A stretch of DNA of 64,000 nucleotides from contig JBMFVE010000001.1 of assembly GCA_049966155.1 (NCBI GenBank), forward strand, positions 223,831 through 287,830, in the 5' to 3' direction. Both the position numbers and the translations under genes were made by a program. This DNA is from Candidatus Kryptoniota bacterium (GTDB lineage: Bacteria; Bacteroidota; Ignavibacteria; Kryptoniales; JAKASW01). The notes under the pieces were generated by a model, which saw nothing but the letters and a program-made list of their open reading frames with translations, made no database searches and had not been told where the DNA came from. Positions 1 to 64,000 of this stretch are shown piece after piece (position 1 is the stretch's first letter; every line of letters begins with the position of its first letter).

Positions 1-1502
<1,502 letters not shown>

Positions 1503-1589
1503 GGCCTTTCTGTATTCCTGAATCTTAATCTAACCAAACCAGCTCACTGAATCAACGAGAAGGGAACCAATTATATTAGCCGGGTCCTA

Positions 1590-3302
1590 TCAGGCGAACT
1601 TTATGCAAACCATTGTAATGTCATCACTTTGAGCAGCTGAGCCAGCAAACTTTACAACTGATTCCAATACCCTTTGAGAGATTTCCTCCGCACTTCTATC
1701 CTTATTTGCTAATAAAACTGCTTCCAATTGATCTTCACCATATTGTTGTCCACTCTCATTTAACGCTTCGCTGACACCATCAGTGAACATGAATAGTAAG
1801 TCCCCACAACCAATTGGCAGAGATTCCTGGCAATATTCGGCAGAAGAGAGAACACCCAGAACTATCCCCCCTGATTCAAGCCTTTCAACCTGGCCATTAT
1901 TCCTGATCAAATAGGGGTAGTTATGCCCCGCATTTACGTAGCTAATTGCTCCATCCGCGGGATTATAAAATACACCAAAAAAAGTAACAAACCGATCAAA
2001 GTCCGTATTTCTGTAAATTATCTCATTTAGCCTCCGGGTAATCTCTGAAAGTGGAAGACCTGCCTCTGCAAGCGCCCTGAACGCTGACTGAAGGTTTGCC
2101 ATGAGCAATGAAGCAGGGAATCCCTTGCCTGACACATCAGCAATTGCTGCACAAAGCGAATTATCTCTCAAAGCCATTATATCATAGTAATCCCCACCGA
2201 CCTGTTTTGAAGGGAGATTTAAAGCTGAGATTTCACAGTAGTTGAATTGGGGAAGTTGACGTGGAAAAAGGTGTTCCTGAATTGTCCTGGCGAGATTCAG
2301 CTCCTCTTCGAGCCTTTGCTTCGCCAGAGACTCCTGGAACAGCCTCGCATTTTCCACAGCAATTGCAGATAAATTACATATGGATGAGATCAATTCTATT
2401 TCTGCATCGGAGTATCCTTGCATACTGATCCTCTCTCCTAGAATAAGAATGCCCACGTGCTCACGTTGAAACCGAAACGGAACCAGCACCTCAGCCCCTA
2501 GATTTTGTAGCCTTTTAATTAGTTCATTATCACCGACGATCTCAGACAGCTTAATGGGTTTTTCAATACCGCACAGATCTCCAAATTCTATCTCTTCAAT
2601 TCCTTTCATCCTGTTTACAACCACACGGGCTCTACCGTTTCCTTTGGGGTCGTTAAGACAAATGGCATACCTTCTAACACCAGTCTGACCCATTATTGCA
2701 AACTCGAGTGTCCTCACCACTCGGTCCTCATTTACTATCAGGCCAAATTCTTTTGAGAGATCAAAAAGAGTCTGAAGCTCCTGGATTTTGCGCTGGAGCT
2801 CAATATTTGAAAGCCTGTACTGCTCAAGCACATCTGCATTTTCAATTGCTGCAGCAGATATATTACATAGAGCAGTAACAAATTCTTTTTCGTCGTCAGA
2901 TAGTTCTTCTGCTAGCATCTTCTTACCAAGAAAGAGATATCCAATTAGTTTGCTAGCAGTTCTAATAGGAAAGATATAACTTGTCATGTATTTAGCAAGT
3001 TCCCTGAAGTGTCGGTTCGCACTTGCCGTCACAAAAACAGGTCGATCAATATCTCGAAGAAAAAGCTCATTTAAAATATCAGCTGGAATTCGGATCCCCT
3101 TTTCTATGGACACCATCTTACCTGAGGCAAGCCTGACAACAGAAAGACTCTTACTAACCATCAACTTGCCCATGGACGCAAGCATAATATGGTTCAAAAT
3201 AAACTTGAAATCTAAAGACGATGTGAGTATCGTTGCCGTCTCTATAAAGGAAGACAGCTCAATAAGTGCTTTGTTGACTTTAAACTTATCCTTCTGGCTC
3301 AT
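1590..3302 (-). CDS. Cytoplasmic GAF-domain PP2C/SpoIIE-family serine phosphatase (RsbU/RsbP-like)
   Basis: 570 aa. The C-terminal PP2C motifs are QVGGDYYDI, DVSGKGFPASLLM, FMFTDGVSEA and DDITMVCIKF. The N-terminal two thirds look GAF-like. Confidence 0.85.
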   Translation of the reverse strand: MSQKDKFKVNKALIELSSFIETATILTSSLDFKFILNHIMLASMGKLMVSKSLSVVRLASGKMVSIEKGIRIPADILNELFLRDIDRPVFVTASANRHFRELAKYMTSYIFPIRTASKLIGYLFLGKKMLAEELSDDEKEFVTALCNISAAAIENADVLEQYRLSNIELQRKIQELQTLFDLSKEFGLIVNEDRVVRTLEFAIMGQTGVRRYAICLNDPKGNGRARVVVNRMKGIEEIEFGDLCGIEKPIKLSEIVGDNELIKRLQNLGAEVLVPFRFQREHVGILILGERISMQGYSDAEIELISSICNLSAIAVENARLFQESLAKQRLEEELNLARTIQEHLFPRQLPQFNYCEISALNLPSKQVGGDYYDIMALRDNSLCAAIADVSGKGFPASLLMANLQSAFRALAEAGLPLSEITRRLNEIIYRNTDFDRFVTFFGVFYNPADGAISYVNAGHNYPYLIRNNGQVERLESGGIVLGVLSSAEYCQESLPIGCGDLLFMFTDGVSEALNESGQQYGEDQLEAVLLANKDRSAEEISQRVLESVVKFAGSAAQSDDITMVCIKFA

Positions 3303-3729
3303 CCTTTAAATAACGCACCAGCCTGACTTCGTTTACAGCTTCTTTCTCCCGGTATTCAACGCTATCCATCAATTTTTTCATGAGATAAATCCCAAGCCCC
3401 CCGCGTTTGTGGATCCTCGCATATTCACGAACGTTGGGAACTGGAACTGAAGCCGGGTCAAAACTCAAGCCCCAATCGCGGACAATGATTGAGAACTCAG
3501 ATTTGTGTGCACGAATGATCACTTCAAATTGAGCTTCCTTTTTTCCCTTATACGCATGCTTGATCACATTGGTGCAGGCTTCATCTACAGCCAGCGATAT
3601 TTCTGATGCCTCCTTTTCACCAAACCCAAATTTCCTGGCATTTCCAGTTACAAAGGCACGGACTTCCGACAAAGAGTCAGTACTGCTTTTAAATATCTTT
3701 TTTTCTTCTATTTTTTCGAGACGATTCAT
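3286..3729 (-). CDS. Anti-sigma-factor-type serine protein kinase (RsbW/SpoIIAB-like, HATPase_c)
   Basis: 147 aa with N-box EACTNVIKHAY and G-box GGLGIYLMKKLMD. Its 3' end overlaps the downstream phosphatase start by 17 nt. Confidence 0.85.
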   Translation of the reverse strand: MNRLEKIEEKKIFKSSTDSLSEVRAFVTGNARKFGFGEKEASEISLAVDEACTNVIKHAYKGKKEAQFEVIIRAHKSEFSIIVRDWGLSFDPASVPVPNVREYARIHKRGGLGIYLMKKLMDSVEYREKEAVNEVRLVRYLKDEPEG

Positions 3730-3759
3730 TAATCCGGTAGTTTAATCATTTTAATTGAA

Positions 3760-4107
3760 TTAGCTATTGAATTTCTCCAGTGCTTCTTCTTGACTGGAGT
3801 AAATTTCATAAAGGATTGGAAATCCAAGTAAGTCAAATACATTGTAAACCTTCGGCTGTAGTTCTGCCAGCTTTATATCTCCATTGTTACTTCGAACCTC
3901 GTCAATAAATGCCATAAACACTCCAAGTCCTGCACTGGATATATAGTTTAAATCCCTGAAGTTCACCACAATATTAAATTTTCCACCCTTTATAAGCTCT
4001 GAAAAGACCTTTTCAAGGTCAGGAGCTGTGTGAGCATCGAGAAAACCATGTAATTTAACAATAACCGCTTTTCCTGAATCTCTGGTCAGCACTTTAAATT
4101 CGTTCAT
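3760..4107 (-). CDS. STAS-domain anti-sigma-factor antagonist (RsbV/SpoIIAA-like)
   Basis: 115 aa with the phosphorylatable-serine motif DLNYISSAGLGVF. It sits directly upstream of the RsbW-like kinase gene. Confidence 0.9.
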   Translation of the reverse strand: MNEFKVLTRDSGKAVIVKLHGFLDAHTAPDLEKVFSELIKGGKFNIVVNFRDLNYISSAGLGVFMAFIDEVRSNNGDIKLAELQPKVYNVFDLLGFPILYEIYSSQEEALEKFNS

Positions 4108-4200
4108 ATATATCTTCTCCGATTTTATTGATTCCTTGTGTTAATGATATTTTGTGCATGATAGCCTTTGTTTCCTCTACAGGCCTCAATTGAGTTTCCA

Positions 4201-6258
4201 TCATTTCCACTTTAAAATCAACACTGTGGTGTCATCTACAGCATCTACCCCCTGAGAAAACTCAGCAAGCGCACGAATAATGCTCCCCTTTATCTCGGTG
4301 ACTGCCTGGTTCCTGGCTTCTTTTAGTAAAGCGTAAAACCTTTCTTCTCCAAAGTCCTCACCGGCTGAATTTCTCTGGTCAGTAATTCCGTCCGTGTACA
4401 GAACCAGCAGGTCTCCAGATCTGAGCACAAAATCAGCTTCCTCCAGATGTGAACGAAACATGCCTGAATCCTCCATGCCAAGCCCTATACCCGCCGGACG
4501 GATTAAGCTTATCCCGCCATCATTCACCAGAACGGCTGGTGTATGTCCGGCACGCGCGATCAAAACACGACCAGTGTTACTGTCGAGAAGAGCATAAGTT
4601 AAAGTTATAAAGAAATTTCTCTGTAAGGTATTTTTAACTGCCTCATTAGCAGCCAACATAAAAGCTACCGGAGAAGGGGTTGAAAATGACAATGACTGGA
4701 AGACCCCCTTCATATAAGCCATATAAAAAGCCGCAGAGGTTCCCTTTCCTGAGACATCACCGACAGCAAAAGCGTACTTCCCATTCCCAATGAGCGCATA
4801 ATCGACATAATCTCCACCTACTTCAAACGCAGGGAAAGAAAAAAAGTCGAGTTCAAACTTTTCCGAATATGGAGCAGTAACAGGTAAGAGCTTTACCTGC
4901 ATATCATGCGCAACGGCGAGCTCATGATGCAGGCGTTCATTTTCCAGACTCTTTGAAAAAAGAAGGGAGTTCTGAATTGCAACAGCCGCTGTATCGGCAA
5001 AAGCAGTTATTGTCGATACCTCCTCATCATCATACGCATTTGGGATATTGTGACAGGTATATAGTATACCAACGAAACTCTCATGCGCCATCAGAGCTAT
5101 AGCCAGAAGTGATTTTCCTGTTGTATTATTCAATCCAAAAGAGCCCATTTCCTCATTATTCTGCAGGATAATCCTCTTCACATCTTTTATTTTATTCCTT
5201 ATTGACTCCATAGAATGACGTGATACTTCTTCAACAGTACAGTTGTAGACCGCCCCGATGCGGTATTTTTCTCCTGATTGATTTTTCCCGGTAGCATCAT
5301 CAAAAAGCTCAATCCATACCTTACTGGCCTGCGTCACTTCTCCAATTACGTTAACGGTGTTTTTCAAAACTTCCATTGGGTCAAGAGCATTTGTGATAAT
5401 TCGGCTGAGACTTTGAAAAGAGTCTAGCTCTCTTTTTTTTCTCTCAAAGGCTCCGGTTGTCGGAATGTGAAATATCGTGACGAAGAACGCCATTGAAAAA
5501 TAAATACAAACAAATAAAAGAAGATTAATTACAAAACCAGACATCGGGGCACTGTAAAATAACAGTACCTCTCCGGCAGGATCCTGTGACCTGAGAGCCC
5601 CAAAACCGTAACCCGCAAGAATTGCTAACAGCAATGAGTAACCTAATGCTTTATACTTCTGCTTCCGAGAAAGAAAAACAATCCAGTTCATGCTCACGAT
5701 GTGCCAGATTGTTACAGCAACGAGGATCCAGACAACTATCTCCCAGAGGGTGGTCCAGGTCCTGCTATTGGGAAAGAGTTTAATTATAGACCCCGATATC
5801 AATAATATAAGAAGTACATTAAACCGTCGTCTTACCTTACGATCTGCTTTAAATAATATCAAATCACCAGTCAGTAATAAGATTATAATTGCACCGGTTC
5901 CAGCTGTAAGTCCAAAAAGAGTTACAGCAAGCAATATGAGCATATTAGGGGGGTAATACGCCGTATGTCCCGCTGTTTCAAATGCAAGTGAACCGGCAGC
6001 AGTTATGGCTGTGAATATCAAGGTTAACCCGGCCATGTTGCGCAAAGTGGTCATCGCCCCCTTTTGTTTTCTTTGCCAAAACGAATCCAGAGCCAGGTAA
6101 ATAAAAAGGTATACCAAAATTGAAAACAAATACCTTATGAAATTAAGGTTAGGTTCGTCAAGATGAATTGCGATCCTTACCACATCGTAGAAGAGTAGAA
6201 GCGCAGCCAGTGTACCTGCCGAAGCTAAATAAAGGGTATTTTTTAAGTTTATTGCCAT
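4201..6258 (-). CDS. Multi-pass membrane sensor with GAF and PP2C/SpoIIE serine phosphatase domains
   Basis: 685 aa. The first ~270 aa are strongly hydrophobic (about 8 TM helices). A GAF-like region and PP2C motifs follow (EVGGDYVDY, DVSGKGTSAAFYMA, VLYTDGITD, DDTTVLILKW). Confidence 0.85.
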   Translation of the reverse strand: MAINLKNTLYLASAGTLAALLLFYDVVRIAIHLDEPNLNFIRYLFSILVYLFIYLALDSFWQRKQKGAMTTLRNMAGLTLIFTAITAAGSLAFETAGHTAYYPPNMLILLAVTLFGLTAGTGAIIILLLTGDLILFKADRKVRRRFNVLLILLISGSIIKLFPNSRTWTTLWEIVVWILVAVTIWHIVSMNWIVFLSRKQKYKALGYSLLLAILAGYGFGALRSQDPAGEVLLFYSAPMSGFVINLLLFVCIYFSMAFFVTIFHIPTTGAFERKKRELDSFQSLSRIITNALDPMEVLKNTVNVIGEVTQASKVWIELFDDATGKNQSGEKYRIGAVYNCTVEEVSRHSMESIRNKIKDVKRIILQNNEEMGSFGLNNTTGKSLLAIALMAHESFVGILYTCHNIPNAYDDEEVSTITAFADTAAVAIQNSLLFSKSLENERLHHELAVAHDMQVKLLPVTAPYSEKFELDFFSFPAFEVGGDYVDYALIGNGKYAFAVGDVSGKGTSAAFYMAYMKGVFQSLSFSTPSPVAFMLAANEAVKNTLQRNFFITLTYALLDSNTGRVLIARAGHTPAVLVNDGGISLIRPAGIGLGMEDSGMFRSHLEEADFVLRSGDLLVLYTDGITDQRNSAGEDFGEERFYALLKEARNQAVTEIKGSIIRALAEFSQGVDAVDDTTVLILKWK

Positions 6259-6394
6259 CGCCTTAAAATAATCTAATATTAATATTACTATACGCCAACT
6301 GTGATAATTTGTAACAGGGGAGTTGCAATATCAAATTTGAGAGATTGACGGAAAAACGCCAGATAAAGGGGTATAAATTTGATTAGTATGATAA

Positions 6395-7168
6395 TTAACC
6401 AATTATTTTAAGGATTTTTTCGTGCACATAAGGATTAGCAGCCAGTCCAGTACCACCGTAAATTGTTTTATTCCCCTTGAAGTCTGAAAAAATCCCCCCG
6501 CTTTCTTCTATTAATATTTTAACTGCGGCAACATCCCATGGCTTAATTAAAGGATCCACCATTGCCTCTGCTCTGCCGGACGCCACAAACGTGTAGCCAA
6601 AGCAATCCCCAAATCCACGATCATGATAAGCACCACTAATTAACTCCAAAAACCGTTTTTCGTGTTCGCTCCCCATGAAGTACTTCAGTCCTCCATGGAC
6701 TATTACTGCCCTGGAAATGTCTTTAACCTTGCTTACTTTTAACCTCTTCCGATTTAAGAAAGCCCCCAAACCTTTTGCTGCGTAATAAGTCTCTTTAATG
6801 CCAGGCATTTTAACCACTCCTACAACAACCTCACCCCTGTACTCGAGTGCTATTAATGTACCCCAGAACGGTATACCTCTTGTAAAATTTTTCGTGCCGT
6901 CAATTGGATCAATTATCCATCTATACTCGCTGTCGCTGGTTGATTCACCAAACTCCTCACCATAAAAGTCATGGTGTGGAAACGTTCTCTTTATTTCCCT
7001 CTTAATGCTCTTTTCGCATTTCCTGTCTGCAATGGTAACAGGGCTCGAGTCGTTTTTGTAATAAACCCTGAAGGAAGAATGAAAATATTTCATGGTGACG
7101 CTTTCGGAAAGCTTTGCCAGCTTCAGCGCAAATTCCAATTCAATGTTGAATTCTTTCTTTTGTGACAT
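6395..7168 (-). CDS. Inositol monophosphatase family protein (IMPase / HisN-like)
   Basis: 257 aa with the IMPase signature WIIDPIDGTKNF and the C-terminal WDVAA motif. Confidence 0.85.
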   Translation of the reverse strand: MSQKKEFNIELEFALKLAKLSESVTMKYFHSSFRVYYKNDSSPVTIADRKCEKSIKREIKRTFPHHDFYGEEFGESTSDSEYRWIIDPIDGTKNFTRGIPFWGTLIALEYRGEVVVGVVKMPGIKETYYAAKGLGAFLNRKRLKVSKVKDISRAVIVHGGLKYFMGSEHEKRFLELISGAYHDRGFGDCFGYTFVASGRAEAMVDPLIKPWDVAAVKILIEESGGIFSDFKGNKTIYGGTGLAANPYVHEKILKIIG

Positions 7169-7472
7169 TTAAATCTTCTCGAGCCCCCTATCCGGCACAA
7201 CCAATCTTATTTTTGCTCAATTAATTTAAACTGAACTTTAAAAAAGACTACAAAGGAGTATTTTTCTGGGCAGATTTTTTCTTCTGTTCACTTATCCTTG
7301 ACTTTATTGTCTTCTCTCTCTTGTGATGTTTTTTTCGAACGATTTTCATCTTTTTATTCATTTAAGCTCCTTACAAAAAGTTACTCTTTTTTATCAACTA
7401 TGGCTATTATTGTAGATGGTATATACACCGCACTACCGGAGCAAGAGCACCTGTGCAAATGTAACAAACAGA

Positions 7473-9980
7473 TCAATTTGTGCTGACGCCGGAAAGATTC
7501 GGATCCTTATGCTCAGTTGATGACTTTTGCTCCACAAATTTTAGCTCTCCAGTTCGCTTGTTGAGTTTGACACTGACTGTCATTCCTTCAACGAAAGTGC
7601 CTTTTAGCATCTCCTCTGCAAGCGGATCCTCCAGGTACCGTTGAATAGCTCTTCTAAGTGGTCGTGCTCCAAAAGCTGGATCAAAACCCTTCTCGGCCAA
7701 AAATTCCTTGGCCTGCTTCGTAAGCTCCAGCTTCACACCAAGTGCAGACAGTCGCTCACGCAAACTTTCGGTATGTATATCAATAATCTTTTTAATGTGA
7801 CCGGTATCCAGTGGGTGAAAAATAATTACGTCGTCAATTCGGTTGAGAAACTCAGGATTAAAAAGCCTCTTCATCGCTTCTTCAATAACGCCTTTTATCG
7901 TGCTATATCTGTCCTGTTCTGTAGGCTGCCCAAATCCAAATGAGCCTGCTGGTTTGATCTCCCTTGTCCCGATATTGGTTGTCATAATTAAAATGGTATT
8001 CTTGAAGTCAACCCTTCTTCCAAGGCTATCTGTAAGCACACCGTCATCGAGCACCTGCAATAATATGTTGAAAACATCGGGATGCGCTTTTTCAATTTCA
8101 TCCAGCAAAACAACACTGTAGGGTTTTCGACGGACCTTTTCAGTGAGCTGGCCACCCTCTTCGTAACCAATATACCCTGGAGGGGCACCCACCAACCGAC
8201 TAACATTAAACTTTTCCATGTACTCAGACATGTCTATCCTGATGAGGGCGTCTTCAGAATCAAACAAATATCTGGCTAAAGCTTTGGCAAGTTCTGTTTT
8301 TCCAACCCCCGTGGGACCCGCAAAAATAAACGATCCAATTGGACGCTTCGGATCTTTAAGTCCTGCACGGGCACGCCTGATTGCCTTTGCAAGTTTTTCA
8401 ATTGGTTCGTCCTGACCCACAATTTGCTTCTTAAGCTCGTCAGACATTTTCAGAAGTTTCGCTGATTCACTTTCAGCTATCTTGTTCACGGGAATCCCTG
8501 TCATCATTGCAACTACATCGGCAATGTGCTCCTCGGTAACCTCGTGTACCGTGGTTTCAGATTTCAATTCCCATTCTCGCTTCGCAATTTCCAAATCAGA
8601 CAAAAGTTTCTTTTCAAGGTCTCTCAGGCGAGCAGCCTCTTCAAAATCCTGTGTCTTGACAACCTTATTTTTCAGCTGTTTAACCTTTTCTATTTCTTCC
8701 TCAAGTTCAACAATCTCCTTGGGAGCAACTATATTTGCAAGGTGAACTCTCGAACCAGCTTCATCCAAAACGTCAATGGCCTTGTCAGGCAAAAATCTAT
8801 CGGTTGCATACCTGTCACTTAATTTGACAGCAGCTTCGATAGCTTTCTCAGTATACCTGACGTTATGATGCTCTTCATATTTTTGCTTGATATTATTAAG
8901 AATCTGGATGGTTTCTTCAACAGTGGTCGGTTCCACCATAATTTTCTGAAATCTACGATCGAGGGCACCATCTTTCTCAATATACTGCCTGTAATCGTCA
9001 AGAGTGGTGGCACCTATACATTGGATTTCTCCGCGTGCAAGTGCAGGTTTAAACATATTTGACGCATCAAGCGAACCTGAGGCCCCTCCAGCCCCAACTA
9101 TCGTGTGCAGCTCATCAATAAAAAGGATAACATCCCTTGCCTTTTCTAATTCATTTAGCACAGCCTTCATTCTCTCTTCAAACTGACCGCGATACTTTGT
9201 CCCGGCAACCAGCGCAGCCAGATCAAGGGTAACGACTCTTTTATTGTGCAACACCCTTGATACCTTTTTCTGAACAATCCTGAGAGCAAGGCCCTCAGCA
9301 ATTGCGGTTTTCCCAACTCCCGGCTCACCAATTAAGACAGGATTATTTTTTTTACGTCGGGCAAGCACCTGAGCCACTCTTTCAATCTCTTTTTCACGTC
9401 CGATGATTGGATCAAGCTTGTCTTCCATGGCTAGCTTTGTCAGGTCCCTGCCAAAATTATCAAGAACAGGGGTCTTTGATTTCTCTACTTTCTTTTCACT
9501 GCCCTGAGAATGTTGATTAACTGCTGCAGTCGCTTGAGATGGTTTGCCATTTATTATGTTGTCAAGTTCCTGCCTGACTGAATCGTAACTGACATTAAAC
9601 TGGTGAAGTATTTGAGATGCCACATTATCATCGTCTCTCAAAAGAGAGAGAAGCAGGTGTTCCGTACCAATCACGTCCGACTTGTAAAGCTTTGCTTCCA
9701 AATAAGTTATCTTTAAAACTTTTTCTGCCTGTTTCGTAAGCGGAATATTCCCAATGGTAAGTGTACCGCCAGAAGTCCGCACAGTGTCTTCCACCGCTTT
9801 CTTCAACTTGTAAAGGTCTACACCTAAATTTCGCAAAATCTTTACAGCTATCCCTTCTCCTTCTCTTATAATCCCGAGAAGTAGATGTTCCGTGCCAATG
9901 AAATCATGACCGAGTCGAAGAGCTTCTTCTCGACTTAACCTGATCACATCCTGCACGCGATTAGAAAAATTTCCTTCCAT
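7473..9980 (-). CDS. clpC: ATP-dependent Clp protease ATP-binding subunit ClpC-type
   Basis: Two Clp_N repeats ([22 protein letters not shown]), two AAA+ modules (Walker A GEPGVGKT and GPTGVGKT) and a UVR-like linker ([15 protein letters not shown]). The track start at 9986 is TTG. I chose the ATG two codons downstream at 9980 (MEGNFSNRV...). Confidence 0.9.
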
Positions 9981-10227
9981 TTTCAATCCAATAGTTTTAT
10001 TTCATTTCTTTCATTAACAATAATCAACACATCCGGGTTTCGCATTTTAAATCAACTCCTTTTCAAAAAGTCTCAAGTAAATTTAGCGATAGACCTCCGT
10101 TATGTCAAAGGTGGATCTTTTCCCTTTGTCCATGTGCTCCAGTCGTAATTTCGGAATCTTTACGAGAAAATCAAGGCAAAAATACGGGGGAGGAAAAAAT
10201 TGCCGATACTACCTTTTTCCAGAATGT

Positions 10228-10300
10228 AGCGGAGGAGGGACTCGAACCCCCGACACGTGGATTATGATTCCACTGCTCTAACCAGCTGAGCTACTCCGCC
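10228..10300 (-). tRNA. tRNA with CAU anticodon (Met, or Ile2 if lysidine-modified)
   Basis: The reverse complement folds as a cloverleaf: GGCGGAG-TA-GCTC-AGCTGGTTA-GAGC-A-GTGGA-ATCATAA-TCCAC-GTGTC-GGGGG-TTCGAGT-CCCTC-CTCCGCT-A. It has a T-loop TTCGAGT, and the 3' CCA is not encoded. Met and Ile2 identity cannot be separated by eye. Confidence 0.85.
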
Positions 10301-10371
10301 TTTCTTAACGAATTTAAATAAACCGGATACTCCCTTCAAGGCTCTATTTAAATGAAGCTATGCCAAAATTT

Positions 10372-10980
10372 TCAGTCTTCCAGATACGCTTTATCAACTA
10401 TTTTATCGCCCTGGAAACTATACACAAGAGGCACCCCCGTAGGGATATTTAGTTCTAGAACCTGATCTTTCGTAAGGTTGTCCAGATACATAACCAACGA
10501 CCTGAGACTGTTTCCATGTGCAACAACCAGCACATTTTTCCCCGCCTTTATATCGGGAAATATCTTGAATTTCCAGTAAGGGAGAACTCGTGCGGCGGTA
10601 TCTGCAAGGCTTTCACCATTCGGTGGAGCGACGTCATAGCTCCTGCGCCATATCTTCACCTGTTCATCACCAAATTTTTTTGCTGTTTCAGCTTTGTTAA
10701 GGCCCTGCAAATCACCATAGTGTCTTTCATTTAAAGCGGTGTCGTATTCTACAGGCAAATTCAGCTGACCAATCTTTTCAAGAACAATCTTTAGTGTGTC
10801 AATTGCCCTCTTGAGTTTTGAGCAATAACCCTGGTCAAATTTGTAGCTTTTTAGCTTCTCCCCCGCTGATTCCGCTTCCTTTAATCCACGATCAGAAAGG
10901 GGTACATCAATCCAGCCGGTAAAACGATTTTCGAGGTTCCACTGTGACTCCCCATGTCTCAATAAAACAAGTTTGGACAT
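10372..10980 (-). CDS. gpmA: 2,3-bisphosphoglycerate-dependent phosphoglycerate mutase (short form)
   Basis: 202 aa with the catalytic [10 protein letters not shown] motif, FTGW and the second His motif AHGNSLR. Confidence 0.9.
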
Positions 10981-11088
10981 TGAATCTCCATCATATTGTT
11001 TCTCAATTACTTTAACTTACTCAAGCCTTTACGTATTAATATAACAATCATACTGCTAACGTTGAAATGAAAATTTGGCCAGTTCGTC

Positions 11089-12543
11089 TTAGTTGACGAC
11101 AAATTTTAAATGCCTTAAGTCCTTTATCTGTACCAGTTTTGTCTGGCGTGAAATCACTACAAAAAGACTTACAAATATGACCCCGGTTAGCGGAAACCGA
11201 AAGTATACGTTTTGAATTGCATAGTTTACCACATAAGCTGGAATGAGGCAAGCTACTGAGATTACTGAAACACGTAACAGTGTGTTCCATGGAAAAAAAT
11301 CTCGCACTGTTGTTCCCAGTGAAGAAATCAAAATCCATGCAAGAAATAAAATCTCAATATATGTAACGACAACTTTCCCAAGTGCGGCACCTTCAATTCC
11401 AATTAACCTCATTAATATGTATGAAGCTAATCCACTTAAAAACATGTCGGCAATTGAAGTATACATGTATAATTTTTGCTTCCCAAGGGAAAAGAGCGCC
11501 TGACTATAAAAAGCAAGTCTTACCGGCATCATTAATAAGAATATCCTGAAGACTCCGGCACTTGAAAGATATTTTTGTCCAAAGAAGAAGCCCATGAAAT
11601 CTGAGGCAAAAGCGAAAAGAAAAAACGAAATTGGAAGCAAGAATAATCCGGTTTTGGAAATTGAATTTTTCCAAAACCCGACGAAATTATCTTTTTGATT
11701 TTTTAAACTTAACTCACTCAATTTAGGAAACAATACGGTCGAAGCTGATCCGGTGACAATCGCTATCAGTGGAATTTCCTTTGCACCAATGGCATAAACT
11801 GCATAAATACTGGAAGAAAAACTCGCTGTTACAAGATATTTGTCCACCTGTCTCGATATCATTCCCACAATACTGCTTATGACAACTGGTAAAGCATACA
11901 CAGCCTGACTCTTTAAATTTGTGCCTATGCCGGATAAAATCAGCATTTGACGGTTACCAAGAAAGAATATCAAAAATAGAGATTTTATAAAACCAACAAT
12001 TGTGATAAAAACAAAAATAGAATTCATACTCTTAACTACAACAGCACCCACAGTTACTGCAGTAACTATAGCAATTGCGATAACCCCATTTATAAAAAGC
12101 AGCAATCTCACTTTCTTTTCGGTGATGAGGACAGATTCTAACAATAATGAAGGACTGGAGAGAAGAGCATAAAACGAAAACACTCGCAAATAAATCGCAA
12201 TTTGTGGAGCATTGAAAAAAAAAGCTATTGGCAGCGCGAAGACCAACATTACTGCACCTGTGACAAATCCAATTAAACAGCTCAAGACAATCGACGCTGA
12301 AATAACTATCTTTAAATCCACCCTGGAAGAATAATAGTATAATGCGCTTCCTAAACCGTATACAAACAACGGAACCAGTGAATTGTAAACCAGCCATACC
12401 TGCTCGTAATTGCCATACTCGCTTTGTGACAGTGCTCTTGTTAAAACAATAGATGTCAACGCCATCCCAAAAACAGAAACCAGCTTAGCAATGCTGACCA
12501 AACCTGCTTGTTCCGTCAATGACGTAACGCTAGCTTTTTCCAT
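11089..12543 (-). CDS. Polysaccharide biosynthesis protein / Wzx-type flippase (MOP superfamily)
   Basis: 484 aa and hydrophobic throughout (about 12-14 TM helices), with the layout of oligosaccharide flippases. This is a family-level call only. Confidence 0.65.
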   Translation of the reverse strand: MEKASVTSLTEQAGLVSIAKLVSVFGMALTSIVLTRALSQSEYGNYEQVWLVYNSLVPLFVYGLGSALYYYSSRVDLKIVISASIVLSCLIGFVTGAVMLVFALPIAFFFNAPQIAIYLRVFSFYALLSSPSLLLESVLITEKKVRLLLFINGVIAIAIVTAVTVGAVVVKSMNSIFVFITIVGFIKSLFLIFFLGNRQMLILSGIGTNLKSQAVYALPVVISSIVGMISRQVDKYLVTASFSSSIYAVYAIGAKEIPLIAIVTGSASTVLFPKLSELSLKNQKDNFVGFWKNSISKTGLFLLPISFFLFAFASDFMGFFFGQKYLSSAGVFRIFLLMMPVRLAFYSQALFSLGKQKLYMYTSIADMFLSGLASYILMRLIGIEGAALGKVVVTYIEILFLAWILISSLGTTVRDFFPWNTLLRVSVISVACLIPAYVVNYAIQNVYFRFPLTGVIFVSLFVVISRQTKLVQIKDLRHLKFVVN

Positions 12544-13512
12544 TTAAACCCTTATAATAAAAGAGCCTATTTTAGCCAGCCAGCTGTTTGCACGCTGTAT
12601 GCGAAAGAAAACTTTGAGAGACGGGCCAAAAGAAGATTTAAAAATGTTTATTGATGGAGTGTTTGCACCACATAAATCTACGTAATTCTTCCCTTCAATA
12701 GCTGCAGTCTTAAATACATGGTGATACAGCAGATGCGATGAGCCCCTGTCATTTTCAACTTCAGTTCCGCTGACGAAAAAGTAACTCGCATCTTTCAACT
12801 CCAGTGTTGCCAAAGCTGCCAGCAAATCGCCACTGGAATTCCTGACGGAATAAATCTTCAAAAGTGAATCATTATGTAAAAGATTCAACAGCGATGTCAT
12901 AATTGACGAATCGACCGGAGGCCTTCTATTGTGCCGCTTGTAACTTTTTATCTGCAAACTTATTAGTTCATCGATTTCACATGTTGAGGGTTGCAAGTTT
13001 GCTTTTATGGCGTAGTGCAGCACCTCCAGAAGGGATTTCGTATATTTCTTTTCAGAAAATTCCGGGAGTTCCATCACATAAGTGTACTGAGGCAAGACTT
13101 TCGCACCTGACCACTGAAATGGCCTTATGTCTAAATCAGAGGGTGGAAGATTCACCTGATAAAACCCGTACTGTTTTGTCAGATAATTTGAAAGTAATTG
13201 GTAGGATTGAAGCCTTTCATACTCCCGCTTCTGGCTCTTTGAATTATCAAGTTTTCTAAAACTCAATCCATCATATAACCTCATAGGCATGAGTTTTATA
13301 TAACGACTCGAAAACTTTCTACCAACAAAAAAGGAGCCCACAGCAATAAGTGTCTCTCCGCGAGCTATTCCAAGTAATTCATACGCAGAGTCAAAGGCTT
13401 TTGAATATGCCTCCAATACCTGTGGCAACAAATACGGGATATGCGGTGGATTGGCTCTCAAGAAGTTTGAATAAGTATCGATCCCGATCCGGTATACAGA
13501 CAAGTCAGACAT
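12544..13512 (-). CDS. FemAB-like / GNAT (Acetyltransf_6-like) family protein, function uncertain
   Basis: 322 aa and abuts the flippase gene with a 0-nt gap. Patterns such as DIRPFQWSG...YTY and YVDLCGAN...FKSSFG resemble FemAB/CelD-type acyl or aminoacyl transferases. This call rests on recollection. Confidence 0.45.
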   Translation of the reverse strand: MSDLSVYRIGIDTYSNFLRANPPHIPYLLPQVLEAYSKAFDSAYELLGIARGETLIAVGSFFVGRKFSSRYIKLMPMRLYDGLSFRKLDNSKSQKREYERLQSYQLLSNYLTKQYGFYQVNLPPSDLDIRPFQWSGAKVLPQYTYVMELPEFSEKKYTKSLLEVLHYAIKANLQPSTCEIDELISLQIKSYKRHNRRPPVDSSIMTSLLNLLHNDSLLKIYSVRNSSGDLLAALATLELKDASYFFVSGTEVENDRGSSHLLYHHVFKTAAIEGKNYVDLCGANTPSINIFKSSFGPSLKVFFRIQRANSWLAKIGSFIIRV

Positions 13513-13541
13513 CCGCTAATTAAATTAGTTGAAAGCAGAGA

Positions 13542-14984
13542 TTACAGTATATATTTACTGAGGTCACGGTCCTTTACAATTTTGCCCAGCTTATCACGAA
13601 CCATTTCCTGTGTAATCTCTATTTTTTTCTCTTTAATTCTGTCGGGTACATCAAAAAGGATATCTTCCAGAAGTGTGGTCATAATTGTATGAAGGCGCCG
13701 TGCACCTATATTCTCAACTTGATCGTTGACTTCTGTTGCGACCCTCGCGATTTCCCTTATTGCTCCATCAGTAAACTTGATTTCCACTCCTTCTGTTGCT
13801 AATAGTGCAGTATACTGTTTGACAAGCGCGTTTTCCGGAAGGGTAAGGATTTTGTAAAAATCATCTTCATTCAAACTACTCAGTTCCACTCTGATGGGAA
13901 ATCGGCCTTGCAACTCTGGAATGAGATCTGACGGTTTGGCAGTGTGAAAGGCACCACTGGCAATAAAAAGGATGTGATCTGTCTTCACCATACCATATTT
14001 TGTCATAACCGTCGAGCCCTCAACTATTGGAAGAAGATCCTTTTGTACACCTTCTCTCGACACGTCCGGGCCATGCGTTTCCCCTTTGCTGGCAATTTTA
14101 TCAATCTCATCAATGAAAACTATGCCGCTGTTTTCTACTCGACGAAGCGCTTCTTTAATTACCCCATCCATGTCTATCAATTTTTGTGCTTCCTGCTGTG
14201 TAAATATATTGAAAGCCTCAGGAACAGTAACCCTCCTCGATTTAGTTTTTCTTGGCATGATATTGTTCAAAAGGTCTTGAAAGTTTGGGCCCAGGTCATC
14301 AATTCCAAAAGGGCCAAATACCTGCATCATCGACGCAGGCTCTTCAGCCGCTTTAACTTCTATTGTCTTGTGGTCAAACTCTCCTGCCCTTAATTTCTCA
14401 CGAATTTTTTCCCTCGTTTGCGAATAACTCTCATCTTCGCTCCTCAGTCCCTCCCTGAATCGCTCCGCACCTTCGCTTTCTACACCTGCTGAGTCTTCTT
14501 TCCCTGAAACCTTTACTTTTCTTGAGGACTTTATCGGCAGGAGTTCATCCAGCAATCTTTCTTCTGCGAGAACTCTCGCCTTATCCATAACCTCTTCAGT
14601 ACGTTCTGCTTTTACGGCAGCAACAGCAATTTCTACAAGGTCTCGTATCATCGACTCAACATCCCGGCCAACATAACCCACCTCGGTGAATTTTGATGCT
14701 TCCACTTTCACAAATGGAGCATTTGCTAACTTTGCAAGACGGCGTGCAATCTCTGTTTTTCCTACACCGGTCGGGCCAATTAAGATTATGTTGTTAGGCA
14801 TTATTTCATCACGCAAATTATCGGGCACTTGCAGGCGCCGCCATCTGTTTCTCAAAGCAATAGCTACAGATTTCTTGGCAGCGTCCTGACCTATGATATA
14901 TTTATCAAGTTCATGAACCACTTCTCGTGGGGTGAACTCTCTGTGAGAAATTTCGTTTGATTGCTTATGTGCTTGTTTGGACAT
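13542..14984 (-). CDS. hslU: ATP-dependent protease ATPase subunit HslU
   Basis: Motifs are [19 protein letters not shown], Walker [16 protein letters not shown] and Walker B VFIDEIDK. The first 53 codons of track ORF 13542-15143 overlap hslV and are rejected. The ATG at 14984 lies 1 nt after the hslV stop. Confidence 0.9.
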
Positions 14985-14985
14985 A

Positions 14986-15516
14986 TTAAAGTTCTTCAAT
15001 GGTAAAATTTTGATTGGTATAAATACATATCTCAGATGCTGTCTGCAATGAATGTTCGACAATGTCTGCAGCCGAGAAATTGGTAAACTTCGATAAAACC
15101 CGGGCAGCAGCGAGTGCGTAATTCCCTCCTGAGCCAATAGCAACTATCTTATCATCCGGCTCTATAACATCTCCATTTCCAGAAATTATAAGTGCAGTCT
15201 CACGGTTTATTACTGCCAGCAAAGCTTCCAATCGCCTGAGGTACTTGTCCGTTCGCCATTCTTTTGCAAGCTCTACAGCAGCACGACTCAGGTTCCCATG
15301 GTACTGTTGCAGTTTATCTTCAAAGCGCTCAAATAATGTGAATGCATCGGCCGACGCACCCGCAAAACCAGCAAGAACAGAATTATTGTAAATTTTTCTA
15401 ACCTTTTTGGAATGGTGCTTCATCACAGCATCACCGATGGTCACCTGGCCATCCCCCCCAAGTGCACATCTTCCATCCTTAATAATTCCAATGACAGTTG
15501 TCGAATGTACTTTCAT
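14986..15516 (-). CDS. hslV: ATP-dependent protease peptidase subunit HslV
   Basis: N-terminal ...HSTTVIGI (Thr nucleophile region) and [12 protein letters not shown]. The track start at 15522 is TTG; I chose the ATG at 15516. Confidence 0.9.
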
Positions 15517-15546
15517 CCTCAATTTTCCCTGTGTGAGTTTGAATTT

Positions 15547-16992
15547 TTATATGCGCCTCATTCTCGCTGGTGGGATCTTTAATTGTTCTCGATACTTTGT
15601 AACAGTGCGCCTGGCAACTTTGTATCCCTGTTGATTCAATAGATTTGTTATCTTTTCGTCATTGAGAGGTTGTGATTTGTCCTCACTTTCAATCAATAAC
15701 TTTATCTTGTTTTTAATTTCCCTTGTAGCAACTTCATCGCCTTCATTAGTCTTAAGTCCTTCGCTGAAAAGGTCGCGCAATTTGAAAACCCCAAAATCAG
15801 TTTGAACGTATTTTGAACTGACAACTCTACTAATTGTAGATATATCAAAACCGGTTCTTTCAGAAATATCTCGATAAATGAGCGGCCTTATGTGGTCTGG
15901 CCCAAGCGTGAAAAAATCCTTTTGAGCTTCAACAATAGCCTGCATAACCTTCATCATCGTATCACGCCGTTGCATCAATGCAGTGACAAACCATTTGGCG
16001 GATTCCAATTTCCGCTTTAAAAACTCTTTTGTTTGTACATCTGTCTTGTGTGTCCTTGAATCCCTCATCATATCCAGGTAGCGCGGACTGATCCTAACGG
16101 ATGGCATGTCGCGTTCATTTAATGTTATTACAAGCTCACCATCATCGTTTTCCGTCACAACGAAATCCGGCACAACAACCGTTGTTTCAAGTGGAAGTAT
16201 AAATCCATCTCCCGGCTTGGGATTTAGCTTTTTTATTATAGAATCCGCCTTTCGAATTTCTTCAAGGCTTACATTTAGCTTTTTTGAGACCTGATCGTAA
16301 CGTCGATTGGAGTAGTCTTCAAATCCCTCTTCAAGTATTTTTAACGCAATACTCCTATCAGATTGAGGAACATCCGTTCGCATCCTCAGCTGAATAAGTA
16401 AGCATTCCCGCAAGTTGCGTGCCCCTATCCCTGGTGGGTCGAGCGTTTGAATTTCTGAGAGAACTCTCTCGGCATCAGTTATCGTAAGATCCAATCCAAA
16501 TGTCAGATTTGTGTCCTCCACAATCTTTGCAAGATCCTCTCGCAGATAGCCATCATCATCTATATTGCCTATAATTTCCTCGCCCAGCCTTTTTTCTTTT
16601 TCGTTTAAATTAAGTAACTGTAACTGTTGCAAAAGATGATCATACATGGTCTCCACCGCCGGTGGAGCAAATTCGTAATCCTCATTTTCAGGATGCGACC
16701 TGTGTCGAACTTCCGTTTCATCATTTCTGAATTCGTCAAGCTCAACATCACTGAACTCGGGATCGTCAATAGGATCTTCAGGCTTTTCATCAACTTCTTT
16801 TAAGTCAAGTTCTGGCTGTTCAACAAGCTCTTCTCCATCCTCAAGTTCAAGCACCGGATTCTCGTCAAGTTCTGTCCGCAGTCTTTGCTGTAAAGCAAAT
16901 ATAGGTTGCTGAAGCAAATCATAGTAAAGTATTTGCTGCGGCTGTAAATGCAACTCCTGACTTAAACGCTGTGTTTGCCCAAACTTAATCAT
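15547..16992 (-). CDS. rpoN: RNA polymerase sigma-54 factor
   Basis: 481 aa with a Gln/Leu-rich region I, an acidic region II and the C-terminal RpoN box ARRTVTKYREQLKIPPA. Confidence 0.9.
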   Translation of the reverse strand: MIKFGQTQRLSQELHLQPQQILYYDLLQQPIFALQQRLRTELDENPVLELEDGEELVEQPELDLKEVDEKPEDPIDDPEFSDVELDEFRNDETEVRHRSHPENEDYEFAPPAVETMYDHLLQQLQLLNLNEKEKRLGEEIIGNIDDDGYLREDLAKIVEDTNLTFGLDLTITDAERVLSEIQTLDPPGIGARNLRECLLIQLRMRTDVPQSDRSIALKILEEGFEDYSNRRYDQVSKKLNVSLEEIRKADSIIKKLNPKPGDGFILPLETTVVVPDFVVTENDDGELVITLNERDMPSVRISPRYLDMMRDSRTHKTDVQTKEFLKRKLESAKWFVTALMQRRDTMMKVMQAIVEAQKDFFTLGPDHIRPLIYRDISERTGFDISTISRVVSSKYVQTDFGVFKLRDLFSEGLKTNEGDEVATREIKNKIKLLIESEDKSQPLNDEKITNLLNQQGYKVARRTVTKYREQLKIPPARMRRI

Positions 16993-17594
16993 ACCCTGGC
17001 AGTTTCTTTAATTTTTGTTTCTTTTCCTTTAACTTTTTTAACTTCTTTTTGAAGTTTCCTGTACCACTCATTTCCAAATGCACGAATGAGGCCATCTTTT
17101 ACAAATTCAGCCACCACAACGTTTTGTTTATTTCCATATTCTCGTGCAGAGGCACACTCAATAATTTCATGATATTTTAAGACCGGACCACCAAAGTTAA
17201 TCACGCGGATGGGGTAAAGATGACAGGAAATGGGTTTGCGAAATCTTGTCTTCCCATCAATGTATGCTTTCTCTATCGCACACTTAGAGATCCCGTTTTC
17301 ATGGTATACGAAAACACAATCTCTTTCATCAATACAAGTTGTTGCAAGGTCGTTCAGCGCCCCTTCGAAGAATCCATTTTCTTTGATCTCGGTCTGGTTC
17401 CTTTTGTCAAGATAAGGTAAAATGAATGGCAAAGCCTCTTTTATTTCATCAATTTCGGAGTTTAACAGAGGCGCACCCCGCCCACCCGGAATACTGCAAC
17501 AGGCACCTTTACAAATGGAAAGCTGGCAGGCAAAGCTCTGCGCAACTACTTTGCCGTCCACCACTATGCCATCTATAACCAAAGGTCCTCTCAT
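16989..17594 (-). CDS. Cys-rich DUF3109-like protein
   Basis: 201 aa with the motif CQLSICKGACCSIPGGRGAPL, which I recall from DUF3109 proteins of Bacteroidetes. ATGA overlap with rpoN. Confidence 0.55.
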   Translation of the reverse strand: MRGPLVIDGIVVDGKVVAQSFACQLSICKGACCSIPGGRGAPLLNSEIDEIKEALPFILPYLDKRNQTEIKENGFFEGALNDLATTCIDERDCVFVYHENGISKCAIEKAYIDGKTRFRKPISCHLYPIRVINFGGPVLKYHEIIECASAREYGNKQNVVVAEFVKDGLIRAFGNEWYRKLQKEVKKVKGKETKIKETARV

Positions 17595-17747
17595 TTCACT
17601 TTAAATTAACAACTTAGCCTTTAACATAAAAGATGGTACAAAAGTTGTTACATGTTTTAAAACACCGGCATAATATCCTCGACCTTTCTTCAGAATCAGC
17701 TGCGGTGGCTATCCTGCTCCATATCTCTTATTTCACATTGGCCTCCT

Positions 17748-18968
17748 TTAACGGTCAATTGCCAGACGGCCTGCCACGCTGTACAAATCCTTGTCGCCTC
17801 TACCAGAAAGATTAATTAATATCTTCCTGCCCCTTCCTTCCAGCTGCGCCAGCTTAATTGCATACGCAATTGCATGTGCAGATTCCAAAGCGGGTATTAT
17901 CCCTTCCAGCCTGGAGAGTTCTACAAACGCAGCAAGCGCCTCCTCATCGGTGACCGACACGTAACTGACCAGTCCTGTTTCTTTTAAATAAGAATGTTCA
18001 GGCCCTACTCCAGGATAGTCCAAACCCGCTGAAATTGAATAAGCATTTAGCACATTTCCATTTTCGTCCTGTAACAAATACTGCATAGAGCCGTGCAACA
18101 CGCCCGGCCTGCCAATTGATAATGAAGCCGCTGTTCTCCCCGAATCAATCCCCTCACCTGCAGCTTCAACTCCAACAATCTTTACTGTGGGAATGTCTTT
18201 AACAAAATTGTAAAAAAGACCTATGGCATTGCTCCCTCCGCCCACGCATGCCACAACGTAATCTGGCAATCCTCCTGTTTGCTGCTGAAATTGATTTTTG
18301 GCCTCAATTCCAATTATTGATTGAAAGTGTCTAACAATTTTCGGATATGGATGCATCCCCACCACTGAACCGATGATGTAAAAAGTATCGCGGACATTTG
18401 TAACCCAGTCACGAATTGCTTCGCTGGTAGCTTCTTTTAAGGTACGAGTACCTGCCATAACAGCTTTTACTTCAGCACCAAGGAGTCTCATCTTGAAGAC
18501 ATTTGGTTCCTGCCGACGCATATCTTCTTCACCCATATAAACCACGCATTGCATTCCCATTAAAGTCGCAACAGTTGCTGTCGCAACACCATGCTGTCCT
18601 GCACCTGTTTCAGCAATAATCCTTTTTTTTCCCAGATACCGGGCCAGAAGCACCTGTCCAATTGTGTTATTTATCTTGTGAGCGCCGGTATGCAGTAAGT
18701 CTTCTCGTTTAAAATAAAAATCAGCACCATATTTCTTACTCATGTTCTTTGCGTAATAGAGCGGGGTCGGCCGCCCGGCGTAATCCCTGAGAATCAATGA
18801 GAGTTCATGAGTAAATTCCGGATCATTTTTCAGTTTCTCAAATGCTTCATTTAATTCATACGCTGCGCTTACAAGTGTCTCTGGTATAAACATGCCACCA
18901 AATTTTCCAAAATGCCCATGCTCGTCTGGCAGGGTATAAAATTTCTCGATTTTTTCTTTTAAATCCAT
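17748..18968 (-). CDS. trpB: Tryptophan synthase beta chain (TrpB1 type)
   Basis: Motifs are [23 protein letters not shown] (PLP lysine) and GGGSNAIG. The 26-codon N-terminal extension in the track overlaps trpF and is rejected. The ATG at 18968 lies 1 nt after the trpF stop. Confidence 0.9.
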
Positions 18969-18969
18969 C

Positions 18970-19587
18970 TCAAATAATGCCCTTTGCTTTCTCAATAAAC
19001 TTATTAACCTTCTCCTTGTCTTTTTTACCAGGGTAAATCTCAACACCCGAAGCTACATCAACTCCATATGGTTTAAGGATTCTTACAACTTCTGATACAT
19101 TTTCCGGTGTCAACCCCCCAGAAATCACAAACTTAAAAGAAAAATCCATGCCGCTCGAAAGCAGTATTTCATGGTCAATTGCTCTCCCCGTTCCACCATA
19201 TTCTCCCTCTACAAATGTATCAAGGAAAATAAGATCGCCGGGCAACTTAGATGCTGCTACAATGTCATTAGCCGATTTAACTCGTATAGATAAATAAAGC
19301 GGTTTGGAAAGCGAGTAGTCATACAAATTAAACTGTGGTTCATACACCTGAATTCCATCCAGCAATAATTCGTCAGAAATCCTCATAATCTGTTCCAGAT
19401 CCGGTTTCACAAATAATCCGACCACGCGGACAAAAGGCGACACTTCTCTAATAATTAAATCTGCCACTTCCATTGTAACGAATCTCTTGCTTGAAGGATA
19501 GAAATTCAACCCAATTGCGTCAGCACCACTTTCCACACAATAATAGGCATCTTCTATGCTGGTTATACCACAAATTTTCACAAACAT
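18970..19587 (-). CDS. trpF: Phosphoribosylanthranilate isomerase
   Basis: MFVKICGIT... is a typical TrpF N-terminus. The track start at 19635 is TTG; I chose the ATG at 19587. Confidence 0.85.
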
Positions 19588-19631
19588 TATAATAGTATCC
19601 TTCCTTTTAACCCAGCTTATTCCATGTAAGC

Positions 19632-20429
19632 TCAAATGTTACGAGAAACAAACTTCCTCACTTCGGATACCCTATCACGTGCACGCATAAAATGTTCCCC
19701 TATCAGAACAGCATCGTATCCAAGACTCATTATATAGGAGAGCACATGTGGATGATCTATTCCGCTTTCGTAAACCTTGATTACATCCCTCGGAATCATC
19801 CCAACCAATTTTTCTCCCAATTCCCTGGAAACCTTAAACGTCATCAGGTCACGACTATTTACACCAATTATTTCAGCCCCTGCATCAATTGCCCGTGCCA
19901 GTTCTTCTCTTGAGTGGACTTCTACAAGAGCAGGCAATGACTTCGACTTTGCTATTGAAATAAAATTCTCTAAATGAAAGTCAGTAAGAGCAGCCGCAAT
20001 AAGCAAGATAGAATCAGCACCTATGAGTAGTGATTCGTAAATTTGATATTCATCAACAATGAAATCCTTCCTGAGAACAGGTAACTTAACCGCATCTCTG
20101 GCAGACTGGAAATCTTTATAAGAGCCTTTAAAGAAATCAGTCTCGGTCAGTACAGAAATAGCAGCAGCACCCCCTTCTTCATAATCTCTCGCAACAGTCG
20201 CAGGGTCAATGTCACTGACAATCACCCCCTTTGATGGAGAAGCTCGTTTTATTTCAGCAATAACTTTCAACTGCCAGTCGCTACCATCATCTGCAGTAAT
20301 GGCTTTACTAAAATCCCTACGTGGCTGGATATCCTCCACAAGACTTTGGAGCTCTGCTAATGTCAATACTGTTTTTGCTTCTTCTACAACTGATTTCTTT
20401 CGATTAATAATGGTTTCAAGAAAATTCAT
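19632..20429 (-). CDS. trpC: Indole-3-glycerol phosphate synthase
   Basis: 265 aa with EIKRASPSKG and the TIM-barrel IGPS pattern. ATGA overlap with the upstream CBS/CorC gene. Confidence 0.9.
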   Translation of the reverse strand: MNFLETIINRKKSVVEEAKTVLTLAELQSLVEDIQPRRDFSKAITADDGSDWQLKVIAEIKRASPSKGVIVSDIDPATVARDYEEGGAAAISVLTETDFFKGSYKDFQSARDAVKLPVLRKDFIVDEYQIYESLLIGADSILLIAAALTDFHLENFISIAKSKSLPALVEVHSREELARAIDAGAEIIGVNSRDLMTFKVSRELGEKLVGMIPRDVIKVYESGIDHPHVLSYIMSLGYDAVLIGEHFMRARDRVSEVRKFVSRNI

Positions 20430-21682
20430 TTCTTCTTTTTTTTCTTTCGTGCAGTATGACCTTTTCTATTTACTCTAACAGATCGTGCGGATTTTCCCTT
20501 AACGGCTTTAACCTCACTGTCCACATCAATTGTGAAAATCTCTTTTTTAAATTCCATAGACGATGAACGTTCACCGGTATCGTGCATGGTTTGGGATTCA
20601 GCTGGCCTTGCTTCTTCATGGGAAATCCTTAGCCGCTTAATCCTGTGGCGCGCCACATCTTCAACAGTAAAGAATATGTTCTCATGCCTATATGTTTCAC
20701 CTTTTTGTGGAAGTTTGCCAGCGAGCTTTTGAACAAATCCAGCTATAGTATCATAATCCTCAGCATGTGGAACATTTGATTCAAAAAGCTCATTAAACCT
20801 CTCCACAGTCATTGAGCCGGAGACGTATAGCTCCTCATCTTTTCCGTGTATAATCTCTTTGGTAGACTCATCATATTCATCCTGTATCTCACCAACTATT
20901 TCCTCGAGAATATCTTCCAGGGTAACAATGCCTTCTGTCCCTCCAAATTCGTCAACCACGACTGCCAGATGTACTTTGTCCTTTTGCATCTCACGAAGCA
21001 ATTGACTGATTTTTTTTGTTTCAGGCACATAATATGGCGCTCTGAGCAGATCCTGAAGAACCAGAACCGAATCCGAATCAAACATTGTTAACAGGTCTTT
21101 TGCATATATTATACCAATTACATTATCTATTGACCCTCGATAAACAGGAAGTCTGGAATAGCCTTCCTCTATCACCTTCCTTAGAATTTTTTTTGAATCC
21201 TGATCAATGTCAATTGCAACTATATCTGCCCGCGGTACCATTACCTCGCGAACTATTTTGTCACTGAACTTCAGTACGCTTTCTATTAGCTCTCGCTCAA
21301 GGTTGTCAATTTCACCTGATTGGGCCGTTTTATCGAGTATTTCATCAATGATTTCATCCCTGTCCGATTCAGATGGCTTTACACGCAAGAGCTTGTTCAA
21401 CACGTATGTAATTCTGTACTTAGCAAACCAGAATCTAAAAGCACTTCCTGCCAGCAGTGGTCCTAAAGTGACAAGCGAGTAAATGCTGATGGCAACTGCA
21501 GTTAAAGCTTTAATTTGATCGACAAACAACGCAAAACTCAACACGGAAATTGCGACAGCAATAATGCAGAATGTTATTCGATTTAATTTTCCTCTTTCCG
21601 TTTGTTCATCAGATAACCCGATAGCCCATGCTGCAGATGAAAGCAAAAATAAAAAAAACAATCCAATTATATGGCCAATCAT
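20426..21682 (-). CDS. Hemolysin/CorC-family membrane protein (DUF21-like TM region + CBS pair + CorC_HlyC)
   Basis: 418 aa with N-terminal TM helices, a tandem CBS pair, a CorC_HlyC-like region (YDTIAGFVQKLAGKLPQKGE) and a Lys-rich tail ending ARKKKKKK. ATGA overlaps at both ends (trpD upstream, trpC downstream). Confidence 0.8.
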   Translation of the reverse strand: MIGHIIGLFFLFLLSSAAWAIGLSDEQTERGKLNRITFCIIAVAISVLSFALFVDQIKALTAVAISIYSLVTLGPLLAGSAFRFWFAKYRITYVLNKLLRVKPSESDRDEIIDEILDKTAQSGEIDNLERELIESVLKFSDKIVREVMVPRADIVAIDIDQDSKKILRKVIEEGYSRLPVYRGSIDNVIGIIYAKDLLTMFDSDSVLVLQDLLRAPYYVPETKKISQLLREMQKDKVHLAVVVDEFGGTEGIVTLEDILEEIVGEIQDEYDESTKEIIHGKDEELYVSGSMTVERFNELFESNVPHAEDYDTIAGFVQKLAGKLPQKGETYRHENIFFTVEDVARHRIKRLRISHEEARPAESQTMHDTGERSSSMEFKKEIFTIDVDSEVKAVKGKSARSVRVNRKGHTARKKKKKK

Positions 21683-22689
21683 GCTGCCATCTCAATAAGT
21701 TGCTTGAGTTTCTCTTCAGGAAGCCTGTTTGAAATTGTTAATCGTGCTACCGATATTCCAGAACCAATATCAGGAGCAATCCCGGCAACATAAATCGCCG
21801 CCCCTGCATTTAACAATACAGCATCATAAAATGCCGACTTCTTTCCACGAATTGCTGCAAGAAATGCTTCAACAGCTTCATCTTGATTGCGAACGATAAG
21901 GTCTTCTAACCTCACCCTGTTAAAACCAAAATCTTCAGGCTCAATTTTATATCTTAAAATTTTTCCGTTTTTTAGTTCTGCCACTTCCGTTGTTCCACAC
22001 AGAGAAATCTCATCCATGGTGGGCTCGCCGTGAACGACAAGTGCTGCTTCGCTGCCCAGCTCTTTCAAAACCAATGCTACAGTTTCAACCAGATCTCGAC
22101 TGTAAATTCCCATCAACTGCCTGTTTGCACCAGCAGGATTGGTCAGCGGACCAAGTAAATTAAAAACAGTTCTTACCCCTAAATCACGCCTTACAGGTGC
22201 AGCAAATCTCATAGATTTATGATGCAGGGGAGCATACAAAAAAGCTATCCCGATCTTTTCAAGACTGGCCTGAGTCTTTTCAATACTTAGTCCATCAATG
22301 TTCATTCCCAGAGCCTTTAAAACATCTGCACTTCCTGATTTGCTGGACACTGCACGGTTGCCGTGCTTTGCTACAACTACACCAGCAGAAGCTGCTACAA
22401 TTGCAGCGGCCGTAGATATATTGAACGTCCCTGATGAGTCCCCTCCGGTACCGCACGTATCCAGAATGATCTCTTTTTCAATTTTTAACCGATCCGCCTT
22501 CTCACGCATTGCCATAGCACTGCCGACTATCTCATCGACCGTCTCACCTTTCATTCTTAATGCAACGAGATATCCGGCAATTTGAGCTTCGGTAGCCTCT
22601 CCGCTCATAATTGAGAGCATGGTTCGATATGCCTCTTCTCGAGACAAACTTTCTCCTGAAACAAGTTTAGCTATACTTTCTTTTATCAT
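21679..22689 (-). CDS. trpD: Anthranilate phosphoribosyltransferase
   Basis: 336 aa with CGTGGDSSGTFNISTAAA and KHGNRAVSSKSGSADVLKALG. Confidence 0.9.
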   Translation of the reverse strand: MIKESIAKLVSGESLSREEAYRTMLSIMSGEATEAQIAGYLVALRMKGETVDEIVGSAMAMREKADRLKIEKEIILDTCGTGGDSSGTFNISTAAAIVAASAGVVVAKHGNRAVSSKSGSADVLKALGMNIDGLSIEKTQASLEKIGIAFLYAPLHHKSMRFAAPVRRDLGVRTVFNLLGPLTNPAGANRQLMGIYSRDLVETVALVLKELGSEAALVVHGEPTMDEISLCGTTEVAELKNGKILRYKIEPEDFGFNRVRLEDLIVRNQDEAVEAFLAAIRGKKSAFYDAVLLNAGAAIYVAGIAPDIGSGISVARLTISNRLPEEKLKQLIEMAA

Positions 22690-22692
22690 GGA

Positions 22693-24324
22693 TTAAATTG
22701 AAATTATTTTATGAACTGTTGCATATGCAGGAAGTTCTTTCGTCAGCTTATCAATAAAACCATCTCCATATTTATTATAAAAGTAAGAGAAGTTTATGAC
22801 ACGTTCCTGCAAATCACGATTAGGATAAACAAATTGTTGAAATTTCCTCACCTGTTGCAAAACCTGATCGTTTTTTCGTCTATAAGCAGCAGTCGTCTTT
22901 TCCTGCAAGTGCTGCAAATGGTAAAGCATTCGTGACACGGTTGAATCAAGAGTCCCTTTTAATGTCGGGTCTATTCGCGTGACTAAGGGATCAAGCGTGT
23001 GGACTCGGCGAGCAACTTCATCGGAAGCTCTGGCAAATTCCCCTGGAATGTCTTCTGCACTGACTGCTGCCAATGCCTTTTTCACAAGTTCGTCGAAATC
23101 GGCATAAGCATCTGGAAGGCTCAGTTGATACCTCTCCATTATCTTTTGAACACCATGCTCCAGAATTGTAGCGCTTGGCCTTGGGAAAATTGGTGGCATA
23201 TCAACTTCAAATAAATTATATACCCCTTTTAGCTGCGCAAAATAAGCAATCTCAGCAGGCCCGCCGACGTAAGCTGCTGTGGGAAATATGTAATCCTGGC
23301 ATATCGGCCGAAGAACAACATTTGGGCTGAACAGTTCGGGATTCGTCTCAATAAGGGTCCTCAGTTGCTCCCGCATAAGCTTTCGCTTTGTCCCGCGTAG
23401 TGAGAACGCATTCCCAACGGGCTCTATCGATCGCCGTTTACCGTTATCCAGATAGAAGAGATTTATTACTTTTGGTTTAACCTGAACGTGATAAGTTTCT
23501 TCCAGCTGGGCACTTGATTTAATAACCTCCTCACTGGCTCTTGGAAAGCTTGAGAGTTCTCGATCAAATATTTTTCCAAACATGTGCTTGGCTTCCACGT
23601 CCGTAGGGTCAAAAATCAAGAAAGGTATATTTTGTAAAAAGCGAGTAATTGTTTTCGAAAATGCAGACATGAAAGTCTCTCCGCTGGCATAAAACTCCGA
23701 CAGCATTTGAATAAGGCTTTGCTTGAAATCTGACTGTCTCAAAATAGCGTCGAGCTGTCCAATAACATCCTTAAATGCACCGTCAATTTTAACCTGACTC
23801 ATCGGGGTAAGATTCTCTGATTCGGGGTCAGATGTCATACCGCCAATCTTAACCACCTCTAAATTTGAATTAAATAAATGTACGTGATTGGTCTCATCTA
23901 AATCATGGTCATCCCCTTCCAACCAGAAAACCGGAACAAACTCAAACTCAGGAAATCTTTCTTTCAAATTACGAGAAAGATTGAATGCTCCTATTGTCTT
24001 ATAAATTGTGTAAAGAGGACCTGTAAATATCCCGACCTGCTGTCCGGTGACCACAGCGAGTGAATTCTCCATTGAAAGAGCTTCCAGTGCAGATTGATAT
24101 GCCAACGACTTATTCAATTTATCATTCTGCTTGCGAAGTAATTGGATTAAGCTTTTCCTTTTATCTCCATATCCAGCCAACACTTTTTCAAAATGAGCAT
24201 GAAGTTCTTTATCATCCCTATAATCTATCCTGTAAAAATTTTCCACGACTGGAAAATGAGTAATATAGTCCACCGAAAGCCGCGTCTGATGCGGAAGCTC
24301 TGCAAATGATAGTTCCATGGTCAT
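22693..24324 (-). CDS. bshC: Bacillithiol biosynthesis cysteine-adding enzyme BshC
   Basis: 543 aa. The segment [25 protein letters not shown]...[20 protein letters not shown] matches the conserved B. subtilis BshC/YllA core (GGQQAGLLTGPLYTIHK...FWVAGEDHDLDEIN), recalled from memory. The length also fits. Confidence 0.8.
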
Positions 24325-25448
24325 GCCATTATTGAATTTTCGGTTTCGCTGTCAAAGAAATAAGCACGGCTGGTATCGAAGTACATTTTTAACTCAGTTC
24401 CAGGCTGTGGGTCGACCAGTTTTGTTACACGTGCAACCAGCTGTGTAGTCTGCAATGAAAAGTAGAGGTAAACCTCATTCCCCATCGGTTCAGAAATTTC
24501 CACCTTTAGATTTGCATATGATTTCAAATTGCCAGGATGGTCATCTCCCAAATAAATATGCTCTGGCCTTATGCCGAGATAAATTTGCTTATTATAAAAG
24601 TGGCCAATTTTTGATTCAAATGAAGAAGGCAATTCCAGATGAAGCCCCCCCTCTGCTTTCTGACCATTTGAGCCTTCAGAAAAATATATACCATCATCTT
24701 CCCTGCCAATGAAGCCTTCAAAAAAGTTCATTGCAGGACTGCCGATGAAACCCGCTACAAATTTATTTCGAGGGTTATTGTACAAATTCAATGGAGTATC
24801 AATTTGTTGTACAATACCGTTTCTCATTACAACTATCCGATCGCCCATGGTCATCCCTTCAACTTGATCATGTGTAACGTATATCATCGTTGCACCAAGC
24901 CGTTGATGCAGCTTGGAGATCTCCGCTCGCATTTGAACTCTCATCTTTGCATCAAGATTAGAAAGGGGTTCATCAAATAAGAAGACCTTCGGTTTTCGAA
25001 CAATTGCCCTCCCCAGCGCCACACGTTGACGCTGGCCTCCAGAAAGCGCTTTGGGCTTTCTGCTTAGATATTCACTTATTCCAAGAATTTGAGCTGCTTC
25101 CTTAACACGCATATCGATTTCACTTTTAGAAAATTTCCTCAGCCTCAATCCAAAAGCCATATTCTCGTAAACTGTCATATGGGGATAGAGTGCGTAGTTC
25201 TGAAAAACCATTGCAATGTCTCTATCCTTTGGCGGAACATTGTTCACAAGCTGATTGTCGATGTATAAATTCCCACTCGATATTTCTTCAAGGCCTGCTA
25301 TCATCCTCAGCGTGGTCGTTTTCCCGCATCCGGATGGACCTACCAGTACGACAAATTCTCTGTCCAGTATCTCAACGTTAACATCTTTAACAGCCACCAC
25401 ACCACCCTCATAAACTTTGGAAATATTTTCCAGCTTGACACCTGCCAT
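24321..25448 (-). CDS. Sugar-type ABC transporter ATP-binding protein (MalK/UgpC/MsmX-like)
   Basis: Walker [10 protein letters not shown], signature [14 protein letters not shown], Walker [13 protein letters not shown] and a MalK-type C-terminal domain. No permease or binding-protein gene is adjacent. Confidence 0.9.
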
Positions 25449-25450
25449 GA

Positions 25451-26755
25451 TTAGCTCCTGACAATTAATTTTTCAAGTATGGTGAAGAATTCCGGGAAGG
25501 ATATGGATGCCCACTCAGCGTTTTTAACAATAGTCTTCCCTTTTGCACAAATACCGGCAATTGTAAAGGCCATTGCCATCCTGTGATCCTTATATGAGTC
25601 GACAATTGAACCAGACAATTCCCCCGTTCCCCTGACCACGAAACCATCATCGAGTTCTTCAACGTTAGCCCCCATTGACGCGAGATTATCTACGACAGCG
25701 ACAATTCGGTCGGACTCCTTCCTCCTCAAATCGTGGGCGTCTCTGACAACTGTTTCCCCTTCTGCAAATGCCCCAACAACAGCAATAATGGGAAGTTCAT
25801 CAATTACGCGAGGAATTATGTCTCCTTTAATCTCAATGCCATGTAACTCAGAATGTGAAACAGTAACATCCCCGATGGGTTCATTGGCAACTATCATTAC
25901 GTTTTCAATTACAACTTTTGCCCCCATTTTTTTAAGAACCTCAAGAAACCCTGTTCTCGTCGGATTCACCGTTATCGCACGGGCTGTAACCGATGAACCC
26001 GGCAAAATTGCAGCGGCCGAAAGGAAAAAAGCTGCTGACGAAATATCACCAGGAACAGTATACTTCATTGGTTTAATCTGATATTCGCTTTTTATCTTTA
26101 TTTGATACCCACCTGGAACCAATTCTTTTCTCAGACCCAACATTCTTTCAGTATGATCCCTGGATTCTACTGGTTCAACAATAACTGTTTCCCCCTCGGC
26201 AAAAAGGCCTGCAAACAACAGAGCCGATTTCACCTGGGCACTCGGCAGGGGAAGTTCGTATTTGATTCCTTTCAATCTATCAGATGGGAAAATCCTGATA
26301 GGTGCGGTCATATTGTAAGTGGGAACAATATTGGCACCCATTTGCAACAGCGGATCTACAATTCTCTGCATTGGCCTGCGTCTGAGGGTTTCATCACCTG
26401 TTATTACAGACTCAAACTTTTGTCCCGCAAGGACTCCTGTTAAAAGCCTCATCGTAGTCCCGCTGTTCCCGGCATCCAGTACCCCAACCGGCGGGGAGAA
26501 CCCACGCTTGTTTTTTCCAGTGACAACAACCCCTCTTCCTGAATCTCCTCCATCTGTCACCTTTTTAATCTGAACACCCAGGGCTTTCAAACAACCTTCC
26601 GTGCTCCTGACATCGTCACCTGTTGAAAGTCCGTATATCTCCGAATCACCGTCAGCCAACGATGCCAACAACAGCGCCCTATGAGATATTGACTTATCTC
26701 CAGGAACTGTGAAGGTACCCTGAATAGATGCTGCAGATTTTACCTCGTATTGCAT
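25451..26755 (-). CDS. aroA: 3-phosphoshikimate 1-carboxyvinyltransferase (EPSP synthase)
   Basis: Motifs are [15 protein letters not shown] and [14 protein letters not shown]. The track start at 26791 is TTG; I chose the ATG at 26755 (MQYEVKS...). Confidence 0.9.
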
Positions 26756-26968
26756 TTTAATCAATATAAATGCAAATGCGAGATTTTTCAATAATATCGC
26801 TGCAAGGCCAATGACGAGTGTAACTATCGACAGTTGTTCAATTAAATGAGTTCGGGCAGGTTTGCTTCAAAGCAAGCTTTATGGTGAAAATCCGCTACTT
26901 GTTATTGGGAAAAAGGGTACTTACAATTGGCTTGCAGATTGACTGACTGCAAGTGTTCGAAAATTTGC

Positions 26969-27952
26969 CTATTTCCAAATTTTCACATAAAATACTCCGG
27001 CCGACGTAGCAACACCTCTGAACATTCCGGAGGTATTGAAATCCATTGCATAATTCCCATTTCTGTCAACTGCAATGACTCCGCCATCACCTGGCTGCAG
27101 AACCTTGTGTATTACTTCATGCACCGCTTCTTTTAGCGACAAACCCTTATATGCCATCAAAGCCGATATGTTAAATGCAACTGCGTTCTTTATGAATTTC
27201 TCTCCCCAGCCCGTCCCGGATACAGCACAGGTTTGATTGCTGGCGTATGTACCGTCACCAATGAGAGGAGAATCACCTATTCGACCAGGCATTTTTCCTG
27301 TCATCCCACCAGTAGAAGTCCCGGCGGCAAGATCTCCGAACTGATCAAGAGCTACACACCCAACTGTGCCGTGAAAGTCTTTTTTTATTTTATTGATGTA
27401 CTGTTCCCACTCCTTTTTCCTCTGCGGTGTATCAAAATAGCTATTGGGCACAAGCTGAATGCCCATTTTTTTTGCAAACTCCTCAGCACCCTGATAAGCA
27501 AGAAGTACGTGAGGTGTCTTCTCCATAACCAGCCTTGCCAGAGATATTGGATGTGCAATGTGTTCAACTCCAGCAACCGCACCACAGGAAAGATCTCGTC
27601 CATCCATTATCGCTGCATCCAGCTCGTGATTACCGGCCGATGTGTAAACCGCTCCAATTCCCGCATTGAATTTCGGATCGTCTTCAAAATATCTTATTAC
27701 CTTCTCCACAGCTTCAAGGCTCTTCCCGCCATTTGCAAGCACGTCCCTCCCTATCTCCAAAGCATGCCTTAAAGATGATAAATATGCCTGTTTAACTGAA
27801 TCTGGGATTGATTCACTGATTGTCCCCGCACCCCCGTGTATTACTATCGTATATTTGCCGGACTTCTCCTGGCTATATGCATCATCCGATGCTACGGTAT
27901 AAAAGACGAAAAAAAGAATCAATGCAATAGCAAATGAAATTTTGATTCTCAT
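26969..27952 (-). CDS. Isoaspartyl peptidase / L-asparaginase (Ntn hydrolase, secreted)
   Basis: 327 aa with an N-terminal signal-like segment, HGGAGT and the autoprocessing site HGTVGCVALD. Confidence 0.85.
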   Translation of the reverse strand: MRIKISFAIALILFFVFYTVASDDAYSQEKSGKYTIVIHGGAGTISESIPDSVKQAYLSSLRHALEIGRDVLANGGKSLEAVEKVIRYFEDDPKFNAGIGAVYTSAGNHELDAAIMDGRDLSCGAVAGVEHIAHPISLARLVMEKTPHVLLAYQGAEEFAKKMGIQLVPNSYFDTPQRKKEWEQYINKIKKDFHGTVGCVALDQFGDLAAGTSTGGMTGKMPGRIGDSPLIGDGTYASNQTCAVSGTGWGEKFIKNAVAFNISALMAYKGLSLKEAVHEVIHKVLQPGDGGVIAVDRNGNYAMDFNTSGMFRGVATSAGVFYVKIWK

Positions 27953-29433
27953 TTTGCACCTCCATTACTTGTTACGGCACTTGATGTTAACAACTTGCTG
28001 TGCCAGCGCCCATAGGCAAAATATATAATAAGACCGATTGTCAGCCAGATAAGGAACCTGAACCATGTAATTGTCGGGAGACCCAGCATCAGGTAAAGAC
28101 AGGAAAGAATTCCAAGTATAGGTACGGCTGGGACCAATGGAGTTCTAAATCCTCGCCTGGCATGAGGCTCCTTTACACGCAGGATTAACACACCGGCACA
28201 TACCAGCACAAATGCAAATAGTGTACCTATGTTTGTTAACTCAGCAGCCTCACTAATGTTGGCAATTGCTGCAAAAAATGCAACGAATATCCCGGTCAAA
28301 ATTGTGGTGACGTAGGGAGTCCGGTATTTCGGATGAACTTTTGAAAAACTTGGAGGCAGCAATCCATCTCTTGACATCGAGAAAAATATCCGGGGCTGAC
28401 CCAATTGGAATACAAGCAGTACAGCTGTAGTTGCTATGACAGCGCCAAAAGCTACCACACCAGCAGCCCAGTTCAAATGAATAAGATGAAGTGCAAGCGC
28501 TAATGGCTCGGCAGTAGCTAACTTCGTATAAGGCACCAACCCAGTAAGTACAAGCGCTACAGCAATATACAAAACCGTAGAAATCAATAAAGAAGCTATC
28601 ATACCTATGGGAAGTGTTCTGGATGGATCCTTTGTTTCCTCTGCTGCTGTCGAAACAGCATCAAAACCAATATAAGCAAAAAAGACAATTGCAGCGCCAG
28701 TTTGAATTCCTTTCCAGCCGTTCGGGGCAAAGGGAATCCAATTTTGCGGCTTTACGAAGAATGCGCCAACTCCAATAAAAAAAAGGAGTATCAAAATTTT
28801 TATAGCAACCATTATGGAATTGAAACGAGCGCTTTCTTTGATGCCTATGACGAGAATATAAGTAATAAAGGCAACGATCAGAACTGCAAACAAATTGAAA
28901 ACAATTGGAATTCCAAATAGGTGCGGAGCATCATTAATGCGCCCAGGCTGCTCAAGTGTAGTCCGTATATCAGTCACAAGATACCATGGAATCTGAATTC
29001 CAAATCCGCTCAACAATTCTTTAAAATACCCCGCCCAGCTAATGGCTACGGCAATATTGCCGACAGCATATTCCAAGATCAAATCCCAGCCAATGATCCA
29101 TGCAATTAACTCGCCAAGTGAAGCATAAGAATATGTGTAAGCACTCCCTGCAATGGGAATCATAGATGCAATTTCAGCATAGCAAAGAGCAGCAAACCCA
29201 CAAGCAATTGCGGTCAGGATAAAAGATATAACAAGAGCCGGCCCGGCACCTGCATACTCCGAACTTCCAGCTGCAGCGGTTCCTGTCATTGCAAAAATCC
29301 CGGCACCAATTATTGCACCCACACCTAAAGTGGTTAAATCAAATGCATTTAAACTTCTCTTCAGTTTATATTCTGGTTTTTCGCTATCCGCTATAATGTC
29401 ATCAAGCTTCTTGGTACGAAAAAGGCCTGGCAA
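27949..29433 (-). CDS. APC-superfamily amino acid permease
   Basis: 494 aa with about 12-14 TM helices and a GVGAIIGAGIF motif near the N-terminus. TTG start. Confidence 0.85.
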   Translation of the reverse strand: MPGLFRTKKLDDIIADSEKPEYKLKRSLNAFDLTTLGVGAIIGAGIFAMTGTAAAGSSEYAGAGPALVISFILTAIACGFAALCYAEIASMIPIAGSAYTYSYASLGELIAWIIGWDLILEYAVGNIAVAISWAGYFKELLSGFGIQIPWYLVTDIRTTLEQPGRINDAPHLFGIPIVFNLFAVLIVAFITYILVIGIKESARFNSIMVAIKILILLFFIGVGAFFVKPQNWIPFAPNGWKGIQTGAAIVFFAYIGFDAVSTAAEETKDPSRTLPIGMIASLLISTVLYIAVALVLTGLVPYTKLATAEPLALALHLIHLNWAAGVVAFGAVIATTAVLLVFQLGQPRIFFSMSRDGLLPPSFSKVHPKYRTPYVTTILTGIFVAFFAAIANISEAAELTNIGTLFAFVLVCAGVLILRVKEPHARRGFRTPLVPAVPILGILSCLYLMLGLPTITWFRFLIWLTIGLIIYFAYGRWHSKLLTSSAVTSNGGAK

Positions 29434-29647
29434 GTTAACCTCACAAATTTTTTAACAATTTGCAATCTATTGACATCCTGTCAGAAATGCAATGAAATTC
29501 ACATCATGCTGAAATTGGTCATTGGCAGGCAGACTCAACAGCAACGGTTAAAAAAATTCCACGGGTTTCTCCATAGTCACAAACCCTGTCATTTCTTGCA
29601 CAATCATACGTTTTTTTAACTTTTAACTTGATTTTTATTTGCCATAT

Positions 29648-29663
29648 CCATACATTTGTATGG
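29648..29663 (+). promoter_or_regulatory. Perfect 7-2-7 palindrome CCATACA-TT-TGTATGG, a candidate LexA operator overlapping a predicted -7 promoter element
   Basis: Read directly from the sequence, 20 nt upstream of the lexA ATG. It contains TACATTTG (29651-29658), which matches the Bacteroidetes-type -7 consensus TAnnTTTG. A TTG lies at 29628-29630, 20 nt upstream. An AGGAG Shine-Dalgarno sits at 29671-29675. Confidence 0.45.
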
Positions 29664-29682
29664 TATTGATAGGAGAAATAAA

Positions 29683-30297
29683 ATGGCAGAGGTTACAAAA
29701 CGACAGCAAGAAATAATCAGTTTCATCAAGGAATTTACATATAGAAAAGGATATGCCCCGACTTTAAGGGAGATTGCCGATGCATTCCATGTGTCGGTTG
29801 GATCGGTTCAAGATGTAATAAATGCTCTGCTGAAAAAGAATTTAATTCAAAAAGACAAAAGGCTTTCAAGAGCAATTAGACTTGTTGAGAAAGATAATCG
29901 CATACCCCTTTACGCATCAGCGCGGGGCGGCACTCCACGAATTGTTGACGAAGAGCCCAGGGAGTATCTTGACCCTGAAACAATGCTTGGAATTAAACCG
30001 GGCGATAAAGCATTGCAAATAGTTGGTGACAGCATGATAGGAGCCGGCATAACCGACGGATCAATCGTCTTATTTAGACCTACAAAAGATGTACGTGATG
30101 GCGACATTGTGGTTACACGCATAGAAGATGGCGTTACCGTGAAGACGCTTGCACACCACGGAAAAAATATTTTACTCAAAGCTGAAAATTCCAACTACAA
30201 ACCCATAATACTCGAACCATCAGTAGACAACTTCGAAATTCTCGGGAAAGTGATATGTGTCATAAATCGATTTACTAAATTTAAAAAGCTAAAGTGA
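29683..30297 (+). CDS. lexA: LexA-family transcriptional repressor (wHTH + S24 autopeptidase)
   Basis: 204 aa from the ATG at 29683 (the track start at 29656 is TTG). The N-terminal LexA DNA-binding domain reads RQQEIISFIKEFTYRKGYAPTLREIADAFHVSVGSVQDVINALLKKNLI. The S24 domain has GDSM (Ser117) and VTVKTL (Lys154), spaced as in E. coli Ser119/Lys156. Confidence 0.85.
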   Translation: MAEVTKRQQEIISFIKEFTYRKGYAPTLREIADAFHVSVGSVQDVINALLKKNLIQKDKRLSRAIRLVEKDNRIPLYASARGGTPRIVDEEPREYLDPETMLGIKPGDKALQIVGDSMIGAGITDGSIVLFRPTKDVRDGDIVVTRIEDGVTVKTLAHHGKNILLKAENSNYKPIILEPSVDNFEILGKVICVINRFTKFKKLK

Positions 30298-30303
30298 CAG
30301 CGC

Positions 30304-31260
30304 ATGACACAGAGAAAACATATTACACCGTATTACGTAAAGGTTGGCACTGCCGGCTGGAATTATGATGATTGGGTTGGTGTGTTTTATCCGGAGAGTA
30401 ACAGGAAAAATTTCTCAAAACTAAAATTTTATTCGGAATTTTTTGACTGTGTAGAAGTTAACAGCACATACTACCGGCACTTACCTTATAAAATTGCAGA
30501 AAAATGGCTTAATGAGGTTGCCGGCAATCAAGAATTCGAATTTATTATAAAGCTTTTTAAAAATTTTACTCATGGTACACAGAAAACAAATTCTCAATTC
30601 TATAATGATAAAGAAGCAGTGAAAAATTTCCTGTATCCATTCATCGAAAGAAAAAAACTGGCGGGAATGTTAATACAATTTTCAGAATTCTTCTTGGCTA
30701 CCGATAAATCAAAATCGTACCTATCATTTCTTATGGAAGAATTTTCCGATGTCAGGACTTTCCTCGAACTGCGACATAATTCATGGTATAGGGATGATAA
30801 TATGGAATTTCTGAAAAGTCTTAACACAAATGTAGTAACTGTTGATCAACCTGCTTTAAAAAATATGGTTGGTTTTACAACGGAAGCTGCCGGCAAAGTG
30901 GGATATTTCCGCCTGCACGGCAGAAACTATGACAGGTGGATGGAGAGCCGAAAAGCACTTACAAATGGGATAACAATCGATGACTCACAGCGGAATGAGC
31001 GCTACAATTACCTTTACAGTAGTGAGGAAATTGACGAGATTGAAAAGAGGATACGCGCTATTAAGGAAAAATGCCAAGGCATATATGTGGTGCTAAATAA
31101 CCATCCTCTTGGTAAAGCAGCCGCAAATGCACTTGAACTATTAAAGCGCTTAAAGAACAGGGAAAAAATTAAAGTACCGTCGACAATTTTACGGTTTTTC
31201 CCAGAATTAAGAAAATTTGCCGACGAGGTTAATGTGAATCAAGATGACAGCCTGTTTTGA
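30304..31260 (+). CDS. DUF72 (YecE/UPF0759) family TIM-barrel protein
   Basis: 318 aa with the typical DUF72 N-terminus (VGTAGWNYDDWVGVFYPE...FDCVEVNSTYY). Starts 6 nt after the lexA stop. The C-terminus ends ...NQDDSLF. Confidence 0.85.
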   Translation: MTQRKHITPYYVKVGTAGWNYDDWVGVFYPESNRKNFSKLKFYSEFFDCVEVNSTYYRHLPYKIAEKWLNEVAGNQEFEFIIKLFKNFTHGTQKTNSQFYNDKEAVKNFLYPFIERKKLAGMLIQFSEFFLATDKSKSYLSFLMEEFSDVRTFLELRHNSWYRDDNMEFLKSLNTNVVTVDQPALKNMVGFTTEAAGKVGYFRLHGRNYDRWMESRKALTNGITIDDSQRNERYNYLYSSEEIDEIEKRIRAIKEKCQGIYVVLNNHPLGKAAANALELLKRLKNREKIKVPSTILRFFPELRKFADEVNVNQDDSLF

Positions 31261-31891
31261 TATAAACTGTAATGTGGCATTCCGCCAAACACTGCACACA
31301 GATGATCTGCCATCCACTGTAGATTCCATATTAAATTCGGTTGGTAATCGATTGCCGGGCAAAACATACCTTCTAACAGGAAGCCGTAACGTTTATAAAA
31401 TGTCATTGGTAATCATGTACCAGCTCTTAAAGCGCAATATGTGTGTTGTACTTGTTGATGGCGCAAATCGTTTTGAATTATATTCGTTGACCCGGCAGGC
31501 TGAAACGGATAATATTGAACCTTATCAAATCTTACAAAAAGTTTTTATTTCGCGTGTTTTTACTGCTTACCAAATGGATGGCTTGATAACAGGTGGCGTG
31601 CAACCATTTATGAAACAAATAAACTCACACGCGTTGTTCATTTTTGGTCCTCTTCATACGTTTTATGATGACCATGTACCACTCAAGGACTCTATTCAAA
31701 GTCTTGATCGGATAAGACTCACACTTGATTTCATGAAGGAAGAAGGCGTGTCAATTGTTATTGCCTCAGAATTTCTCGTCCCTTCAAAGAAGGATAAAAC
31801 AATTCTCTTCAAGAAAATGACTTACATGTCTAATGAGATATATAAACTCGATGATGAATCGTTAAAACTAATTCCTGTTAGGAGGGTGTGA
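31244..31891 (+). CDS. RecA/KaiC-fold protein with degenerate Walker A/B motifs (ImuA-like in logic, family unassigned)
   Basis: 215 aa. STVDSILNSVGNRLPGKTYLLTGSRNVYKMSLV follows the RecA/RadA/KaiC pattern (TGxxxLDxxLGGGLxxGxxxLIxGxxGxGKT). The P-loop reads GSRNVYKM and the Walker B strand reads ALFIFGPL, with no acidic residue. It overlaps the DUF72 3' end by 17 nt; a GTG at 31274 is an alternative start. Confidence 0.55.
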   Translation: MTACFDINCNVAFRQTLHTDDLPSTVDSILNSVGNRLPGKTYLLTGSRNVYKMSLVIMYQLLKRNMCVVLVDGANRFELYSLTRQAETDNIEPYQILQKVFISRVFTAYQMDGLITGGVQPFMKQINSHALFIFGPLHTFYDDHVPLKDSIQSLDRIRLTLDFMKEEGVSIVIASEFLVPSKKDKTILFKKMTYMSNEIYKLDDESLKLIPVRRV

Positions 31892-31893
31892 TA

Positions 31894-32187
31894 ATGGGAC
31901 GTACAGTGCCGACTTTTACAATGGTTATACAAGAGCATCAATTAAGATGGAAAAAATTTAGGGAAGCTCTAAGGAAAGAGGATCAGGAAATATTTGATGA
32001 TCTTTTCCGAGCTCCTAAAATCCATTTAGCTGCATGTGCTTACGCTGCTAATCCAGTACCGTTTGAAAACATAGTTATGTCAATGCTAATTGAAGAACAT
32101 AAACATATAATTCAACTTGAAAAGACACTCTCAAAACTCATGCTTCAACTTCAAACGCTGGAAGAGAGCCATAAAGAAATAATATGA
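31894..32187 (+). CDS. Hypothetical 97-aa protein, predicted mostly helical, no recognisable family
   Basis: An AGGAGG lies 8 nt upstream of the ATG at 31894 (the track start at 31888 is GTG). The stop overlaps the polB ATG (ATGA). The C-terminal third (IIQLEKTLSKLMLQLQTLEESHKEII) looks coiled-coil-like. Confidence 0.6.
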   Translation: MGRTVPTFTMVIQEHQLRWKKFREALRKEDQEIFDDLFRAPKIHLAACAYAANPVPFENIVMSMLIEEHKHIIQLEKTLSKLMLQLQTLEESHKEII

Positions 32188-34439
32188 AAGGATGGTTATT
32201 TGACATTTATGCTTCTCCCAATGGGATGACACTCTGGTTTATCTCTGAAACGGGAAAACGTGTCTCAGCACACGCACCTTTTATCCCCAAATTTTACATC
32301 CATATAGATGAAAACAAAATTGGTCTGATAACAAAAATAGCATCCCGTCTTGGACAGTGTTGTGAAATCTCAAAATGGAAAGAAATGGTCGAAATATACA
32401 GCGGCCAGTGCATTAAAGTTCTCGAAATCCTCGTTAAGGACACAATGAATTTTAGTAAATGCGTTAAGGCTTTTGAAGCTGAGCTTCCTTACTATGTGTT
32501 TTTTAATACCGATCTTTCTCCTGTTCAAATGTTTCTGTTTGAAAAAGATCTGTTTCCGCTTGCCTATGGGGAATATACAATTTCCGGTGACGGAAAGGTT
32601 GTTGAACAAAATACACAAGATAGTCCCGATGCTCTTGATTATAAACTCCCGCCGTTGTCAATTATGTATTTGAAACCATCTATACTTGAGATAGCACCGA
32701 AATATCAGCAAAATATAACACTTGAAGTTGAATATGATGACAAAAACTACATTATTGAAGCAGAAGATGCACAGGAACTGCTCACAAGACTAAATTTTCA
32801 TATTGAACGCTGTGACCCCGATTTGATCATAAGCCATTATGGAGATAGCTCTATCTTTCCCTGGCTGGTATCACTGTCAAGTAAGTTTAAGGTACCACTT
32901 AAACTAAACCGCGATCCGACTGCACCATTTGCACGCAAACATGACGTTAGTTACTGGAGCTACGGACAGATAATTTATAAGGCGGGGTCCTTTGAACTTG
33001 CCGGAAGGTGGCACCTCGACGTGGAAAACTCCTTCATAATAGACCAGTCCGATTTGCCCGGACTTTTTGAGCTTGCAAGATTAACCAGGATCCCTATCCA
33101 GAGACAGGCACGGGAAACAATTGGAACTGGATTGTCATCGTTGCAGCTGGCCTGGGCTTACAAACATAACATCCTTATACCCTCTAAGAAACAGGAGTGG
33201 GAACAGTTCAAATCAGGATATCAGCTCCTTCTTTCCGATCGAGGTGGACTAATCTTTCTTCCAAAAATTGGCTATCATGAAAATGTTGCTGAACTCGATT
33301 TTGCCTCAATGTATCCAACCCTTATGTGCATTCACAACATCTCGCCCGAAACTGTAAATTGCCAGTGTTGTAGCAACCAAAAAGTACCTGAGCTGGGATA
33401 TACCTTATGTGAAAATAGAAAGGGGATTGTACCTGAAACACTGGAAGCTGTTCTGAGCAAAAGGACTGCATACAAAAAGCGCGAGAAGGAAGCAAAAACC
33501 AATAAAGAGAAAAGCGAATATCATCAAAGACAAATAGCCCTTAAGTGGCTGCTTGTAACATGTTTCGGATACCTTGGATATAAAAATGCTCGATTTGGAA
33601 GAATAGAGGCTCATGAATCTGTCAACGCCTTTTCCAGAGATGCGCTTTTAAAGGCTAAGGCAATTGCTGAGGAGCGGGGATTTGAAATTGTTCACGGAAT
33701 AGTGGATTGCTTATGGTTAAAAAAGGATGGTGCCAGCGCTGATGATTACATCAAATTGAGTGATGAAATATCAAAGGAAACAGGTGTAAGCATAAGTTTT
33801 GACGGAATATATAAATGGATACTTTTTCCAAACTCGAGAACCGATCCGGAAATTCCCACCTCTAATAGGTATGTGGGAGTATATACAAACAATGAGTTGA
33901 AAGTGCGAGGGCTGGAAGTACGCCGTGGCGATGCCCCACTTTTCGTAAAAAAAGTACAAGCAGATGTACTTAAACTTATGACAACCGCCTCTGGAATAGA
34001 AGAGCTAAAGCATATGGCATCTGAGATTATCCAGGTAATGAAGATACATCTTGAAAGACTTGCAACTGGTCGCGTTGATCCTCTTGAATTAGTTATTAAA
34101 CGTACAATTTCAAAAGAAGCAGATGAGTACATGAATCAAAGCATGCAGGCAATTGTCGCAAAGACAATGGCAGAAGAAGGTGTTGCATTAATGCCTGGAG
34201 AGACAGCTGAATTTATAATCATAGACAGTACGGGTAAAAAATACCCACAAAAAGTTAAACCTTTTTTGTTTTACAAACCCGAAGATGGATATGACATTGA
34301 CAAATATACAGAGCTTACCATCAAGTCAATAGAGATCCTGCTAAATCCTCTTGGATACGATTACGACTGGATTGCAGAACAGCTAATTACCAACATATTT
34401 ACCAATCCATCCCAGCACGGTATCGTACCACAACTTTGA
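32184..34439 (+). CDS. polB: Family-B DNA polymerase, archaeal/Pol II-like, with degenerate exonuclease motifs
   Basis: 751 aa and collinear by eye with archaeal PolB. DPDLIISHYGDSSIFPWL corresponds to DPDIIxxYNGDxFDxPYL. Motif A is LDFASMYPTL, motif B is KWLLVTCFGYLGY, motif C is HGIVDC, and the distal region reads NRY...VRGLEVRRGD. See the findings for the motif losses. Confidence 0.9.
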   Translation: MKGWLFDIYASPNGMTLWFISETGKRVSAHAPFIPKFYIHIDENKIGLITKIASRLGQCCEISKWKEMVEIYSGQCIKVLEILVKDTMNFSKCVKAFEAELPYYVFFNTDLSPVQMFLFEKDLFPLAYGEYTISGDGKVVEQNTQDSPDALDYKLPPLSIMYLKPSILEIAPKYQQNITLEVEYDDKNYIIEAEDAQELLTRLNFHIERCDPDLIISHYGDSSIFPWLVSLSSKFKVPLKLNRDPTAPFARKHDVSYWSYGQIIYKAGSFELAGRWHLDVENSFIIDQSDLPGLFELARLTRIPIQRQARETIGTGLSSLQLAWAYKHNILIPSKKQEWEQFKSGYQLLLSDRGGLIFLPKIGYHENVAELDFASMYPTLMCIHNISPETVNCQCCSNQKVPELGYTLCENRKGIVPETLEAVLSKRTAYKKREKEAKTNKEKSEYHQRQIALKWLLVTCFGYLGYKNARFGRIEAHESVNAFSRDALLKAKAIAEERGFEIVHGIVDCLWLKKDGASADDYIKLSDEISKETGVSISFDGIYKWILFPNSRTDPEIPTSNRYVGVYTNNELKVRGLEVRRGDAPLFVKKVQADVLKLMTTASGIEELKHMASEIIQVMKIHLERLATGRVDPLELVIKRTISKEADEYMNQSMQAIVAKTMAEEGVALMPGETAEFIIIDSTGKKYPQKVKPFLFYKPEDGYDIDKYTELTIKSIEILLNPLGYDYDWIAEQLITNIFTNPSQHGIVPQL

Positions 34440-36524
34440 ATCCAGCGGTTTTGTCACAAAATGATATTCATTTGGGAAATATAGCATCTCTGAGGGAACA
34501 CCTTGCATTTGAAGTGCAGTGAAGAGCTGAAATCCTTGACTGACATCGAGGCGAAAATCGTTTTGACTGTGAATTACGAGCATTGGCGTTTTGAAGTTCC
34601 TCACGTACGTGCTGGGGGACCATCTTTTGTACATCTCGGGATTTGACCACGGGGTTCCTTTGAATTCCCACAACGGAAACCAGAGTTCTTCGGTGGAACC
34701 GAATGCACTTGCCGCATCAAATAAGCCATCATGGCTCACGAAGCATTTAAAAATCCCGCTGTCATTGTGCCCCTCCATCCAGTTAATCATGTAACCACCA
34801 TACGACGCACCTGCAGCTGCAATCTTGTTTTTATCGATAAAGGAATAATGGCTGATGACATAATTGACCCCTTTCATGAGGTCAGCATAAACCTTGCCGC
34901 CCCAGTCTCCACTTATCTCATTTGTAAATTTCTGCCCGTAACCGGTTGAACCTCGTGGGTTTATCATGACTGCAACATATCCGGGCGCAGCAAAGAGTTC
35001 AGCATTCCATCTGTAGTGAAATTCGTCCATCCATTGCCCCTGAGGTCCTCCATGAATCAGCAAGATCATGGGGTACTTGCTCCCTGGCTCAAAATGCGGT
35101 GGTTTAACTATAAATCCCTCAACTTTTGTCCCCCCTGCGCCGGTAAACCAAAATGGTTCCCAGGGATTCATTTCAAGCTGTGTAAGAAGCGAATCGTTTG
35201 CATGCGTAAGCTGTGTAATTTCATGTGTCTGCAAGTTCATTTTGTAAATATCATTCGGATGAGTTACCGACTGGCGAAGAAAAACGAGATACTTGCCATC
35301 AGAGGTAATCCTAAGTTCAGTGATTGTGGAATTGTCTGTTATCTTCTGAATTTTACCAGTTGATACATCAACTTCAAAAATATCGTGATATCCCTTATCG
35401 TCGGAATCAAAATAGAGCTTCCTGCCGTCTGGCGACCATACCACTTCATCGACTGATCGATCGAATTTTTCCGTCAAATCAATGGTTTTTCTCTTTCCTT
35501 TCACTCCATTTGGAGCCCTTCTGTCGTACAACATTAACCTTTCTCTATCAGATTCAAAACCTGGGGTCAATTGTGCTCTATAGGCAATATAACGGCCATC
35601 AGGGGAATAAATAGGCTGATTGTCATTTCCCTTGTTGGTAGTAATGCGCCTGGATACACCACCATTTAAGCTTACAGTGAACAAATCATTATTGGTACTA
35701 ACGGCTATCATTTTATCGGTATTTTTTACATAGCATACCTCTTTGCTATCAGGGGAAAAGGAATAATCGATTCGGCCTCCAAGGTCAATTGGAGGAGTGT
35801 CGTAATCTCCAGGCGTCAAATCTCTCGTAGTACCGCTGTCGACGCTAACTACAAACAAATGGCTTCGCTTGCCATCTTTCCAGTAATTCCAGACTCGATA
35901 CGGAAGTGTCGTAAATATTTTTGCCCTGACCTTCCCGTTTTCAAGTTCTTTTTCACGTACCGCGTTTGCAGAATCAGTTTTGCAATCTGGAAAGACGCTG
36001 GAAGCAAACGCAATATATTTGCCATCTGGCGACCACAATAGTCCGCTCACACCAAGCACAGTGCTTGTGATTTTTCTCGGATTTCCTCCGTTCACTCTCT
36101 CAACGTATATTTGCTGCACACCATCCGTGTCATCAGCTACAAAAGCCATTTCCCTGCCGTCAGGCGACCATGAAGGTTCACTAACTGATTTCAGTCCGGT
36201 CTCAAATTTTCTCGGAGTACCTCCATTTATAGAAACAAAAAAGATTCTGCTCGTTCCACTATTAGTATTCATATTGTAAGTGGTAACAACGTATGCAATC
36301 GTTTTTCCGTCAGGTGATACCTGTGGATTGGAGACTCTCGCAACCTTCCACATGTCTTCAACTGTAATGGGGTGTCTCTCCTCTATTTTAATTGAACGAT
36401 TATCAATTTGCGCATAAGCAATGATTGGGATTAAAAATAAACTCAAAGTTAAGAGATTGATCAACCTTTGCACAACAGCTCCTTTTTTTGAAGGGTTAAC
36501 TAATGAAAGAATTAAAGGCCTCAT
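34383..36524 (-). CDS. S9-family serine peptidase (prolyl oligopeptidase/dipeptidyl peptidase type) with an N-terminal beta-propeller
   Basis: 713 aa with a signal-like N-terminus, repeated SPDG[KR] PD40/TolB-like blades and a C-terminal alpha/beta hydrolase with the nucleophile elbow GASYGGYM. The 3' end overlaps the polB 3' end by 57 nt. Confidence 0.85.
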   Translation of the reverse strand: MRPLILSLVNPSKKGAVVQRLINLLTLSLFLIPIIAYAQIDNRSIKIEERHPITVEDMWKVARVSNPQVSPDGKTIAYVVTTYNMNTNSGTSRIFFVSINGGTPRKFETGLKSVSEPSWSPDGREMAFVADDTDGVQQIYVERVNGGNPRKITSTVLGVSGLLWSPDGKYIAFASSVFPDCKTDSANAVREKELENGKVRAKIFTTLPYRVWNYWKDGKRSHLFVVSVDSGTTRDLTPGDYDTPPIDLGGRIDYSFSPDSKEVCYVKNTDKMIAVSTNNDLFTVSLNGGVSRRITTNKGNDNQPIYSPDGRYIAYRAQLTPGFESDRERLMLYDRRAPNGVKGKRKTIDLTEKFDRSVDEVVWSPDGRKLYFDSDDKGYHDIFEVDVSTGKIQKITDNSTITELRITSDGKYLVFLRQSVTHPNDIYKMNLQTHEITQLTHANDSLLTQLEMNPWEPFWFTGAGGTKVEGFIVKPPHFEPGSKYPMILLIHGGPQGQWMDEFHYRWNAELFAAPGYVAVMINPRGSTGYGQKFTNEISGDWGGKVYADLMKGVNYVISHYSFIDKNKIAAAGASYGGYMINWMEGHNDSGIFKCFVSHDGLFDAASAFGSTEELWFPLWEFKGTPWSNPEMYKRWSPSTYVRNFKTPMLVIHSQNDFRLDVSQGFQLFTALQMQGVPSEMLYFPNEYHFVTKPLDSKLWYDTVLGWIGKYVGN

Positions 36525-36570
36525 ATATCTCCTTTTTTCGCATCGCTGACGTTAGTGCCATGCATCTTCA

Positions 36571-38286
36571 TCAACCGTGATTTGGTTGTGACTTCTCAAT
36601 CTTTGCCCATGTATCTTTCAATGTCACTGAACGATTGAATATTATATTGTCAGCTCTGGAATCATCGTCTACACAAAAATACCCCAGCCGCTCAAACTGA
36701 AACCTGTCCTGTGCTTTAACTTTTGTTAAACCTTGCTCAGCCTTACATCCCTTAATTATCTTCAAAGAATCTGGATTAATATAATCTCTCCAGTTGTCAC
36801 CACCAGGATCCTCTACAGTAAACAATCTATCATACAATCTTACCTCCACATCAATTGAATGTTCAGCGGAAACCCAGTGAATTGTTCCTTTCACCTTTTT
36901 TGAGCTTCCCGGGAGGCCGGTTCTTGTTTCAGGATAATAAATACAGCGGACTTCAATTATCTCCCCACTATTTTTATCCCTCACCACATCTATACACTTA
37001 ATGATGTAAGCGTATCTTAAGCGCACTTCAGCACCGGGAGATAATCTGTGATATCCCTTTGGAGGGTTTTCACGAAAATCGGCCTGTTCAATATAAAGCA
37101 CGCGTGAAAACGGGATCTTTCGAGTTCCCATTGACAAATCTTCCGGGTTGTTTACTGCATCAAGCTCTTCGCTCTTGCCTTCCGGATAGTTATCAATCAC
37201 AAGCTTAAGTGGATTTAAAACAACCATTGCACGGGGCGCTCTCTTGTTAAGATCATCTCTCAGGCAATTTTCGAGAACCGACACATCAATTATGCTTTCC
37301 GCCTTTGAAACCCCTATTCGATCAGCAAACATACGGATAGATTCAGGTGTATAACCACGACGCCTCAAACCGGAAATTGTTGGCATGCGCGGATCATCCC
37401 ACCCGCTTACATATCCTTCCTGCACAAGCTGTAAAAGACGTCTTTTACTCATTACGGTATAGGTAAGGTTCAACCGTGCAAACTCGACCTGCCTTGGATG
37501 ATGAATTCCCAGTTCATCAAGAAACCAATTATATAGAGGACGATGGTCTTCAAACTCCAAGGTGCAAATAGAGTGAGTGATACCTTCTATTGAATCTGAT
37601 TGTCCGTGAGCCCAGTCATAAGTTGGGTATATACACCACTTATTTCCAGTTCTATGGTGACTTGCATGGAGGATACGATACATCACCGGGTCCCTCATAT
37701 TAAGATTTGGAGAGGACATATCGATCTTCGCCCGCAGCGTTTTTGATCCGTCAGGGAATTCCCCCCTGCGCATTCGTTCAAACAAATCAAGATTTTCTTC
37801 CACAGTTCGATTGCGGTATGGACTTTCCTTTCCTGGCTCTGTCAGTGTACCTCTATACTCACGAATTTCCTCTGCACTGAGATCACACACGTAGGCCTTT
37901 CCTTTTTTAATCAGCCTAACAGCGTATTCATACAGCCTTTCAAAATAGTCGGAGGCATAATAAAGCCTATCCCCCCAGTCAAATCCCAGCCACCTGACGT
38001 CTTTCATAATAGACTCAACATACTCAACATCCTCTTTTGTTGGATTTGTATCATCAAATCGCAAATTACAAAGTCCGTTGTAATCTTCCGCAAGCCCAAA
38101 ATTAAGACAAATTGATTTTGCATGTCCAATATGCAGATATCCATTAGGTTCGGGGGGAAAACGAGTATGAACAGTTTTGTATCTCCCAATCTTCAAATCT
38201 TCATCTATGATATCACGAATGAAGTTCCTTCGCTCAATTGGTTCGTCTATGCCTTTTCCTTTTTCTGCATCTGTAATTTCTTTCAT
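36571..38286 (-). CDS. glnS: Glutamine--tRNA ligase
   Basis: 571 aa with the HIGH region [14 protein letters not shown], the VMSKR loop and the GlnRS-type C-terminal anticodon-binding beta-barrels. Confidence 0.9.
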
Positions 38287-38291
38287 AAAAA

Positions 38292-39749
38292 CTACTGAAG
38301 CCTTTCTATTGCAAGATTAATTCTGCGTATTGTCTCGTCTTTACCCAGTATCGATACTATGTCGAATAACCCGGGGCCTTCTCCTTTTCCGGAAACTGCC
38401 AATCTCAAAGGATGGGTGAGCTCGCCCCTCGGAACTTTAAGCTGAGTGGCAACTGAATTCAAAGCAGCCTCGTAATCCTCCTTTTGAGGATTCACCAATT
38501 TTGAAAATTTGTCCACAATTAATCTAAGATACTCTGCGCTCTCTTTCTTCCATCGCTTTCTGACAACTTCAGGATCATATTGAGAGGGTTCTAAAAAAAA
38601 ATAAGTGCACTTCTCAAAATATTCACGAATAAACGAGGCCCTATCTCTCATCACTGCAATAACCTTAAGCAAATACTCATCAGAAAAGGATGGAATGTTT
38701 TGAGATAATCTGGAAAGGTATTCCTTGAACATCGACAGAATTTCAGCTTCTGATTTTCTTCGCAGGTGCTGAAAGTTCAGCCAGTCAAGTTTCTCTATGT
38801 TAAAGACTGCACCCGACTTATTTACCCTTTCAAGGGAAAATTCCTTTACTAACTCGTCAAGGGTGAAAATTTCCCTGTCATCACCCGGGTTCCAGCCAAG
38901 AAGAGCAACAAAATTTATAAGAGCTTCTTTTAAGTAGCCTTTTGCCCGATATTCTTCGACAGCAACATCACCCTGTCTCTTGCTCAACTTTGATTTATCG
39001 GGATTCAATAAAAGGGGCAAATGAGCAAAAGCCGGCCTTTCCCAACCAAAATAGTCGTACAAAAGAACGTGCTTTGGCGTACTTGAAAGCCATTCTTCTC
39101 CGCGAATTACGTGAGAAATAGCCATCATATGGTCATCGACAACATTAGCCAGATGATAGGTTGGATAACCGTCTGTCTTCAGCAGCACCTGATCGTCTAT
39201 CTGCTCACTTGAGAACTCAACCTCACCACGAATTAAATCTATGAATTTTATCTTTGTATGATCGGGCACTTTTAGGCGAATAACAAATGATTTTCCTGAA
39301 GCAATATTTGCTTTAATTTCCTCATCTCTCAACCTGAGACACGTTCGGTCATATTTTACAGGAAGCTTCTGGCGTTCAAGGTCCTTTCTCATTCTTTCCA
39401 GACGCTCAGGAGTACAAAAGCAACGATAAGCAAGTCCTTTTTCAACCAAAACATCCGTGTGGCGCTTGTAAATATCTAGCCTCTTGCTTTGCACATAAGG
39501 ACCATACTCGCCTCCGACATCGGGGCCCTCATCGTAATTCAATCCAGCCCACTTTAAACTCTCTATCAGGTTCTCAATAGCATCTTCGACATAACGACTG
39601 CGGTCTGTGTCTTCTATTCTAAGGATAAATCTGCCATTTGATTTTCTAGCAAACAAAAAATTATAAAGTGCCGTCCTGAGACCACCAACGTGTAAGTATC
39701 CGGTCGGACTCGGAGCAAATCTGACTCTAATTTGTTCTGAATTTTTCAT
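38292..39749 (-). CDS. gltX: Glutamate--tRNA ligase
   Basis: 485 aa with [18 protein letters not shown] and KLSKRQG. ATGA overlap with the upstream response-regulator gene. Confidence 0.9.
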
Positions 39750-41152
39750 GTATTCTTCAATCTGGGCTCAAATTTAATCTTCAGTTGCTGCATTCGATAC
39801 CTGAGTCTTGAACGGGTAAGGCCAAGAATTTTTGCCGCCTGTATTTGATTTCCATTTGTAATCTCAAGGGTTTGTATTATAGCCTCTCTCATAATGTCAT
39901 CCATACGCGCTCCGTTTGGAGGTATAGCTACCAATGGATTTGACGACATCATTTTTGAAGCTGAGAAGTTTGGATGAAAACTTAAAAATGTGAGATGCTC
40001 AGGCTTTACAACGGTGTCTGATTCTAACAGGACTACCCTTTCAATCGCATTTCGGAGTTCCCTGACGTTGCCTGGCCATGTATATTTTTCAAGAACCTTT
40101 AGAGCATCCGGGGTAAACCCTTTTATTGACTTGTTAAACTTCTTGTTAAATTCGTCTAAAAAGGTATTGGCCAGAAGAGCAATGTCCTCCACCCTCTCTC
40201 GCAACGGTGGGATATGAAGCTGTGCAACATTTAACCTGTAGTATAGATCTTCTCGAAATTGGCCATGCTCAACAGCTATTTTCAGGTTCCGATTTGTTGC
40301 GGCAATTATCCTCACATCGACCGCAATTTCTTTTGCGCCACCAAGCCGATAGAATTTTTTAGTCTCAAGGATTCTCAACAGTTTCACCTGAGTTTCAGGA
40401 GAGAGCTCACCGACCTCATCAAGCAGGATTGTCCCACCGTTTGCAAGTTCAAACTTCCCCTGTCTCATTTTATCCATAGCACCAGTAAAAGCTCCCTTTT
40501 CATATCCAAAAAGTTCGCTTTCAGCAAGTTCCTTCGGAATAGCACCACAATTAATTGAAACAAACGGTCCATCTGAACGTTCACTTTTTTCATGAATTGC
40601 CCGTGCTATCAATTCCTTTCCCGACCCACTTTCCCCTATCAACAGGACAGTGGTATCTGCCCGTGCAAGCTTTTCAGCTGTGTAAACAACTTTTTTCAAA
40701 ACCTCACTTTTTCCAACTATAGAATAAGGACCTATTTTTTGATAAAGCTCCTCTTTCAATATCTCATAGTGCCGTTCAAGCTTTCGCCTTCCCAGGACTT
40801 TTTTTATCAGTATATCCAGTTGTTCAAGGTCAAGTGGTTTGAGGACAAAGTCTTCAGCACCTAACTTTATTGCCTTTACGGCACTGTTAACGTCAGAAAA
40901 TGCAGTTATCAAAATAACAGGTATGTCTATGTTCTCACTACGCAGCTTTTGTAGTATATCCAATCCTGTAATAGTGCCGAGATATAAATCAAGCAAAATC
41001 AAATCGGGCTGGAATTCCTGGACTTTACCGAACGCCTCTTCCCCTTCTGTAACCGATAGAACATCATAGCCTTCCCTCGATAATACTGTATTCAGTGAAT
41101 TATTTAAAAGCTCATCGTCATCAACTATCATTACTTTGCTTGGCAATATCAA
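39746..41152 (-). CDS. Sigma-54-dependent response regulator (NtrC family: REC + AAA+ + Fis-type HTH)
   Basis: 468 aa with a REC domain (DLILLDL), Walker A GESGSGKE, the GAFTGA sigma-54 contact loop and a C-terminal HTH (NQIQAAKILGLTRSRLRYRM). The track start is TTG; an ATG at 41131 is an alternative. Confidence 0.9.
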   Translation of the reverse strand: MILPSKVMIVDDDELLNNSLNTVLSREGYDVLSVTEGEEAFGKVQEFQPDLILLDLYLGTITGLDILQKLRSENIDIPVILITAFSDVNSAVKAIKLGAEDFVLKPLDLEQLDILIKKVLGRRKLERHYEILKEELYQKIGPYSIVGKSEVLKKVVYTAEKLARADTTVLLIGESGSGKELIARAIHEKSERSDGPFVSINCGAIPKELAESELFGYEKGAFTGAMDKMRQGKFELANGGTILLDEVGELSPETQVKLLRILETKKFYRLGGAKEIAVDVRIIAATNRNLKIAVEHGQFREDLYYRLNVAQLHIPPLRERVEDIALLANTFLDEFNKKFNKSIKGFTPDALKVLEKYTWPGNVRELRNAIERVVLLESDTVVKPEHLTFLSFHPNFSASKMMSSNPLVAIPPNGARMDDIMREAIIQTLEITNGNQIQAAKILGLTRSRLRYRMQQLKIKFEPRLKNT

Positions 41153-41165
41153 TCACCTCTTTTAG

Positions 41166-42725
41166 TCATAATTTATCGCTCTCGTGCAATGCACGAAAAT
41201 GAATTGAAACAGCAGTACCTTCGTTCTCCTTGCTCTTTATTGTAATTGTTGCATCGTTTTGTTCCAATAACCTCTGAGCGATTGAAAGTCCCATGCCAAT
41301 TGCATTCGCTTTTACTGAGAAAAGAGGTTCCATGCAGTGACCCAGTACGTCCTGCGACATCCCGATCCCGGTATCCTTTATAATTAAAGTTATCTCGTTT
41401 AATTCCCGTTTACAGATAAGCGAGAAAGACAATTCGCCCCCATTAGGCATGGCCTCGATGGCATTCTGGCTTATATTAAGGAGGGCATGGACAACCTGAG
41501 TGCGGTCGACATTTACCATGTCATCAGAACCATGAAAAAAAATACTAGACCTTATCCTATTCTTCTGTAAAGTTGTCTTGAGAAGATTTTTTACCTCGTA
41601 AACAAGGTATGACAGTTTTACTTTCGACTTGTGAGGATCTCCGGGTCTGGCAAAATCCAGCGTCTCACTCAACACTTTCTCTATCATTTTAACCCCATCC
41701 AGGGCAGATGAGACTAATCGGGCATCTGGAGAGCCCTGAGGATAACTTCTGCTAAGTAGCTCTAAATTCATTGAAATTGCACTCAATGGATTCCTTATCT
41801 CATGAGCCAAACCAAATGACAAATTACCCAATGCGCGCATTTTGTCCGATAGCATGAACCGATCAAGGATCTCCTTGCGGCGCGTTGTATCATGCAATAT
41901 TACAAGGCTCACTGATCCATCCACACCTATTGAACTGCAACTTAAATCAAGATATACTTCGTGATTCCCTTTCTGGTATGTGGACTCAAATTCAAATGGC
42001 GCTTTCCCTTCAATCCTGAAAAGTATTGCCTCCCCGAAAGGTTTAAGGTCTGATAACCTTGATCCAACCAATTCATTTTCACTAAAGCCAAGAATTTCAA
42101 GTGCCCTGGGATTAGACTCAAGAATTACGCCATCTGAATTTCTGAATAAGATAATGCCATCATTTGCATATTTGAAAAGCTGTGCATACTTCCGGCGCTC
42201 CTGTTCAGTCTTAAAATGTTCTTCAACTAACTCACGGTGAAGCTTCTGCAATTCCAGAACTTTTTTCTCCAGATTGTGCATGAGAACAGCATTGTATTCC
42301 CGAAGGTATTCATTCTCGGTTAATTGAGTTTTCGTTCCATTGTCAGAATGGGAATCAGCAGGCAGGTGAAGTACTTCCCGTAATGCATCAAGTATTACCT
42401 GCTCGTCGGCAGGTTTCCTCAGTAGTTTTGACGCACCAACACTTATTGCAAACTCTTCATCTAATTCGTCGGTATAATGGGCAGTCAGAAATATAACCGG
42501 GAGATCGTTATGCACTCCGTCATTCTTCAATGTACGGCAGAGTGTAAACCCATCCATTCCCCCCATCATCAAATCTGAAATTACTGCATCAAAATGCTCA
42601 GTACTTATGATATCCAGGGCTTCAATGCCATTTCGGGCTGTTTTTACATAATACCCGCTGGACTCCAGGATTTCCGCAAGTATAGATGAGGCTGCGGTAT
42701 CGTCATCAACCAAAAGAATTTGCAT
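41166..42725 (-). CDS. Cytoplasmic hybrid sensor histidine kinase (REC-PAS-HisKA-HATPase_c)
   Basis: 519 aa with an N-terminal REC (ILLVDDD...DAVISDLMMGGMDG), a PAS-like middle, the H-box FGLAHEIRNPL and C-terminal ATPase boxes. No TM segment. Confidence 0.85.
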   Translation of the reverse strand: MQILLVDDDTAASSILAEILESSGYYVKTARNGIEALDIISTEHFDAVISDLMMGGMDGFTLCRTLKNDGVHNDLPVIFLTAHYTDELDEEFAISVGASKLLRKPADEQVILDALREVLHLPADSHSDNGTKTQLTENEYLREYNAVLMHNLEKKVLELQKLHRELVEEHFKTEQERRKYAQLFKYANDGIILFRNSDGVILESNPRALEILGFSENELVGSRLSDLKPFGEAILFRIEGKAPFEFESTYQKGNHEVYLDLSCSSIGVDGSVSLVILHDTTRRKEILDRFMLSDKMRALGNLSFGLAHEIRNPLSAISMNLELLSRSYPQGSPDARLVSSALDGVKMIEKVLSETLDFARPGDPHKSKVKLSYLVYEVKNLLKTTLQKNRIRSSIFFHGSDDMVNVDRTQVVHALLNISQNAIEAMPNGGELSFSLICKRELNEITLIIKDTGIGMSQDVLGHCMEPLFSVKANAIGMGLSIAQRLLEQNDATITIKSKENEGTAVSIHFRALHESDKL

Positions 42726-42738
42726 TAATTGAGATTCT

Positions 42739-42761
42739 GGTTTATTAAATTTTAATAAACC
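42739..42761. repeat. Perfect 11-1-11 palindrome GGTTTATTAAA-T-TTTAATAAACC upstream of the sensor kinase start
   Basis: Read directly from the sequence. It lies 14 nt upstream of the kinase ATG (42725) and 53 nt downstream of the MBL-hydrolase stop (42814). Its role as operator or weak hairpin is unresolved. Confidence 0.4.
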
Positions 42762-42813
42762 TATCGAAAATTAGCAATCACCACTCTAATTCATTTTAAT
42801 AGAGAGCAATACC

Positions 42814-43710
42814 TTATATAAAAAGCTCCCCACCTTCAATTGCTGCCCCAACCTCTACATCATAGCCATTTTGTCTGGCATACTGACAGGCCTTTTTTAA
42901 CGAAGAGTCTACCTCATCGTCGTCATTGCTCGGATCATAATGATAAAGAAAAAGCCTGCGAACATGCCCCCTCCCTGCTAAGTTCACAGCAAACAAATAA
43001 TCAGAATGCCCCCACCCAACATGGTCAGCATACTGCTCTGGAGTATAAGTTGAATCATGTATAAGAATATCTGCCCCCGAAACGAACTCAACTATCCTCT
43101 GATTGGGGTCTCCGTTGTAATTCAAAAACAAATCAAGCACTTCCTTTTCGTAATTTGTATAAAATTTTAACTTATCAGCATAAAATGGCTCATTGTCACT
43201 TATGTATACGATAGATTTCCCCGCCGAAGTTATCCTATATCCAAGAGTAACACCTGGATGATTAACAATTATACTTTCAACCGAAGCACTGCCAATTTGG
43301 GTCCTGCCTTCCTTGAGGGGTATAAAGTCTATCTTTGCCCCAAGTTCCGCAAGCCGGAGCGGAAAATAAACTTTGTTCATTTGATCTGCTACCAATTTTT
43401 TCAACGGTATCTCACGACCATCCGGTCCCAAAATAGTGATCATATTGCCATTCGAAAAAGCAGGCCGGAAAAATGGAAAACCCTGAATGTGATCGCAATG
43501 AGGGTGGCTGATTAACAGGAACGCATCCACCTTCCTGCCTTTCGATGTTAAATATTCTCCCAGACTCCGTATTCCTGTCCCGGCATCCAGAATAATCAGC
43601 GTCCCATCGTCGAGCTCAAGCTGGACACACGCCGTATTTCCGCCGTACCTGACGGTGGACTTCCCAGGGGTCGCTATTGAGCCCCTCACTCCCCAAAATT
43701 TTATTTTCAT
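42814..43710 (-). CDS. MBL-fold metallo-hydrolase
   Basis: 298 aa with the HxHxDH motif SHPHCDHIQG and downstream His/Asp ligands. Confidence 0.8.
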   Translation of the reverse strand: MKIKFWGVRGSIATPGKSTVRYGGNTACVQLELDDGTLIILDAGTGIRSLGEYLTSKGRKVDAFLLISHPHCDHIQGFPFFRPAFSNGNMITILGPDGREIPLKKLVADQMNKVYFPLRLAELGAKIDFIPLKEGRTQIGSASVESIIVNHPGVTLGYRITSAGKSIVYISDNEPFYADKLKFYTNYEKEVLDLFLNYNGDPNQRIVEFVSGADILIHDSTYTPEQYADHVGWGHSDYLFAVNLAGRGHVRRLFLYHYDPSNDDDEVDSSLKKACQYARQNGYDVEVGAAIEGGELFI

Positions 43711-43728
43711 TCTCCTACTTTCCCCTTT

Positions 43729-44247
43729 CTAACCCTGAGTTTGAAATAGATAATCCGCCGCGTAGCGGACATAACGTGCTGCGGATTCTTCAAGTTTTAC
43801 TATTTCATCATCAGTCAGTTCTCTTATTATCTTTCCCGGCACTCCCGCTACCAGAGATCTCGCAGGAACCTTGAACCCTTCTCTTATAACAGAGCCGGCT
43901 GCAACCAGGCTGTGGTCACCAATTAATGAGCCATCGAGGATAATTGCACCCATGCCAATCAAACAGTAATCCTTTATTTCGCAACCGTGGACGACAGCAC
44001 CATGACCTATTGTCACGCCACACCCTATTTTCACCGGATATTTTCCGTTGGTAACATGAACTACGCAATTGTCTTGGATATTGGTCCTCTCCCCAATTCG
44101 AATGTAGTGGACATCTCCACGCAGAACAGTGTTGAACCAGATGCTTGACTTAGCTCCAATTATTACATCACCAATAACCTTTGCACCCTCAGCAATAAAG
44201 ACGTCCTCGCCGATTTGTGGAACAGTACCCATATATTCAAAAATCAT
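43729..44247 (-). CDS. Gamma-carbonic-anhydrase-like hexapeptide-repeat protein (YrdA/PaaY type)
   Basis: Left-handed beta-helix repeats (IGEDVFIAEGAKVIGDVIIGAKSSIWFNTVLRGD...). I chose the ATG at 44247 (TAATG overlap with the upstream stop) over the track start at 44274. Confidence 0.8.
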   Translation of the reverse strand: MIFEYMGTVPQIGEDVFIAEGAKVIGDVIIGAKSSIWFNTVLRGDVHYIRIGERTNIQDNCVVHVTNGKYPVKIGCGVTIGHGAVVHGCEIKDYCLIGMGAIILDGSLIGDHSLVAAGSVIREGFKVPARSLVAGVPGKIIRELTDDEIVKLEESAARYVRYAADYLFQTQG

Positions 44248-45140
44248 TATTCGGCGCTCCTGGGAGGAGTCCACCGACTCCGATTTTGTGCTTTCAACTG
44301 AATTAAGACACTGCCCAGAAGCACTTTAACTTTTCCCTTAATAGGAATTGAAGCAGGATCGTTAGCAATCCAGCCTTCGAAGTACCCCGTAACACCAAAG
44401 AAACCCTGAAAGCCTATCCGACCATCGAGATAGTAGCTATCAATGGGGTAACCGTATGCATCTATTTCACATGCCTCTCTCTTCTTGTTTAATGTAAACT
44501 TTATATCCGAACGAGTTGTATCCACCATTATCGGAACATCATAGGAAAAACGTCCTCCGTTGGAGAGACTGAAGAGCTTTCTAAGATAATAAATAAAACC
44601 AACGCCATCCGTGTAATTTTTGTCCAGAGGAAAATAGATTTGCTTTGTAATTGAATCATTGATTCCCTGCTCGTAAATGATGCGACCGCTTCGGTAATTA
44701 AACTTCTGTGTTACAAAAGACCATCCATAGCTTTCTTTTTGCAATCCACGAGTGTAATAGCACTTGAAGTTATCTTTATCAACGGTTGTTTCAAAAATTG
44801 CGTGCATGTTTACAAAAGGTACGTTGTACGAATTTATATATGCAGCCATCCTGTAAACATCCCTCCCGTCGTACTGACCTTCACCAAGAAATTTAAATTT
44901 CACAGCACCTATTTTTAAAAACAAGTAGCTCACTTCGTATGTCAGCTCTTCACCTGGGTTCATCATTAAGCTTTCATCAGCTTTCCTCCATCCTGATGAA
45001 ATCATGTAATTTTCAAATTGATTAAAACCTGCAATAGCATAAACCGTGGCTACAATTGTAAGAACAATTGCTGAACCTATGACGACAATTGAGAATCGAG
45101 TAACTGCTTTTATTAAAGTCTTCGATAGTCGCAGATTCAT
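44247..45140 (-). CDS. DUF3108-like exported protein
   Basis: 297 aa with an N-terminal TM/signal anchor. It is beta-rich with GEELTYEVSYLFLKIGAVKFKF, as I recall for DUF3108. Confidence 0.5.
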   Translation of the reverse strand: MNLRLSKTLIKAVTRFSIVVIGSAIVLTIVATVYAIAGFNQFENYMISSGWRKADESLMMNPGEELTYEVSYLFLKIGAVKFKFLGEGQYDGRDVYRMAAYINSYNVPFVNMHAIFETTVDKDNFKCYYTRGLQKESYGWSFVTQKFNYRSGRIIYEQGINDSITKQIYFPLDKNYTDGVGFIYYLRKLFSLSNGGRFSYDVPIMVDTTRSDIKFTLNKKREACEIDAYGYPIDSYYLDGRIGFQGFFGVTGYFEGWIANDPASIPIKGKVKVLLGSVLIQLKAQNRSRWTPPRSAE

Positions 45141-45299
45141 CTGTAATCATTTCCTTCAATTCTGACAATTTTGTTGTTCCTGACTTAAGAATATCACCAA
45201 AAAGTTCATTAATAAGTGTGATGCAAATCTCACCTCAAAAGATATACTGATCGGGTGGTTTGCTTTGGCCTGGTATTAACGCATCTGTGCTGTATATCG

Positions 45300-46904
45300 C
45301 TAATTCAATCCTGCGATTTTCTCTGCCTCCGGGAAAAGCGACATAGCTTTTAGAAATTGATCATCCATTCCTAAAACAACCCTATACCATCCCTCATTAC
45401 CCCACAGATTGCGTGCAATTTGCGCCTTTATAAGCATAGCCACATATTTTTCCTGACTTTGAAAATCTTGCTGACTGACCTTCACTCCTTTGGAGCGAGC
45501 AAGAGATATAACCCTATTAAGCATTTCGTTGCTCACCTGATACTTTTTGTTAAAATCCTCAGGACCAGAATACTCTTGCTTGATTTTATTACCAAGAGTT
45601 CCAAGGAAATTATCAACATAATCAAGTATAATTCTTTTGCTCTGGAGCTCATAAACAAACCCACTAACCTTCGGCATCTTTACAATATAATCAGGAGTTA
45701 TCCCGCCACCACCATATACCGGTCGACCTGAAGCGGTTTTATAAACGGGGCGTGAAGAGTCACCCTCAAGCGTGTGCTCGATGTTCGCCCCGGCTCTTTC
45801 ACTGCTATCAATTGCCGCTATTTGACTGAAGTACTTTGCATGATCTTTTCCGTATGGTCTCTGAATTAGTCTGCCGCTCGGCGTATAATACCTTGCAATA
45901 GTAATCCTTACAGCAGAACCATCGCTTAAATCAAATTGGCGTTGCACCAGGCCTTTTCCAAAACTGGTTTCACCAACTATCAGTCCTCTATCAAGATCTT
46001 GCACTGCCCCTGAGACTATTTCACTGGCTGAAGCAGTTCCTCCATTTATCAGAACAATCAGGGGCAACCTTGTGAATGGCCCTCCTGAGGAAGTAAAATA
46101 TTCATTAGCCTCAGGAATCCTGCCTCTTGTATAAACTATTGTCTTCCCGGCAGGAATAAATTCGCTGGCCACGTCTACCGCTTGATTAAGATATCCCCCG
46201 GGATTGTCCCGTAAATCAAGTATTAACTCCTTCATTCCTTGCAGCTTCAGCTTGTTGAGCGCTTCTTCAAGTTCTTTCTGTGTATTTTCCGCAAACCTGT
46301 TAACATAAATATATCCAACTCTGTCGTTTACCATGAATGCAGCGGTCACAGAATAAATTGAAATTTTATCTCTTGTGATTTCAAAGTAAAGCGGCTTGTC
46401 AACGCCAGCTCTGATAACTGCGACTGTAACTTTTGTCCCTTTCGGGCCACGCAGTTTTTGCATAACCTCATCACGGGTAATCCCTATGCAGGACTTCCCA
46501 TCAATTTCAACTATCTTGTCTCCCGCTTGCAAACCGACGAGTTCACTCGGTCCACCAGCAATTGGCGACACGACAAGCAGGGTATCGTTCAACACATCGT
46601 ACTCGATCCCAATCCCCTCAAAAGAACCTCGAAAATCTTCAGCAATCTTCTGAGCATCTTTCTTGGGGATATAAACAGAATGGGGATCAAGCTGGCCAAG
46701 CATTCCGGTAATGGCAGCATCCACCAGCTTCGGGGTATCGACATTTTCGACATAATATTTTTGAGCAAGACTGAGAACATCCTTGAACTTTTGCAGCTGT
46801 TCGTAGATGCTATCACCACTGATAACATTTTGGATTTGGGTTCCGATTAGTATCCCAAAAACCAGCATTATCACTGCCCCGGCAGCTGAAATTCTTCTTT
46901 TCAA
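45300..46904 (-). CDS. S41-family carboxy-terminal processing peptidase with PDZ domain
   Basis: 534 aa with a PDZ region (GLQAGDKIVEIDG) and catalytic-region motifs NGGTASASEI and GETSFGKGLVQ. TTG start. Confidence 0.9.
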   Translation of the reverse strand: MKRRISAAGAVIMLVFGILIGTQIQNVISGDSIYEQLQKFKDVLSLAQKYYVENVDTPKLVDAAITGMLGQLDPHSVYIPKKDAQKIAEDFRGSFEGIGIEYDVLNDTLLVVSPIAGGPSELVGLQAGDKIVEIDGKSCIGITRDEVMQKLRGPKGTKVTVAVIRAGVDKPLYFEITRDKISIYSVTAAFMVNDRVGYIYVNRFAENTQKELEEALNKLKLQGMKELILDLRDNPGGYLNQAVDVASEFIPAGKTIVYTRGRIPEANEYFTSSGGPFTRLPLIVLINGGTASASEIVSGAVQDLDRGLIVGETSFGKGLVQRQFDLSDGSAVRITIARYYTPSGRLIQRPYGKDHAKYFSQIAAIDSSERAGANIEHTLEGDSSRPVYKTASGRPVYGGGGITPDYIVKMPKVSGFVYELQSKRIILDYVDNFLGTLGNKIKQEYSGPEDFNKKYQVSNEMLNRVISLARSKGVKVSQQDFQSQEKYVAMLIKAQIARNLWGNEGWYRVVLGMDDQFLKAMSLFPEAEKIAGLN

Positions 46905-46965
46905 GATCTAACTCCTTTTTTCAATCGACTCATTCGAATAACAACTTTGAACTCCATTTTGTTCG

Positions 46966-49110
46966 TTACTTTGTTACAGACGACCGCAGCCGACCTAGAA
47001 TCAGCGAAAAATTAACACTGTACTCTCGCTGTAATGTAACGTCGGAATGAAAAAAAATCACTGAACTCTGATAAACCCGCTCAAAACCGGATTCGGATAG
47101 AGAAACCGTTTCAATTGGAAACCTCCACAATGATTGGGGCTTGTCAACATTAACTTCAGCATATATACCCTGCCATTCATCTACTACAGATACAGCAGAT
47201 ACGCCATAACTCTCCCCTTTACTCCGCAATCTCGAATCAGATGGCTTTTTCCCATCAATGAGGTAGTACCTGTCATGTGCGTCTCCAGCAAGGAGCCCAA
47301 AATTGAACTCCACGCCAAAATTCAAATCAATTTCATTTTCTCCAAGGTTGGTAATTTTATATTCACAGTTTATAAGTGGCTTCCTGTCAAAAAAGAAGAA
47401 TCGCTTCAACAGTTTTATAGGCAAATCTCTTCCGTCTTTCCTGACGATTCCGTTCCTCGTAAAAGTCACCACAGCCCTGTCCTTTTCACGACTCACCTGA
47501 AAATCACATTCATAAGCACCGGCAACAAAATTTCCCTGTTCTTCATAATGAGCACTGGCAAATTCCTCCAGAGATGTATTTCCAATAAAATGATCCACAA
47601 AAGATGCTCTTCTATACCAGTCATAGTATAAAAGCTTTTCAAGACCTTCCTCCTTGTAAATAACCATATCATGAATACTGTGAATTCCTTCCCCATTTTC
47701 ACAATCAACAGGATGCTCGGTCAACTTTTTGTGGTACCCTTCCGGTCTACGGCTAACTATATCGAGAAAATTAAATGCTGCAGGTTTATAATCAAGTTCG
47801 AACAATGAAGCTCCTCCATCCGGTTTGAAGTATGCGTTGACAGTGCTCGATTCAACCAACACCTCCTTTGAGCCATCCAGATCAAAATCCTCAAATGAAA
47901 CAGACAGGCCTGATTTCTTTTCCAGTCTGTCAAGCTCGTTTTCAGCCTGAATTAAACTTTTGTAAACAGGGTACCGCAAATTTGGCAAATAGAGACCGCC
48001 GAAAACGCCATGCCAGTAGGGGTCATTGCATTGAGCAGCCCATATTTTGTCGAGTGCCCGATCAACCTTAATGCCGCGCCTTTCAAGTTTATGAGCGCGC
48101 TCCGAGAGTCGATTCATTTTCTTATGAATGTTGTTTGACTCAGGATACTTTACGAGAAAATTTCTCCAGTAACCACCGCGGACAAATTCTTCATATCGAG
48201 CGAGCAATCCGTCTTGCCTTAACCTGTTCTCAAATTCCTCGTATTTCAGAAAAAGTTCTGACGGCAACGCCCACTGCAACATCTCAGCATATGATGCATT
48301 TTGCAAGTAAACTCGACCAATTGGTTTAATCCTTTCCAGAATTTCAGAGAAATGGACAATATTTATCCAATCTGAATTTTGTTCAAGAGCTTCAAAGAAC
48401 TGCTCAAGCCAACCATCCGTATATACATGTTTAAATGTGTTTGGCCAAACACCAAATTTTTCACCGTCATCAGCGTATACCGCAACTCGTGTCCCATCTT
48501 CACTGGCAATTGAGTGAAGATAATCAATTGTCTTCTCAACTGCTTGGAAGGGTATCGTGTACCTCAGCATCTTGCTAATTGGAAAGACATTTAACGCTTT
48601 ACCTTGTTCTTCTGTCACATAGTAACCCAGCAAATCATCGTCTTTAAGCCCCACATATTTGAAATGTGTGTCATCAATCACGACATACTGAATGCCGGTT
48701 TCAGCAATTGGTTTCACAATGTGCTGCTCCCAAACCCTCTCAGCCAACCACATACCAACAGGTTTGAAACCAAAATTCTTTCTTATATAGTCACTGAGTT
48801 TCCTTATTTGTCCGAGTTTGTCTTTATCGGGTATTATTGCAAGGATTGGTTCATAAAATCCACCTGTCATGAGGTGGACCTGTCCGGCTTCCACGAGATC
48901 TCTAACTTCATTGAATATCACCTCATGATTTTTTCGTAGCCACTCCAGAAGAAAACCGGTGTAATGTATTGAAACCTTAACCTTTGGGTATTTTTCAAGC
49001 ACCTTAAGGAAGGGCAAATATGCCTTTTGATAAGCATCTTCCAGAACATGGTCGAAGTTGCCAATTGGCTGATGATTATGAATTCCAATAACAAGGTTTA
49101 TCTTTTTCAT
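46966..49110 (-). CDS. Glycoside hydrolase family 57 protein (alpha-amylase / 4-alpha-glucanotransferase type)
   Basis: 714 aa with the GH57 N-terminus GIHNHQPIGNF, WLAERVW and YADDGEKFG, plus a long C-terminal DUF1926-like region. Confidence 0.85.
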   Translation of the reverse strand: MKKINLVIGIHNHQPIGNFDHVLEDAYQKAYLPFLKVLEKYPKVKVSIHYTGFLLEWLRKNHEVIFNEVRDLVEAGQVHLMTGGFYEPILAIIPDKDKLGQIRKLSDYIRKNFGFKPVGMWLAERVWEQHIVKPIAETGIQYVVIDDTHFKYVGLKDDDLLGYYVTEEQGKALNVFPISKMLRYTIPFQAVEKTIDYLHSIASEDGTRVAVYADDGEKFGVWPNTFKHVYTDGWLEQFFEALEQNSDWINIVHFSEILERIKPIGRVYLQNASYAEMLQWALPSELFLKYEEFENRLRQDGLLARYEEFVRGGYWRNFLVKYPESNNIHKKMNRLSERAHKLERRGIKVDRALDKIWAAQCNDPYWHGVFGGLYLPNLRYPVYKSLIQAENELDRLEKKSGLSVSFEDFDLDGSKEVLVESSTVNAYFKPDGGASLFELDYKPAAFNFLDIVSRRPEGYHKKLTEHPVDCENGEGIHSIHDMVIYKEEGLEKLLYYDWYRRASFVDHFIGNTSLEEFASAHYEEQGNFVAGAYECDFQVSREKDRAVVTFTRNGIVRKDGRDLPIKLLKRFFFFDRKPLINCEYKITNLGENEIDLNFGVEFNFGLLAGDAHDRYYLIDGKKPSDSRLRSKGESYGVSAVSVVDEWQGIYAEVNVDKPQSLWRFPIETVSLSESGFERVYQSSVIFFHSDVTLQREYSVNFSLILGRLRSSVTK

Positions 49111-49118
49111 TCTAAATT

Positions 49119-50645
49119 TTATCTTTCTGGTTTCATTTGTGGAAAGAAGATTACATCACGTATTGAATCCTGGTTGGTCAAGAGCATTGTGAGTCTGTCA
49201 ATTCCAATTCCTAAACCTGCGGTCGGCGGCATCCCATACTCGAGTGCCCTCAAAAAGTCCTCATCCACCACCATCGCTTCTTCGTCCCCCCTTGCCCGTA
49301 ATCGAGACTGTTCTTCAAATCGCGTACGCTGGTCCAGGGGGTCATTTAATTCACTGAAAGCATTTGCAAGTTCATGGCCATTACAAATAACCTCGAACCT
49401 TTCAACCAGACCAGGCTTTGCACGATGGCGTTTTGCAAGTGGTGACATTTCAATTGGGTAATCAATGACAAATGTGGGCTGAATTAATTCCGGCTCAACA
49501 ATCTCTGAGAAAATTTCATCAATGAGTTTCCCGTATCCACTCATTTGATCAACTTCCACATGAAGACGTTTTGCCAACTCAAATATTTCCTTCTCTGACT
49601 TTCCCTCAAGATTCTCACCGGTTACTTCCCCAATAATCCCAAGCATTGTAACCCGTTTCCATGGTGGGGCAAATTCTATTTTGTTGTTAGCTACTTCTAT
49701 CTTTGAGTTTCCATTCACTCCCATTACAATTGAATATATCATTTCCTCCAGAAACTGCATCATCCATTCGTAGTCTTTGTACGCAACATACAGTTCCATC
49801 ATTGTAAATTCCGGGTTGTGTGATTTGTCCATTCCTTCATTTCTGAAATCCTTCCCGATTTCGTAAACACCAGCAAAGCCTCCAACAATGAGCCTCTTTA
49901 AATATAGCTCATCAGATATTCTCAAATAAAAGTCAATATCAAGTGCATTGTGATGTGTGGTGAAAGGCCTTGCCGAAGCACCGCCATACAACGGTTGCAG
50001 GATTGGTGTTTCAACCTCAAGATAGCCGCGATCATCGAGAAATTTCCTCATGGCGCTAATTATTCGCGAGCGTTTAATAAAGACATCCCTAACCGACGGA
50101 TTGACTATTAAATCCACGTACCTCTGCCTGTACCTGAGTTCTTTGTCGGAAAACGGATCGAAAACTACTTTGTTGCCATCCCTATCGGTTTTTTCTTTTA
50201 CAATTGGCAAGGGACGGAGTGACTTGGAAAGGAGAGTTAACTCTTTTGCATGGACAGATACTTCACCCATTCTTGTCCTGAACACAAACCCTTTAACACC
50301 AATTATGTCACCAATGTCAAGGAGTTTAAATATCTCGTAAGTTTTGCCCAGATCATTACTCCTCAGGTAAACTTGAATTTTCCCTTTTGAGTCCTGAATA
50401 TGGCAAAAAGAGGCCTTTCCCATACGACGAATTGACATTATCCTCCCTGCAATTGACACGTCGCCAAAAGGCAGGTCGTCACGAAAATTGTCCAGAATCT
50501 CCTTGGAATAATGCGTAACATCAAAATTGTAAGGGTAAGGGTTTATTCCTTTTTCAACAAGAGCTTTGAGCTCTTCAATGCGCCTTTTTATAAGCTCGTT
50601 TTCTTCCTGTAGGTAGTCACCTTCGATTCCCAAATTCTTCTCCAA
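49119..50645 (-). CDS. lysS: Lysine--tRNA ligase, class II
   Basis: 508 aa with an N-terminal OB-fold anticodon-binding domain and class II motifs ([30 protein letters not shown]). TTG start. Confidence 0.9.
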
Positions 50646-50668
50646 GTTTATTCCTTTTGTTTTTTAAC

Positions 50669-51376
50669 TTACTCAATGCGCTTTTTAAAACTCACCAGCA
50701 CAATTTTCTTGTTTCGATTTCTCAATTCTTCATCTCCTTCGAACTTTATATCTTCGACATCAACATGCTGCACAAATTTCAATTGCTTAGTGCGCTTTAG
50801 CTCATCAGCAAATTCACCACCCTTCAGAACAAGTAAAGTGCCGACCGGATATAAATTCTTAAGATCTCCCTCTTCTTCACATTTTAAGAATTGTCTCGAC
50901 CATTTTGCCACATCAAACAATTTTCCAGCTGCGCGTGTTATAACATAATCAAAAACGTGCATAAATTCAGGTTTCACAGAAATTTCTTCAGCACGGCCAT
51001 TTATAACGGTCAAACCTGCTAAACCCAGCTGCCTTACAATATCGGCGACAGCCTCTGTTTTCTTTTTTACAGAATCTATTAATACTACTTCAAGATCACG
51101 TCGGAAAATTTTCACAGGAATTCCGGGTAACCCTCCCCCTGTTCCCACGTCGACTATTTTCGTGTTATATTTCAAGGACTTATGAAATAGGAAAGAGATT
51201 GAATTCAGGATATGATTCTCAAAAAAAGAACCTTCGTCCTTTCTTGAAATTAAATTAACTTTCTCGTTCCATGAAAGGATGCACTGTCTCAGTTCCTTAA
51301 AGAGGGTTATCTGTTCCTGCAATAGTTCTATGTTATTTCTTCTTAAGATTTCAATAAGCCAGGATATATCTTTCAT
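50669..51376 (-). CDS. rsmG: 16S rRNA (guanine527-N7)-methyltransferase RsmG
   Basis: SAM motif VDVGTGGGLPGIP. I chose the ATG at 51376 (ATGA overlap with the dacB stop) over the track start at 51406. Confidence 0.85.
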   Translation of the reverse strand: MKDISWLIEILRRNNIELLQEQITLFKELRQCILSWNEKVNLISRKDEGSFFENHILNSISFLFHKSLKYNTKIVDVGTGGGLPGIPVKIFRRDLEVVLIDSVKKKTEAVADIVRQLGLAGLTVINGRAEEISVKPEFMHVFDYVITRAAGKLFDVAKWSRQFLKCEEEGDLKNLYPVGTLLVLKGGEFADELKRTKQLKFVQHVDVEDIKFEGDEELRNRNKKIVLVSFKKRIE

Positions 51377-52857
51377 TTGAAAGAGAAGTTGCATAGTCTG
51401 GTACATATCATATCCTGCAGGGCATTGACGGCGCTTGTTGGAACAGTGTAATGATTTACAAAAATGGAAAACGCAAGGGGTTCCCCATCTAGTGTTGTCA
51501 AATAGCCTGAAAGAGATCGGACATTTTCTATAAACCCTGTTTTTCCATGGACATTTCCTTGAGCTCGAGTCCCTTTCATTCTAAATTCCAGGGTTCCGTC
51601 CACACCCGCAACTGGAAGCGAATCATAAAAGATATTGGAAACCGGGCTTTTTCTCATGGCCTCCAGAATTTCCACAATTGCATGAGGTGTAACCAGGTCC
51701 CAGCTTGAAAGCCCTGACCCGTCATTTATCTCGATTTGAGTGGTATCTACTCCTATTGAGTGAAGGAAAAACATTTCTACCCGTCTCGCATTTTCAAATG
51801 TACCAATCCCGTATTTCTCCTTCCCAAGTGTTCTGAAAACTTGTTCAGCATAGAAATTCTGGCTGCGCTTATTTATAACTTTTACTATTTCCGATAACGG
51901 CGGCGACGTGTAGCTGGCAATAGTCCACATAAGATTGTATGGGGGAACACGAGAGATTTTCTGATATCTCGAAATGTCAAAAGGCTCACCAAGCATCTTT
52001 ATCCCAACAGAATTCAGAGTCTCAAACAAAACGGTAGCAGTATAAAGGGTTGGATTGTAAACTGTTAACGAAACTTTCATACTATCCAAGGTCCTCGGAT
52101 AGTTTCCATAAATGTGAATCACATTAGTTGCAGGATCACGATAAAAATCGATTGTGTTAATTGTGTCTTCAGTTGTCTTTGACTCATTGATGATCGTAAT
52201 GTATGAGGTGGGAGGGGTAAGCGTGTAAAGTACTGGTGCCCCAGGTTTATTTGGTTTCAGCGTGACGTCGATACAATTATCATTAAACGATAGGCCACTG
52301 ATGTATGCTGCATACCAGTAAACGTCCTCATGCCATGCCAGCCCCCATCCTTCACCAACAGGAACATTGTCGAACACCCTGTCGTCGCCAATCACATTTC
52401 CTTTAACAACCTTCACATTCAATAACTTGAGGGTATCCGCCCATCCTTTGAAAATCTTCACAACATCTCCATTTGTAAATCTACCTGAAATTGTCGGGTC
52501 ACCGCTGCCAACTATGTAAAGGTCTCCAAACAATGTGTCATCCAGAACATATCCATTTGCCATCAGGTACGTATGATATTGATAATTCTCACCAAGTACT
52601 GAGAGAGCCGCTGAAGTGGTTAATAATTTCATATTTGAAGCGGGCACAAAATCCTTATCCTGGTTATAAGCAAACAAAACTGCATCACTTCGAAGATCTT
52701 TCACCTCAATTCCGATAAAGGCATTGGAGAAAGCAGAGTCTGAAATAATTGACTTAAGATCAAATTGAAGTGCTTTCAGCGCCTGCATTTCCTGGGCTGA
52801 AGAAAGCCCAGTAAAACCAACTGCAAAAGCAATAGCTATAACCAAAGTGCTCTTCAT
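51373..52857 (-). CDS. dacB: D-alanyl-D-alanine carboxypeptidase/endopeptidase (PBP4, S13 family)
   Basis: 494 aa with a signal peptide and the SxxK motif ASNMK within PASNMKLLTTSAAL. Confidence 0.85.
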   Translation of the reverse strand: MKSTLVIAIAFAVGFTGLSSAQEMQALKALQFDLKSIISDSAFSNAFIGIEVKDLRSDAVLFAYNQDKDFVPASNMKLLTTSAALSVLGENYQYHTYLMANGYVLDDTLFGDLYIVGSGDPTISGRFTNGDVVKIFKGWADTLKLLNVKVVKGNVIGDDRVFDNVPVGEGWGLAWHEDVYWYAAYISGLSFNDNCIDVTLKPNKPGAPVLYTLTPPTSYITIINESKTTEDTINTIDFYRDPATNVIHIYGNYPRTLDSMKVSLTVYNPTLYTATVLFETLNSVGIKMLGEPFDISRYQKISRVPPYNLMWTIASYTSPPLSEIVKVINKRSQNFYAEQVFRTLGKEKYGIGTFENARRVEMFFLHSIGVDTTQIEINDGSGLSSWDLVTPHAIVEILEAMRKSPVSNIFYDSLPVAGVDGTLEFRMKGTRAQGNVHGKTGFIENVRSLSGYLTTLDGEPLAFSIFVNHYTVPTSAVNALQDMICTRLCNFSFK

Positions 52858-52862
52858 TTATT

Positions 52863-53633
52863 TCAGTCACCTGTTGCAGCTTGATTTTGAAGTCCAGCAA
52901 GCCTTTTCAGACTGATCACTTCATTTGAAGTGAGATAACGCCATTCCCCCCTGGATAACCCACGATGTGTAATCCCACCATATGAATACCTGTCTAATTG
53001 AACTACATGGTACCCTAATGAGTCAAAAAACCTTCTAATGAGATGATGTTTTCCCTCGTGTACAGAAATCCCCACTTCCAAACCACTGCTCCCCTGTAAT
53101 ATATAAATATCATCGGGAACTACCAGGGCACCATCAACTTTTATCCCCTTCCTGAATATCACCATGTCTCGATCTACAAGAGGCTTGTCAAGAGTGGCTT
53201 TGTATACTTTAAGCACATGGAATTTTGGATGCATCAGACGATTCGCCAGTTCACCATCATTGGTCAGCAAAAGTACCCCGGTGGTGTTCCTGTCAAGCCG
53301 ACCAACGCTGAAGACACGCACACCAATCCGAACCAGGTCAAATATATTCTTACGGCCTTTCTCGTCTCTTGCTGTTGTAATGATATCCTTAGGTTTATTC
53401 AGCAGCACGTAGACCAGCCGATTTTGCATACTCGCACGTTTTCCGTCCACAGTTATTCGGTCCCGGCTGGGATCAATCCTTACACCCAGCTTGGTTACTA
53501 CTTTACCGTTAACAGAGACCCTCCCATCCTTTATAATCTCATCTGCCCTCCTGCGTGAACTAACGCCAGCCATCGAAAGAAATTTGTTTAGACGAATGAG
53601 ACGACCACCTGATGATTTGAGCTTACTGTCCAT
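52863..53633 (-). CDS. rluB: RluB/RsuA-family pseudouridine synthase
   Basis: S4 domain (RLNKFLSMAGVSSRRRADEII) and catalytic motif GRLDRNTTGVLLLTNDG. I chose the ATG at 53633; the 30-codon track extension overlaps scpB. Confidence 0.8.
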   Translation of the reverse strand: MDSKLKSSGGRLIRLNKFLSMAGVSSRRRADEIIKDGRVSVNGKVVTKLGVRIDPSRDRITVDGKRASMQNRLVYVLLNKPKDIITTARDEKGRKNIFDLVRIGVRVFSVGRLDRNTTGVLLLTNDGELANRLMHPKFHVLKVYKATLDKPLVDRDMVIFRKGIKVDGALVVPDDIYILQGSSGLEVGISVHEGKHHLIRRFFDSLGYHVVQLDRYSYGGITHRGLSRGEWRYLTSNEVISLKRLAGLQNQAATGD

Positions 53634-54501
53634 CTGAATTCCCGGATAAATTAGAAGGCAACTCCGTGTCAGCCGGGACCTGAGATAATGCTGAAATTTC
53701 AAGCTGTATCGGCTCTTCGGCACCCCGGCTCTTTATTTCTTTTATGATTTCATCTATCTCCCGAAGTTTCGGTAAATCGTCAAGATTTTTCAGATTAAAT
53801 ACCTTTAAAAACTTCTGGGTTGTCCCATACAATAGCGGTCTTCCAACAGTCTCAGCACGGCCAGTAACTGTAACCAGCTCCTTTTCCAGTAAACTGTGCA
53901 AAACATAATCAATATTAACACCGCGAATAGATTCAATTTCCGGTTTTGTAATTGGCTGTTTGTAAGCAATTATTGCAAGCGTTTCCAGTGCAGACTTTGT
54001 TAATTTTCTTCGGGAACGTTCTCTGAATAGAAGTGATACCCACCGTGCCATCTCCTTTTTCGTAGCAAATTGAAATCCGTCTGCAATCTCAACTATATGA
54101 AAACCAGCTCCCTCTTCTTCATACTTCCTATTTAAAGCTCTGATCCTACCGGTTATAGCATCAACACCAACTCTACCAAATGTTCTGGCAGAATCCAAAA
54201 TACTCTTGATCGTGTTTGCAGACAGCGGTTCATCAGAAGCAAAAATCAGAGCCTCGACAATGTGGGCAAACTCATCCACTATCTCCTGATGCTTCTCTAA
54301 CTCTTCTTCTGTCTCATCTGAAAACAAAATCTCTCCATTAGCCTTGTCAAAATCCCTGTTGCCCTCTTCCGAATCTTCCGGGGCATTTTGCTGTGCAATA
54401 TTTTTTTTCACTGAGTCAAATTCCACATTCTCAGCAGTGCGATCGGTCTGAGCTGGTTCATTCTGCTGTTCTACTGACATTCCCGTCGTTTTCTCCATCA
54501 T
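53623..54501 (-). CDS. scpB: Segregation and condensation protein B
   Basis: The core IVEALIFASDEPLSANTIKSIL... with two winged-helix repeats follows an acidic ~75-aa N-terminal extension. The exact start is uncertain, because it overlaps the scpA 3' end. Confidence 0.8.
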   Translation of the reverse strand: MMEKTTGMSVEQQNEPAQTDRTAENVEFDSVKKNIAQQNAPEDSEEGNRDFDKANGEILFSDETEEELEKHQEIVDEFAHIVEALIFASDEPLSANTIKSILDSARTFGRVGVDAITGRIRALNRKYEEEGAGFHIVEIADGFQFATKKEMARWVSLLFRERSRRKLTKSALETLAIIAYKQPITKPEIESIRGVNIDYVLHSLLEKELVTVTGRAETVGRPLLYGTTQKFLKVFNLKNLDDLPKLREIDEIIKEIKSRGAEEPIQLEISALSQVPADTELPSNLSGNSDGQ

Positions 54502-55216
54502 ATTTGGAAATGATAAAATCGTTAAATTTACCTGTAGTGTATACTTTAAGCATGTTCCTTTTGATAAGCTCCAGCATCGCTATAAAAGTAACAACCAATC
54601 GAATCTTATCATGGATCTGCTGAACAAGTTCCAAAAAATGCATCTCCTTTCGCTCCCTCATTGTCTGAGTGAGATAATCAATTTGATCTTCAATTGTGAC
54701 ATTAATTCTTTTCACATCGTGATACGAGGTCGGCTCAAGCCTCTCCATAACATTTTTAAACGCTGTAATCAAATCGATCAATGAAACATTCATCAATTGC
54801 TCATCTTCCGGCAATGCATAGCTTCTTTCGTCAAGCTTGAAATTGGAACGGTAAAACACCTGACTCGCGTCTTCCTCAAGGCGCTGAAAATTATTCGCAG
54901 CTTCCTTAAAACGTGCATACTCGGCAAGACGATCAGCAAGCTCTTTGCGTGGATCATCGTCAGGCAGCAGATCATCAACTGTCTCTTCATGTGGAAGCAA
55001 CATTCTTACCTTAATGTGCATCAAGGTTGCTGCCATCACAATGAATTCGCCTGCAATTTCAAGGTCAAGGGCCTGAATAAAACGAACGTATTCAAGAAAC
55101 TCCGCTGTAATTTGCGCAATTGGGATGTCGTAAATATCAAGCTGATCCCTCCTTATGAAGAAGAGAAGTAAATCGAGCGGCCCTTCAAAATCGTTTAACT
55201 TTACCCTGTAGTTCAT
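54458..55216 (-). CDS. scpA: Segregation and condensation protein A
   Basis: 252 aa with the typical kleisin N-terminus FEGPLDLLLFFIRRDQLDIYDIPIAQIT. Confidence 0.85.
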   Translation of the reverse strand: MNYRVKLNDFEGPLDLLLFFIRRDQLDIYDIPIAQITAEFLEYVRFIQALDLEIAGEFIVMAATLMHIKVRMLLPHEETVDDLLPDDDPRKELADRLAEYARFKEAANNFQRLEEDASQVFYRSNFKLDERSYALPEDEQLMNVSLIDLITAFKNVMERLEPTSYHDVKRINVTIEDQIDYLTQTMRERKEMHFLELVQQIHDKIRLVVTFIAMLELIKRNMLKVYTTGKFNDFIISKYDGENDGNVSRTAE

Positions 55217-56199
55217 CCCATCTTCATCGCCTCATGAACCTGTTGCATCGTTTCACTCGCTTTCACCCTTGCTTTCTCTTCTCCCGATTGAAGCATAGCC
55301 CTCACCTCCTCTGGATTTTGCTCCAGCCTCGCACGTCTCTCCCTGAATGGCATTAAAAATTTGTTAATGCTTGCGGCGCATCTCATTTTACATTCAACGC
55401 ATCCAAGCTTGCCGGACTCACACCCTGATCTAATTTCCTTCTCTTCGATGGCATTGAACTTTTTATGGTATGTGAAAACCAGGCAAATATCAGGCCTTCC
55501 AGGATCTCCTTTCCTTATTTTCCGAGGGTCAGTTACAGCCTTTTTCATTTTCTTAACAACATCAGCTTCTGAATCCGAAAGAAAGATACTATTGTTTAAG
55601 GACTTACTCATCTTCTTGCCGTCCAATCCAGGGAGGCGTGCAAACCTGGTAAGCCTTGGCTCAGGCTCTGGAAAGACATTTTTATATTGCCTGTTGAAAT
55701 CGCGGGCGATCTCCCTTGTTATCTCAATGTGCGAAAGTTGATCCTCGCCAACTGGAACCACCTCTCCTTTGTAAAGAAGAATGTCAGCAGCCTGAAGAAC
55801 CGGATAGCCCAGATAACCATAGCTTATAGGACCGAGGTTTAAATCCCGAACTTGTTCTTTCAAAGTCGGATTTCGTTCAAGCCGGGATTTTGTTATCAAC
55901 ATGGAAAATATCAAATGCAGTTCGGTGTGCTGTTTTACCTGCGACTGTCTGAACACAGGGCTCTGTTCAGGATCAATTCCCGCTGAAACCCAGTCCACCA
56001 ACATGTCTATCGTGTACTCATAAATTTTCGACGTATCAAGATTTGTTGTTAAAGCATGATAATCTGCAATAAGGTGGTAGTTCTGGTAATTTCCTTCGTT
56101 TTGAAGCTGCACCCAGCTTTCAAGAGCCCCTGCCCAGTGACCAAGGTGTAGCTTGCCTGTGGGACGCATCCCACTTAAAATGATTTTCTTATTTGACAT
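55213..56199 (-). CDS. trpS: Tryptophan--tRNA ligase
   Basis: 328 aa with the HIGH-type motif GKLHLGHW and KMSKS. Confidence 0.9.
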   Translation of the reverse strand: MSNKKIILSGMRPTGKLHLGHWAGALESWVQLQNEGNYQNYHLIADYHALTTNLDTSKIYEYTIDMLVDWVSAGIDPEQSPVFRQSQVKQHTELHLIFSMLITKSRLERNPTLKEQVRDLNLGPISYGYLGYPVLQAADILLYKGEVVPVGEDQLSHIEITREIARDFNRQYKNVFPEPEPRLTRFARLPGLDGKKMSKSLNNSIFLSDSEADVVKKMKKAVTDPRKIRKGDPGRPDICLVFTYHKKFNAIEEKEIRSGCESGKLGCVECKMRCAASINKFLMPFRERRARLEQNPEEVRAMLQSGEEKARVKASETMQQVHEAMKMG

Positions 56200-56224
56200 T
56201 GTCTGGAAATTTACAAAATATTTT

Positions 56225-56716
56225 TTACTTCATGAAAAGGTAAGGCTTCCACTTTTCGTCTATCCTGCCGACGAAATGTCTGATGAAAGCAACGTGATGA
56301 GGCCTGCGGGGTACGGACAAGAGTTTCATACCGGCTTCCTCCGGAGTACGATCACCCTTTTTATTATTGCACCTGATGCAGGCACAAACAAGATTTTCCC
56401 ACGAATCTTCACCGCCGCGAGTTTTCGGTATGATATGATCAACTGTCAAAGGCAAGTCTCCCCGACCGCAATACTGACAGCGGTTTCCGTCCCTGCGCAA
56501 TATATTCTTTCGGGAGAGGATCACCCTTTTGTGCGGTACACGGTAAAAAACCGACAGCCGAACAATGCTCGGCATTGGAATTGTTGTTGACACCGAGTGC
56601 AACATTTTCCCGTCAGAGCGCTCTACTATTTCTGCTTTTCCAAGATAGAGAAGCACAACAGCTTTTTTCCAGTTGCAGATTGTGAGAGGCTCGTAGTTCT
56701 GATTCAGAATTAACAC
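56225..56716 (-). CDS. HNH endonuclease family protein
   Basis: 163 aa with CQYCGRGDLPLTVDHIIPKTRGGEDSWENLVCACIRCNNKKG. GTG start. Confidence 0.8.
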   Translation of the reverse strand: MLILNQNYEPLTICNWKKAVVLLYLGKAEIVERSDGKMLHSVSTTIPMPSIVRLSVFYRVPHKRVILSRKNILRRDGNRCQYCGRGDLPLTVDHIIPKTRGGEDSWENLVCACIRCNNKKGDRTPEEAGMKLLSVPRRPHHVAFIRHFVGRIDEKWKPYLFMK

Positions 56717-56782
56717 CTTCCCATAGCCGGAGCTATGGTCATCTTCGAATTGTTCATTACGGCTGAAGACAACACCTCCATT

Positions 56783-57832
56783 TTAAATCGTTACCTTACA
56801 TGCACCTACAAAGGCTTTGAAGAGTTTATCATCAAAAAGTTTGCTTCTTCTGTCAAAACTTCCGATCTTCACATACCCTGAAGAGTGAATGAACTCTTTC
56901 CTCCTTCCACCAATGTACAGGCCTACATGTGAAATATTTTTACCGTTGTACGAGAAAAAAACCAAATCCCCCGAAGATAAATTTTGGGGATTTTTTTTTG
57001 ATGGTCTTCCGGCCAAATACTGCATTGAAGCATCCCTGGGCAATTCGATACCGACAAACCTGAAAACTGTCTGTATGAACCCGGAACAATCGAATCCCTT
57101 GGCGCTTCTACCACCCCAGACATACGAAACCCCCAGGAAGCGTGAAGCAGTGTCAAAAAGGGCCTTCAAAGAGTATTTCTTAATTAGAGGCACTGTCTGG
57201 ACAAATTTCTTTTCTATATAACCAGTCTCTCCATTTGGAAGAAGAACTTTCAAATAGCCAGCACCTTCACTTAAAACCGACAGTGCTACACCATAAACTA
57301 CCACCCTGAGGGGCACGCCAAAATGTGCTGGTTCAGATAGTATTAGGGCAACAGATTCTTTGACAAAAGCCTTGGGAAAATTATTGTATCTGTCAAATTC
57401 TTCAGGATCCATCAACTGAGTTTGATTGGCAGACGCCCAGCCGAGATAACCATCGGCATGCAGACGAACTCGATGCCATGAACCGATTGACTGTAGCACA
57501 TCAAATGACTCTCCATAAAGGACTTCGGTTACCTGCTCACTTGTCCAATCGGGATATTTTCTGATAGTACCAACTCCAACATGGCAAACACCTGTTTTGA
57601 GGCTGCCAACAGATTTATCAGGTAATATTACTGTCTTTAATTTGAATTTCCAGCTCCCCTTCTCATAAAGCTCAGAAAGCCTTCTTGCCAGGTATATAGA
57701 GTCCACGTATGCACAGAAAAAACCCCCTCTTTTTTGGAATTCTAAGACGCTATATCGTGGATCGACAGAAAGGGCTTTTTCTGCTCTCCTCTTAAATAAT
57801 GCTTCACTTTCCGCTGTTTCAGTGCTAACCAT
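56783..57832 (-). CDS. NlpC/P60 (C40) cell-wall peptidase with SH3-like N-terminal domains
   Basis: 349 aa. The C-terminal domain reads YVWGGRSAKGFDCSGFIQ (catalytic Cys) and ISHVGLYIG (His). Confidence 0.8.
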   Translation of the reverse strand: MVSTETAESEALFKRRAEKALSVDPRYSVLEFQKRGGFFCAYVDSIYLARRLSELYEKGSWKFKLKTVILPDKSVGSLKTGVCHVGVGTIRKYPDWTSEQVTEVLYGESFDVLQSIGSWHRVRLHADGYLGWASANQTQLMDPEEFDRYNNFPKAFVKESVALILSEPAHFGVPLRVVVYGVALSVLSEGAGYLKVLLPNGETGYIEKKFVQTVPLIKKYSLKALFDTASRFLGVSYVWGGRSAKGFDCSGFIQTVFRFVGIELPRDASMQYLAGRPSKKNPQNLSSGDLVFFSYNGKNISHVGLYIGGRRKEFIHSSGYVKIGSFDRRSKLFDDKLFKAFVGACKVTI

Positions 57833-57891
57833 TTCAAAAAAATATATCCAAAGTTCAGAAGAGAATCAATTGCAGACTGGCAAATAAGCAT

Positions 57892-58710
57892 TTAATAACT
57901 CTCTTTTGCAGATGGAAAATTTCCTCCTTTGACATCATTAATGTATTGAGAAAAGGCATTGGAAATCTCATTTGCCATTTCAGCATATCGACGCACAAAA
58001 CGAGGCCGGAAGTCACGGGTCAAGCCAAGCATGTCTGCATATACAAGGATTTGTCCGTCACAGTTTGGCCCGGCACCGATTCCAATCGTTGGAATAACCA
58101 GAGAGTTGGAGATCTTGGATGCCAGAGATGATGGAATTTTTTCCAGTACAAGTGAAAATGCTCCTGCCTCCTGTAATAACTTGGCGTCCCGAATAATTTG
58201 CCTGGCCTCTCTCCTATCCTCCCCTCTCGGTTTGTAACCCCCAAATTTGTGTATTGACTGAGGAGTAAGTCCAAGGTGGCCCATAACTGGGATACCCACT
58301 TCTGTCATTTTTCTAACCGAATCCACCACAGCCTCTCCACCTTCAATCTTTACAGCACTGGCTCCAGTATCTTTAAGAATTCTCCCGGCATTCCTTACAG
58401 CTTCTTCGGCATTAACCTGATAACTCATGAATGGCATATCGACGACCACCAGAGCCCTTTTTACAGCTTTCCTGACGATCTTTGCATGATAAATCATTTC
58501 TTCCATTGTTACAGGTATCGTCGTATCATTACCCTGAAAAACATTCGAAAGAGAGTCGCCAACCAAAATAATGTCTATCCCGCTTTCATCAAGCAGTCGT
58601 GCAATTATTGCATCGTAAGCTGTTAATGCCGCAATCTTCTCACCCCTTGCCTTCATTTCAACAATTGTCCTCGTTGTGACAATCTTCTTTTCCTTTCCTG
58701 ATTCAGTCAT
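57892..58710 (-). CDS. panB: 3-methyl-2-oxobutanoate hydroxymethyltransferase
   Basis: 272 aa with LTAYDA, VGDSL and VKIEGG motifs. Confidence 0.9.
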
Positions 58711-59558
58711 GCAAGTTCTCTTTCTTGATTAAGAAACAATCTTTGGCCATCATTGAGAAGATCGTTTCCTGGGTTGACTCGTTCAAACCGGATTTCCAGA
58801 GTCTCAACAAATCCATTTACAATAGATTTTTTTAACTCCTGATAATCAACTTCCTGATTAATTATTTCCTTGAGAGTAATTGTATGATTATCAAGGTTTT
58901 CCTTTACTTTTTCCAGTGTGTATGCATCACTTTTCAAATAACGAACAATCTTCTTATGAAACTCACCAACCAGAATCGAGCCGTGCTGAAGCACAATATT
59001 GCCAAATCTTCTTTGCGCACTCCCGACAAGTTTTCGCCCACGATATTCTATTTCAGATTTTGCTGAAGTCACGAAACAAACTACTGAATCGGGTTGTCTG
59101 AATAGTTTCCTGAAATCAGGCATGCTTTCTGCTAAGCTTATTTCCGCTCCACTGGAATTGTACTTCTCGACATAATTTCTTATTCCATTTGCGAGAGCTG
59201 TGCTTAACAGGTTGTAACTTTCCGAAACGGAAAGCCCATGTGAATCAGTTACCACACTGTATGTTAATTCTTCAGCATGAAGCACAGCCTTCCCACCTGT
59301 GGGTCTGAAGACAATATCTATTCCGTCACGACGAGCAGAATCGACATCGATCTCGCGCTGTAATTGGTTTTTACCGAGCGAAATGCAAAACGGTTCCCAC
59401 CTGTAGAGCCGTAGTACAGGGATTCTGTTTTTCCTGAACTCATCCACAAGGTTGACATCAATTTCCATATTAACCTCACCGCACGCGCTGCCGGTGTCCA
59501 GCAAAAGCCAGCGCCCCGAAAATGTATCTTTTATAGATTGAATGAAATTCAGATTCAC
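58707..59558 (-). CDS. Lipoate/octanoate-protein ligase family protein (BPL_LplA_LipB)
   Basis: 283 aa with [18 protein letters not shown] and the lysine motif [13 protein letters not shown] start. Confidence 0.7.
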
Positions 59559-59562
59559 ATTT

Positions 59563-60339
59563 TTACCGTATTATTCCTCGTGAGGAAATTTTCAGGAAGT
59601 CAATGATTGCACTTACTTCAGGAGTGGCATTAAAAGATCTCTCCAGTTCCTCAATAGACTCTTTCATTGTCAGACCCGATCTATAAACAATGTGATAGGC
59701 TTTTTCGATATTCTCAATTTGTTCAGGCGAAAATCCTCGGCGCCGCAGCCCAACTATATTCAAACCCTCATATTTAAGTGGCTCACGGCCAGCCAGCACG
59801 TAAGGCGGCACATCTTTTGTGACCCTGTATCCTCCACCAATCATGACATGAGAGCCTACGTGTGTAAATTGATGAATTGCAACGAGTCCACCGATAGTCG
59901 CCCAATCTCCCACATGAACGTGCCCAGCCAGCGTCACGGCGTTTGCAAAAATGCAGTGATGGCCAACCCGACAATCATGAGCTATATGAACATAAGCCAT
60001 TAAAAGACAATTGCTGCCAACAATTGTTGCTCCAGTTTCACGGGTGCCCCTATGCAATGTGCAGTATTCACGAACCACAGTATTATCACCAATTTGAAGA
60101 ACCGTTGGTTCATTTCCATACTTGAGATCTTGAGGAGCATTTGAGACAACAGCCCCATGATGAATTATGCAGTTCCTTCCTATACGCGCCCCATTGGCAA
60201 TGTACACAGCGGAAGCTATTCTCGTCCCATCGCCCACTTCAACATCACTTTCAATAATTGAGAAAGGACCAACAGAAACGTCTTCTCCTAATCTGGCCGC
60301 CGGGTTTACAACAGCACGAGGGTCGATATAAACACCCAT
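59563..60339 (-). CDS. lpxA: Acyl-ACP--UDP-N-acetylglucosamine O-acyltransferase
   Basis: 258 aa with hexapeptide repeats followed by the LpxA C-terminal helical domain (GLNIVGLRRRGFS). Confidence 0.9.
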   Translation of the reverse strand: MGVYIDPRAVVNPAARLGEDVSVGPFSIIESDVEVGDGTRIASAVYIANGARIGRNCIIHHGAVVSNAPQDLKYGNEPTVLQIGDNTVVREYCTLHRGTRETGATIVGSNCLLMAYVHIAHDCRVGHHCIFANAVTLAGHVHVGDWATIGGLVAIHQFTHVGSHVMIGGGYRVTKDVPPYVLAGREPLKYEGLNIVGLRRRGFSPEQIENIEKAYHIVYRSGLTMKESIEELERSFNATPEVSAIIDFLKISSRGIIR

Positions 60340-61763
60340 TAAATTGGACTTCCATCTTTGGGTTGCTCACTCACATCAACAATTGCCGCAGTCATTTCAG
60401 CCTCGGCTACAAGGACACCGTCAACAAAGGCCTTTCCAACCATGGTGGCTACTTTACTTCGTCTGGCAACCAGGTCAACCTGCATTAGCAACTGGTCACC
60501 AGGAGAAACGGGCTTCCTGAATTTAACATTGTTTATTCCCATGAAGTAAACAAGTTTACCACCAGTATTCTCAACCCCGTTCAAGAGAAGTATGCCCCCT
60601 GTTTGAGCCATTGCCTCCACAATCAAAACACCAGGCATAACCGGCCTCTGGGGAAAGTGGCCCTGGAAAAACGGCTCGTTAGCTGTCACGTTTTTCAAAC
60701 CAACAACCCGCTCATCTAATTTGAAATCAACTATCTTGTCAACAAGAAGAAAAGGAAACCGATGAGGAAGGATCCTGTGAATTGCTTCGACATCAAATAC
60801 AATTCCCTCCTTTTTTTGAAATTGATATTTCTTTACCAGTTTCTTTTGATGATAGAGCTTACGTATCTTTTTTGCAAATTCCACATTGTGCAAATGACCT
60901 GGACGCGCGGCAAGTATCTGCGCCTTCATGGGAGCTCCAACAAGAGCCAGATCACCGAGAAGGTCAAGGAGTTTATGCCGTGCAGGTTCGTTTTTATAAC
61001 GCAGGGTTTTGTTGTTAAGTATCCCTGACGAACCGAGTATGATTGACCCATTTATTTCAAGCTTCTTTGCAAGCCTTTTCAGTTCATCCTCACTCATTTC
61101 ATCGTCAACGATGACTATGGCATTATCTAGATTTCCCCCTTTAATTAAACCCTGTTCGTGAAGCTGCTCGACTTCTTTTAAAAAACAGAAAGTCCTCGCA
61201 CCGGCAAAGTCTTTTACAAATTCTTCTTCAAGAGAAAATAATCCTGTGTGCTGACTTCCAAGGGCAGGATTCTTATAATCAATCATTATTGTTATTCTAA
61301 AATTGTCGAGTGGAAGAGCAACCATTTGCACTTCTGCTTTCTCATTTAAATATTCAACAGTCTGATCAATAATGAGGTAATCTTTCGGTGCATCCTGAGT
61401 TTCAAAACCGGCCTCGAGCAGGACATCTACATATGGTTTTGCACTACCATCGCCAACCGGCGGCTCAGGAGCATCCAGTTCAATTATGATGTTATCTATC
61501 TCAAGACCTGCTATTGCTGCAAGGACATGTTCGACAGTGTGAACTCTAACATCCCCAATTCCAAGCGTGGTGCCTCGCGATACGTCAACAACGTATTCTG
61601 CCAGTGAAGGTATCTCAGGCTTTCCACCCAAATCGACTCTCCTGAATATTACCCCTGTGTTTACAGGTGCAGGTAAGAAAGTCATTGTTGACTGACAGCC
61701 TGTATGGAGCCCGACACCGGAAAGAGAAACTGACCTTTGAATAGTACGCTGTTGTACCAACAT
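60339..61763 (-). CDS. lpxC/fabZ: Bifunctional UDP-3-O-acyl-GlcNAc deacetylase / 3-hydroxyacyl-ACP dehydratase (LpxC-FabZ fusion)
   Basis: 474 aa. The N-terminal part is LpxC (GVGLHTG..., HTVEHVLAA). The C-terminal part is a FabZ hot-dog (LPHRFPFLLVD...FFQGHFPQRPVMPGVL). Confidence 0.9.
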   Translation of the reverse strand: MLVQQRTIQRSVSLSGVGLHTGCQSTMTFLPAPVNTGVIFRRVDLGGKPEIPSLAEYVVDVSRGTTLGIGDVRVHTVEHVLAAIAGLEIDNIIIELDAPEPPVGDGSAKPYVDVLLEAGFETQDAPKDYLIIDQTVEYLNEKAEVQMVALPLDNFRITIMIDYKNPALGSQHTGLFSLEEEFVKDFAGARTFCFLKEVEQLHEQGLIKGGNLDNAIVIVDDEMSEDELKRLAKKLEINGSIILGSSGILNNKTLRYKNEPARHKLLDLLGDLALVGAPMKAQILAARPGHLHNVEFAKKIRKLYHQKKLVKKYQFQKKEGIVFDVEAIHRILPHRFPFLLVDKIVDFKLDERVVGLKNVTANEPFFQGHFPQRPVMPGVLIVEAMAQTGGILLLNGVENTGGKLVYFMGINNVKFRKPVSPGDQLLMQVDLVARRSKVATMVGKAFVDGVLVAEAEMTAAIVDVSEQPKDGSPI

Positions 61764-62804
61764 TTACATTTTACTCCTTAATTTCAGTTCTTCTAACTTT
61801 TTTTGCATCTCGCGAAATTCCTCAAGCAGCTTCGGTAGCATTCTTATTGCTCCTTCGATGCGACGGGCTTCATGAATTTCTTTGGCTGGATAGCCAAAGT
61901 AAGTTCTTCCACCCTCTAAAATTGACTTGGAGATTCCTGATTGAGCTGCAACAGTGGTATGATCAGCAATTTCAATATGACCAACAAACCCAACCTGACC
62001 GGCAATTACACAATATTTCCCTATCCTTGTACTTCCGGAAATCCCTGTCTGGGCTGCAACAACAGTATGCTCCCCAATCTCCACGTTATGGGCAACCTGT
62101 ACAAGATTGTCTATCTTAACCCCTCTCCCTATGCGGGTTTCACCCATAGTAGCTCGGTCAATTGTACAATTTGAACCTATTTCCACATCATCTTCTATAA
62201 CAACAACGCCAACTTGCGGAATCTTTTCATAGGTGCCGTCTTCCTTCTGAGCAAATCCGAATCCGTCACTCCCAATCACTGTACCACTATGAATTATTAC
62301 CCGATTTCCAACTCTACAACCATTGTAAATTGAAACATTTGGGTAAATGACAGAGTCATCACCAACTGTAACATTGCGTCCAATTACGGCACCATGAGAA
62401 ATTACAGTGCGATCACCTATCTTTGAGCCATCGGAAATCACGACAAAGGCCCCTATGCTGACATCCCGTCCAAGAATAGCTTTAGGAGAAATGTACGCTG
62501 AAGAATTTATCCCCCGGGGAAGTAATTCTTCCTGAGGTATGAGGACTTTTAATGCCTTAACAAACGCAACATACGGATCTTTGGTTCTCAGAAATACAAT
62601 GTCTTTCCGGGGTGATTTAAAATTTTCAGAGACAAAAATAGCCGATGCCCTGGTGGTCTGTACAAACTTTTCATACTTTGGATTTGCCAGAAAGGTTACA
62701 TCACCTTCTTTAGCTTCTTCAATTTTGGCAATTCCATATATTTCTAAATCGCCGTTCCCTTCAACTTCAGCACCAGTAAGCCTGGCAAGATTCGAAATTT
62801 TCAT
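61764..62804 (-). CDS. lpxD: UDP-3-O-acylglucosamine N-acyltransferase
   Basis: 346 aa with an LpxD N-terminal domain, a long hexapeptide left-handed helix and a C-terminal coiled tail. Confidence 0.9.
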   Translation of the reverse strand: MKISNLARLTGAEVEGNGDLEIYGIAKIEEAKEGDVTFLANPKYEKFVQTTRASAIFVSENFKSPRKDIVFLRTKDPYVAFVKALKVLIPQEELLPRGINSSAYISPKAILGRDVSIGAFVVISDGSKIGDRTVISHGAVIGRNVTVGDDSVIYPNVSIYNGCRVGNRVIIHSGTVIGSDGFGFAQKEDGTYEKIPQVGVVVIEDDVEIGSNCTIDRATMGETRIGRGVKIDNLVQVAHNVEIGEHTVVAAQTGISGSTRIGKYCVIAGQVGFVGHIEIADHTTVAAQSGISKSILEGGRTYFGYPAKEIHEARRIEGAIRMLPKLLEEFREMQKKLEELKLRSKM

Positions 62805-63358
62805 TTCCCTTGTGGAGTAGCAGTCGCCGCAGGCGTTTTTAACTTATCAAGAACCTTTTGAGTGAGGTCATACTGGTCGTTAGCGTACATTAAAAGTATT
62901 TGACCACTCTTGTCAAATATGTAATCGTACTTTAACTCTTTTGCCACATCCTGTATCGCTTTAAAAATTTTTTCCTGTACCGGGCGCATTATTTCATTTT
63001 GCCTTTGAAAAAGTTCGCCATTCTGCCCAAACTTCTGGTTACGGTAATCAACAATCTTTTTTTGCATGTCGGAAAGTTTTTGTTCTTCCTGTGCCCTTTG
63101 CTGTTCAGGAAGTATTAACCGCTGGCGTTGGTACTGATCAGCTTCCTGTTGGAACTGATTTTGCATTTTGTTGAGGTCCGCCTGCCATTGGGCAACCAGT
63201 GCGTCCAGCTTAGACTGTGCCTCTACCGCTTCGGGAAGTTGTTTCATTATCTCCTGAGTATCAATCCAGCCAATCTTTTGTTGTGCATATGATAATGGAA
63301 CAGTATAAGCAGCAAGCGTAACCATAAATATCAAGAAAGCAACTCTTACAATTCTCAT
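62801..63358 (-). CDS. skp: OmpH/Skp-family periplasmic chaperone
   Basis: 185 aa with a signal peptide and a Gln/Lys-rich coiled region. It lies between lpxD and bamA, as is canonical. Confidence 0.8.
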   Translation of the reverse strand: MRIVRVAFLIFMVTLAAYTVPLSYAQQKIGWIDTQEIMKQLPEAVEAQSKLDALVAQWQADLNKMQNQFQQEADQYQRQRLILPEQQRAQEEQKLSDMQKKIVDYRNQKFGQNGELFQRQNEIMRPVQEKIFKAIQDVAKELKYDYIFDKSGQILLMYANDQYDLTQKVLDKLKTPAATATPQGK

Positions 63359-63361
63359 TTT

Positions 63362-63913
63362 TTACCTGCCCTGCCTGTTTAAGACATCAAGAACTTTATA
63401 AGTTAAATCAAACTGTGGATCGGCATAAAGTATAATCGCTATCTCATCCCGCTTATCAAACACAAACTGCATCTTTTGCTCCTTTGCAACCTGTGCTATC
63501 ACACCGTATACCTTATCCCTGATCGGCTTCAAAAGTATTTCACGCTGCTGTTCGAGCTCACCGCCCTGTCCAATTTTTGACTGACGATAGTTATAAATAT
63601 TTTGTTGCAGTTGAGCCAGTTCCTGCTGGGCCTGCTGTTTTGCCTGGTCAGTCATCATTTGTGCTTGTTTGGTATAATTATCGAGCTTCGCCTGGTAAGC
63701 TTTTGTCATCTGATCAAGAGTGTCACTCCACGCCTTCATCATTGCATCAAGTTTGCGCTGGGCAGCCTGAGCTGCAGGAAGCTGATCTAAAATGGTCCCC
63801 GAATTCACATAGCCTATTTTCAACGGCTCTTCCTTTGGAGAATATGCAAACATAAATCCCAAAGCTGATATAATCACTGCCGCTGACAACAATACGATTG
63901 ATTTCTCCTTCAC
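63362..63913 (-). CDS. skp: OmpH/Skp-family periplasmic chaperone, second tandem paralog
   Basis: 183 aa with the same architecture as its neighbour. GTG start. Confidence 0.8.
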   Translation of the reverse strand: MKEKSIVLLSAAVIISALGFMFAYSPKEEPLKIGYVNSGTILDQLPAAQAAQRKLDAMMKAWSDTLDQMTKAYQAKLDNYTKQAQMMTDQAKQQAQQELAQLQQNIYNYRQSKIGQGGELEQQREILLKPIRDKVYGVIAQVAKEQKMQFVFDKRDEIAIILYADPQFDLTYKVLDVLNRQGR

Positions 63914-63952
63914 TTTTAACCTCTTATTTTAGTTGTATGAATCCATTTTTGT

Positions 63953-64000
63953 TTAAAAACTTCTACCGAATTGGAAATGAAAGTGCCATCCTGATGGCCC
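63953..64000 (-). CDS. bamA: C-terminal 15 codons of an outer-membrane beta-barrel protein, probably BamA; the gene starts beyond the right edge
   Basis: My minus-strand translation is GPSGWHFHFQFGRSF-stop. It has an aromatic-rich terminal beta-strand ending in Phe and sits directly upstream of skp-skp-lpxD. Confidence 0.5.
   Translation of the reverse strand, partial: GPSGWHFHFQFGRSF

Follow-up and report, generated by a model that had tools for sequence, protein, structure and literature searches.

Makarova, Krupovic and Koonin (2014) described a bacterial lexA gene in a predicted operon with an inactivated RadA, arCOG07300 and PolB2, for instance in Leptospirillum ferriphilum (LFML04_0990-0993) (PMC4104785). 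The last three components were later named iRadA, PPB2 and PolB2 by Timinskas et al. (2025), who used AlphaFold to model a heteropentameric mutasome made of PolB2, iRadA and a PPB2 trimer, reported a single archaea-to-bacteria transfer of the system and found lexA (108 neighbourhoods) and DUF72 (119 neighbourhoods) enriched near the operon (PMC11791011). Among the related polymerases, a bacterial G2/PolB2 group has been recognized (PMC12926913), and Sulfolobus Dpo2 has polymerase activity, lacks an exonuclease and acts as an extender (PMC8764526).

The locus examined here, within a window of 64,000 nucleotides (the whole stretch of DNA analysed) from a Candidatus Kryptoniota genome, is a bacterial PolB2 operon under the predicted control of LexA and accompanied by a DUF72 gene. 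The initial annotation considered this gene combination undescribed, which does not hold in light of the two studies of 2014 (PMC4104785) and 2025 (PMC11791011), and the gene order iRadA-PPB2-PolB2 is the one reported for bacteria. Its functional reading is instead well supported and agrees with the published interpretation: a LexA-repressed cassette for damage tolerance and mutagenesis in which a non-proofreading PolB2-type polymerase is joined by a small adaptor and by a recombinase-like protein that is inactive.

The five genes form a tightly spaced plus-strand cassette (29683-34439), and the junctions first assigned to the packed open reading frames match our coordinates exactly (see the table). 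Start and stop codons that overlap point to translational coupling, and the layout suggests that the five genes are cotranscribed. For the PPB2 gene, a GTG start at 31888 was discarded, since the ATG start yields the conserved MGRT N terminus and is preceded by AGGAGG 8 nt upstream.

Features of the lexA-headed PolB2 cassette and its promoter (positions refer to the window)
Feature	Position	Strand	Details
-35-like hexamer TTGATT of the lexA operon promoter	29630-29635	+	TTGAC[TA] in relatives
Predicted LexA operator, perfect palindrome CCATACATTTGTATGG	29648-29663		core ATACATTTGTAT at 29650-29661
lexA	29683-30297	+	204 aa; ATG start
DUF72 gene	30304-31260	+	318 aa; +6 nt after lexA
ORF3, iRadA	31244-31891	+	215 aa; -17 nt relative to the DUF72 gene
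ORF4, PPB2	31894-32187	+	97 aa; +2 nt after iRadA
polB, PolB2	32184-34439	+	751 aa; -4 nt relative to PPB2, ATGA overlap

The first gene encodes a bona fide LexA, as originally proposed: it scores 146.5 bits on TIGR00498, an NCBIfam equivalog with a cut-off of 110.95, it contains the winged helix-turn-helix LexA_DNA_bind (PF01726) and the autopeptidase Peptidase_S24 (PF00717) domains, and its residues 3 to 195 align with E. coli LexA structures (E = 8e-27). The alignment confirmed the catalytic Ser117 and Lys154 at the claimed positions and revealed that the usual Ala-Gly cleavage site is replaced by Gly82-Gly83, an unusual scissile site found in the LexA proteins of the sub-clade to which the locus belongs. 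RecA-stimulated self-cleavage of this LexA is therefore not guaranteed.

Upstream of lexA, the perfect palindrome noticed at the outset over the predicted promoter was located, and it overlaps the inferred -10 region (TACATT, 17-nt spacing). Its 12-bp core was 100% conserved in all eight Kryptoniota-type loci, at a fixed distance of 16 nt downstream of the -35 hexamer, while the flanks have otherwise diverged. Moreover, the core occurs eight times in 1.226 Mb of related loci, always at the promoter position of the lexA operon, and no second perfect copy of the operator was present within the 64-kb window. This pattern points to the palindrome as the probable binding site of LexA.

The polymerase matches PF00136 (E = 8.7e-39), with NF004416 as the best NCBIfam model (400 bits), and the N-terminal half (residues 1 to 379) is 37% identical (E = 3e-75) to the Bathyarchaeota PolB2 NIR87082.1, a sequence found in the dataset of Timinskas et al. 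(2025) (PMC11791011). In the alignment with Pyrococcus abyssi PolB, the Exo I DxE motif is absent and the Exo II aspartate is replaced by isoleucine, so the exonuclease is inactivated, in agreement with the earlier description of an archaeal-type PolB devoid of the exonuclease carboxylates. Motif A (LDFASMYP) and motif B are retained, and motif C reads Ile506-Val507-Asp508 (IVD) rather than DTD; the motif C string HGIVDCLWL also occurs in Bacteroidota and Ignavibacteriota operons among the listed rows of the Timinskas et al. table (PMC11791011). Motifs A and B and the second aspartate of motif C are invariant across the bacterial PolB2 family, which indicates selection on catalysis, and bacterial PolB2 is presumably an active polymerase. 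A D(K/R)/Rad51-oligomerization-like loop was not located in PolB2 in a comparison made without a Sulfolobus reference.

The iRadA protein has the fold of the RadA/Rad51 ATPase core and lacks the N-terminal domain. The alignment showed LLTGSRNVYKMS in place of the Walker A motif GK[ST], in line with the degenerate Walker motifs noticed at the outset, while the generic RecA/KaiC label should give way to a specifically Rad51/RadA-like assignment. In particular, the family profile matched RadA 4a6p in the PDB (E = 2.4e-7), the Pfam Rad51 family was hit by 6 of 43 family members (best E = 8.5e-16), and the best 50 Foldseek matches in the PDB for the AF2 model (pLDDT 86.6) were all Rad51, RadA or Dmc1 (E = 6.5e-9 to 1e-7). 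A canonical beta-clamp motif, carried by many relatives, was found in neither PolB2 nor iRadA of the locus.

The 97-residue protein, initially called a helical orphan, is indeed small and all-helical (AF2 model, pLDDT 69.6), but it is the PPB2 of arCOG07300 and Pfam DUF8156 (PF26485), with at least 479 homologues. Of 32 aligned homologues, 31 carry the MGRT motif of the N-terminal arm, which is defined in PMC11791011. The DUF72 (PF01904) TIM-barrel assignment was also borne out, both by Pfam (E = 9.5e-45) and by matches to the solved structures 1VPQ (E = 5e-31) and 1VPY/1ZTV (E = 6e-25). DUF72, a fold related to UV-damage endonuclease according to Timinskas et al. (2025), lies directly 5' of iRadA-PPB2-PolB2 in archaeal and bacterial rows of their table (PMC11791011), and the gene can be viewed as a putative accessory component of PolB2 operons.

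On the whole, we consider it highly probable that this is an SOS operon autoregulated by LexA, encoding a DUF72 accessory protein and the bacterial counterpart of the archaeal PolB2 translesion synthesis (TLS) mutasome. In undamaged cells, a LexA dimer bound to the palindrome ATAC-N4-GTAT would cover part of the -10 region of the operon's only promoter and thereby repress lexA itself as well as the four genes that follow it in translational coupling. Upon DNA damage, RecA-single-stranded DNA filaments would trigger LexA self-cleavage through Ser117/Lys154 and derepress the operon. PolB2, lacking proofreading and carrying the I-V-D motif C, would then form a complex with a PPB2 trimer and a single iRadA, in which one PPB2 subunit inserts its MGRT arm between the polymerase and iRadA, close to the DNA. 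The complex may mainly extend mismatched or lesion-paired primer termini, providing damage tolerance at the cost of mutations. A likely task of the DUF72 protein is to process damaged DNA, either ahead of this complex or in parallel with it. For the polymerase activity, the extender role and the induction by damage, we rely on the literature on Sulfolobus Dpo2.

The slightly lower GC content of the cassette (0.391 versus a window average of 0.419), its position as the sole plus-strand block among minus-strand neighbours and the variation of the accessory genes between clades could suggest five genes brought together by chance, or a passing mobile island, with no shared function. However, iRadA-PPB2-PolB2 order is kept in 64 of the 78 species-level genomes surveyed (co-oriented lexA lies upstream of the trio in 13 loci and DUF72 in 8), start and stop codons overlap, and no integrase, repeats or tRNA flank the cassette within the 64-kb window. 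Furthermore, the cassette is not unique to one genome, an outcome that the initial annotation had named as refuting: cassette and operator are conserved in relatives with 86 to 89% PolB identity, and two near relatives share the five-gene order at the same chromosomal site. These conservation data effectively refute the chance or island explanation. It is also improbable that PolB2 is catalytically inert and that the complex does something other than DNA synthesis, for example remodelling forks, regulating replication or sensing damage, as in the original view of 2008 to 2014 (roles proposed in PMC4104785). The loss of the first motif C aspartate and of the exonuclease site would fit such a role, but Dpo2 of S. 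islandicus and S. solfataricus, with a substitution of the same type (IID), are robust polymerases, and Dpo2 is required for damage-induced mutagenesis (PMC8764526, PMC11791011); the invariant residues of the bacterial family described above argue in the same direction.

A rather unlikely explanation is that this lexA is not the master SOS regulator but a cassette-specific second paralogue with its own operator and with cleavage kinetics altered by the Gly-Gly site. Such an arrangement is known from Pseudomonas putida, where lexA2 heads a lexA2-imuA-imuB-dnaE2 cassette. The location of lexA inside the operon, the unusual scissile site in the sub-clade and the restriction of the operator core to the lexA operon promoter, both across the 64-kb window and across 1.23 Mb of related loci, would all be consistent with it; nevertheless, the operator scan covered a small fraction of each genome, so that absence elsewhere says little, and for a master LexA, too, it is normal to be autoregulated and to head an SOS operon. 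In about 11 loci of other clades, the PolB2 operon is accompanied by a different, divergent HTH_3+S24 gene, which suggests that repressors travel with the cassette. On the other hand, the protein exceeds the LexA equivalog cut-off, and both previous studies treat the operon gene as lexA (PMC4104785, PMC11791011).

The LexA-regulated SOS operon encoding a PolB2 mutasome, as we read the locus, shares with E. coli Pol II (polB) a B-family polymerase and, as predicted, SOS induction through LexA and extender-type behaviour, whereas Pol II consists of one subunit, has kept its DEDDy exonuclease intact and belongs to PolB group G1 rather than G2/PolB2. The parallel initially drawn with imuA-imuB-dnaE2 is fair as an analogy (a lexA-linked operon, regulated by LexA, that encodes an adaptor, a polymerase without proofreading and an inactive RecA-like protein) but not as homology, there being no orthologous component: ImuB is of the Y family, DnaE2 of the C family, and ImuA resembles RecA rather than RadA. 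E. coli Pol V (UmuD'2C-RecA), a parallel drawn by Timinskas et al. (2025) (PMC11791011), is an SOS-controlled, LexA-regulated multisubunit TLS system in which a catalytic subunit is combined with a member of the recombinase family and with a small oligomeric subunit whose N-terminal arm is inserted. Different from our locus, its catalytic subunit is of the Y family, its recombinase is RecA in active form and not an inactive paralogue dedicated to the complex, and UmuD' is an S24 fragment unrelated to PPB2.

Sulfolobus Dpo2 belongs to the homologous polymerase group, with the same kind of motif C substitution (IID there, IVD here) and no proofreading, and it is a damage-inducible, experimentally demonstrated extender TLS polymerase. 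Dpo2 also neighbours arCOG07300 and RadA-like genes, but in the Sulfolobales order PPB2-PolB2-iRadA, under archaeal (Orc1/Cdc6-type) regulation rather than LexA, and the clamp motif, where present, is of the PCNA type rather than the beta-clamp type. Compared with the bacterial PolB2 mutasome, the locus, from a phylum (Candidatus Kryptoniota) that does not appear among the listed rows of the 2025 tables, is distinguished by lexA and DUF72 both lying in one tight five-gene unit, by the Gly-Gly LexA site and by the absence of a canonical clamp motif in PolB2 and iRadA. The Gly-Gly substitution, the 12-bp operator core at a set spacing from the -35 box in Kryptoniota-type loci and the shared five-gene order in two near relatives are new here. 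The locus and that mutasome have in common the three core proteins and their order, a motif C that reads IVD, an inactivated exonuclease, a partner of RadA fold that lacks Walker A, the MGRT arm of PPB2, a lexA gene within the operon and a DUF72 gene next to it.

The five genes of the cassette are packed on the plus strand exactly as the initial annotation had described them, and their neighbours, an amino-acid permease gene upstream and an S9 peptidase gene downstream, lie on the opposite strand. The 3' ends of polB2 and of the convergent peptidase gene overlap by 57 nt (34383-34439), and no terminator-like structure was found between the two genes. In the divergent region between the permease gene and lexA we could also notice a second perfect palindrome, closer to the permease gene, of which it may be a regulatory site, and, upstream of the permease start, a minus-strand hairpin of terminator type with a T-run after it. 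The Rfam scan of positions 29000-35000 returned no match, and the promoter/terminator consensus scan stayed at about background level.

Features of the cassette, its surroundings and related loci (L numbers denote PolB2-operon loci from related genomes, with positions counted within each locus; all other positions refer to the window)
Feature	Position	Strand	Remark
lexA	29683-30297	+	from ATG; mechanical ORF begins at TTG 29656
DUF72 gene	30304-31260	+	junction with lexA +6 nt
iRadA gene (215-aa ORF)	31244-31891	+	junction with DUF72 gene -17 nt
PPB2 gene (small ORF)	31894-32187	+	junction with iRadA gene +2 nt
polB2 (751 aa)	32184-34439	+	junction with PPB2 gene -4 nt
Palindrome CCATACATTTGTATGG	29648-29663		predicted LexA operator; 12-bp core ATACATTTGTAT
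Palindrome TGACATCCTGTCA	29471-29483		
Terminator-like hairpin	29559-29576	-	
S9 peptidase gene	34383-36524	-	
HTH_3+Peptidase_S24 gene, L008	6087-6911	-	
HTH_3+Peptidase_S24 gene, L024	5951-6700	-	
HTH_3+Peptidase_S24 gene, L045	6118-6774	-	
HTH_3+Peptidase_S24 gene, L030	3995-4753	-	
HTH_3+Peptidase_S24 gene, L021, L029, L035, L044, L050, L007, L064			
Region with small genes separating lexA and DUF72 gene, L036	2976-5305		
Region with small genes separating lexA and DUF72 gene, L049	4208-6154		
Region with small genes separating lexA and DUF72 gene, L060	780-3343		

The linkage in archaea of PolB2 with a small helical protein (arCOG07300) and an inactivated RadA was described by Makarova, Krupovic and Koonin (2014; PMC4104785), who reported that bacteria have this trio as well, some of them with lexA in the same predicted operon (Leptospirillum ferriphilum LFML04_0990-0993 is their example). 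Timinskas, Timinskas and Venclovas (2025; PMC11791011) renamed the two partners iRadA and PPB2, inferred a single transfer from archaea to bacteria, and modelled a heteropentamer of PolB2, iRadA and a PPB2 trimer. According to the same study, bacterial operons always follow the order iRadA-PPB2-PolB2, and the enriched neighbours include lexA (108 neighbourhoods) and DUF72 (119 neighbourhoods). In the window, the three genes occur in this bacterial order, adjacent and co-oriented.

In the polymerase, the domain scan detected PF00136 (E=8.7e-39), and the top NCBIfam match was an archaeal-type model with 400 bits. The alignment with P. abyssi PolB places HGIVDC (I506-V507-D508) opposite the motif C sequence YIDTDG, with the first Asp replaced by Ile506 and the second (D508) retained, while motif A (LDFASMYP) is kept; in the 15 family members examined, motif C is I[VI]D throughout, with no variation in motifs A and B. 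By this motif test the polymerase falls in the PolB2 clade, and in the compared part of the table of Timinskas 2025 (PMC11791011) the same string, HGIVDCLWL, marked "IVD", belongs to a Bacteroidota LexA-iRadA-PPB2-PolB2 operon. Along their full length, residues 1-379 (the degenerate N-terminal and exonuclease portion) can be aligned with the PolB2 fragment NIR87082.1 of a Bathyarchaeota, taken from the same part of that table (37% identity, E=3e-75), versus only about 24 bits with P. abyssi PolB. The position of the Exo I DxE motif is occupied by LSIMYLKP (family consensus IMxLRN), the catalytic Asp of Exo II is replaced by Ile (GDSSIFPWL versus NGDNFDFPYL) and the Exo III Tyr is absent; the 15-member family likewise lacks the Exo I DxE and the Exo II Asp, and the exonuclease domain is predicted to be devoid of an active site.

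The published model assigns contacts with iRadA and PPB2 to a PolB2 loop in which D(K/R) comes after a Rad51-oligomerisation-like beta-alpha motif (PMC11791011). At the expected position, the window PolB2 has a candidate for it, a loop of variable sequence (DPTAPFARKHD, residues about 244-256) where position 250 holds a conserved aromatic (F/Y) and position 255 an acidic residue. No canonical beta-clamp motif was found at the C terminus of PolB2 (34377-34439, ending in ...AEQLITNIFTNPSQHGIVPQL) or at that of iRadA (31850-31891, ...ESLKLIPVRRV, a beta strand in the model). Motifs of this type (QELPLF, QIPLF, QDLF) stand at the end of many PolB2 relatives; the feature is optional on iRadA or PolB2 in the published description (PMC11791011) and occurs in only a fraction of the systems, and its absence does not disqualify a candidate.

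Single-sequence searches of the third and fourth ORFs against Pfam, NCBIfam and PDB gave no match, and family profiles and structure prediction were therefore needed. Since the word-indexed homologue search yielded only 11 proteins, the profile of the third ORF was built from ORFs in the relatives' loci (43 sequences), and among PDB entries it matched the ATPase cores of archaeal RadA/Rad51 (4a6p, E=2.4e-7), with VDGANRF opposite IDTENTF and ISRxFTxYQ opposite VARAFNSNHQ of RadA; taken singly, 6 of the 43 members matched Pfam Rad51. Furthermore, the AF2 model (pLDDT 86.6) retrieved exclusively Rad51, RadA and Dmc1 among the top 50 Foldseek matches in PDB. The 215-aa protein has neither a P-loop GK[ST] nor an N-terminal HhH domain, and is thus a homologue of the RadA/Rad51 ATPase core with both the N-terminal domain and the ATPase site missing, as expected for iRadA. 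The fourth ORF, whose start codon is settled by an AGGAGG 8 nt upstream of the ATG, begins with MGRTVPTFT, which contains the diagnostic arm motif of PPB2 (defined in PMC11791011); MGRT is found in 31 of 32 aligned homologues, and the homologues carry PF26485 (DUF8156). Its AF2 model is all-helical, and the modest confidence of the monomer (pLDDT 69.6) would be compatible with an obligate oligomer, yet is no evidence for one. A helical protein in the 90-100 aa range with a conserved N-terminal MGRT arm corresponds to PPB2.

The first gene encodes a LexA that is canonical by the equivalog cut-off of TIGR00498 (146.5 bits versus 110.95), with wHTH and S24 domains. It can be aligned from end to end with structures of E. 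coli LexA (E=8e-27), Ser117 (GDSM) and Lys154 (VTVK) standing opposite E. coli S119 and K156. In one respect it departs from the canonical form: the Ala-Gly scissile bond is not present in the window LexA, where Gly82-Gly83 (ARG-GTP; 29924-29929) stand opposite Ala84-Gly85. The Gly-Gly site (ARGG[T/M]P) is common to the window and four related genomes (L002-L005); Ala-Gly is kept in L006 and in more distant LexAs.

Upstream of lexA, every one of the eight Kryptoniota-type loci (the window, L081, L082 and L002-L006) carries the same predicted operator core ATACATTTGTAT, which in each of them lies 16 nt after a TTGA(C/T)(T/A) box, the neighbouring sequence having diverged. The 1.226 Mb of sequence searched contain eight copies in total, all at these loci; within the 64-kb window, further copies are limited to chance-level near matches, with a one-mismatch site at 19209 inside a gene. 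The palindrome CCATACATTTGTATGG is more than a chance inverted repeat. With a 17-nt spacing, the -10 hexamer TACATT lies within the palindrome, from which we infer that a LexA dimer bound at the predicted operator would block the promoter. The Bacteroidetes non-canonical LexA motifs GGA-N5-TCC and CTAA-N5-TTAG, and the direct-repeat LexA motif of Balneolaeota, were compared with this operator and do not match it. In five loci with more distant operon-linked lexA genes (L036, L049, L059, L070 and L077), different AT-rich palindromes, GTATA-N4/6-TATAC and sometimes in tandem, lie upstream of lexA and downstream of a TTGACA box, which suggests that the LexA operator diverged between clades sharing the PolB2 operon. 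A tRNA-like sequence lies directly upstream of lexA in L036 and L049. As to the role of this LexA, we regard it as rather unlikely that it is a cassette-specific paralogue and not the master regulator.

The second protein matches DUF72 (Pfam E=9.5e-45), whose fold is akin to that of UV-damage endonuclease according to Timinskas 2025 (PMC11791011), and it probably processes damaged DNA. Archaeal rows in the compared part of the table of that study read DUF72-DUF72-iRadA-PPB2-PolB2 and SRAP-DUF72-iRadA-PPB2-PolB2, which indicates that DUF72-iRadA-PPB2-PolB2 is an old module and that the window cassette is that module behind a bacterial lexA; no Sulfolobus row and no row joining LexA and DUF72 was found in this part. 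In three related loci (L036, L049 and L060), small genes encoding DUF3224, an AHSA1/SRPBCC protein, a glyoxalase/bleomycin-resistance protein and DUF5131 stand between lexA and the DUF72 gene, and they may be further members of the LexA-headed unit. It is possible to hypothesize a more elaborate scenario, which we consider improbable, in which Kryptoniota captured the archaeal DUF72-iRadA-PPB2-PolB2 module under a cassette-specific LexA paralogue, with an operator of its own (ATAC-N4-GTAT) and a Gly-Gly site adjusted so that induction is delayed or attenuated. The system would then also need DUF72 as an obligatory fourth component, acting as a UVDE-like nuclease that makes the nick or gap for the PolB2 mutasome. 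If true, the cassette would encode a coupled "incise-and-bypass" pathway instead of a simple TLS polymerase.

When one genome for each GTDB species was scanned for the pattern, at least 573 genomes had a relative, so that the PolB2 family is very common in the Ignavibacteriota/Bacteroidota/Kryptoniota group; the best 80 of these at least 573 loci all belong to Ignavibacteriota, Bacteroidota or Kryptoniota-type MAGs. Among the 78 of these 80 that could be scored, the order iRadA-PPB2-PolB2 is present in 64, most of the others being broken by contig ends; a co-oriented lexA lies upstream in 13, while DUF72 is present in 8 and both genes in 4. In the two closest relatives (PolB identity 89% and 86%) the five genes follow one another exactly as in the window, and the cassette occupies the same place in the chromosome, flanked by the asparaginase/permease genes and by the downstream peptidase region. 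These conservation data effectively exclude chance adjacency of the five genes, or their membership in a passing mobile island. We likewise rejected a PolB of the mobile-element or casposon type: integrase, Cas1 and terminal repeats are absent, and the chromosomal synteny is conserved.

In about 11 of the 78 loci, moreover, a gene for an HTH_3+Peptidase_S24 protein (lambda cI-like, of the "non-canonical LexA" type) lies upstream on the opposite strand; it directly abuts the PolB2 operon in about 7 of them and is 0.6-2.6 kb away in the others. The linkage of S24 repressors to the PolB2 operon is thus broader than canonical lexA.

The analysis establishes which parts are present, the families to which they belong, a conserved operator architecture and conserved synteny. 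The best-supported model is that of a LexA-autoregulated SOS operon, in which LexA would repress its own operon from the predicted operator until DNA damage induces it, and the predicted products would assemble as a PolB2 mutasome that extends mismatched or lesion-paired primer ends. Such extension has been demonstrated for S. islandicus Dpo2, which carries the same kind of motif C substitution (PMC8764526; PMC11791011), and an equivalent activity is proposed for the bacterial PolB2. That the complex is catalytically inert is unlikely, given the Sulfolobus biochemistry and the fact that the catalytic residues still present do not vary.

The functional reading of the initial annotation, a LexA-headed SOS mutagenesis cassette, was essentially right; its description as an undescribed system has to be abandoned, as the gene set is already published (PMC4104785; PMC11791011) and a 2026 survey lists the group as bacterial G2/PolB2 (PMC12926913). 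The ImuA-ImuB-DnaE2 mutasome is only an analogue: domain scans of the five window proteins detect no Y-family or C-family polymerase, the families of ImuB and DnaE2. E. coli-type Pol II (group G1), a single-subunit enzyme with an intact DEDDy exonuclease and a DTD motif C, was rejected on account of the lost exonuclease residues and the IVD motif of the window PolB2; the NCBIfam Pol II models score 28-71 bits on the latter, versus 400 for the archaeal-type model. No new category is opened, because the gene combination, the evolutionary origin and the likely role are already in print. The new points are small: a predicted operator, a LexA with a Gly-Gly site, the conservation across three genomes of the full lexA-DUF72-iRadA-PPB2-PolB2 unit, and cI-like S24 repressors that are frequently paired with the PolB2 operon in Ignavibacteriota. 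Bacterial PolB2 mutasomes are so far known from comparative genomics and AlphaFold models only, and we suggest that this locus, a compact example with a predicted operator, could serve for a first experimental test; it is a Kryptoniota example of the already known bacterial PolB2 mutasome operon.

Follow-up and report, generated by a model that had tools for sequence, protein, structure and literature searches.

The open reading frame at 32184..34439 (+) very probably encodes the catalytic subunit of a bacterial PolB2 (G2) mutasome and is the last gene of a lexA-DUF72-iRadA-PPB2-polB2 block on the Candidatus Kryptoniota chromosome. By homology, the function of its 751-residue product is likely to be translesion extension under SOS control. 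The five genes, all on the + strand, correspond to the PolB2 "mutasome" operon already published for bacteria (Makarova 2014; Timinskas 2025), and all the tested features of sequence and context place the polymerase in PolB2, which is recognised as a group among bacteria (PMC12926913). All positions refer to the window, i.e. the whole 64-kb stretch of DNA analysed.

Family assignment of the polymerase

The boundaries and the B-family nature proposed for this gene in a preliminary description were both confirmed. A profile-HMM search returned Pfam DNA_pol_B with E = 8.7e-39 over aa 320-720, and DNA_pol_B_exo1 was absent even at E <= 1. The best NCBIfam models were two 'type B' PRK05761 models, scoring 400 and 359 bits against curated cutoffs of 516 and 692 bits respectively. 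The same score pattern was given by the operon-linked PolB2 of a Thaumarchaeota locus (L002, JAPCJH010000001.1), which is 37% identical to our protein over residues 1-724. Identity to Thermococcales PolB was about 21%, and the NCBIfam Pol II models gave 28-71 bits with cutoffs of 570-1435. The nearest PDB sequences are archaeal PolBs, Pol II (3k57) being far weaker. Some automated annotations label PolB2 homologues 'DNA polymerase II' or 'DNA polymerase-2'.

Conservation was evaluated on 110 diverse family members, mostly 30-50% identical to the protein described here. HxxxD, D(K/R)GG, KWxLVxxFG and NRY are conserved across them, and the motif changes are the signature of the PolB2 group rather than a peculiarity of this gene, which represents a known family and not a new kind of enzyme. 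The AF2 model (pLDDT 93.9, pTM 0.91) superimposed on the KOD and 9N PolB-DNA complexes with a TM of 0.75, the best fit being obtained with PolB-DNA complexes in the polymerising state.

Exonuclease and polymerase motifs

The exonuclease region was compared with solved archaeal PolBs and with the Pfu reference (3a2f_A, residues 119-423), using both a HMMER alignment and a PSSM slide. The Exo I-equivalent strand identified by sliding Pfu 133-146 is PPLSIMYLKPSILE (aa 156-169, 32649..32690 (+)) and corresponds to strand 160-165 of the model. It contains LSIMYLKPS (aa 158-166, nt 32655-32681), whose coordinates had been given exactly and whose lack of carboxylates was confirmed, although the register is ambiguous: HMMER places FDIE over aa 140-143 (V-E-Q-N), while the PSSM slide favours the strand originally indicated, with FDIE over L163-K-P-S166. 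Under both registers DxE is absent, and the corresponding columns are unconserved in the 110 members. The degenerate Exo II, HYGDSSIFPWL (aa 218-228, 32835..32867 (+)), aligns with Pfu Y209-N-G-D-S-F-D215-F-P-Y-L (z = 6.8 by PSSM slide, in agreement with HMMER), with N210 replaced by Tyr219, F214 by Ser223 and D215 by Ile224. Within the family G220, D221, P226 and L228 are kept and the catalytic columns hold variable or hydrophobic residues.

At Exo III, the Pfu segment VEVKGRIHFDLYH (250-262) maps uniquely to aa 270-282 (z = 4.6) and FLPMEIQLSRL (326-336) maps to aa 290-300 (z = 3.9); therefore, only 10 residues stand for Pfu 260-325, including Y311 and D315. This junction (aa 280-289) follows the GRWHLD strand (aa 274-279, which corresponds to Pfu G254-D259), the two together covering 33003..33050 (+), and the model displays here a strand (276-279) followed by a single helix (284-301). 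G274 and R275 are invariant (110/110), H277 occurs in 106/110 and D279 in 104/110 members. The segment carrying Exo III is thus missing, as had been suggested, but the loss amounts to about 55 residues instead of 40 and the breakpoint lies just upstream of LPGLFELARL and not after it. The scaffold of the exonuclease domain is still recognisable and confidently modelled. At the sequence level, the protein appears unable to proofread, since other residues stand in place of the Exo I and Exo II carboxylates and the segment with Exo III has been deleted.

Motif A, LDFASMYPTL (aa 371-380, 33294..33323 (+)), is intact, and its catalytic Asp372, correctly located from the start, is kept in 110/110 members. 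The motif C variant HGIVDC (aa 504-509, 33693..33710 (+)) aligns with YIDTDG, the first Asp being replaced by Ile506 and the second retained as Asp508. Family columns showed H504 in 102/110, D508 in 110/110 and Asp at column 506 in 0/110 members. HxxxD is the PolB2 signature for motif C, and the metal-ligand role ascribed to the surviving second Asp agrees with the literature (PMC8764526). The motif B variant KWLLVTCFG (aa 454-462, 33543..33569 (+)) aligns with KILANSYYG and keeps Lys454 (109/110), with W455 in 102/110 members, Val458 in place of Asn (105/110) and Phe461 in place of Tyr (109/110). The residues lost or retained in Exo II and in motifs B and C had been read correctly, while their limits required minor adjustment, the start of Exo II (32829) being 6 nt early and the ends of motif B (33581) and motif C 12 nt and 3 nt late, respectively. 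The KxY motif is also altered, reading N561-R562-Y563 (33864..33872 (+); TSNRY vs TKKKY in Pab), with N561 in 82/110, R562 in 95/110 and Y563 in 89/110 members. In RB69 and phi29-type enzymes, the motif B Asn, the Tyr hydroxyl and the KxY Lys monitor the shape of the nascent or terminal base pair. Their family-wide replacement would fit a tolerance of distorted termini.

Upstream of motif A, E340-x-F342-K-S-G345...L348-L...D352-R353-G-G (33201..33248 (+)) combines an FxxA-like beta-alpha segment, modelled as strands 330-333 followed by helix 345-351, with the invariant D(K/R) motif. The former is conserved at E340 (105/110), F342 (61), K343 (97) and A345 (70, with Gly in 18), the F-K-S-G found here differing from the commoner F-K-[TS]-A, and the latter at D352 (110/110), K/R353 (102) and G354 (110). 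On the basis of homologue models (PMC11791011), this region is predicted to be the binding site for iRadA and PPB2.

The five-gene block

The first gene, lexA (29683..30297 (+)), encodes 204 aa when read from its ATG (29683), preceded by a Shine-Dalgarno AGGAG at 29671-29675; the mechanical ORF starts from TTG 29656. The protein scored 146.5 bits against TIGR00498 lexA (cutoff 110.95), matched Pfam LexA_DNA_bind and Peptidase_S24, and possesses both the Ser (GDSM) and the Lys (VTVK) of the catalytic dyad. Gly82-Gly83 occupies the position of the E. coli Ala84-Gly85 scissile bond, so that RecA-stimulated self-cleavage is not assured. A candidate promoter and operator was located at 29628..29663 (+), 20 nt 5' of the lexA ATG, and consists of TTGATT (29628-29633), a 17-nt spacer and TACATT (29651-29656). 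A perfect palindrome, CCATACA-TT-TGTATGG (29648-29663; inverted repeat of 7+7 nt, 100%), overlaps these elements. The promoter scored 8/12, under the threshold of the promoter scan. The core ATACATTTGTAT, present as one exact copy in the window, recurs exactly at the same place 5' of the orthologous lexA in locus L001 (3469-3480), where the promoter counterpart reads TTGACT-N17-TACATT and the sequence farther upstream has diverged. The palindrome, conserved over the promoter in two genomes, is a candidate LexA operator; it showed no match to the LexA motifs given in two papers on Bacteroidetes or Balneolaeota.

The second gene (30304..31260 (+), 318 aa) encodes a TIM-barrel family protein that matched Pfam DUF72 with E = 9.5e-45 and, in the PDB, 1vpq (E = 4.9e-31) and 1vpy/1ztv (5.6e-25). 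DUF72 proteins are enriched beside polB2 and are structural relatives of the UV-damage endonuclease (PMC11791011).

[quoted passage not shown] A Pfam search gave no match for it, and the family profile retrieved from the PDB essentially only RadA, Rad51 and DMC1 (best E = 2.2e-6). The AF2 model (pLDDT 86.5) led to the same assignment, since its top 50 Foldseek matches were all Rad51/RadA/DMC1 or Rad51-paralogue complex structures (E about 1e-8, TM 0.6-0.66 for the top matches). Walker A is degenerate, the loop after strand 41-45 reading G46-S-R-N without GK[ST], and so is Walker B, where strand 130-134 ends at Gly135. As judged from its sequence and model, iRadA is a dead-ATPase Rad51/RadA homologue; BLASTP related it to the Thaumarchaeota operon partner with E = 3e-8.

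PPB2 (arCOG07300, Pfam DUF8156; 31894..32187 (+), 97 aa) begins with MGRTVPTF, the mechanical ORF starting 6 nt upstream at GTG 31888. The MGRT arm is the defining feature of PPB2 (PMC11791011) and was found at or near the N-terminus in 72/74 homologues, all of which (74/74) carry the precomputed family PF26485, i.e. DUF8156. BLASTP matched PPB2 to its Thaumarchaeota counterpart in the operon over 89 aa with E = 2e-18, and this counterpart likewise begins with MGRT.

Junction sequences indicated tight coupling, with overlaps of 4-17 nt and gaps of 2-6 nt across the block: a 6-nt gap separates the lexA stop from the DUF72 start, the DUF72 3' end overlaps the iRadA start by 17 nt, and the PPB2 stop and PolB2 start overlap as ATGA. 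The iRadA-PPB2-PolB2 order is common to L001, L003, L004 and the archaeal L002. Bacterial PolB2 had already been linked to inactivated RadA, arCOG07300 and lexA (PMC4104785), and the gene order, the enrichment of lexA and DUF72 and models of the complex have been described (PMC11791011). The presence of lexA at the head of the operon, overlooked in the preliminary description along with the rest of the gene context, adds independent support for a role of the polymerase in the response to DNA damage.

Proposed function and alternative explanations

In undamaged cells LexA would repress its own operon, probably via the palindrome over the promoter. Upon DNA damage LexA would be inactivated and the four downstream genes would be co-translated, as suggested by the short overlaps and gaps. 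According to published AlphaFold models of homologues, PolB2 would then bind one iRadA through the FxxA-like segment, and a PPB2 trimer would insert its MGRT arm beside the D(K/R) loop. Asp372 and Asp508 would serve as metal ligands during DNA synthesis and Lys454 would act at the dNTP, roles derived from B-family structures for residues that are near-invariant to invariant here. Working without proofreading, given its altered Exo motifs, PolB2 would extend mismatched or lesion-paired primer ends after insertion by another polymerase, with mutations becoming fixed; the experimental basis for this step comes from archaeal Dpo2. The bacterial PolB2 is inferred by homology to be active, to act specifically as an extender, to assemble with its partners and to be controlled by LexA.

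Sulfolobus Dpo2 is the sole experimentally characterised PolB2 reference. It is a robust polymerase with an HxxxD motif C, as active as the replicase Dpo1, with undetectable 3'-5' exonuclease (PMC8764526), and is needed for damage-induced mutagenesis (PMC8764526, PMC11791011). On undamaged DNA it inserts nucleotides with high fidelity; it inserts poorly opposite lesions and specifically extends mismatched or lesion-paired termini (PMC8764526). The earlier functional reading, which did not identify the family, of a translesion or mutagenic enzyme and not a replicase, with retained chemistry and no proofreading, coincides with the published PolB2 view, while the "relaxed" chemistry it proposed does not quite correspond to the behaviour measured for Dpo2.

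A different role would follow if DUF72 were integral to the system, with PolB2 filling gaps in an error-prone manner after SOS-controlled incision by a UVDE-like nuclease instead of performing fork-associated extension. The position of DUF72 between lexA and iRadA, with its 6-nt gap and 17-nt overlap, points in this direction, as does the outcome of a search of PolB2 and iRadA for a beta-clamp-binding motif that might tether them to the replisome, which found none. However, no nuclease activity is attributed to DUF72 in PMC11791011, and in L003 the triad has no DUF72 gene beside it, while in L004 the DUF72 gene is oriented divergently. We regard this pathway as unlikely, and it does not exclude translesion extension, the two being compatible. 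Slightly less probable still is a catalytically dead pseudo-polymerase acting as a DNA-binding or scaffold subunit, with iRadA and PPB2, of a repair or replication-regulation complex. Inactivity was the original 2008-2014 interpretation, and it was the one given to the family in Makarova 2014 (PMC4104785). It is in line with the substitution of the first Asp in motif C, of Asn and Tyr in motif B and of Lys in KxY, and with a partner, iRadA, that itself appears dead. Against this view, all 110 members retain D372 and D508, and 109 of them K454, in spite of identities of mostly 30-50%, a strong constraint on the palm-fingers motifs that a scaffold would not require. Moreover, Dpo2 is active with the same HxxxD (PMC8764526), and the model fits polymerising-state complexes best.

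Finding lexA beside the gene of a bacterial B-family polymerase, together with the annotation names mentioned above, might recall a diverged E. coli-type Pol II orthologue (G1), i.e. a single-subunit, SOS-induced enzyme that recently lost proofreading. This is very improbable, considering the 28-71 bits of the Pol II models vs 400 bits for PolB2-like models, the archaeal PolB neighbours in the PDB, the exonuclease decay and HxxxD common to the whole family and to archaeal PolB2, the operon link to iRadA and PPB2, absent for Pol II, and the lack of a C-terminal QLxLF in our protein. Equally remote is the possibility that the enzyme serves an integrated mobile element (casposon, pipolin or provirus) as its replicative or self-priming polymerase. 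Such elements are the source of many bacterial B-family polymerases, and the operon is the sole + strand block within a long - strand region, with a slightly lower G+C (0.377-0.403 vs about 0.42). Nevertheless, the operon is flanked by housekeeping genes (permease, asparaginase, EPSP-synthase family, BshC, S9 peptidase, GlnRS), integrase, Cas1, capsid and terminal repeats are all absent from its vicinity, and the single tRNA in the window lies 19 kb away. Synteny is kept across several FCB-group genomes, and a replicative polymerase would be expected to keep proofreading.

The proposed SOS-controlled PolB2 extender can be compared with related systems. The Dpo2 proteins of Sulfolobus islandicus and S. 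solfataricus share HxxxD, D(K/R) and the missing Exo motifs, are encoded in an operon together with inactivated RadA and arCOG07300/PPB2, and are damage-inducible. Sulfolobus Dpo2 has, however, been described as the smallest PolB2 known, lacking the greater part of its exonuclease domain (PMC8764526), vs 751 aa here; archaeal PolB2 regulation is tied to Orc1/Cdc6 homologues and not to LexA (PMC11791011), and the clamp partner is PCNA instead of the beta clamp. The Thaumarchaeota locus has HGIVDS as motif C and the same iRadA, MGRT-PPB2, PolB2 order, but lacks lexA and DUF72 and has an additional PPB2 copy devoid of MGRT, as described for duplicated operons (PMC11791011). Bacterial G2 operons, such as Leptospirillum ferriphilum LFML04_0990-0993 (Makarova 2014) and the Bacteroidota and Ignavibacteriota entries of Timinskas 2025 (Supplementary data file 1), present the same polymerase signatures and gene order with LexA and/or DUF72 immediately upstream, whereas here both are included in one co-directional five-gene block. 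Among the entries listed from the Timinskas 2025 supplement, the Kryptoniota lineage was not found, and one Bacteroidota protein (Supplementary data file 1) has an identical HGIVDCLWL and ALKW.LV.CFGYLGY, together with a C-terminal QLSLF clamp motif that our protein lacks.

E. coli Pol II resembles PolB2, as proposed here, in its B-family fold, SOS regulation and extender role in translesion synthesis, but is a single subunit of distant sequence whose DEDDy exonuclease is active and whose motifs B and C are canonical. Pol zeta (Rev3-Rev7), itself a B-family extender, Pol V (UmuD'2C-RecA) and ImuA-ImuB-DnaE2 are also damage-induced, multi-subunit and proofreading-free, and in them the catalytic subunit carries a docked accessory subunit that is small or of the RecA/Rad51 family. 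These mutasomes are analogues and not kin, Pol V being a Y-family and DnaE2 a C-family enzyme; their accessory proteins are unrelated to PPB2, and the RecA/Rad51 superfamily fold is shared only between iRadA and RecA/ImuA.

Polymerase motifs and exonuclease region of PolB2

The segment 32184..34439 (+) is an uninterrupted open reading frame encoding a protein of 751 aa, PolB2, which was 100% identical to a Candidatus Kryptoniota MAG protein annotated as "DNA polymerase domain-containing protein". The Pfam DNA_pol_B profile matched residues 320-720 (E = 8.7e-39) and no match to DNA_pol_B_exo1 was returned even at E <= 1, in agreement with the preliminary description, which had read the gene by eye as a B-family polymerase with lost exonuclease motifs. 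The ORF call and its translation recovered the gene and all the peptide strings quoted there, and the numbering of Asp372 and Asp508 was correct, while three nucleotide boundaries were wrong by 3-12 nt. A phmmer search of all PDB sequences returned the Thermococcales PolBs as best matches (about 1e-50), and the AlphaFold (AF2) model of PolB2 (pLDDT 93.9, pTM 0.91) showed a B-family fold, with a TM score of 0.75 to KOD and 9N PolB.

The phmmer alignment to the Thermococcales PolBs showed that the motif A Asp is present, whereas motif B reads KWLLVTCFG instead of KILANSYYG, motif C HGIVDC instead of YIDTDG and the KxY region TSNRY instead of TKKKY, so that motif A is intact and motifs B and C are altered as had been claimed. 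In motif C, H504-G-I-V-D508 lies opposite Y-I-D-T-D; the first Asp is gone and the second retained, giving the HxxxD form defined as a PolB2 signature (PMC8764526).

Among 1.84 billion cluster representatives, searched exhaustively, 880 relatives were found at E < 1e-30, and conservation was counted over 110 full-length representatives, mostly 30-50% identical to the window PolB2. D372 and D508 were present in all 110 and K454 in 109, indicating strict constraint on the catalytic carboxylates and on the lysine that binds the dNTP. The family consensus was K-W-x-L-V-[TV]-[CS]-F-G for motif B, H-[GA]-[IL]-[VT]-D-[SC] for motif C (H in 102/110, with an Asp in the first-Asp column in 0/110) and N-R-Y at the KxY position. 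The motif changes are thus family-wide signatures and not private to the window gene. Equally conserved was a D352-[KR]-G-G motif (D352 in 110/110, K/R in 102/110) with E340-x-F-K-[TS]-A just before it; the window protein carries D352-R353-G-G, preceded in the model by a beta-alpha segment made up of strand 330-333 and helix 345-351.

A number of PolB2 homologues (P0222, P0238, P0244, P0255, P0263, P0268, P0269 and P0342) are about 1250 aa long, and some of them carry an insert of about 500 aa at window residue ~461, within motif B. The insert of P0222 matched Intein_splicing and LAGLIDADG_3; an intein thus sits within a catalytic motif of a polymerase regarded as "inactivated".

The exonuclease region was analyzed by sliding Pfu segments, motif by motif, against a PSSM derived from 110 diverse members of the family, using as canonical reference the Pfu segment of PDB 3a2f_A, residues 119-423 (100% match). 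The Exo II block was placed with z = 6.8, with Pfu Y209, N210, F214 and D215 falling on His218, Tyr219, Ser223 and Ile224. The phmmer alignment likewise set HYGDSSIFPWL of PolB2 against YNGDNFxFPYL of the Thermococcales PolBs, confirming that both the Asn and the Asp of Exo II are lost (N210 to Tyr219, D215 to Ile224). Pfu VEVKGRIHFDLYH (250-262) found a unique placement at window residues 270-282 (z = 4.6) and Pfu FLPMEIQLSRLVGQPL (326-341) was placed at 290-305 (z = 3.9), whence only 10 window residues (280-289) replace Pfu 260-325, a stretch that includes the Exo III residues Y311 and D315. Judged from these placements, the Exo III-bearing segment is deleted in PolB2. The deletion claimed in the preliminary description therefore stands, although it amounts to about 55 aa and not to about 40, and its junction lies just upstream of LPGLFELARL and not downstream of it.

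The local HMMER alignment had instead offered GRWHLD (aa 274-279; 33003-33020) as the counterpart of the Exo III motif YSMED. This assignment was overturned by the Pfu reference, the PSSM slide and the secondary structure of the model: GRWHLD corresponds to the canonical GRIHFD strand (Pfu G254-R-I-H-F-D259), and in the model W276-D279 is a beta strand and the residues after it form one helix (284-301), an arrangement that does not fit an Exo III helix. Within the family GRWHLD ranks with the best-conserved stretches (G and R in 110/110, H in 106, D in 104), and the constraint on this exonuclease-domain strand, despite the lost nuclease site, suggests a structural or DNA-handling role.

For Exo I, Pfu EELKILAFDIETLY was placed at window residues 156-169 with FDIE on L163-K-P-S166, at a modest score (z = 2.6), while HMMER placed the motif at aa 139-143. 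No DxE was found at Exo I in either register and the family columns are unconserved. Replacement of the Exo I carboxylates was thus borne out, whereas the strand originally chosen for them, IMYLK, was favoured by the PSSM slide and not by HMMER. Exonuclease carboxylates are absent throughout the family, their motifs being replaced or deleted. Both the single-sequence and the family-profile HMMER local alignments either gave the decayed exonuclease region (32184-33100) a wrong register or passed over it, with GRWHLD set opposite YSMED and Exo I one strand off, so that a PSSM slide against a verified reference and predicted secondary structure were needed. A decayed exonuclease domain can be mis-registered by local HMM alignments.

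The lexA-DUF72-iRadA-PPB2-polB2 block

Four same-strand genes precede polB2, the last of five, with gaps of 2-6 nt or overlaps of 4-17 nt that are consistent with co-translation. They comprise lexA (29683-30297, +; TIGR00498, 146.5 bits, cutoff 110.95), a DUF72 gene (30304-31260, +; Pfam E = 9.5e-45, PDB 1vpq 4.9e-31), the gene of iRadA, an inactivated RadA/Rad51 homologue (31244-31891, +; 215 aa, no Pfam match), and that of PPB2 (31894-32187, +; 97 aa, beginning MGRTVPTF).

The family profile of iRadA matched essentially only RadA/Rad51/DMC1 cores in the PDB, at best with E = 2.2e-6, over residues 130-271 of a 349-aa full-length chain. The best 50 Foldseek matches of its model (pLDDT 86.5) were all Rad51/RadA/DMC1 or Rad51-paralogue complex structures, and with only 215 aa the protein is a RadA/Rad51 core without the N-terminal helical domain. 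Its structural P-loop, which joins strand 41-45 to helix 50-63, is the 4-residue G-S-R-N and has no GK[ST], and the Walker B strand ends in a nearly invariant Gly135 that replaces the Asp, as in a dead ATPase. The segment GNRLPGKT (aa 34-41; 31343-31366) conforms to the Walker A pattern GxxxxGK[ST]; however, it precedes the first core strand and lacks conservation (PGRT, LGDF in homologues), and the match is therefore probably due to chance and not a P-loop. PPB2 is a small protein of the expected size (about 90 aa) located between iRadA and PolB2 and headed by an MGRT arm. All 74 PPB2 homologues carry PF26485 (DUF8156) in precomputed annotations, and 72 of them have MGRT at or near the N-terminus.

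A contig scan with a single protein gave two loci, and the synteny of two further loci from FCB-group genomes (L003 and L004) was read from contigs encoding homologues. The order iRadA-PPB2-PolB2, formed in the window by overlapping or abutting genes on the + strand, was the same in L003, L004 and a Bacteroidota MAG locus (L001). In L001 the polymerase is 78% identical and the whole arrangement is that of the window, with lexA confirmed by alignment and the other ORFs by matching size and order. In L003 and L004 the triad consists of a gene of about 225 aa without Pfam match, a DUF8156 gene and a PolB gene, and L004 has a DUF72 gene close by in divergent orientation. The polymerase of the Thaumarchaeota contig JAPCJH010000001.1 (L002) showed 37% identity over residues 1-724 and HGIVDS as motif C; upstream of it are a RadA-like gene and a 90-aa gene headed by MGRT, which matched the window iRadA and PPB2 in BLASTP at E = 3e-8 and E = 2e-18, respectively. 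Two tandem PPB2 paralogues occur in L002 at 5470-6019, of which only the first starts with MGRT, matching the pattern described for duplicated PPB2 (PMC11791011).

In LexA both Pfam domains, the winged-helix DNA-binding domain and the S24 peptidase, were matched and the GDSM and VTVK dyad is present. Arg81-Gly82-Gly83 aligned to Ala83-Ala84-Gly85 of E. coli LexA, in which Ala84-Gly85 is the scissile bond; the window protein thus has Gly-Gly in place of the Ala-Gly cleavage site, and so does L001. A perfect 7-2-7 palindrome, CCATACA-TT-TGTATGG (29648-29663), was found 20 nt upstream of the lexA ATG and overlaps a promoter-like TTGATT-N17-TACATT, a match of 8/12 that is under the scan threshold. 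Both the core ATACATTTGTAT and the hexamers of the promoter-like site are found again at the same position in L001, where the palindrome region is 3467-3482 and the sequence farther upstream has diverged. The core has a single exact copy within the window; further copies there were only 1-mismatch sites within coding regions, at chance frequency, hence no regulon can be deduced from the window. The palindrome matches none of the LexA motifs given in the literature consulted, which are GGA-N5-TCC and CTAA-N5-TTAG in Bacteroidetes and a direct repeat in Balneolaeota, and, as a sequence element, is at most a reasonable candidate for the LexA operator of the Kryptoniota lineage.

Relation to described PolB2 systems and possible function

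The linkage of PolB2 to an inactivated RadA and to arCOG07300 was reported by Makarova et al. in 2014, and for bacterial PolB2 the same linkage was found together with lexA, as in Leptospirillum ferriphilum LFML04_0990-0993 (PMC4104785). Timinskas et al. in 2025 gave the partners the names iRadA and PPB2, found iRadA-PPB2-PolB2 as the only order in bacteria, reported lexA and DUF72 as enriched near PolB2 and modelled a 1:1:3 PolB2:iRadA:PPB2 complex (PMC11791011). In their models the MGRT arm of PPB2 contacts the D(K/R) motif of PolB2, while iRadA is bound by the beta-alpha segment that precedes D(K/R), which takes the part of a Rad51 oligomerisation motif (PMC11791011). Entries listed in the supplement of that study include Bacteroidota and Ignavibacteriota operons, one with an identical HGIVDCLWL, and "Kryptoni" was not found among the entries covered (PMC11791011). 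A 2026 survey treats the bacterial PolB2 group, G2, as a standard bacterial B-family group whose exonuclease domain is inactive in all members (PMC12926913). The window locus is a member of this published PolB2 system, of a kind already known. The conceptual gain is accordingly small: a PolB2 with a dead exonuclease domain and HxxxD has been described since 2008-2014 and was modelled in detail in 2025, and the inactivated RadA, the small helical protein and the bacterial lexA linkage had likewise been described.

Ranked by similarity, the protein goes with PolB2 rather than PolB1, PolB3 or Pol II, showing 37% identity to the operon-linked archaeal PolB2 of L002 against about 21% to PolB3-type structures. 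The NCBIfam models were ranked alike for the window and the L002 PolB2, with two generic "type B" PRK05761 models at about 350-400 bits and PolB1-type models at 105-190 bits; no model reached its narrow curated cutoff for either protein. An E. coli-type DNA polymerase II (group G1), the best-scoring Pol II model for the window PolB2 giving 71 bits, was rejected on these grounds: Pol II models returned 28-71 bits against cutoffs of 570-1435 and the Exo motifs are missing. E. coli Pol II has an intact DEDDy exonuclease and canonical motifs B and C, whereas the window PolB2 has neither.

The locus differs from the typical PolB2 operon in having both lexA and DUF72 within the block, and PolB2 carries F-K-S-G as its FxxA-like segment where F-K-[TS]-A is commoner in the family. 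A third difference concerns the beta-clamp. Many PolB2 relatives with 50-64% identity (P0005-P0040) end in a basic, KKKR-like linker and a Q-x-x-[LI]-F-like tail (QELPLF, QIPLF, QQEIEF, QDLF), whereas the window PolB2 and its closest relatives, P0002 and P0004, are without such a tail (34330-34439 compared). No QLxLF-like motif was found in the last 35 aa of PolB2 or iRadA, and QMFLF at PolB2 aa 115 was dismissed as a clamp motif, being inside the folded N-terminal domain. A C-terminal clamp motif is optional and occurs, in iRadA or PolB2, in only a fraction of systems (PMC11791011), so its absence is not decisive for membership. These differences leave the locus within the PolB2 family.

Functional data come from Dpo2, the Sulfolobus PolB2. 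With its HxxxD motif it showed activity equal to that of the replicase and no detectable exonuclease, combining high insertion fidelity on undamaged DNA and poor insertion opposite lesions with efficient extension of mismatched and lesion-paired termini; it is genetically needed for damage-induced mutagenesis, and the metal ligand is the second Asp of motif C (PMC8764526; PMC11791011). The window protein keeps the catalytic polymerase residues but has lost those of the exonuclease together with the Exo III segment, and its partner genes are encoded alongside, carrying the features diagnostic of them. Homology and gene context thus support the proofreading-free, translesion-type polymerase proposed in the preliminary description, and careful reading of motifs by eye can reach the right functional class. 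By homology with Dpo2, the bacterial PolB2 probably acts as an extender in translesion synthesis. In RB69 and phi29-type enzymes the Asn and the Tyr hydroxyl of motif B, like the Lys of KxY, touch the nascent or terminal base pair, and their family-wide loss would fit a tolerance of distorted termini. PolB2, iRadA and PPB2 would assemble into a heteropentamer like the modelled one. On the SOS side, lexA heads the block and the conserved palindrome overlaps the promoter-like site, a layout suggesting that the block may be induced under LexA control.

A more speculative, and in our view improbable, proposal is that the Kryptoniota PolB2 mutasome forms a self-contained, clamp-independent repair module, in which a UVDE-like DUF72 nuclease and error-prone fill-in by iRadA-PPB2-PolB2 would be co-translated from one LexA-controlled transcript, the nuclease creating or processing the substrate filled by the complex. 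If true, this would be the first function for DUF72 and an SOS-controlled pathway of incision and mutagenic resynthesis, distinct from fork-associated translesion synthesis. The PolB2 literature cited here reports no experiment on bacterial PolB2 or its mutasome, and the compact five-gene block is a convenient unit to test bacterial PolB2 as an SOS-induced extender; it would also allow the formation of the predicted heteropentamer, and a possible nuclease step by DUF72, to be examined.

Genomic setting of the block

The flanks of the block consist of housekeeping genes and no signs of mobile elements were found near it; a mobile-element origin was rejected on this flanking gene content. The only RNA gene in the window was a tRNA-Met (CAT) at 10226-10300 (-), Rfam returning nothing else at gathering thresholds. 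Among the window parts with ORFs listed, coding is otherwise on the - strand, and the block (29656-34439) is the one sizeable stretch on the + strand. The GC skew changes sign at the block, where G+C drops to 0.377-0.403 against about 0.42; these features fit the strand switch and, possibly, a horizontal origin in the distant past. At its 3' end (34383-34439) polB2 overlaps by 57 nt a convergent gene of the S9 prolyl-oligopeptidase family (34383..36524, -), and the last 12 residues of PolB2 (aa 740-751), encoded in the overlap region, are disordered in the model.
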